NCBI GenBank assembly: GCA_964016885.1
Contig: OZ024756.1
Coordinates: forward strand, 16,120,001-16,184,000
DNA from: Eledone cirrhosa
Taxonomy: Eukaryota
DNA: 64,000 nt
Direction: 5' to 3'
The notes under the pieces are model-generated. The model made no database searches. It was not told the origin of the DNA and worked only from the letters and a program-made list of their open reading frames with translations. Each line of letters begins with the position of its first letter. Position 1 is the first letter of the stretch. Shown in pieces: positions 1-64,000 of this stretch. The translations under genes were made by a program, and so were the position numbers.

Positions 1-520
1 ATCAGCACTACCACCTTACACAGTGGACTGAGTGCTTTTTCTTATGGCACCAGCACAACCACCTTACAGGGTGGACTGGGTGTATTTTAATGTGGCATCA
101 GCACTACCACCTTACACAGCGGACTGAGTGCTTTTTCTTATGGCACCAGCACAACCACCTTACAGGGTGGACTGGGTGTATTTTAATGTGGCATCAGCAC
201 TACCACCTTACACAGTGGACTGAGTGCTTTTTCTTATGGCACCAGCACAACCACCTTACAGGGTGGACTGGGTGTATTTTAATGTGGCATCAGCACTACC
301 ACCTTACACAGTGGACTGGGTGCTTTTTCTTATGGCACCAGCACAACCACCTTACAGGGTGGACTGGGTGTATTTTAATGTGGCATCAGCACTACCACCT
401 TACACAGTGGACTGGGTGTATTTTAATGTTGCATCCACACTACCACCTTACAGGGTGGACTGGGTGTTTTTTTGTCATGGCACCAGTACTACCACCTTAC
501 AGAGTGAACTGGGTGTTTTT
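1..520. repeat. 42-bp minisatellite with alternating variants (84-bp higher-order unit), derived from a retroposon body
   Basis: Repeats of cagcac(t/a)accaccttaca(c/g)...gtggactg(g/a)gtg. The core resembles the ttacagtgtggactgggtgcttttt segment of the RTE/SINE family at 23440-24020. Confidence 0.9.
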
Positions 521-1240
521 TGAAATCAACTCCAGTGTGTTATTGGTAGTTTATTTTATTGATCCCATAAGAAGGAAAGGCAAAGCTCACCTCGCTGGGA
601 TTTGAACTCAGAATGTAAAGGGATGGAACTATATGCCTCAAAGCATGGTGTCTGAACTACGAATACTGCCAATTCACTGTTCTTGGTATAATAATAATGG
701 TTTCTGATTGAGGCACAAGGCCAGCAATTTTGAGGGAAGGGAAAGACGATTAAATCGACCTCAGTGCATTACTGGTACTTTATTTTTATTTTATCGACCC
801 CCCGTAAGGACGAAAGGCAAAGTCAACCTCAGCGGAATTTGAACTCACAACATAAAAGACCGTAATAATAATTTGTTTTTACATTTGGCACAAGGCCAGC
901 AATTATCCAGTACATTACTGGTACTTTATCTTATCGACCCCGTAAAGATGAAAGGCAAAGTTTCACCTCGACGGGATTTGAACTCAGACTGTAAAGGGAC
1001 GTAACTATGCTGGAAAGCATGGCGTCTGACCCTCTACCGATACTGCCAATTCACTGTAATAATAATTGTTTCTACTTTAGGCACAAGGCCAGCAATTATC
1101 CAGTGCATTACTGGTACTTTATTTTATCGACCCCGTAAGGATGAAAGGCAAAGTCAACCTCAGCGGGATTTGAACTCAGACCGTAAAGGGACGTAACTAT
1201 GCTGGAAAGCATGGCGTCTGACCCTCTACCGATACACCAT
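520..1240 (-). mobile_element. Four head-to-tail copies of a tRNA-derived SINE (family M)
   Basis: Repeated ggcacaaggccagcaatt...actggtactttattttatcgaccccgtaaggatgaaaggcaaagtcaacctc...atttgaactcag. This is the reverse complement of the full copy at 34262-34485. Confidence 0.85.
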
Positions 1241-1271
1241 AATAATAATGATAATAAAAGTAGTAACTTAC

Positions 1272-1526
1272 CTGTGATAAAGACACCTTTGAGGGCTTCC
1301 AGTAAGGAGCCATTAATATAATCTCGCCAGAATGCATCCAAATAAGTGAGTTCAGAGAATTTGATATCACATATGATAGAGCCAAGGTCCCGAGACTTAA
1401 GGATTGTGTTGGCCTGGGCAAACTTTTCAAACTGCCTCTCAAGTAACTCAGGTTTATTTGAGAAAACATTACCCTCTAGAACATTTTCATGATGGCAATA
1501 CTCAGCTCGTACCCTCAACCGAATAT
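1272..1526 (-). CDS. DEDD: DEDD coding exon 3 (conserved C-terminal domain)
   Basis: Acceptor tttcag|AT ATT CGG and donor ACA G|GTAAGT, 255 bp. DIRLRVRAEYCHHENVLEGNVFSNKPELLERQFEKFAQANTILKSRDLGSIICDIKFSELTYLDAFWRDYINGSLLEALKGVFIT is nearly identical to the vertebrate DEDD C-terminus. The final exon is not in the window. Confidence 0.95.
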
Positions 1527-2494
1527 CTGAAATAGAAGGGTTAATTAAGATGAAGTTTATTTTACTCTGATACAACTGAAATAAAATAAAAGAAAAGAAA
1601 AAGGTGGGAGTGGGAGGGGTAAAGGTCTTTAACTCCCAACAGAGTTGTACGGATGCTGTCCTGATACACTTTTACATCTGGAGGATCCCATCTCTCTCCA
1701 GGTTGGTACACAGCTGATTTCTTAGATAGTAGATAGATAGATATATTTCTTTTAGGTAGAGAGAGAGAGAGAGAAATATATATAATTGGATTGCTATTTT
1801 ATCGACCTTGAAAGATGAAATCCAAAGTTGACCCCAACAAGATTTGAATTCAGAACACAGTGAATTGGAACAAATACTGAGGTATTTTTTAATCTGTCAC
1901 CTGAAGGATTTTGCAAATTTGCTGCCTTACAACTGAAGTCCAATGAACAAATTATGAAGATAGCTAGGGTGTTGGACTTATGATCCTGAAGACATGTGGC
2001 CTAATAGGGTGTTGGACTTACAATCTTAAGGACATGGGTTTGATTCCTATATCAAGCAACACATTGTGTCCTTGAGCAAGATGTTTCATTTTACATTGTT
2101 TTTCATGACAGGATGTGGTAAAATACACGAGAAACCACTTATGAGATGCAAACTTGGCCAGCTAAAATAAGTTAGGTGTGAGCTGTAAATTTCATTTCAT
2201 TTTATCATCATCACTATCTTGCATCCACGTTTCCATGCTTTGGAGGGTTGGACGGGTCATCAGAGTCCAAGACTAGACGGTTATTTCATCGTGATTCAAG
2301 CTCTACCACTTTACAGAGTGTACTGGGTGCATTTTGGAATTCTTAGACCATCACTGAATACAAGAGGCACCTGAAGAAGGCTGTCCATCCATTGACCAGC
2401 ACTACACAACACCACTGTCTTTCCACTGACCATCAACACCACTGTCTACAAATGTTCCTTCTCAACAACTAAAAGGAGACAAAAGACAACTTAC

Positions 2495-2743
2495 CGCAAG
2501 TTACTTTCTTCTTAATGTCATCTGAATCCTGTGATTTGTCCATGTTGCCATCTTGGGATACCCGAGATTTGGATTTACGGTTGCTGTGACCAGCACGAGA
2601 TTTCCTTTGTCTTTTGGCTGCTGTCCCAGTTACTGAGGAGGAGGCTGAGTCATTTGTGGTAGCAGACAGGGAGGAGTCGAGGGCTCTCTTCTGGCCCTTA
2701 CGAGAGGTTTCCTCAAGGTATTCATCTACAGGATCAGGTGTAA
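2495..2743 (-). CDS. DEDD: DEDD coding exon 2 (basic, NLS-like linker)
   Basis: Poly-T acceptor tttcag|TT ACA CCT and donor TGC G|GTAAGT. 249 bp, phase 1-1, no stops. Reads (V)TPDPVDEYLEETSRKGQKR...AAKRQRKSR...KKKVTC(D), compare human CPDLVDKYLEETS...KQTCD. Confidence 0.9.
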
Positions 2744-3454
2744 CTGAAAAAAAAAAAAACCCCTTACAATTAGAAATATCAACAAAAAATAATCAAGTCG
2801 CTTAACCCTTTCATTACCATATTTCTAATGAAAGACACTGCTTATGTCATTAACTCCTTCATTACCATATTTCTAATAAAAAACAGTCTATGATTTTCAA
2901 ATCAAAGATAATGAAGAATTTGAAGAGATTTTTTCTCAATATTAAGTTGGTATTTGGAACAAAGGTTCTTACATAACATTATGATAGAAGGTTCTTTGAT
3001 AAATACAAACATTTTAACCATTTCACCATCATATTTCTAATGAAAGACACTGCCTGTAATTTTAAAATAATTTTGAAAATAATCAAGAATTTGGAGGGAT
3101 TATTAAGCTGGTGTTTGGAACATAACAAAGGTTCTTATATAAAATTAAGATGGAAGGTTCTTAGATAAGTATAAATAGCTTTGCATCATAGAATGAGGGG
3201 GATTTTCAGACAGTTTGATATCAAAAGGAAGTAGATGCTGCCAAAACATAATAGTCAGAGTAAAGATGGGGAGTAAAAAGCTATTATATCTGATGTCAAA
3301 TAAAATAGACTTCTCATGCTGAGTGGTATAAACTGTATGATGTTTGTATACAAAGTATGATACTGCATGGCAGCAAGACATGGGTGATGTGATAAATGTG
3401 GAGCAAGTGTGAAGCTGAGGTGAGTATATTCCACATATTTGTAACGTTGGTGGT

Positions 3455-4885
3455 GCATAACTAGCTTTCGTTGATCTGGAGAAGGCCTTTGACAGAGTAC
3501 CATGATCTGTCATCTGGTGATCCTTAAGGAAACTAGGTGCAGAAGAATGACTTGTGAGATCAATGCAAACCATGGACAGAGCTGTCAGTAAAGTGAGAGT
3601 AAGAAAGGAGTTTAACCCTTTAGCATTTATATTATATACAATATTGTATTTTTCATGGTAAAGGCTTTATCTTACATAATTATCCTACATAATATTGAAT
3701 CTACAAGATTTTGATGTTATTTATTTTGAGAACAATACCTTAACATTAGTATGAGGGGCCAGTTACAACTGGATTGAACAGAAAGAGGTGAGGAAATTCT
3801 GGCCAGATATGGTTGGTTTAAATGCTAAAGGGTTAACGAGGAATTCAAGGTACAGTTAATTCATCAGGGTTTAGTCCTCAGTCCACCCCTGTTTATTATA
3901 GTTTTCCAGGCCATAACAGAGGAATTTAAGACTGGCTATCCATGGTAACTTCTGTTTGCTGATGATATAGTTCTTAAAGCTGAATCTGTAGAAGAGCTAG
4001 AGAAGAAATCCTGGCTATATAAACAGAACTTAGAATCAAAAGAGCTGAAAGTATACTTGACAAAAACCAAAGTTTTCGTAAGTAGGAAAGGAAACAGAAC
4101 TCTGATTACACCAGGTAGAAGCTCTATACTATGTAAATCTTGAGTACACATGAGATAGCAGTAAGACACAGTAAGATAGCAGGTAGAAAAACAGCAAAGG
4201 TACACATTCTATGTAATAGATGTACTGGGATAGTTGGTAGTAAGAGCATAAGTAAAATAAATCTTTTCCAATCCCAGGAAGGATCCATAGAAGTGGTTGA
4301 TAGCTTTTGCCACCTAGGTTACCTAATTAGCAATGGAGCCGGGTGCTCTGAGAACATAATAGCTACAATAAGAACAAGATGGAAAAAGTTCAGGGAGCTA
4401 CTAACTCTGTTGATAACAAAAGGTTTCTCTCTATGAATGAAAGGCCGACTATATGATGCCTTTGTGCAATGTGGGATGTTGTATGGTAGTAAGACATGAA
4501 CAGTGAATATAGAGAATATGTGAAAGCCAGAAAGAAATGAAGTCAGCATGTTTCAATGCATGTGCAATCTTAATGTGCATAAATGACAAAGAATGGATGA
4601 ACTGAGAGAAAAACCAAGTAAAAGAGGAATCAGAAATAGTGTACAAGAGAGAAGACTGCGATGTTATGGACATGTGATGCACATGGATGATGATCGATGG
4701 GTGAAGTGAAGAAGTGCCAAGAAATACCAACGGAAGGAAGCCGCAGAAGAGGAAGACCAAGAAAGACCGGAGTGTGGAAGGTGAGAGCTGATCTGAAATC
4801 ATTGAAGCTCACAGAGAGGGAATGCTGTGCTGGAAAAGACACATCCAACCCATGGTAAGCTTGACAAAGTGGACATAAGATGGCA
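3455..4885 (+). mobile_element. Degenerate 5'-truncated RTE LINE (RT to 3' end)
   Basis: Colinear with 27395-28660: DLEKAFD, QG.VLSP.LF, FADD, RWKKFRELL, YGHVM. Many stops and frameshifts. Confidence 0.9.
3616..3832. mobile_element. piggyBac-type MITE (217 bp) inserted in the RTE fragment
   Basis: Perfect 14-bp TIR CCCTTTAGCATTTA / TAAATGCTAAAGGG flanked by TTAA at 3612-3615 and 3833-3836. Removing it restores ggagtttaacgaggaattc, compare ggagtttagtgaggaattc at about 27544. A partial sibling lies at 28725-28855. Confidence 0.9.
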
Positions 4886-4964
4886 ATGAGTTGAGCAGGT
4901 AAGCTAAAATGAGGGGTTGTTCGAATCGGGTTGGTATTAAAAGGGTTAATACAGTTAGGATCAA

Positions 4965-5190
4965 CGTCGTCATCATCATCTTCGTTTAACGTCCATCTTC
5001 CACGCTAGCATGGGTTAGACGGGAGTTGTCCCACTTGAGGCAAGGTAGGTCGGGTGACCGTGTCTCGCTCATATAGGACTATCTGGCAGGTTTTCTACGG
5101 CTGGATGCCCTTCCTAACACCAACCACATTTACAGTGTGGAACTGGGAACTTTTTACAGTTACCTACATTACAGCGTGGACTGTTTTTTT
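4965..5190 (-). mobile_element. RTE-tailed short retroposon (family B)
   Basis: (CAT)n tail, then gtttaacgtccatcttccacgctagcatgggttagacggg...ctggatgcccttcctaacaccaacc. Siblings at 34920, 41025, 41203, 41660 and 62430. Confidence 0.8.
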
Positions 5191-6236
5191 TATAGATCGG
5201 TCAATATAGCAACCAATGCATTTTTTACATATGTCATTCTATAAACAAGGATAAGTTCTACATGTAAAACGCAGCCCCCAACCCACATGGTTGGTAATAG
5301 GCCCAGGGTAGGTTAAATGTAGTCCCCTCATCCTCACAACACTGGTATATTCACCACCTTACCCCCCACAACCAGTAAGAGGTCATGACCAAATCTAAGC
5401 CCCATTTAAAACTGCTGTATTTTAGTAATTAGTGCTCTTTTCAGTCAGTGTATGTCTGTCTATTTCTCTTTTTATTTCTATTTTTCCCTCAGTCTTTAAT
5501 ACTGCCCTACCCTTCACAGCCTTTGTCGCAGCTATTTGTGATTTAACCCCGACCTGGCCATGTCTTTATCGATATTAGTTTTAGGGATTACTGCTGAACC
5601 TAGTAATAATTTAATTCATTCCTTCTTTTATACTACTGTTACTTGGTCCCTAATTTGTGTTACTTTCGAATGACTGAAATCATCAAAAGAATATATCATC
5701 ATCATTGTTTTTTACAGCAACTTCTCAATGCTGGCATGGGTTGGACAGGACCTATTGAGGCAATGTTTTACAGCTGGCTGCTCTTCTAAAGACCTACTAA
5801 CCTCCAAAAATCCAAACGGGGGAGAACCATGAAGAAAAAGTGCTCCAAAACGATAAGGAAATGACGCAAAATGGGGAGATCTTACATAATGAAAGCTATA
5901 CCCATTTTCACAAGAGAAGACATCTCTCATCCACCCCAAACTGGGTGGGAGATCTCCTCCTTGGATGGGGAGAGTCGACAGGTCTGCTCCTACATATCAA
6001 CTGATTTAATAGATTCATAAGACATGCAGGAATACAGTGTACCTAAACAGGATACACACACACATATATATATATAATTTGAAAGTGAACATTATATATA
6101 TACATATATATATATATATCAATTTATTAAAACAGATTAAAGTTAAAGCAATTAATAAATATTTGCTCTAGGGTTCTTATATATTTATCCTTATCGAGCC
6201 CTCTTTCGATTTTAGTCTTTACATTTATTATTATTA

Positions 6237-6351
<115 letters not shown>

Positions 6352-6555
6352 TGTGTGTGTATAATGTTAGAAAATTGTCTAAATTTCTATTGTGATAATA
6401 AAACCCACAGAATGGCGGCGGAATCAACGTGGAGTGTGTTTAAGGAGGAGGGGAGTGTAAATAAAAATAAGAAATAAACAATGAAATCAGGGGAAGATAA
6501 CAATGTAAATATTACTGGAGAGGCAATAATTGACTTCCGTAGTGGAAGAATGGGC

Positions 6556-6620
<65 letters not shown>

Positions 6621-6890
6621 TAAGTGGTTGATGGCTGAGATAAAAGAGTACTCAATACCGAAGTAGAGTTTTGTTACTCTGTAGTTTCGCGAAACTTCAG
6701 AGTAACAAGACTCATTATTTAGCCTTAATAAAATGAGTATACACACACATATAATATATACACACATTATATATATATATATAGAGAGAGAGAGAGATGT
6801 ATACATATCAGCTGAAACGGGTGTTGGAAGAGAGAAATTTGTACATAAATAACACGCCATTCGTACTTTTTAAATGACGGGAAATAGATT

Positions 6891-6941
<51 letters not shown>

Positions 6942-7059
6942 TGGTGGGCAAATATTAAAATTTGTGGTGGGACATCATACATTTGTTTACAAAAACAAAC
7001 CAAACACTATTCATTGTGATTACACATACGTGTGCACACAATATATATATACACATATA

Positions 7060-7092
<33 letters not shown>

Positions 7093-7618
7093 TTAAATAT
7101 ATATAAGATGTCCAAAAAAATATATACACACTCAGTGTATACGTTTTTTTTTTGGGGGGGGGGGGGATACGCATACACATTATATATATATATACACACA
7201 CACACACGTCTGGGTGAAGGGGGCAATGAAAATGGCCGAGATCGCAAAGAGCCGGGTATTAAAACGTTTTAATTCAATGTAGCAAGTTCAAATTTGGTAA
7301 AGGTTGTAAAGAGTGAAAGTCCCAACCCTTTTATCGATTTAGCCCAACTATATACAATAGCCGATCCCCTTCTTAATCATCACTAATAGGAAATTTTAAT
7401 ATATTACATCCGTACGTTATCAGATATATGCATGAATATGTCGTTAAGTAAATCTTTATAAATACACACACATATATAATATATATACATACAATATAAT
7501 CACACACACATATACATACAAAGGGAGAAGGTAGATAAAGTAATATAATCTGTGCTTATATATATATGTATATATACAGTATATTAATAAATGGAAACTA
7601 TATTTATAAAACCATATT

Positions 7619-7684
7619 TATTTTATTATACATATTTCAAGGGCAACCAAGGCAAATTATGGTGCGCTTTCATCAGATAAAATA
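7619..7684 (-). ncRNA. Type I hammerhead ribozyme motif (class 1), sense in DEDD intron 1
   Basis: Minus strand: UAUUUUAU-CUGAUGA-[AAG C GCA CCA..UGG U UGC C CUU]-GAA-AUAUGUAU-A/AUAAAAUA. Complete core, 8-bp stem I, UA cleavage site at 7627/7626. Confidence 0.7.
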
Positions 7685-8029
7685 CAGATGTTTTATAAAT
7701 AAATATGTATATATATATATCTCTCTATATATATTTATATCTCTCTCTCTATATATATATATATATACTCACATATATATTCTCTCTCTCTCTCTCTATA
7801 TATATATACACACACATTCTCCATATATATATACACACACGCAGATATATATACACACACATATATACACACACACACACACACACATATAAATATATAT
7901 ACACATACATATATAGTAATAAAAATAATTGTGAAGGCTAAAACCCAAAGGGGGCTCGATTCTTTGTTTAAACTATAATCTGTTATTTTAATAAATATAC
8001 GTATATACACATATATATATACATATACG

Positions 8030-8061
<32 letters not shown>

Positions 8062-8113
8062 GATATATACATACGTATATATATACATATATACATATAG
8101 TTTTGCGAGGTTT

Positions 8114-8161
<48 letters not shown>

Positions 8162-8169
8162 CATATAGT

Positions 8170-8612
8170 GGGCCCAGAAGTATCTCCCATCTTTTCTTTG
8201 TTGATGACCTGAAGTTGTATGGGCCAAATATCAATGACATCAAGTTGCTACACATTTTATCTCCAGCCTGTATAGGTTGGCCACTGGTGTAGGAGGGAGT
8301 TTGTTGCTGCTGCCCTTAGGTTTCCCTCGTGTCTTGCTGTGGGCTCATCCGGGATCCTGGATAACAAAGTGTCGAGATGTTTCTTAAAGACATCCACCTC
8401 CACGTCATGCAAGTCTCTCAGATGCCTCGGCAGCCTGTTGAAGAGTTGAGGGCCCTTGAATCCCAGGCTATTGCAATACCTGCTCCTTATTCTAGATGTG
8501 GAAAACGGGACCTTTGGCACCACACAGTGACGTCCTGTTCGACGGTTGGTCCAGCTCCCAATGCTAAAGTTTGGTGCTAGTCCCTCCAAGATTTTCCACA
8601 TGTAGATCGCTG
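8170..8612 (-). mobile_element. CR1-group LINE 3' fragment (family 1)
   Basis: [12 protein letters not shown]...[21 protein letters not shown]...[19 protein letters not shown], a typical CR1/L2-group ORF2 C-terminus. Second copy at 44230-44635. Confidence 0.8.
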
Positions 8613-8613
8613 C

Positions 8614-8891
8614 ATATATATATATATATATATACATATATATACATATATACATATATGTATATATATATATATATATATATACATACACATATATACA
8701 TATATATATATATACATACATACACATATATACATACATACATATATATACATACATACATATATATATATACATACATACATATATATATACATACATA
8801 CATATATATACATACATACATATATATATACATACATACATATATATATATATACATACATATATATATATATACATACATATATATATAT

Positions 8892-8922
<31 letters not shown>

Positions 8923-8950
8923 CATACATACATACACATACATACATATA

Positions 8951-8987
<37 letters not shown>

Positions 8988-9021
8988 TCATACATATATA
9001 TACATACATATATATTCATAC

Positions 9022-9060
<39 letters not shown>

Positions 9061-9488
9061 CATACATACATATACACATATATATATACATATATACATA
9101 TATACATATATACATACATATATATATATATACGTACATATATATATACATACATATATATATATATATATACATACATATATATACATATATATATATA
9201 TATATACATACATATATATATATATATACATACATACATATATATATATATACATACATATATATATATATACATACATATATATGTATATACATACATA
9301 TATATATATATACATACATACATATATATATATATACATACATATATATATATATACATACATATATATGTATATACATACATATATATATATATACATA
9401 CATATATATATATATATACATACATATATATATATATATACATACATATATATATACATACATATATATATATACATATATATACATA

Positions 9489-9520
<32 letters not shown>

Positions 9521-9546
9521 GATATATATACATATATATACATATA

Positions 9547-9578
<32 letters not shown>

Positions 9579-9671
9579 GATATATATACATATACATACA
9601 TAGATATATATACATATATATATATACATATACATACATAGATATATATACATATATATATATATACATAC

Positions 9672-9702
<31 letters not shown>

Positions 9703-9707
9703 CATAC

Positions 9708-9738
<31 letters not shown>

Positions 9739-9842
9739 CATACATATATATATATATATACATACATAGATATATATACATATATATATATATACATACA
9801 TATATATATATACATATATATATATATACATACATATATATA

Positions 9843-9883
<41 letters not shown>

Positions 9884-9934
9884 ATATATATACATACATA
9901 TACATACATATATATATATATACATACATATATA

Positions 9935-10011
<77 letters not shown>

Positions 10012-10580
10012 ATATACATACATATACATACATATATATATATATACATACATACATATATATATATATACATACATATACATACATATATATATATATA
10101 CATACATATATATATATATATACATACATATATATATATATATACATACATATACATACATATATATATATATACATACATATATATATATATATATACA
10201 TACATATACATACATATATATACATACATATACATACATATATATACATATATATACATACATACATATACATACATATATATACATATATATACATACA
10301 TACATATATATACATATATATATATACATACATACATATATATATATACATACATACATATACATACATATATATATACATACATATATAAATATATATA
10401 TATACATATATATATACATATATATATATACATACATATATATATATATACATACATACATAAATATATATATATACATATATACATATACATACATATA
10501 TACATATATAAATATATATATATACATATATACATATACATACATATATATATACATATATAAATATATATATATACATA
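8614..10580. repeat. (TA)n/(TACA)n compound microsatellite array
   Basis: Direct reading; source of the Y/I/M/C/H pseudo-ORFs. Confidence 0.98.
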
Positions 10581-11443
10581 TGGTGGCTGCCAACTCGTTT
10601 TCGAGTACGGCCACTACTTTATATCCATGTAGGAGAACCCCTACATACATACATATATATATATATATATACATATATAAATATATATATACACACACAC
10701 ATATATATATATATATCTATATATATGGTGGCTGCCAACTCGTTTTCGAGTACGGCCACTACTTTATATCCATGTAGGAGAACCCCTACCGATGCGCTGA
10801 ACAAGTGTGACTTTTTAGTCCAGCCAGCGACTTGAAAACTCTGGTACAAACACTACATTTGTGACAATTATTGACACATAGTGCTGGGCCCATGGTACCA
10901 TTTGACGACAAGTGCAGAGAGATCTCCAGATATAAAGCAATGCCTGTGCCGTGAAGCTTTTATTGTGAGCAAAGGCACTGCACAAAACCAGTCCCACTCT
11001 CTTAACCAAGATGATATTTACCAAAAAGAAGAACAAGTCAACATCATTGGATACCATCAGGGTTGCAGGTGTTATATCAGAGTTTTCCTTCTCCTAGAAT
11101 TCTGCCTTGACAAAGGCTAAGGGGTCATCTCTCCCGGTGATTTTGGATGGCCATTGACTCTTAAGAGCTCCTTTGCCCTTTGACAGGTTTTGTTTTTAGT
11201 CCTGCAGGATGTCCAAAGTCACCCTCCTCACCAAGAAACCTTGGTGGGGTTGCCAGTTTAGTCGCCAACGACCCGACCATGGGACAGGTTGTACTGGGAT
11301 ACATGTTACCAGTAGCACCAACTGGTGACCTGACATAATATATACATATATACATATACATACATATATACATATATACATATACATACATATATATATA
11401 CATATATAAATATATATATACATATATAAATATATATATATAC

Positions 11444-11478
<35 letters not shown>

Positions 11479-11945
11479 CATATATAAATATATATATACA
11501 CACACACATATATATATATATATCTATATATATGGTGGCTGCCAACTCGTTTTCGAGTACGGCCACTACTTTATATCCATGTAGGAGAACCCCTACCGAT
11601 GCGCTGAACAAGTGTGACTTTTTAGTCCAGCCAGCGACTTGAAAACTCTGGTACAAACACTACATTTGTGACAATTATTGACACATAGTGCTGGGCCCAT
11701 GGTACCATTTGACGACAAGTGCAGAGAGATCTCCAGATATAAAGCAATGCCTGTGCCGTGAAGCTTTTATTGTGAGCAAAGGCACTGCACAAAACCAGTC
11801 CCACTCTCTTAATCAAGATATTTACCAAAAAGAAGAACAAGTCAACATCATTGGATACCATCAGGGTTGCAGGTGTTATATCAGAGTTTTCCTTCTCCTA
11901 GAATTCTGCCTTGACAAACGCTAAGGGGTCATCTCTCCCAGTGAT
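10581..11945 (-). mobile_element. Non-coding RTE-5'UTR-like element with a local tandem duplication
   Basis: tggtggctgccaactcg starts at 10581, 10726 and 11533. 10726-11140 is nearly identical to 11533-11945. The minus strand carries the RTE-type motif tagcctttgtcaaggcagaattctaggagaaggaaaactctga. Confidence 0.6.
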
Positions 11946-12092
11946 TTATATATATATACATACATCCATACATACAGATATATATATATATACATACATA
12001 TATGTATAGATATAGATACATATATATATATATATTTAGATAGATACATATATATATATATTTACATACATATATATTATATATATATTTAC

Positions 12093-12149
<57 letters not shown>

Positions 12150-12231
12150 TTACATAAATATATAGTAGATTTATGTAAATATATATATAGATATATATTT
12201 ATGTAATATATATATATATATATATTATATA

Positions 12232-12293
<62 letters not shown>

Positions 12294-12363
12294 CATATTA
12301 ATATTTATATAGTATATAGTATTTACATAAATATATATATATTTATGTAAATATATATATATT

Positions 12364-12397
<34 letters not shown>

Positions 12398-12608
12398 ATT
12401 TACATAAATATATATATATATTTACATACATATACTTAAATATATATATAAATACATATATGTATATATATACAGATACATATATATATACATACATATA
12501 TATATATATATTTACATACATATACTTAAATATATATATACATACATATATATATACATATACAGATACATATATATATACATACATATATATACATATA
12601 CAGATACA

Positions 12609-12646
<38 letters not shown>

Positions 12647-13271
12647 CATACACATATATATATACATACACATATATATATATATACATACACATATATA
12701 TACATACACATATATACATATATATATAGACATATATATATACATACATATATATATACATACATATATACATACATACATACATATATATATATACATA
12801 CATACATATATATATATATACATACACATATATATACATATATATACACATACACATATATATACATATATACATACATGCACATATATATACATACACA
12901 CATATATATATACATATATACATACACACATATATATATACATATATATATACATATATACATATATACATATATATACATATATATATACATATATACA
13001 TATATATACATATATATATACATATACATATACATACATATATATATACATATACATATACATATATATATACATATAAAAATATATATACATATATATA
13101 TACATATATATATACATATACATATATATATACATATATATATACATATACACATATATATATACATATATATATATATATACATATATATATACATATA
13201 CACATATATATATACATATATATATATATACATATATATATACATATACATATATATATATACATATATAC

Positions 13272-13302
<31 letters not shown>

Positions 13303-13528
13303 CATACACATATATATATATATATACATACACACATATATATATACATATACATATATACATATATATATATACATATACATATATACATATATATATA
13401 TACATATATATATACATACACACATATATATATACATATATATATACATATACATATACACATATATATATACATATACATATATACATATATATATACA
13501 TATACACATATATATATACATATACATA

Positions 13529-13560
<32 letters not shown>

Positions 13561-13876
13561 CATATACATATATATATATACATATACATATATATATACA
13601 TATACATATATATATATATATATATATACATATATATATACATATACATATATATATATACATATACATATATATACATATATATATATATACATATATA
13701 TATACATATATATATAAATATATATATATATACATACATATACATATATAGACATATATATATATATATATACATATATACACATATATATATACATACA
13801 TATATATATCATACATATATATATATATATATACATACATATATATATATATTCGTACATATATATACATATATAC

Positions 13877-13917
<41 letters not shown>

Positions 13918-13956
13918 TATACATATATATATACATATATATACATATATATATAC

Positions 13957-14003
<47 letters not shown>

Positions 14004-14016
14004 CATATATATATAC

Positions 14017-14047
<31 letters not shown>

Positions 14048-14060
14048 CATATATATATAC

Positions 14061-14091
<31 letters not shown>

Positions 14092-14148
14092 CATATATAT
14101 ATATATACATATATATATACATATACATATATATATATATACATATAC

Positions 14149-14213
<65 letters not shown>

Positions 14214-14216
14214 TAC

Positions 14217-14247
<31 letters not shown>

Positions 14248-14284
14248 CATATATATATATACATATATATATATATACATATAC

Positions 14285-14319
<35 letters not shown>

Positions 14320-14356
14320 CATATATATATACATATATATATACATATATATATAC

Positions 14357-14387
<31 letters not shown>

Positions 14388-15061
14388 CATATATATACAT
14401 ATATATATATATACATATATATACATATACATACATATACATATACATACATATACATATATATACATATACATACATATATATATATATACATATACAT
14501 ACATATACATATACATACATATACATATATATACATATACATACATATATATACATATACATACATATATATATATATATACATATACATACATATACAT
14601 ATACATACATATACATATATATACATATAACATACATATATATATATATATACATATAGATACATATACATATAGATACATATACATACATATATATATA
14701 TATATACATATATATATAGATACATATACATACATATATATATATATATACATACATATATATATATACATATACATATATATATATATACATATATAAA
14801 TATATATATATATATAACATATATATATATATAACATATATATATATATATATAACATATATATATATAACATATATATATATATAACATATATATATAT
14901 ATAACATATATATATATATAACATATGTATATATATAACATATATATATATACATATATATATATATACACATATATATATACATATATACACATATATA
15001 TATATATACACACATATAAATATATATATACACACACATATATATATATATATATACACAC

Positions 15062-15092
<31 letters not shown>

Positions 15093-15411
15093 TATACACA
15101 TATATATATATACATATCCACATATATATATACACATATATATATATACATATCCACATATATATATATACACATATATATATATATACACATATATATA
15201 TATATACACACATATATATATATATACACATATATATATATATATATACACACATATATATATATATACATATATACACATATATATATATACATATATA
15301 CACATATATATATATACATATATACACATATATATATATATACATATATACACATATATATATATATACATATATACACATACACATATATACACATATA
15401 TATATATACAC

Positions 15412-15446
<35 letters not shown>

Positions 15447-15738
15447 CACATATATATATACATACACATATATATACATATATATATATACACATTATAT
15501 ACATATATATATAAACACATATATATATATACATACACATATATACATACACATTTAAACATACACATTTATATATACACACATATATATATACACATAT
15601 ATATATATACATATATATATACATACATATATATATACATACATATATATATATATACATATATATATACATACATATATATATACATACATATATATAT
15701 ACATACATATATATATACATATAATATATACATACATA

Positions 15739-15771
<33 letters not shown>

Positions 15772-15817
15772 GTATACATATACATATATATATATACATA
15801 TATATATATACATATAC

Positions 15818-15938
<121 letters not shown>

Positions 15939-15987
15939 CATATATATACATACATATACATACATATATACATACATATACATATAC

Positions 15988-16100
<113 letters not shown>

Positions 16101-16132
16101 ACATATATATATATATACATATATATATACAC

Positions 16133-16242
<110 letters not shown>

Positions 16243-16253
16243 ATATATATACA

Positions 16254-16453
16254 NNNNNNNNNNNNNNNNNNNNNNNNNNNNNNNNNNNNNNNNNNNNNNN
16301 NNNNNNNNNNNNNNNNNNNNNNNNNNNNNNNNNNNNNNNNNNNNNNNNNNNNNNNNNNNNNNNNNNNNNNNNNNNNNNNNNNNNNNNNNNNNNNNNNNNN
16401 NNNNNNNNNNNNNNNNNNNNNNNNNNNNNNNNNNNNNNNNNNNNNNNNNNNNN
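16254..16453. other. Assembly gap (200 N)
   Basis: Run of n characters. Confidence 1.
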
Positions 16454-16469
16454 AAACGATGATGATGAC

Positions 16470-16500
<31 letters not shown>

Positions 16501-16577
16501 TAGATATACATATATATATATATACATATATATACATATATACATATATATATACATATATGTACATATATATATAT

Positions 16578-16805
16578 ATAACTTTGAATAACTTTGAAAT
16601 GTTTTGGCCAGTATTGGCCCAGGCCATGTCTAACTTAATAGCACCACCTGGCGAAGTCTTTCAATTCAGGATTTGGGCACCATGGCCCATTCGAGAAGAG
16701 AATTACTGTTTGCGGAGACATATCCGGGTGTGGGTGGTTTGTCCGGGATTACTTGGAGGAATTTGTCAAAGACTTCTTGAATTTTGTGTGGTCAGTTTCT
16801 GTTTT
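16578..16805 (-). mobile_element. CR1-group LINE 3' end (family 2)
   Basis: Reverse complement of 61230-61450 (ttgacaaattcctcc...tgaaagacttcgccaggtggtg.tatt...caaagttat tail). Encodes FKKSL..FL..PDKP. Confidence 0.75.
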
Positions 16806-17670
16806 GACGTGTGTGTATATATATATACATATATATACATATATATACATATATATATATACATATAAATACATATATATATATATATACATATATATAC
16901 ATATATATATATATACATATATATATACACATATATATATATATAATATATATATACACATATATATATACATATATATACATATATATATATACATATA
17001 TATATATACATATATATATATACATATATATATATACATACATATATATACATATATATACATACATATATATATATACATACATATATATACATATATA
17101 TACATACATATATATACATATATATATATATACATATATATATATACATATATATATATACATATATATACATATATATATATACATATATATATATACA
17201 TATATATATATACATATATATAGTATACATATATATACATATATATATATATACATATATATACATATATATATATACATATATATATATATACATATAT
17301 ATACATATATATACATATATATATATACATATATATATATACATATATATACATATATATACATATATATACATATATATATATACATATATATATATAC
17401 ATATATATATATACATATATATACATATATATATATACATATATATACATACATATATACATATATATACATACATATACATACATATATATACATATAT
17501 ATATATACATATATATACATATATATATATACATATATATACATACATATATATACATATATATATATACATATATATACATACATATATATACATATAT
17601 ATATATACATATATATACATACATATATATACATATATATATATACATATATATATATACATATATATAC

Positions 17671-17707
<37 letters not shown>

Positions 17708-17734
17708 CATATATATATATATACATATATATAC

Positions 17735-17779
<45 letters not shown>

Positions 17780-18705
17780 CATATATATATATACATATAT
17801 ATACATATATATATATACATATATATACATATATATATATACATATATATACATATATATATATACATATATATATACATATATATATATACATATATAT
17901 ATATACATATATATACATATATATATATACATATATATACATATATATATATACATTATATACATATATATATATACATATATATACATACATATATATA
18001 CATATATATACATACATATATATATACATACATATATATACATATACATACATACATATATAATACATACATATATATACATATACATACATATATATAC
18101 ATATATATATATACATATACATACATATATATATATACATATACATACATATATATATATACATATACATACATATATATATATACATATATATACATAT
18201 ACATACATATATATACATATATATACATATATATATACATATATATACATATATATATATATACATATACATATATATACATATATATACATATACATAT
18301 ATATACATATACATATATATACATATATATATATACATATATATACATAGATATATACATATACATACATATACATATATATATATACATATATATATAT
18401 ACATAGATATATACATATACATACATATACATATATATATATATACATATATATATACATAGATATATACATATACATACATAGATATATACATATACAT
18501 ATATACATATATACATATATATACATACATATATATATATACATATATATACATATACATATATATATATACATATATATACATAGATATATACATATAC
18601 ATACATAGATATATACATATACATATATATACATATACATATATATATATATATATTATACATATATATATATATACATATATATATATACATATATATA
18701 TATAC

Positions 18706-18736
<31 letters not shown>

Positions 18737-19013
18737 CATATATATACATATATATATATACATATATATATATACATATATATACATATATATATATACA
18801 TATATATATATACATATATATATATACATATATATATATATACATATATATATACATATATATATATATACATATATATATATACATATATATATATATA
18901 CATATATACATATATATATATACATATATATATATATACATATATACATATATATATATACATATATATATATATACATATATACATATATATATATACA
19001 TATATATATATAC

Positions 19014-19060
<47 letters not shown>

Positions 19061-19393
19061 CATATATACATATATATATATACATATACATATATATACA
19101 TATATATATATATACACATATATATACATACATATATATATATATACACATATATATACATACATATATATATATACATACATATACATATATATACATA
19201 TATATATATATACATATATATAAATACATATACATATATATATATACATATATATACATACATATATATATATACATATATATACATACATATATATATA
19301 TACATATATATACATACATATATATATATACATATATATACATATATATATATATACATATATATACATATATATATATATACATATATATAC

Positions 19394-19442
<49 letters not shown>

Positions 19443-19623
19443 CATATATACATATATATATATATACATATATATACATATATATATATACATATATATA
19501 TATACATATATATACATATATATATATACATATATATACATATATATACATACATATATATATATACATATATATACATATATATATATACATACATATA
19601 TATACATATATATATATACATAC

Positions 19624-19656
<33 letters not shown>

Positions 19657-19699
19657 CATATATATACATACATATATATATATACATATATATATATAC

Positions 19700-19746
<47 letters not shown>

Positions 19747-19805
19747 CATATATATATATACATATATATATATATACATATATATATATACATATATATA
19801 TATAC

Positions 19806-19838
<33 letters not shown>

Positions 19839-19892
19839 CATATATATATACATATATACATACATATATACATATATACATATATATATATG

Positions 19893-19939
<47 letters not shown>

Positions 19940-19968
19940 GTATATATATATATGTATATATATATATG

Positions 19969-20015
<47 letters not shown>

Positions 20016-20097
20016 GTATATATATATATATGTATATATACATATATATATATACATATATATATATACATATATATATATACATATATATATATAC

Positions 20098-20144
<47 letters not shown>

Positions 20145-20181
20145 CATATATATATATACATATATATATACATATATATAC

Positions 20182-20228
<47 letters not shown>

Positions 20229-20768
20229 CATACATATATATATACATACATATACACATATATATACATACATATACACATATATATACATACATATACA
20301 CATATATATATACATACATATATTTATACATACATATATATATATATACACACATATATATATACATATCTATATATATACATATATATATCTATATATA
20401 TACATATCTATATACACATATCTATATATATACATATCTATATATATACATATACACATCTATATCTATATATATACATACATATATACATATATATATA
20501 CATACATATATACATATATATATACATACATATATACATATATATACATACATATATTTATATATATACATACATATATATATATACACATACATATATT
20601 TATATATATACATACATATATATATATACACATACATATATAATATATACACATACATATATAATATATACACATATATATACATACACATACATATATA
20701 ATATATACACATATATATACATACACATGTATATATATATATATATGCACATATATATATATACACAC

Positions 20769-20799
<31 letters not shown>

Positions 20800-20850
20800 T
20801 ATATATATACACACATATATATATATATACACACATATATATATATATAT

Positions 20851-20895
<45 letters not shown>

Positions 20896-21012
20896 AATAT
20901 ATACATATATACATATAAATATATACATATATACACACATACATATATGTTCATACATATACTTACATATACACATACGTACATACATATACAAATATAC
21001 ATACATATATAT

Positions 21013-21043
<31 letters not shown>

Positions 21044-21076
21044 CACATACATATACATTTCGACGGCTATTACTGG

Positions 21077-21124
<48 letters not shown>

Positions 21125-21614
21125 GCGTTCATTAGATTCTTGTAACATTTTAAGCCATTTTTAATATCTGGCAATCCTATCTCTACACCTAAAAAAAAGG
21201 CCATTGTGTCTATTTATCTTACACATATACGTTTGTATGCAGAGTAATTATATACTTTTATATATATATATATATTATATACACCTATCTACATACATCC
21301 ACAGTGTCTTTATCCACGCATACATTGCAACTTTTCTTATACACAAACTATACACAGACTATTTTTTATACATACATATACGCATCTTTGTTTATATATA
21401 TACTATATTGTATAAAATTTAGTGATTATAATCATACATTCAGGATATATATATATATATGTACTATTTCTCTGGTACCGTGTCTTTATTGATGTAGTTT
21501 GTGGTAAATATTATCAACACTACTACCATCACCATTATCAGATTTTAATACCTTCATCTCTTCCCATACAACTACTACATAATAAAACTTATTATTTCTT
21601 GTGATAAAACTTAC

Positions 21615-22332
21615 CAGTTTTTCGTCGTCGCAATGTAACATAGGGGAGGAGGTCTTGGCGGCCCGTGATGGCAAGAGCATGCAAGATCTTACCGAAATTG
21701 GTACCATCAACCATACCTGCCCTTTCTAAGGCCATGAAATAATCGTAGCCATCGTTCACCTTCTTCATTAAAGACCTTTGGTCAATTTCGTCCGTCACTC
21801 GTCGTCTGGATGTGGAGGAAGAAGACGATGATGAAGAAGTAGAAGCTGAAGATGATGAGGAGTTTTGCGGATGAGATTTCAGGTTTTTAGCTTCCATCGC
21901 ATGATGAGTACGAACAGTTCTACCACCACGACTGTTATTACTTGTATTATTATTACTATTATTATTACTGCTGTTGTTGGTTGTCGAGGAGGAGGAGGCC
22001 GTGTTGTTGTTATAAACACCACCGCCACTATTATTAGCATCCGAGCGGCATTTCATGTCTTTACCTCCTCCAAAGTTCGAAGAGACGTCAGAGAGTCCAT
22101 TGTTTGTGAGACATACTACTTCTTTCGGGGTTAGTCTGTCTCCTACCAGATGGAACATTTCATTGAGAGAGAGCATCTGTTGACAGTTATCCAGTTTAGA
22201 GTGTCCAACAGCTTTTTCACCATCGAGCGCCATTTTCAGCCTGTCACCACAAAATATCTGCACCTTTTCAATGTACCTCCTCTTTGTTGAGCTGTCTTTC
22301 TGTATCTTCTTCGGCGACCCCACCCCAATCAT
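21615..22332 (-). CDS. DEDD: DEDD coding exon 1 (death effector domain with a low-complexity insertion)
   Basis: Translation MLSLNEMFHLVGDRLTPKEVVCL...VNDGYDYFMALERAGMVDGTNFGKILHALAITGRQDLLPYVTLRRRKT matches the vertebrate DEDD DED (LYSLHRMFDIVGTHLTHRDVRVL...RNGRDFLLALERQGRCDESNFRQVLQLLRIITRHDLLPYVTLKRRR) and keeps the RxDL motif. Donor G|GTAAGT at 21615/21614, phase 1. Start is either ATG 22332 or ATG 22233. Confidence 0.9.
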
Positions 22333-23034
22333 TGGAAGGACTCCATTGCTGTGGTATGAATCATTTGTAGCTTAATTTAATGCACATACGTAACTGGGTT
22401 TGTAATTCTTAGATCTAAATCTTAAAACACTATATTATTCTCACTAACTGATCCCGCCCCACTCACTAATTCCCCTACCACTTTCACGTATCGCTCCCTT
22501 GTGCGTTAGTTTATTTTATTCCTATTCGAATTTCTATATTCCAGAATAACGGTGGGAGGAATCAGAATAGCTGCTTATGATACGCTTATATTCTCGGAAA
22601 ACGATATAAAGCGAATAAGAGAATGAAGGAATGGGAAGTAAACGCAACCCAAATACTTGTTCGAGAATAGAGTCAGAATACGTTAAACCAGCATTCTTCA
22701 AGAAACAATTAAAAAAGTATAGGAAAATAGATTTAAACAAAATAATGATACTGTATTAATTATTGTCGTAAAGTATGGATGACCAAAGCGGCAAAAAGTA
22801 ATATATCTTATATACTAGCTAAATCACTGGAAAGACGAAAAGTAAAATAGGTTGAAGACATATTTGTAGTTAAATTATACCATAGTGATGTTGTTTTAAA
22901 TATGGTCTTTAGTTCTGTTTTAGTCATAAGGACTATGGCCATACTTGGGCACTTGTATGGGACTTGAAGATAATGTATAAAAACAAAATCTTCTATAGTA
23001 TTTTCATATATATAATGTTTATATAATGTGTGTG

Positions 23035-23089
<55 letters not shown>

Positions 23090-23276
23090 ATGTATGTATA
23101 TATATATATATGTATGTATATATGTGTGTGTGTGTGCATAGAGAGAGAGAATGTGTGTATAATAGGAAATTAACAGTTTAGTGAGACCATATTCAGCAAA
23201 GTACTCGAAAGTTGGGAAAGTTGAAACGGCATGAGTTCAGCTGTCGGGTACTAACTTTTCACCATATATGAATATC

Positions 23277-24395
23277 ATCATCACCGTTTTATGTCCATTC
23301 TTCCACGTTAGCATGGGTTAGATGAGTTGATCTGTTGTGGGCAATGCTAGGTAAGGTGACCATGTCTTGCTTATATAGAACTGCTTTTGGCTTGGTTTCT
23401 ACAGGTGGATGCCATTCCTAACATCAACCTCATTGACAGTGAGTGCTGGGTGTTTTTTGTTGTAACGCCTACATGACCACTTTACAGTGTGGGCTGGGTG
23501 TTTTTTGTCATGACACCTACATGGCCACTTTACAGTGTGGACTAGGTGCTTTTTGTCATGACACCTACAAGGCCACTTTAAAGTGTGGACTGGGTGCTTT
23601 TTGTCATGACACCTACATGGTCACTTTACAGTGTGGGCTGGGTGATTTTTGTCATGACACCTACATGGCCACTTTACAGTGTGGACTAGGTGCTTTTTGT
23701 CATGACACCTACATGGCCACTTTACAGTGTGGGCTGGGTGCTTTTTGTCATGACACCTACATGGTCACTTTACAGTATGGACTGGGTGATTTTTGTCATG
23801 ACACCTACATGGCCACTTTACAGTGTGGGCTGGGTGCTTTTTGTCATGACACCTACATGACCACTTTACAGTGTGGGCTGGGTGCTTTTTGTCATGACAC
23901 CTACATGGTCACTTTACAGTATGGACTGGGTGATTTTTGTCATGACACCTACATGGCCACTTTACAGTGTGGGCTGGGTGCTTTTTGTTGTGACACCTAC
24001 ATGGCCACTTTACAGTGGGAGGGTGAGATGGGTCATACTATATTTATGCTTCAGCTTTGGCCTGTGCTGTGGGAAGTCGGGTCTTCTGTATTACTGCATA
24101 ACACCAGAGATCTGTCCTGTGTCATTGCCTATGCAAGGTACAATTGGGCAAGGTCAGCTTTATCCACCTCATCCCAAGTCCTCCTGGGTCTTCCCACTCC
24201 AAGGCTTCCAGCGATTTGAGCGATCTGTACATTTTTATGCAGTTGTCATCCTTCATACGCATCACATGTCCATACAAACATAATCTCCTCCCTTGCACAC
24301 AACATTTGATTCCTTTTATGCCTAGTATCTCTCTCTCAGTTCATTTATACTTTGCATGTATATTACTATTACACATCCATTGGAGCATGCAAGCT
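23277..24395 (-). mobile_element. RTE subfamily B 3' end (ORF end plus long 3'UTR) with an internal minisatellite
   Basis: 24160-24395 encodes YGHVMRM...GRPRRTWDEVDKADL and continues into the ggaa(g/t)ggcatcc body and (TGA)n tail. Colinear with 24770-25137. Confidence 0.8.
23440..24020. repeat. 39-bp minisatellite, about 14 copies
   Basis: Unit gtgggctgggtgctttttgtcatgacacctacatggccactttacagt-like. Confidence 0.95.
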
Positions 24396-24404
24396 TATAT
24401 CATC

Positions 24405-24610
24405 GTCATCATCATCATCATCATCATCATATTACGTCCGCTTTTCCCTGCTTGCAAGGGTGGGATGGGTCTTATTCAGCACAGCATCTCTCCACTTGTC
24501 ACGGTCCTTCGTCATCTCCACCGTGAGCTTCAGCGATCTGAGGTCTGCTCTCACCACCTCTGCCCATGTTTTTCAAGCTATACCTCTACTGTATCTTCCT
24601 TCAACTGGCA
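24405..24610 (-). mobile_element. RTE subfamily A 3' end fragment
   Basis: Reverse complement of 28475-28675, with a (CAT)n tail. Confidence 0.9.
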
Positions 24611-24769
24611 TTATATATATATATATATATGTTTGTGTGTATGTATATACACACACATACCTGTGTGCAATGTGACAGGTATGCAAGAGTAAACGAGGCC
24701 ACACTCACTACTGAAACCATATTGTTGTGAAGTGAACTTCATAACTACACAACCATGTCAACACCTATA

Positions 24770-25137
24770 TCATCATCATTACCGTTTTACGTCCGTTCTT
24801 CCACACTAGCATGGGTTAGACGGGTTTTCTTGTGGGCAGTGTCCGGTCGGCTGACCTTGTCTTGCTCATATGGGAACTGATTCTGGCTTGATTTCTACAG
24901 CTGGATGCCCTTCCTAACACCAACCTCATTTACAGTATAGGCTGGGTGCTTTTTTGCCGTGGCACCTCCACGACCACTTTGCAGTGGGAGGTGTGGGGGC
25001 ATATTGTCTATATGCTTCAGCTTCGACTTGTACCCAAGGGGGGTCGGGTCTTTTGTATTACTGCGTGACGCCAGAGATCACGGTCGTGTGTCATCGACTT
25101 TGAAAGGTGTAATTGGGTAAGGTCGGCTTTTAACACC
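24770..25137 (-). mobile_element. RTE subfamily B 3' end (unexpanded copy)
   Basis: Minus strand reads VLKADLTQLHLSKSMTHDRDLWRHAVIQKTRP, then a 3'UTR containing gttggtgttaggaagggcatccagctgtagaaatc and the tail ggaagaacggacgtaaaacgg(TGA)n. Confidence 0.8.
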
Positions 25138-25162
25138 TATATATACATACATATAGATATAT

Positions 25163-25212
<50 letters not shown>

Positions 25213-25229
25213 TTATTTTTATTTTCTTG

Positions 25230-25510
25230 AGTGTGGGAACATAGAAATAATCGGGCTGGATACCCGATCGTGCAGATAAACCACTGGAAGTGAAGGACCC
25301 CCAAGCCCTTGTCAGAGCATTCTTCTAGGAGAAGGCATCTCGGGAAACTGTGTTAACTCTGACGTAAAACCTGCGGCTCAGTAGTTACCGATGATGTTGA
25401 TCTTCTTTTGGGGTTATAGCTACTGTCGCTCAGAGAGTGGGATTGGCTCAGTGCACAGTCTTTCCTCACTTTAAAAATATTCTTCACGCACAGGCATTGC
25501 ACGATTGCAT
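25230..25510 (+). mobile_element. RTE-type 5'UTR fragment
   Basis: aagcccttgtcagagcattcttctaggagaaggcatctc resembles the minus-strand motif at 11080-11130. Confidence 0.45.
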
Positions 25511-25599
25511 TAATTAATAATTATTAATAGTGTTATTATTATTGTTAAATAGTGTTATTATTATTGTAAAATGGAGGGGTAGAGAGAGCCCATGAGTCC

Positions 25600-28500
25600 A
25601 GTAAGACAACCTCTCTAGTACTGGTGGCACGAATAAAAGAACCCAGTCCATGCTGTAAAGTGGTGCTGGTGTTAGGAAGGGCATCCAACCAGTATATATA
25701 CTACTGCCAAAAACTAAGAGAACAACAAATAAGAATTGCAACAACTGCGTCAACAGTAATAACACTAACCACATTAGGGATGCGCACGGTAGTGGGGTGG
25801 CTGGCAAGGATGATGGGTTAGGGGGAGTAGGCATTTTCCTGGCTGAGAGATGGATCACTAAGACAATAGAGGTCGTTCGAGTTAATAATAGAATAATTAA
25901 GCTTAGATTAGTTGTAGGCAGGAGACTACTGACAATCATCTCTGCCTATGCTCCCCAAGCAGGCCTAGGTAAAGAAGAGAAAGACTGCTTTTACGAGCAA
26001 CTTTTACAAACAGCCGCAATGACAGAGGACGGAGACATCGTTATGCTAGCAGGGGACTTCAATGGTCATGTTGGACAGCTCCAGGATGGTTACACTGGGA
26101 TACATGGTGGGCACGGTTACGGCTCAAGAAATGAAGAAAGAGTGAGACTTCTTGAATTTTGTGATGCAATTGCACTAACCATTTGCAACACTAACTTCCA
26201 AAAATCTGCCAACCACCTAATAACCTACAAATCAGGCGACCACATAAGCCAGATTGACTTCTTACTAGTTAGGCAGCAGGACAGGCAGATGGTGTCAAAT
26301 ACCAAGGCATACCCTGGGGAAGAATGTACCCCACAGCATAGGTTAGTCATTAGTGATATCTCAGTAAGCAAGAGACAGAATGAGACATACAGGAAGGTGT
26401 AGAGAAGAAAGGTCTGGAAGCTAAAAGACCTTTCACTAAAATACAAATTTAGGAAAGCCCTTCAAGATGTGTATGATGAAAAAGATGATTTAGAATCAAA
26501 TGACATAGATGATAACTGGAATTTCTTACGTGACAACTAACTGCAGGCTACTGATGAAACTTGTGGCTGGAGCAGAGCTCCAACCAAACAGAGAGTGACC
26601 TGGTGGTGGAACAACACAGTAGATAGGGCCATTAGAGACAAAAGACTAGCATGGAATGCTTGGAAGGGTGGGAGTAGAGAAGGATATACAGCCGCTAAGA
26701 GAGAAGCTAGACGTCAGGTGTACTTAGCACGCAAGGAGGCTGAGAATAGTAGGTTTGCCAATGTTCTGCGACAGGAAGATCAGAGATGTGCGGTGTTCCG
26801 CATTGCAAATCAGGATGTTGTTGGTGATAAATGTGTGCGGAATGATGCCAGTGTACTTAGTATCAGAAAAAGGAGGCCTGGAAATGTCATTATGAGAGAC
26901 TGATGAATGTGGAGAACGAATGGGAGAGAGAGAAATTACCCTCAGTAGATCCGACAGAGGGACCAGCTATTGAGATTGACGAATATAGGGTCAAAGAGGC
27001 GATTAAGGAAATGAAAAATGGTAAGGCCGCTGGACCGTCGGGGATAGATGCTAAGATGCTGAAGGCATCAGGGGACTTAGGCACTAAACTGGTTGCACAC
27101 ATCATCAATCAGGCTATATATGGCGGTGTCATACACAAAGACTGGTGCAGCAGTATTCTCATAAATTGCAACAAAGGTAAAGGGGATGCTCTGGAGAGGA
27201 GCAATTATAGGGGTATAAAACTGATTGATCAAGTTATGAAAGTGGCAGAAAGGATATTAGCGCAGCTAATTAGAGAAAGGGTCAAACTAGATGAGATGCA
27301 CTTTGGTTTTGTGCCAGGGAAAAGTACAACAGATGCCTTCTTCTTGGTGAGACAATTACAAGAGAGGTTCTTAGAGAAGAATAAGCCACTATACTTAGCT
27401 ATTGTTGACCTAGAGAAGGCCTTTGATAAGGTACCCTGATCTGTCATCCAGTGGTCCCTAAGGAAACTAGGTGTTGAAGAATGGCTTGTGAGGACAGTGC
27501 AAACTTTGTACAGAGGTGCTGTCAGTAAAGTCAGAGTAGGAATGGAGTTTAGTGAGGAATTCCAGATACAAGAAGGAGTATATCAAGGTTCGGTCCTCAG
27601 CCCACTCTTGTTCATTATAGTACTCCAAGCCATAACAGAGGAGTTTAACACTGGCTGTCCATGGGAACTTCTCTATGCTGATGATCTGGTTCTTATAGCA
27701 GAATCAGTAGAGGAACTAGAGAATAAATTCTGGCGATGGAAACAGCAGTTGGAAGCACGAGGACTGAGAGTGAACCTAGCTAAGACAAAAGTGTTGATGA
27801 GTAGAAAAGAGGAGAAAACTCTGATTCCGTCAGGGAAATGGCCATGTTCGATATGCAGAAAAGGAACTAGCATAAATTCTATAAAATGTACACAATGCAG
27901 ATCTTGGGTACATAAGAGATGTAGTGGGATACCAGGCAAACTAACAGGTAGGGAGAAATATGTATGCAGTAGATGTACGGGGAAATTTGACAGTAGAAGT
28001 CGCATTGATAGACACATTTTTGGAATGCAGGTGGTTGCTATAGAAGTGATTGCTAGCTTCCAGTATCTAGGTGATCAGATTAGCATGGGAGGGGTGTGTT
28101 CTGAGGCCATAGTATCTAGAATAAGGACAGGTTGGAAGAAGTTTAGGGAGCTGCTTCCTCTGCTGACGAAGAAGGGTTTCTCCGTGCTTACGAAAGGCCG
28201 GTTATATGATGCCTGTGTGAGAAGCGCGATGCTGCATGGTAGTGAGACATGGGCAACAACTGCAGAGGATATGCGACGGCTGGAGAAACATGAGGTAAAC
28301 ATGCTCCGCTGGATGTGCAATGTCAATGTGCGTGAACGACCGAGCATGAATGTGTTGAGAGAGAAACTGTGTCTGAGAGGGATAGATTGTAGTGTGCAGG
28401 AGAGGAGACTGCAGTGGTATGGACATGTGATGCACATAGTGGATGACCGATGGGTGAAGAAGTGCCAAGAAATGCCAGTTGAAGGAAGAGGTAGTAGAGG

Positions 28501-28675
28501 TAGACCACGAAAAACATGGGCGGAGGTGGTGCGAGCAGACCTCAGATCGCTGAAGCTCACGGTGGAGATGACGAAGGACCGTGACAAGTGGAGAGATGCT
28601 GTGCTGATTAGGACTCGTCCCACCCTTGCAAGCAGGGAAAAGCGGACGTAAAGTGATGCTGATGACGATGATGAT
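25600..28675 (+). mobile_element. Near full-length RTE-clade LINE (subfamily A), pseudogenised: APE endonuclease, RT, PHD-like finger
   Basis: EN motifs GGVGIF, SAYAPQ, GDFNGHVG, SQIDF, QHRLV. RT motifs NYRGIKL, DLEKAFD, QGSVLSPLLF, YADD. C-terminal WYGHV...GRPRKTW and a (TGA)n tail. Stops at about 26400, 26538 and 27437, plus a frameshift near 26870. Confidence 0.95.
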
Positions 28676-29129
28676 ATATTTATCATTCATTCAGCCCCAT
28701 TGTTCTCTGTGGAGCATAGTCTATTGACGAGATTTTGATATGATTTATTTTGAGAACAATACCTTAACATCAACATGAGTGGCCAGTTACAGCCGGTTTG
28801 AACAGAAATCGGTGAGAAAATTCTGGCCGCATACAGCCGGTTTAAATGCTAAAGCATGAAACTGGGTGACATATGAAGTCTACCATCCAAGCTGGTCACA
28901 CTCGGATTGGAACTTAGAACACAAAGCGCCTGAACCAAAAAAAAAAAAAGCCTTGAGGCATTCTCACCAGAAATTCTAACAATTTTGTCCATCTGTAAAA
29001 AGAAGGAAGGCTAAGTGGAAAAGTGGACGTCTGTTAATGTGAACTCTGTACAATGGTCACAACCACAAGGATATGGTCCGAATGTGAAAGAGCCGAACTC
29101 TCACTGTCACTACCTCCATCTCCCTCGCC

Positions 29130-42229: not shown

Positions 42230-42445
42230 TAGTCGATCGACTTTCGTCAAATCGGACCGAGGAAACTATGTTTCCGTTGGTCTTTCCAATTGCTAATACT
42301 ATCTATCGGTCGCAACTCCAGGTAGAAGGAGCAACGTGAAATAAAGTGTCTTGCTCAAGGACATAACGCATCGCCTGGTTCAGGAATCGAACTCACAACC
42401 TCACGATTGTGAATCTAATACTCTAACCACTCAGCCACACGCCTT
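42230..42445 (-). mobile_element. Full-length tRNA/CORE SINE (family C)
   Basis: Minus strand ggcgtgtggctgagtggttagag...gagttcgattcctg (A and B boxes), CORE-like segment, and a 3' region shared with 40140-40235 and 61598-61680. Confidence 0.85.
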
Positions 42446-42467
42446 CATATGTATATGTATATATACA

Positions 42468-42512
<45 letters not shown>

Positions 42513-42587
42513 GTATATGTATATATACATATATGTATATGTATATATACATATATGTATACATATATGTATATATATATGTATATA

Positions 42588-42634
<47 letters not shown>

Positions 42635-42739
42635 GTATATATATGTATATATATGTATATATATGTATATATATGTATATATATATATATGTATATATAT
42701 ATATGTATATATATGTATATATATATATGTATATATATG

Positions 42740-42792
<53 letters not shown>

Positions 42793-42967
42793 GTATATAT
42801 ATATATGTATATAGATATATATGTATATAGATATATATGTATATAGATATATATGTATATATATATATGTATATAGATATATATGTATATAGATATATAT
42901 GTATATATATATATGTATATAGATATATATGTATATATATATATGTATATATATATGTATATATATG

Positions 42968-43018
<51 letters not shown>

Positions 43019-43240
43019 GTATATGTATATATATATATATGTATATATATATATGTATATATATATATGTATATGTATATATATGTATATGTATATATAT
43101 ATATATGTATATATATATATGTATATGTATATAGATATATATGTATATAGATATATATGTATATGTATATAGATGTATATGTATATAGATATATATGTAT
43201 ATGTATATAGATATATATGTATATATATATATATATATGT

Positions 43241-43290
<50 letters not shown>

Positions 43291-43871
43291 GTATATTTGT
43301 ATATGTATATAGATATATATGTATATATATTATATATATATATGTATATAGATATATATGTATATATATTATATATATATATGTATATATATTATATATA
43401 TAAATATATATTATATATGTATATATATTATATATATATATGTATATATATTATATATATATATATATATTATATATGTATATATATTATATATATATAT
43501 ATTATATATGTATATATATATATATATGTATATGTATATATATATGTATATATGGGATTTAGTGATTTAATCCTGGTATGTATATAAGCATTTCTAACAT
43601 TAATTTTTACCTAATTATGTATGGTTGATCGTATATTTAATTAATTTCCACGTGCTGTTGAAATGTTGGGTAAATATTCTATAGTGGTTGTGCGTGAAGA
43701 GGCCGCTGTGGCGTATTTATCTACTGTTTCTTCATAGGTGCCTTTTATTCTTATAGCCTGGTCTAATTGATTTTTTGTGTGGTTAATTATGCTGATTGGG
43801 AATAGAGATGATGTATATATATTATCAAATAATTCTCTGGACATGTTTTACTCTAGTATATATGTATATAT

Positions 43872-44210
43872 ATAAATGTAATCTGAGTTTTTCGAATATT
43901 AATAACATTTGATTCGTTTGCAATTATGCAAACAAGCCTCATTTTTAAAGCCATGTCAGTAGAATGAACCCTTCATTCTTGCTCTTGTGTTGGCATGTAA
44001 ACAGAACTGCAGACACTAATGTTTCTGGGTATCACCCTTCATCAGTACAGCTCACTGTTCACCTGCCAAACTGTCAGAGCTAGTGAAAATATATGCTATT
44101 TTCTAAAATATACATTGACTGATTGGCCTGATTTGCATATTAGCGGACTGGCTGATCAGTCAGATCTGCATATTAGCAGATCCACTAATCAGCCAGATTT
44201 GCATATCAGC
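43872..44210 (-). mobile_element. Hammerhead-bearing repeat unit (Penelope pLTR / retrozyme-like), copy 1
   Basis: Near identical to 49624-49960; contains the hammerhead at 44004-44053. Confidence 0.75.
44004..44053 (-). ncRNA. Type I hammerhead ribozyme motif (class 2)
   Basis: GAGCUGUA-CUGAUGA-A GGG ugaua CCC A-GAA-ACA uuag UGU-C/UGCAGUUC. 8-bp stem I, 3-bp stem III, GUC cleavage at 44012/44011. The 10.1-11.1 position is A-A, which is non-canonical. Confidence 0.8.
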
Positions 44211-44229
44211 AAACTGATACCTGTTGCAG

Positions 44230-44635
44230 CCATCCGACTGAGGCCATGTTGGGGCACCGCCCTTGTTGCTACACATTTTATCTCCAGCCTGTATTGGTTG
44301 GCCACAGGTGCAAGAGGGAGTTTGTTGTTGCTGCCCTTAGGTTTCCCTCGTGCCTTGCTCTGGGCTCATCTGGGATCCTGAATAGCAAGGTGTCGAGATG
44401 TTTCTTGAAAACAACATCCACGTCCACACCATGCAGATCTCTCAAATCCCTTGGCAGCTTGTTGAAGAGTTGAGGGCCTTTGAACCTCAGGCTATTGCAA
44501 TGTGGAAGACGGGACCTTTGGCACCACGCAGTGACGTCCTGTTCAGGAGTTGGTCTAGCTCCCAATGCGAAAGTTTGGTGCTAGTCCCTCCAGGATTTTC
44601 CATATGTATATCACTGCGTATCTCTCCCGTCTTCG
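44230..44635 (-). mobile_element. CR1-group LINE 3' fragment (family 1)
   Basis: Homologous to 8170-8612: LRRRERYAVIYIWKILEGL...[11 protein letters not shown]. Confidence 0.85.
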
Positions 44636-44716
44636 TAAAATGATGATGATGATGATGATATCAATATATATATATATCAATATATATATACATAAATATA
44701 TATATCGATATATATA

Positions 44717-45407
44717 TGTAACGGAATACTCCTATGTTTTACCGGCGAAGATTTGAAACCGAATGTGAGTTTTCTCGCCTCTAGAACCACCTATTGTTGG
44801 GAGGTTCCCACTATTGTCTTGTCAAGAGACCAGGATGATAAACGTACATACCACTTGACCTTTGACTCCAGCTTCCTGAGAGACGAAATCCACATGGCTG
44901 ATCATAAATACACATCCTTCTAGTTATAGCATTATTATAAATACAAGGATATGAGAAACCCAGCAGCCAGACTGAAGCAAGCAGTCTGTATTAAGGTTAA
45001 CAATGTAGCAGACCTTTCACTCTATCTCTCTCTCCTGGCCTCACTGGCTCTCACCCTCTCAGCCTCGGACTACGCCAACAGACAAGAGACCACGAAGCAG
45101 CAGTCCATGAGACTAATAATGTATTCTAAGAATAGACACACACACATAGTAAGTTTCATATTGTTTACATCTATGCTTCATCTATTCTTCCGTCTCCCTG
45201 TCATATTGTATCGTCATATTGATAATGCATACACGCTAGCTCGAAGTAGCTAGCCAGCAAATAACGTAGTGATAAATCCTGTCATAAATATTATTACTCG
45301 ATGTTCAAAGTGAACATTGTTATTGTAAAATAAACATTGTTAACATCACAATTCTGGCATTATTCTTTTTATCATTCATCCACAAAAGAATACATTTATC
45401 CACTACA
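44717..45407 (+). mobile_element. Putative solo LTR (~690 bp)
   Basis: Starts TGTAACG and ends CTACA, flanked by TATA/TATA. TATAAATA at about 44935 and AATAAA at about 45329. Confidence 0.45.
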
Positions 45408-45424
45408 TATATATATATGTATAT

Positions 45425-45580
45425 ATATATATTTGTTAAAATAAAAGATTAAAGTTTAAGCAAAGAATCGCTGCTTTCACCCTTAATGGGATCTTCTGAA
45501 ACTTTCAAAAGATCCCATTAAGGGTGAAAGCAGCGATTCTTTGCTTAAACTTTAATCTGTTATTTTAATAAATATATATA
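45425..45580. repeat. Near-perfect palindrome centred at 45502
   Basis: ...aagcaaagaatcgctgctttcacccttaatgggatcttctgaaa c tttcaaaagatcccattaagggtgaaagcagcgattctttgctt... Confidence 0.95.
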
Positions 45581-45668
45581 TATATATATTTATTTATATA
45601 TATATTATTCTTATCAAGCCCTCTTCAGATTTTAGCCTTCACATTTTTTATTATTACTATATATATAT

Positions 45669-45882
45669 ATATAATAACTAGAGATTGATTAACATATAAA
45701 TAAACATGAATAATCACAGGAGATAATTTTTACAAGTGTGTAACCACATATAGCTAGGTAGGTAACTAAATAAAGTTGACCAGAACTTCAAAAATAGCTA
45801 TGTGTGGTTACACACTTGTATAAAAATTATCTCCTGTGATTATTCATGTTTATTTATATGTTAATCAATCTATAGTTATTAT
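45669..45882. repeat. Fold-back with ~87-bp arms and a 38-bp spacer
   Basis: ataataactagagattgattaacatataaataaacatgaataatcacaggagataat... and its reverse complement ending tagttattat. Confidence 0.95.
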
Positions 45883-46341
45883 AAAATGCTCGGACCTACT
45901 CGCTAGAATCTTAGAGCTTATTTTGCGGGTGATATGGCGCATGTCTTTCTGGCATGACACTCATAATTTTGATTTAGATTAAATTCATTTGATTTATCTT
46001 AATTTTGGATATAGATATATATATATATATATATATAGATTGTATGTAAAAGGTAAACAGAAATAACAACACAATCGGGACAGTATATGGAAGGAATATA
46101 TCAGTTTAACGCTTGAAATAGCAGGAAGAGCGTCTTAACGTTTTGGATGTATTTATATATAAAAAACAAAATTAGGATTTGATTTCTCACTCTAGCATAG
46201 CAGATTACATAAATGTAAGTATGGGTTATATCGAATATTAATAATAATAATATTTGATTTGTTTACAAGCAAACAGCCTTACTAAGCTATGCCATGTTTT
46301 GGCAGCTATTGCCATCTGTTTGTTCAACAGTAGCATCGAGG

Positions 46342-46387
46342 AACAATTTACATGTTTCTGGGTCATTACCCTTCATCAGGACTGTTT
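46342..46387 (-). ncRNA. Minimal type I hammerhead (class 2, palindromic stem III)
   Basis: AAACAGUC-CUGAUGA-A GGG uaauga CCC A-GAA-ACAUGU-A/AAUUGUU. One mismatch at 1.1-2.1. Confidence 0.65.
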
Positions 46388-46545
46388 AACTCTCTGACAC
46401 TCGAAAATATATAGTATTTTCTTCAGTATACCTCGGCTGATTAACCTCATTAAAATTGCTTGGTATGCAAATGAGGCTGCTCAGCCAATGTTTACATTAG
46501 AAAATACTATATATTTTCAACAGTTTGATCAAGCGTCATAGGCGT

Positions 46546-46592
46546 AAACTGTCCTGATGAAGGCTAATGACCCAGAAACATGTTGATTGTTT
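46546..46592 (+). ncRNA. Minimal type I hammerhead (class 2, palindromic stem III)
   Basis: AAACUGUC-CUGAUGA-A GGC uaauga CCC A-GAA-ACAUGU-U/GAUUGUUU. Slightly decayed. Confidence 0.6.
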
Positions 46593-46648
46593 GCAAATGA
46601 AATAAATATTATTAATAGTATTCGATATAACCCATACTTACATTTATT

Positions 46649-46685
<37 letters not shown>

Positions 46686-46693
46686 GTGTGTAA

Positions 46694-46724
<31 letters not shown>

Positions 46725-46769
46725 GTGACAAAACATAAGTCAATTGCATGAACTCATAATCCTCTATTT

Positions 46770-46825
46770 ACTGCTATATATATTTCGATGATAGCCATTG
46801 AATGGCTATGATCTCATCAGGCAGT
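46770..46825 (-). ncRNA. Type I hammerhead ribozyme motif (class 1)
   Basis: ACUGC-CUGAUGA-[GAU C AUAGCCAU uca AUGGCUAU C AUC]-GAA-AUAUAUAU-A/GCAGU. Cleavage at 46775/46774. Confidence 0.85.
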
Positions 46826-47249
46826 TAGTCAGTTCTTAGATATGCCAGCTCTGTGTTTATGGTGTTGATGGTATCAGAGCCTTGGGATCAATATATTATA
46901 CATATATATATATTATTTACCATCACCGTTATCACATTACAGCGTTATCACATTACACTTTTCCTTGCTTGAAAGGGTGGGACATATATATATATATATA
47001 TTATATCATATACACACATTAATGAGTGTGTATATATGCATAAAGAGGCAGAACATACACAGTGACAGAAAAAAAATAGTAAAAAGGTCATGTGACTATT
47101 AGTATCGGCTAAAACTGAAGTGGACCAGTTAGTGGCTAAAATCAAAATAAACCAGAAATCAATAATATTTGACCCAATACCATAGTGAAATAGCTTGGAC
47201 CGTAGGGAATGGTAAGGGGTGCCAACTTGGAACAGTATATATGTATGTA

Positions 47250-47296
<47 letters not shown>

Positions 47297-47567
47297 ATGT
47301 ATATATGTATGTGTGTATATATGTATGTGTGTGTATATATATATATGTATGTATATGTGTATATATATATATATGTATATATGTATATATGTATGTATGT
47401 ATATATGTATATATACATATATATGTATGTATATATGTATATATATATATATGTATGTATATATGTATATATATATATATGTATGTATATATGTATATAT
47501 ATATATATGTATGTATATATGTATATATATATATATGTTTATATATATATGTATGTATATATGTATG

Positions 47568-47598
<31 letters not shown>

Positions 47599-47615
47599 GT
47601 ATGTATATATGTATG

Positions 47616-47660
<45 letters not shown>

Positions 47661-47918
47661 GTATATATATATATATGTATGTATATATGTATATATATAT
47701 ATACATATATGTAGAGGAATGAAGGAAAGAGCATAAAGGATAAAATTAAAATAACAACACAAGAGAGAGTTACCTTGGGAGAGATTTAATTGTCCCTATA
47801 TATTTTGGATTTACATCCATCAACTGGGGTTTTTTCCGGGGTGGGGGAAAGGTTGTCTGTCGGAAAGGTGCGAAACGCGTCCTCCGCTGTAGTTTTGAAT
47901 ATATATATACATATATAT

Positions 47919-47965
<47 letters not shown>

Positions 47966-48452
47966 TAGAACTATATACATATATATCAATATACATATAT
48001 ATACATAAATATATATGTGTATATATATATATGTATATACATATATATATATATACGTATCTATCTATCTAAGGCGGGTAAAATTCCCGAGATCCATGGA
48101 CGAGTTCTCTCCAGCGGTCTCTGTCCTTCATTATCGCTGCCATAGACACTGGTCTGTTGGAGATGCAGGATATATATATATACATATATATATATATGTA
48201 TATATATATGTATAAGAGATAACAAGTTATCGTTATAGGTAATCCAGTTAGAGGTTGTGTACTCTGTATTGTGGATAGTTTTAACGTACGGCGTTGTTTG
48301 ACTCAACAAGAGGTTTCCTTAGTTAGGTGGCGAGTTTTCAGGAATTCCTATGCAGGTTAATCTTGGAGTAATAATAGTGAAACAGTGAAGAATAACATGG
48401 TCAACAGTACAAAAAGGTTTTTATTTACAGTATTAACAATTATTACATTGAT

Positions 48453-49615
48453 TAAGATTGCTAATCACTCAAAGTTGTGTCACTCAATCTTAAATACAGT
48501 GTATGCCTAATGAAATCATCGGAATAACTGACAAAATTACACTCGATATTTGTATTTATACTACGGAGAATTCAAATAACAACATCAATAATAAGGAAAG
48601 AAAAAGAAAAAGAAAAAGAAAAAGAAAAAGAAAAAGAAAAAGAAAAAATAATAAAGAAGTTAGAATGAAGATAATAAAAAAAAAAACTAGAATAGAAAGC
48701 ACAACGACGCTGGCCAATAAAATCTGGCAGCTTAAGGATACAAACCAAGAATACTGGATTAGCTGGTCAAAATTATCGGGAGCAAAGGCCTACAGAAATG
48801 GAATGTCCCACTGCGGACTTTGCAATATGGAGCTGTTCCATATTTTAAAGTATGACAAAATGCTGCTTAACACCAATATAGAACGCTCAATTTTCTGTAG
48901 GCACAAAGCAGCTACTAAATTCGCAAATTTCAAACCAACATGATTCGATCCAACAATCCCATAATTCAAGCTGAACCACCCAGAGTCTATTATAATAGCT
49001 ACATACCAACTCACTATTATTAACTGTCAACAAACCAACTAATCACTAAAACAACATCATAAACCTTCTAACCTTTCTTTTACTTTCACTTTCTTTCATT
49101 CTCTCTCCTTAAACCTATTTCACCTCTTCCCTTGTATCCTATCCTATATCTCTTAACCTCTAACCTAACTTCTAATTTATTAATTTATCTTTTATAAGTT
49201 ATTTATCATTTTATTCTTTCATCCTACTCTAACCATCTGTGATTTAACCAATACATATGTATATATTTAATATTTATTTTCATATTAATAATATTCCTAC
49301 CCTCATCACATCTTTATACTTACGCACCACTATAACTTCAACCAACTCCACCACTATTTTCAACAATCATATTATGTTCATATATATATATATTTTTTTT
49401 TTTCACAGTATATATATATTTTTATTTATATATTTTTTATTATCTTCATTCTAACTTCTTTATTTTTATTTCTTTATTATTGATGTTGTTATTTGAATTC
49501 TCTCTAGTATAAATACAAATATCGAGTGTAATTTTGTCAGTTATTCTGGTGATTTGATTAGGCATACACTGTATTTATGATTGAGTGGCACAACTTCGAG
49601 TGATTAGCAATCTTT
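48453..49615 (+). mobile_element. Penelope-like element 3' remnant (GIY-YIG C-terminus) bracketed by ~150-bp inverted repeats
   Basis: 48690-48943 encodes TTLANKIWQLKD...ISWSKLSGAKAYRNGMSHCGLCNMELFHIL...LLN...CRH*, a typical PLE endonuclease tail. 48453-48600 is the reverse complement of 49470-49615. Confidence 0.8.
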
Positions 49616-49623
49616 AGACATCC

Positions 49624-50180
49624 ATGTAATCTGAGTTTTTCGAAAATTAATAATGATATTCGATTCGTTTGCAATTATGCAAACAAGCCTCATTTTTAAA
49701 GCCATGTCAGTAGAATGAACCCTTCATTCTTGCTCTTGTGTTGGCATGTAAACAGAACTGCAGACACTAATGTTTCTGGGTGTCACCTTTCATCAGTACA
49801 GCTCACTGTTCACCTGCCAAACTGTCAGAGCTAGTGAAAATATATGCTATTTTCTAAAATATACATTGACTGATTGGCCTGATTTGCATATTAGCAGACT
49901 GGCTGATTAGTCAGATCTGAATATTAGCAGATCCACTGATCAGCCAGATTTGCATATCAGAGACAGGCCAGTCAGTTTCCTGTATATGAGTGATTAATGG
50001 CTGGCTTTGCTATATTCAAATTTTAAAAAAATAATAAATTATTGCTCTACATAGCTGAATACAATAAATGTAATCTGAGTTTACGAATATTAATAATAAC
50101 ATTCGATTCGTTTGCAATTATGCAAACAAGCCTCATTTTACAGTAGAATGAGGCCCTCATTCTTCTTCTTATGTTGGCAT
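49624..50180 (-). mobile_element. Hammerhead-bearing repeat unit, copy 2, plus a partial tandem copy (period 444 bp)
   Basis: atgtaatctgagttt occurs at 49624 and 50068. Confidence 0.75.
49755..49804 (-). ncRNA. Type I hammerhead ribozyme motif (class 2)
   Basis: Same as 44004-44053 except stem II reads A AGG ugaca CCC A. Confidence 0.7.
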
Positions 50181-50539
50181 TTTTTTTTTGTATATATACA
50201 TATTTATATATACATATAAATACATATTTATATATACATATATATACATATTTATATATAAATATATATACATATTTATATGTGCATATATATACATATT
50301 TATATATACATATATATATATACATACATATTTATATATACATATATATTCATATTTATATATACATATATATACATATTTATATGTGCATATATATACA
50401 TATTTATATATACATATATATTCATATTTATATATACATATATATACATATTTATATGTGCATATATATACATATTTATATATACATATATATATAAACA
50501 TATATATACACATATATATATATACATATATATATATAC

Positions 50540-50630
<91 letters not shown>

Positions 50631-50750
50631 TATATACATATATATATATACATATATATATATATGTACGTATATATATAAATGTATATACATATATATA
50701 TATATCTATACATATATTTATATACATATGTATGTATATATATATTTATG

Positions 50751-50783
<33 letters not shown>

Positions 50784-50829
50784 ATGTGTGGATATATGTA
50801 TATATATATGTATATGTATACACACACAC

Positions 50830-50893
<64 letters not shown>

Positions 50894-51021
50894 GTGTATG
50901 TGTGTGTATGTATATATAAGTATATATATATATGTAAGTATATATATATGTATATATAGATATATGTGTATGTGTGTGTGTGTATATATAAGTTTATATA
51001 TATATAAGTATATATATATAA

Positions 51022-51080
<59 letters not shown>

Positions 51081-51106
51081 CATACATATGTAAAAAAACA
51101 TACACG

Positions 51107-51140
<34 letters not shown>

Positions 51141-51370
51141 ATCCAATGACAAAGCAGACTGCAATTTGCTGCTTATTCATAGGAATAAGGCTTCAGTAAT
51201 AACAACAAGGGGTCAACAACAACAACAAACACACCCAGAGACAAGCATAGTTTCTTACACAATATTACCCACATTATTATTACTGTCCATTTGGGCGACA
51301 TTTAAATTGCACTGTCCATTTTTGAACAGTTTTCCCTGGCAACGTATACAGAGGACAGGGGATGTAGAGT

Positions 51371-51968
51371 AATGTAGTGTAGTGTAGTGTAGTGTAGTGT
51401 GGTGTGGTGTGGTGTAGTATAGTGTAGTGTAGTATGGTGTAGTGTAGTGTAGTATGGTGTGGTGTAGTGTAGTGTAGTATGGTGTGGTGTAGTGTATTGT
51501 GTGGTGTGTGTGGTGTGGTGTGGTGTAGTATAGTGTAGTGTAGTGTGGTATGGTGTGGTGTAGTGTAGTGTAGTGTAGTATGGTGTAGTGTATTGTGCAG
51601 TGTAGTGTGGTGTGTGTGGTGTGGTGTAGTATAGTGTAGTGTAGTGTGGTATGGTGTGGTGTAGTGTTGTGTGGTGTCGTGTAGTGTGGTGTAGTGTAGT
51701 GTAGTGTGGTGTAGTATAGTGTTGTGTGGTGTAGTGTCGTGTGGTGTAGTTAGTGTAGTGTGGTGTAGTATAGTGTAGTGTAGTGTAGTGTGGTGTAGTA
51801 TAGTGTAGTGTAGTGTAGTATGGTGTGGTGTAGTGTAGTGTGGTGTAGTGTAGTGTAGTGTAGTGTAGTGTGGTGTAGTGTGGTGTAGTTAGTGTAGTGT
51901 AGTGTGGTATAGTGAGGTGTTGTGTGGTGTAGTGTCGTGTAGTGCTCTGTTGTGTGGTGTAGTGTAGT
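51371..51968. repeat. (GTAGT/GTGGT)n pentanucleotide array
   Basis: Direct reading. Confidence 0.95.
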
Positions 51969-52039
51969 CTATTTCTTTACAACTCTCTCACACCTCTTCT
52001 CATCACTCTCCCTCACACTCTCTCTTTTTTCTCCCTTAC

Positions 52040-52596
52040 ACTCTCTCACTTTACTTGTCTCTCTCTTACACTCTCACTTTACTTGTCTCGGTCTTACACT
52101 CTCACTTTACTTGTCTCGGTCTTACACTCTCACTTTACTTGTCTCGGTCTTACACTCTCACTTTACTTGTCTCGGTCTTACACTCTCACTTTACTTGTCT
52201 CGGTCTTACACTCTCACTTTACTTGTCTCGGTCTTACACTCTCACTTTACTTGTCTCTCTCTTACACTCTCACTTTACTTGTCTCGGTCTTACACTCTCA
52301 CTTTACTTGTCTCGGTCTTACACTCTCACTTTACTTGTCTCTCTCTTACACTCTCACTTTACTTGTCTCGGTCTTACACTCTCACTTTACTTGTCTCTCT
52401 CTTACACTCTCACTTTACTTGTCTCGGTCTTACACTCTCACTTTACTTGTCTCGGTCTTACACTCTCACTTTACTTGTCTCTCTCTTACACTCTCACTTT
52501 ACTTGTCTCGGTCTTACACTCTCACTTTACTTGTCTCTCTCTTACACTCTCACTTTACTTGTCTCGGTCTTACACTCTCACTTTACTTGTCTCTCT
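52040..52596. repeat. 28-bp minisatellite, about 20 copies, two variants
   Basis: cactctcactttacttgtctc(ggt/tct)ctta. Confidence 0.97.
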
Positions 52597-53477
52597 ATTG
52601 CTCTTCTTTCTCATTCTATCTTTCCTCTTCTTTTTTAATTATTTTCTTTTTCTCTCTCTTTCTCTTCTTTTTCTCTTATTGTTTTACTTTTCTTCTCTCT
52701 CTATCTTTTTGTTGTCTGTCTTTCATACTTTTTAATTTTCATTCACTTTTTTCTCCCTTTCATTGTTTCTCTTTTCTTTCTCTCTTTCCCTCTGTCTACT
52801 TCAAAGTCTTTTTCTTTCCCCTATTTTTTTAATTACCTTTTTCTCTTTTCTCTCCGTTTTTATGTCACTCGAACTTCTTTCTCCTTTCCTCTTTCTCTTT
52901 TATTTTTGTCTCTTTTACTTATCTCCCCCTCTCTCTTTGTCTCTCATCCCTAGTCCGTCTCTTTCCTCTCTCTCTTTGTCTCTCACCCTTAGTCCGTCTC
53001 TTTCTCTCCCCCCTCTCTCTCTCTTTGTCTCTCACCTCTAGTCCGTCTCTTTCTCTCCTCTTTCTTTCTTTGTCTCTCACCCCTAGTCTGTCTCTTTCTC
53101 TCTCTCCCTTTGTCTCCCACCCCTAATCTGTCTCTTTCTAAGCTTTCTCTCTTCTTTTCTTTTTGTCTCCCAATCGTAGTCTGTCTCTTTCATTTCTTTC
53201 TTTTTCCTTTCTTGTTTTGTCTCTCACTTCTTGTCTTTTTCCTTCAATTCTCTCTCTCTCTCTCCTTTCCGCTTGTCTTTTACTCCTCGTCTTTCTCTCT
53301 CTCTTCCTCTCTCCGTCTATCTTCACCGCAGAAGAAAGAATGAAAACAACAACAACAAAAAGAGAAAAGAACAACAGATATAATTTACGTTTTCTCACTC
53401 TCACTACTTTCCCATTCTCTCTCTCTCTTCTTGTCCATCTGCCTCTCTCTCTCTATCTATATATATTATATATATCT

Positions 53478-64000: not shown

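What the first reader, a model, noticed from the sequence alone, without database searches (positions are those of the whole stretch)
43872..50180. 444-bp retrozyme/pLTR-like unit: hammerhead with A-A at 10.1-11.1 plus promoter motifs
Seen: 43872-44210 and 49624-49960 are near-identical, and a partial third copy at 50068 gives a 444-bp tandem period. Each full copy has a GUC-site hammerhead on the minus strand whose stem II opens with A-A instead of the usual R-Y pair. The same A-A occurs in the diverged 46342 and 46546 motifs, so it is a family trait rather than decay. Upstream of the ribozyme are repeated ATTTGCAT octamers (about 44131 and 44197) and ATTGG (CCAAT). No ORF. Known: non-LTR retrozymes and Penelope pseudo-LTRs are few-hundred-bp tandem units cut to monomers by type I hammerheads. 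Inference: a non-autonomous, possibly self-transcribed ribozyme element that yields ~444-nt linear or circular RNAs and is mobilised by a PLE such as the adjacent GIY-YIG remnant.
Basis: partly seen in the sequence, partly recalled or inferred. Interest (0 to 1): 0.8.

Follow-up and report, generated by a model that had tools for sequence, protein, structure and literature searches.

The report
High-copy Penelope-type hammerhead ribozyme repeat
This is one family of a very abundant ~440-base mobile repeat carrying a hammerhead ribozyme motif, likely copied by Penelope-type retrotransposon enzymes; its odd A-A pair also occurs in other natural hammerheads, so it is a new member of a known kind.

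Summary
Two 96%-identical copies, a partial third and two diverged copies are present; four carry a type I hammerhead core reading CUGAUGA-A-[stem II]-A-GAAA (4 matches, 0 expected). Public reads show a very high-copy family (order 10^4, rough) in several organisms, whose 3' ends often abut (TA)n. The head-to-tail junction recurs (one consensus-like contig in organism B), so ~440 nt is a real unit length. The striking extras fall away. A-A at the base of stem II is not unique: 20 of 61 phage-contig matches form full hammerheads with it, it appears in a published rotifer Penelope-like alignment, and U-U there is common in Hydra-clade elements. The CCAAT box is a rare variant shared by these two copies; the octamers are units of a 33-bp internal repeat. 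The third copy has no ribozyme, so this locus cannot release a monomer. The neighbouring Hydra-type GIY-YIG remnant is on the opposite strand and far rarer: an incidental neighbour. Best reading: a non-autonomous Penelope-derived, retrozyme-type element with a predicted dimer-acting hammerhead. Cleavage, RNA, circles and promoter activity are untested.

The parts
43872..44209 (-). Copy c1 of the element, lacking the 5' ~107 nt; 3' end runs into a short (TA)n and a degenerate tail ending in TAGAG near 43851
44004..44053 (-). Type I hammerhead of c1: 8-bp stem I, core 44045-44039, A44038 opposite A44026, 4-bp stem II, quasi-palindromic helix III, GUC site with predicted cut at 44012/44011
49624..50067 (-). 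Copy c2, one full 444-bp unit (5' spacer region, 33-bp repeats, hammerhead, 3' hairpins)
49755..49804 (-). Hammerhead of c2 (A49789 opposite A49777); private change at 49788 breaks the first stem II G-C pair; predicted cut at 49763/49762
   Evidence: (99.7% of X1 depth has the pairing letter at 49788)
49869..49964 (-). 33-bp internal tandem repeat, 2.9 copies, holding the octamers (49882, 49948; 44131 and 44197 in c1); repeat number varies among copies
   Evidence: skips of 32-35 and 65 nt in reads
50040..50180 (-). Partial copy c3 (3' 113 nt, no hammerhead, 82% identical) plus the ~25-nt 3' tail also seen after c1 and d1; this is the head-to-tail junction with c2
46190..46451 (-). Diverged copy d1 with the same A-A core (core starts at 46379), palindromic helix III, GUA site
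46464..46650 (+). Diverged copy d2, inverted and back-to-back with d1; same A-A core (starts at 46554), C.C mismatch in stem II, one octamer at 46465
48442..49630 (+). Neighbour, not part of the unit: 5'-truncated Hydra-type Penelope-like remnant (C-terminal half of the GIY-YIG endonuclease at 48665-48940) with an inverted 212-bp copy at 48442-48647; overlaps the 3' end of c2 by 7 nt
44265..44640 (-). Neighbour: 3' fragment of a LINE-like element close to the 5' side of c1 (another copy near 8244-8714)
   Evidence: the LINE label is recalled

Best explanation
A non-coding ~440-nt repeat carrying a type I hammerhead motif, present in very many copies, that is likely a non-autonomous Penelope-like (retrozyme-type) element copied in trans by the reverse transcriptase and GIY-YIG endonuclease of a (TA)n-targeting Penelope-like family. 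Shown: copies, core, stems, high abundance, (TA)n at many 3' ends, a recurring head-to-tail junction, no ORF. Inferred: a minority of loci are head-to-tail tandems and serve as sources. A single hammerhead is predicted to fold mostly inactive, because the helix III segment pairs with the CUGAUG core. Two copies would pair their quasi-palindromic helix III segments (10 bp), form a double hammerhead and cut out a unit-length RNA, linear or circular. That RNA or the uncut precursor would be reverse-transcribed at a nicked target, giving dispersed monomers and 1.x-mers such as c1 and c2+c3. The core is best read as a canonical G-C pair flanked by one extra A on each side, a relaxed closing position known from other hammerheads. 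The partner is most likely a Hydra-clade element (not identified). This locus, with one hammerhead in its tandem and that one mutated, is probably a dead-end product.
For: Abundance: X1 word depth 176,338 at 49788 against 8.5 at the unique flank 50152-50185; parts held in 12 runs of 8 studies. 3' ends: 846 X13 reads continue into (TA)n at 49624; a tail after the 3' end is shared by c1, c3 and d1. Craig 2021 (PMC8557442) describes such 30-40-bp tails, partial tandems and inverted copies for Penelope-like elements and lists (TA)n preference for 26 of 27 Hydra-clade entries. Junction: X4 contig 15 spans 49902-50069 at depth 8.79, carries family-majority letters, and comes from a run in which the locus flanks have depth 0. 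Structure: 91% of cells paired, 3 compensatory and 3 one-sided changes in stem I, against 25-44% for slid controls. Helix III stays self-complementary at two lengths (10-nt duplex -8.8, 6-nt -4.6 kcal/mol). Monomer MFE -33.1 against -26.9 for the active core. A-A is tolerated elsewhere: 20 of 61 viral-contig matches form full type I folds, null mean 0.075. Precedent: a U-U variant cleaves and gives circles in axolotl (PMC7229834 section 15); animal retrozymes as non-autonomous PLE derivatives with monomer share 0 to 1 (bioRxiv 10.64898/2026.07.22.740005).
Against: No cleavage, transcript or circle was observed. No array with two hammerheads was seen in the window or in the listed contig pieces (short pieces, 24 of about 11,000 shown). 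The covariation rests on 4 related sequences; shuffles reach the score in 18 of 500 and the compensatory count in 57 of 500. The A-A positions 49777 and 49789 are not among the 40 variant rows shown, but 69 rows were hidden. The autonomous partner was not found: none of five family motifs occurs in the Craig 2021 consensus files, and the sixth hit only an unrelated sequence. c3 is only 82% like c2, which does not fit a single rolling copy event. In the 2026 preprint 8 of 9 predicted Xenopus dimers did not cleave in vitro. Depth is not a calibrated copy number and is lowered where c2 has private changes.
Confidence: 0.65

Rival explanations
1. The element is a SINE-like passenger of a Penelope-like family, and the hammerhead is a conserved structure that seldom or never cleaves in vivo; the RNA is copied uncut and no unit-length or circular RNA accumulates.
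For: The monomer is predicted inactive by 6.2 kcal/mol. Depth shows no cliff at the cut site (343k, 250k, 191k across it). 3 of 4 window copies have a broken pair. PLE minimal hammerheads cleave poorly in vitro (PMC4209133); 8 of 9 Xenopus dimers were inactive.
Against: The core is invariant across ~70%-identical subfamilies, with compensatory stem I changes and a preserved palindrome. A-A cores occur in strong-stemmed phage hammerheads with GUC sites.
Confidence: 0.15
2. The unit is only the 3' end (pseudo-LTR) of an autonomous Penelope-like element, and the copies are 5'-truncated insertions.
For: The hammerhead lies ~170 nt from the 3' end, as in Hydra-clade elements; d1 and d2 form an inverted pair typical of PLE insertions; X6 loose ends continue beyond 49998.
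Against: The head-to-tail junction closes after ~440 nt with no ORF, here and in an organism B contig. The adjacent endonuclease remnant is antisense and far rarer. The ORF-like stretch after c1 has no homologues.
Confidence: 0.12
3. One reading: the unit transcribes itself from an octamer/CCAAT promoter, this locus yields 444-nt monomers or circles, and the adjacent GIY-YIG family mobilises it.
For: Two octamers per unit (0 of 5000 shuffles); no listed variant falls inside them; d2 keeps one octamer.
Against: CCAAT is absent from the family majority (49875). The octamers are copies of one 33-bp repeat. c3 has no hammerhead. The remnant is unlinked in reads.
Confidence: 0.08

Closest known systems
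Non-LTR retrozymes of animals (Cervera and de la Pena 2020, PMC7229834; Li, Clavereau and Pollet 2026, bioRxiv 10.64898/2026.07.22.740005)
   Same: Non-coding unit of a few hundred nt, low GC, type I hammerhead, head-to-tail junction, self-paired RNA, high copy number; axolotl HHR_Amex2 also has a mismatch (U-U) at the base of stem II and works better as a dimer.
   Different: No tandem with two hammerheads was seen; unit slightly longer than the 170-400 nt reported for invertebrates; A-A rather than U-U; internal 33-bp octamer repeats; RNA untested.
Pseudo-LTR hammerheads of Hydra-clade Penelope-like elements (Craig et al. 2021, PMC8557442, Files S1 and S2)
   Same: Hammerhead 100-200 nt from the 3' end, an extra base on both sides of stem II (U-U in 14 of 25), palindromic helix III, (TA)n targets, tails, inverted copies.
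   Different: No ORF in the unit; A-A is not in that table; the listed Hydra-1_oBim ribozyme has a different sequence.
Hammerhead of Athena-AvM, Adineta vaga (PMC4209133 Fig. S3, Table S1)
   Same: A after CUGAUGA and A after a G-C-opened stem II, with a palindromic helix III (my reading of the extracted text, in which the GAAA column is missing).
   Different: Belongs to an autonomous element; longer stem II, 3-bp stem I.
Phage type I hammerheads with an A-A core (IMG/VR loci L004, L012, L015, L021, L037, L039, L049, L055, L060)
   Same: Same core with A opposite A above G-C pairs; mostly GUC sites.
   Different: Long stable stem III (monomer type), unrelated flanks; some are paired around small ORFs.

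Membership tests
Type I hammerhead ribozyme | CUGANGA, GAAA and UH core joined by three helices, stem I open | tested here: met
   Rfam models did not detect it
Type I hammerhead ribozyme | Watson-Crick pair at 10.1-11.1 | tested here: not met
   A opposite A in 4 of 4, or G-C with two extra As; exceptions are known; 27 of 52 distinct viral-contig folds of the scanned pattern have a pair other than G-C there
Type I hammerhead ribozyme | Self-cleavage 3' of NUH | not testable with these tools
   needs an in vitro assay or RNA ends
Non-LTR retrozyme | Non-coding unit of a few hundred nt with a type I hammerhead | tested here: met
Non-LTR retrozyme | Head-to-tail tandem of units | tested here: met
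   c2+c3; X4 contig spanning 49902-50069; share of tandem loci not measured reliably
Non-LTR retrozyme | At least two consecutive units each with a complete hammerhead (the 'active' criterion of Li et al.) | tested here: inconclusive
   not met at this locus (c3 lacks it); elsewhere not resolvable with short pieces and no assembly
Non-LTR retrozyme | Monomeric linear and circular RNA in tissues | not testable with these tools
   only DNA or unlabelled runs were available to lay
Autonomous Penelope-like element | RT and GIY-YIG ORF on the same strand within the element | tested here: not met
   no ORF in the unit; neighbouring endonuclease antisense and unlinked
Penelope-like insertion (any) | Fixed 3' end with optional tail, partial tandems, inverted copies, microsatellite targets | tested here: met
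   features as described in PMC8557442
Penelope-like insertion (any) | Graded 5' truncation | tested here: inconclusive
   depth falls 5'-ward in X1 but is confounded by private changes of c2 and by read length in X13
Hydra-clade PLE (neighbouring remnant only) | C-terminal GIY-YIG without CCHH, downstream of RT | tested here: met
   585 relatives at E<=0.001; the longer ones among the 150 listed carry RT/thumb motifs upstream and end after the endonuclease; pattern matches Hydra consensus sequences by eye

The most novel reading that the evidence does not exclude
An undescribed, very high-copy cephalopod-type retrozyme that carries its own array of octamer sites and a self-locking hammerhead (off as a monomer, on as a dimer), producing abundant ~440-nt circular RNA and scattering octamer modules across the genome.
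Probability: 0.2. Interest if true: 0.6.

Novelty: new member of a known kind. Interest (0 to 1): 0.33.

Why it matters
It adds a very abundant family to the retrozyme/Penelope continuum and is missed by Rfam and by descriptors that demand a 10.1-11.1 pair. It offers a clean test of whether Penelope-type hammerheads cleave as dimers, since monomer and dimer folds are predicted to differ. The A-A core recurs in an animal repeat, a rotifer element and phages, so hammerhead searches should allow it. None of this is a new class of system.

Tried and rejected
No whole genome was held, so arrays and PLE linkage could not be mapped. Rfam: 0 matches at gathering score; 99 matches at E<=10, none a hammerhead. 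The repeat finder was swamped by (TA)n. No RNA holder listed. The read starts at 49745/49748 in X13 are taken as RAD-seq cut sites, not ribozyme cuts (DNA library). The ORF-like stretch 43644-43847 after c1 was tested as a PLE ORF start: nothing in Pfam, tblastn with 150 proteins, ESM Atlas or the homologue search. A search for longer relatives of the endonuclease piece found none; the HMMER scan did. Metagenome scan: 2 matches, neither with stems I and III. I first read the low X1 depth at 50008-50031 (746) as 'tandem under 0.5%' and withdrew that: c2 has many private changes there and an X4 contig spans the junction. Runs X5-X12 hold small shares; of these only X6 was laid. Earlier findings: nothing in 3 look-ups. 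Literature searches for G10.1/C11.1 mismatch, 'A-A mismatch' and A10.1/A11.1 gave nothing relevant. The RNA Biology paper on dimeric PLE hammerheads was not held; the supplement of PMC7229834 and file 1 of PMC4209133 could not be read and may hold further A-A examples.
Full report
Setting. The window is animal DNA rich in (TA)n and retroelement debris; exons with a weak death-effector-domain match lie at 21595-22371. The repeats look octopus-like, which is recalled and shown by no call. No genome was held.

Observation. c1 (43876-44209) and c2 (49624-49960) match at 325 of 337 columns. c3 (50064-50180) is 82% identical, begins 444 bp from c2 and ends before the ribozyme. Diverged copies d1 (minus) and d2 (plus) lie back to back at 46190-46650 at about 70% identity. 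The core pattern occurs 4 times with 0.00 expected. All four have A after CUGAUGA and A before GAAA. There is no ORF over 52 codons in the unit. Rfam does not see the motif.

Ribozyme anatomy. Stem I has 8 pairs, stem II 4 and monomer stem III 3. On the 4 copies 91.4% of cells pair, with 3 compensatory and 3 one-sided changes in stem I; slid controls give 25-44%, but shuffles reach the covariation score in 18 of 500 and the compensatory count in 57 of 500, so this is modest support. Helix III is self-complementary in both subfamilies, 10 nt in c1 and c2 (-8.8 kcal/mol as a duplex) and 6 nt in d1 and d2 (-4.6), the signature of dimer-acting hammerheads described in PMC4209133 (parts 1-2 of 4 of the text read). 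In c1 the same segment pairs with the CUGAUG core, making the monomer MFE (-33.1) 6.2 kcal/mol more stable than the active fold (-26.9). c2 carries a private A.C mismatch at 49788 (99.7% of X1 depth has the pairing letter); d1 and d2 each have broken pairs.

Is A-A special? No. The core can be read as the canonical G-C pair with an extra base on each side; the extra 5' base is conserved in PLE hammerheads. U-U at this position is natural (PMC3088659, passages), occurs in 14 of 25 Hydra-type elements, with U-C and C-A also listed (PMC8557442 File S2), and axolotl HHR_Amex2 with U-U cleaves and gives circles (PMC7229834 section 15). The Adineta vaga Athena-AvM motif in PMC4209133 Fig. S3 reads A...A around a G-C-opened stem (the GAAA column is lost in the extracted text, so this is my reading). 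In viral contigs 20 of 61 matches to an A-A pattern (16 distinct) form complete type I folds, 18 with GUC, against a null mean of 0.075. In a capped scan open at both positions (120 loci, 121 matches), distinct full folds were G-C 25, U-C 20, A-A 3, C-A 2, A-C 1 and G-U 1. A-A is a recurring minority variant. I found no kinetic test of it.

The family. Twelve runs from 8 studies hold part of the stretch, most at small shares; 4 of 15 listed runs were laid on 49480-50185. In X1 the unit has word depth of about 1e5-4.5e5 against 8.5 at the unique flank, which suggests on the order of 10^4 copies (rough; the tool warns that depth is no copy number). At the 3' end 846 X13 reads pass into (TA)n, many others into the tail at 50040-50063, and 787 leave the reference at 50044 with low agreement (0.54). 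The tail is also recognisable after c1 and d1. Tails, partial tandems, inverted copies and (TA)n preference are PLE hallmarks (PMC8557442, passages and supplement parts 1, 2, 52). The head-to-tail junction recurs: X4 contig 15 spans 49902-50069 with family-majority letters at depth 8.79 (unit 26-100, locus flanks 0), and 60-86 X13 reads cover 50026-50035. X1 depth there is low (bin mean 746) but is depressed by c2's private changes, so the tandem share is unresolved and probably a minority. No piece with two hammerheads was listed. c1 and c2 share two letters that are rare in the family (49866, about 1% of X1 depth; 49875, about 6%), so they are likely local sister copies.

Promoter motifs. 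The octamers are units of a 33-bp internal repeat (2.9 copies) whose number varies in reads. They are enriched within the unit but not in the window. The CCAAT box depends on 49875, where the family majority has the other letter in all 4 runs. A promoter is not excluded, but this evidence for it is weak.

The neighbour. 48665-48940 encodes the C-terminal half of a GIY-YIG endonuclease; 585 relatives at E<=0.001, the longer ones with RT/thumb motifs upstream, resembling Hydra-clade consensus sequences by eye. It is on the opposite strand, has its own inverted copy (48442-48647), overlaps c2's 3' end by 7 nt, has X1 depth 200-5,800 and is absent from X4 and X6. It is an incidental neighbour, although a Hydra-type family remains the likeliest mobiliser by target preference and ribozyme style (inference). 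The segment between c1 and c2 is a mosaic of unrelated repeats.

Mechanism. Shown: structure, conservation, abundance, ends, junction, no ORF. Inferred: tandem source loci are transcribed; two hammerheads pair through helix III and release a unit-length RNA that may circularise; a PLE RT/endonuclease copies it, or the uncut precursor, into (TA)n-rich sites. This locus cannot release a monomer from c2+c3. Against: no RNA data, no two-hammerhead array seen, c3 too diverged from c2 for one copying event, and 8 of 9 predicted dimers failed in vitro in the 2026 preprint (parts 1-3 of 5 read).

Novelty. It works like a non-LTR retrozyme or PLE pseudo-LTR; the 'active retrozyme' criterion is not met here and is unresolved genome-wide. 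I found no description of this family: the search for hammerhead+Penelope+octopus gave 5 papers, none describing it by listing; PMC7229834 has no 'octopus'; the 2026 O. vulgaris repeat paper PMC13282606 has no 'hammerhead' or 'ribozyme' (passages); family motifs are absent from the Craig consensus files. Repbase and Dfam could not be checked. Verdict: real feature, new member of a known kind, interest 0.33.

Noticed in passing
window 39354 (+) and 46820 (-): A second, unrelated family of minimal type I hammerheads with long stem II and a TATATATA palindromic helix III; the two copies align over the ribozyme only.
   Followed up: partly
window 7676 (-) and 58944 (-): Further hammerhead-like cores preceded by the same TATTTTAT stem; 7676 passes a relaxed fold test.
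   Followed up: no
window 44717-45407: Segment beginning TGTAAC and ending CTACA inside (TA)n, resembling a solo LTR (label recalled).
   Followed up: no
window 45404-45600 and 45670-45883: Two long palindromic, MITE-like hairpins (92% and 83% self-complementary).
   Followed up: no
window 21595-22371, 2472-2792, 1111-1671 (-): Probable exons of a death-effector-domain (DEDD-like) gene; only the first was scanned, PF01335 E 0.0009, below cut-off.
   Followed up: partly
window 26861-28648 (+) and 29060-31457 (-): Long RT-like ORFs of an RTE-type LINE and a broken RT/YR-like element, labels recalled.
   Followed up: no
L039/L046/L047 and L055: Phage contigs with two or three A-A-core hammerheads 295-612 bp apart around small ORFs.
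   Followed up: partly
L062-L172 (viral contigs): U-C at 10.1-11.1 is nearly as common as G-C among full folds of the scanned pattern (20 against 25 distinct).
   Followed up: no
window 49624-49630: The 3' end of c2 shares 7 nt with the Hydra-type remnant's 3' UTR, possibly microhomology priming at insertion.
   Followed up: no
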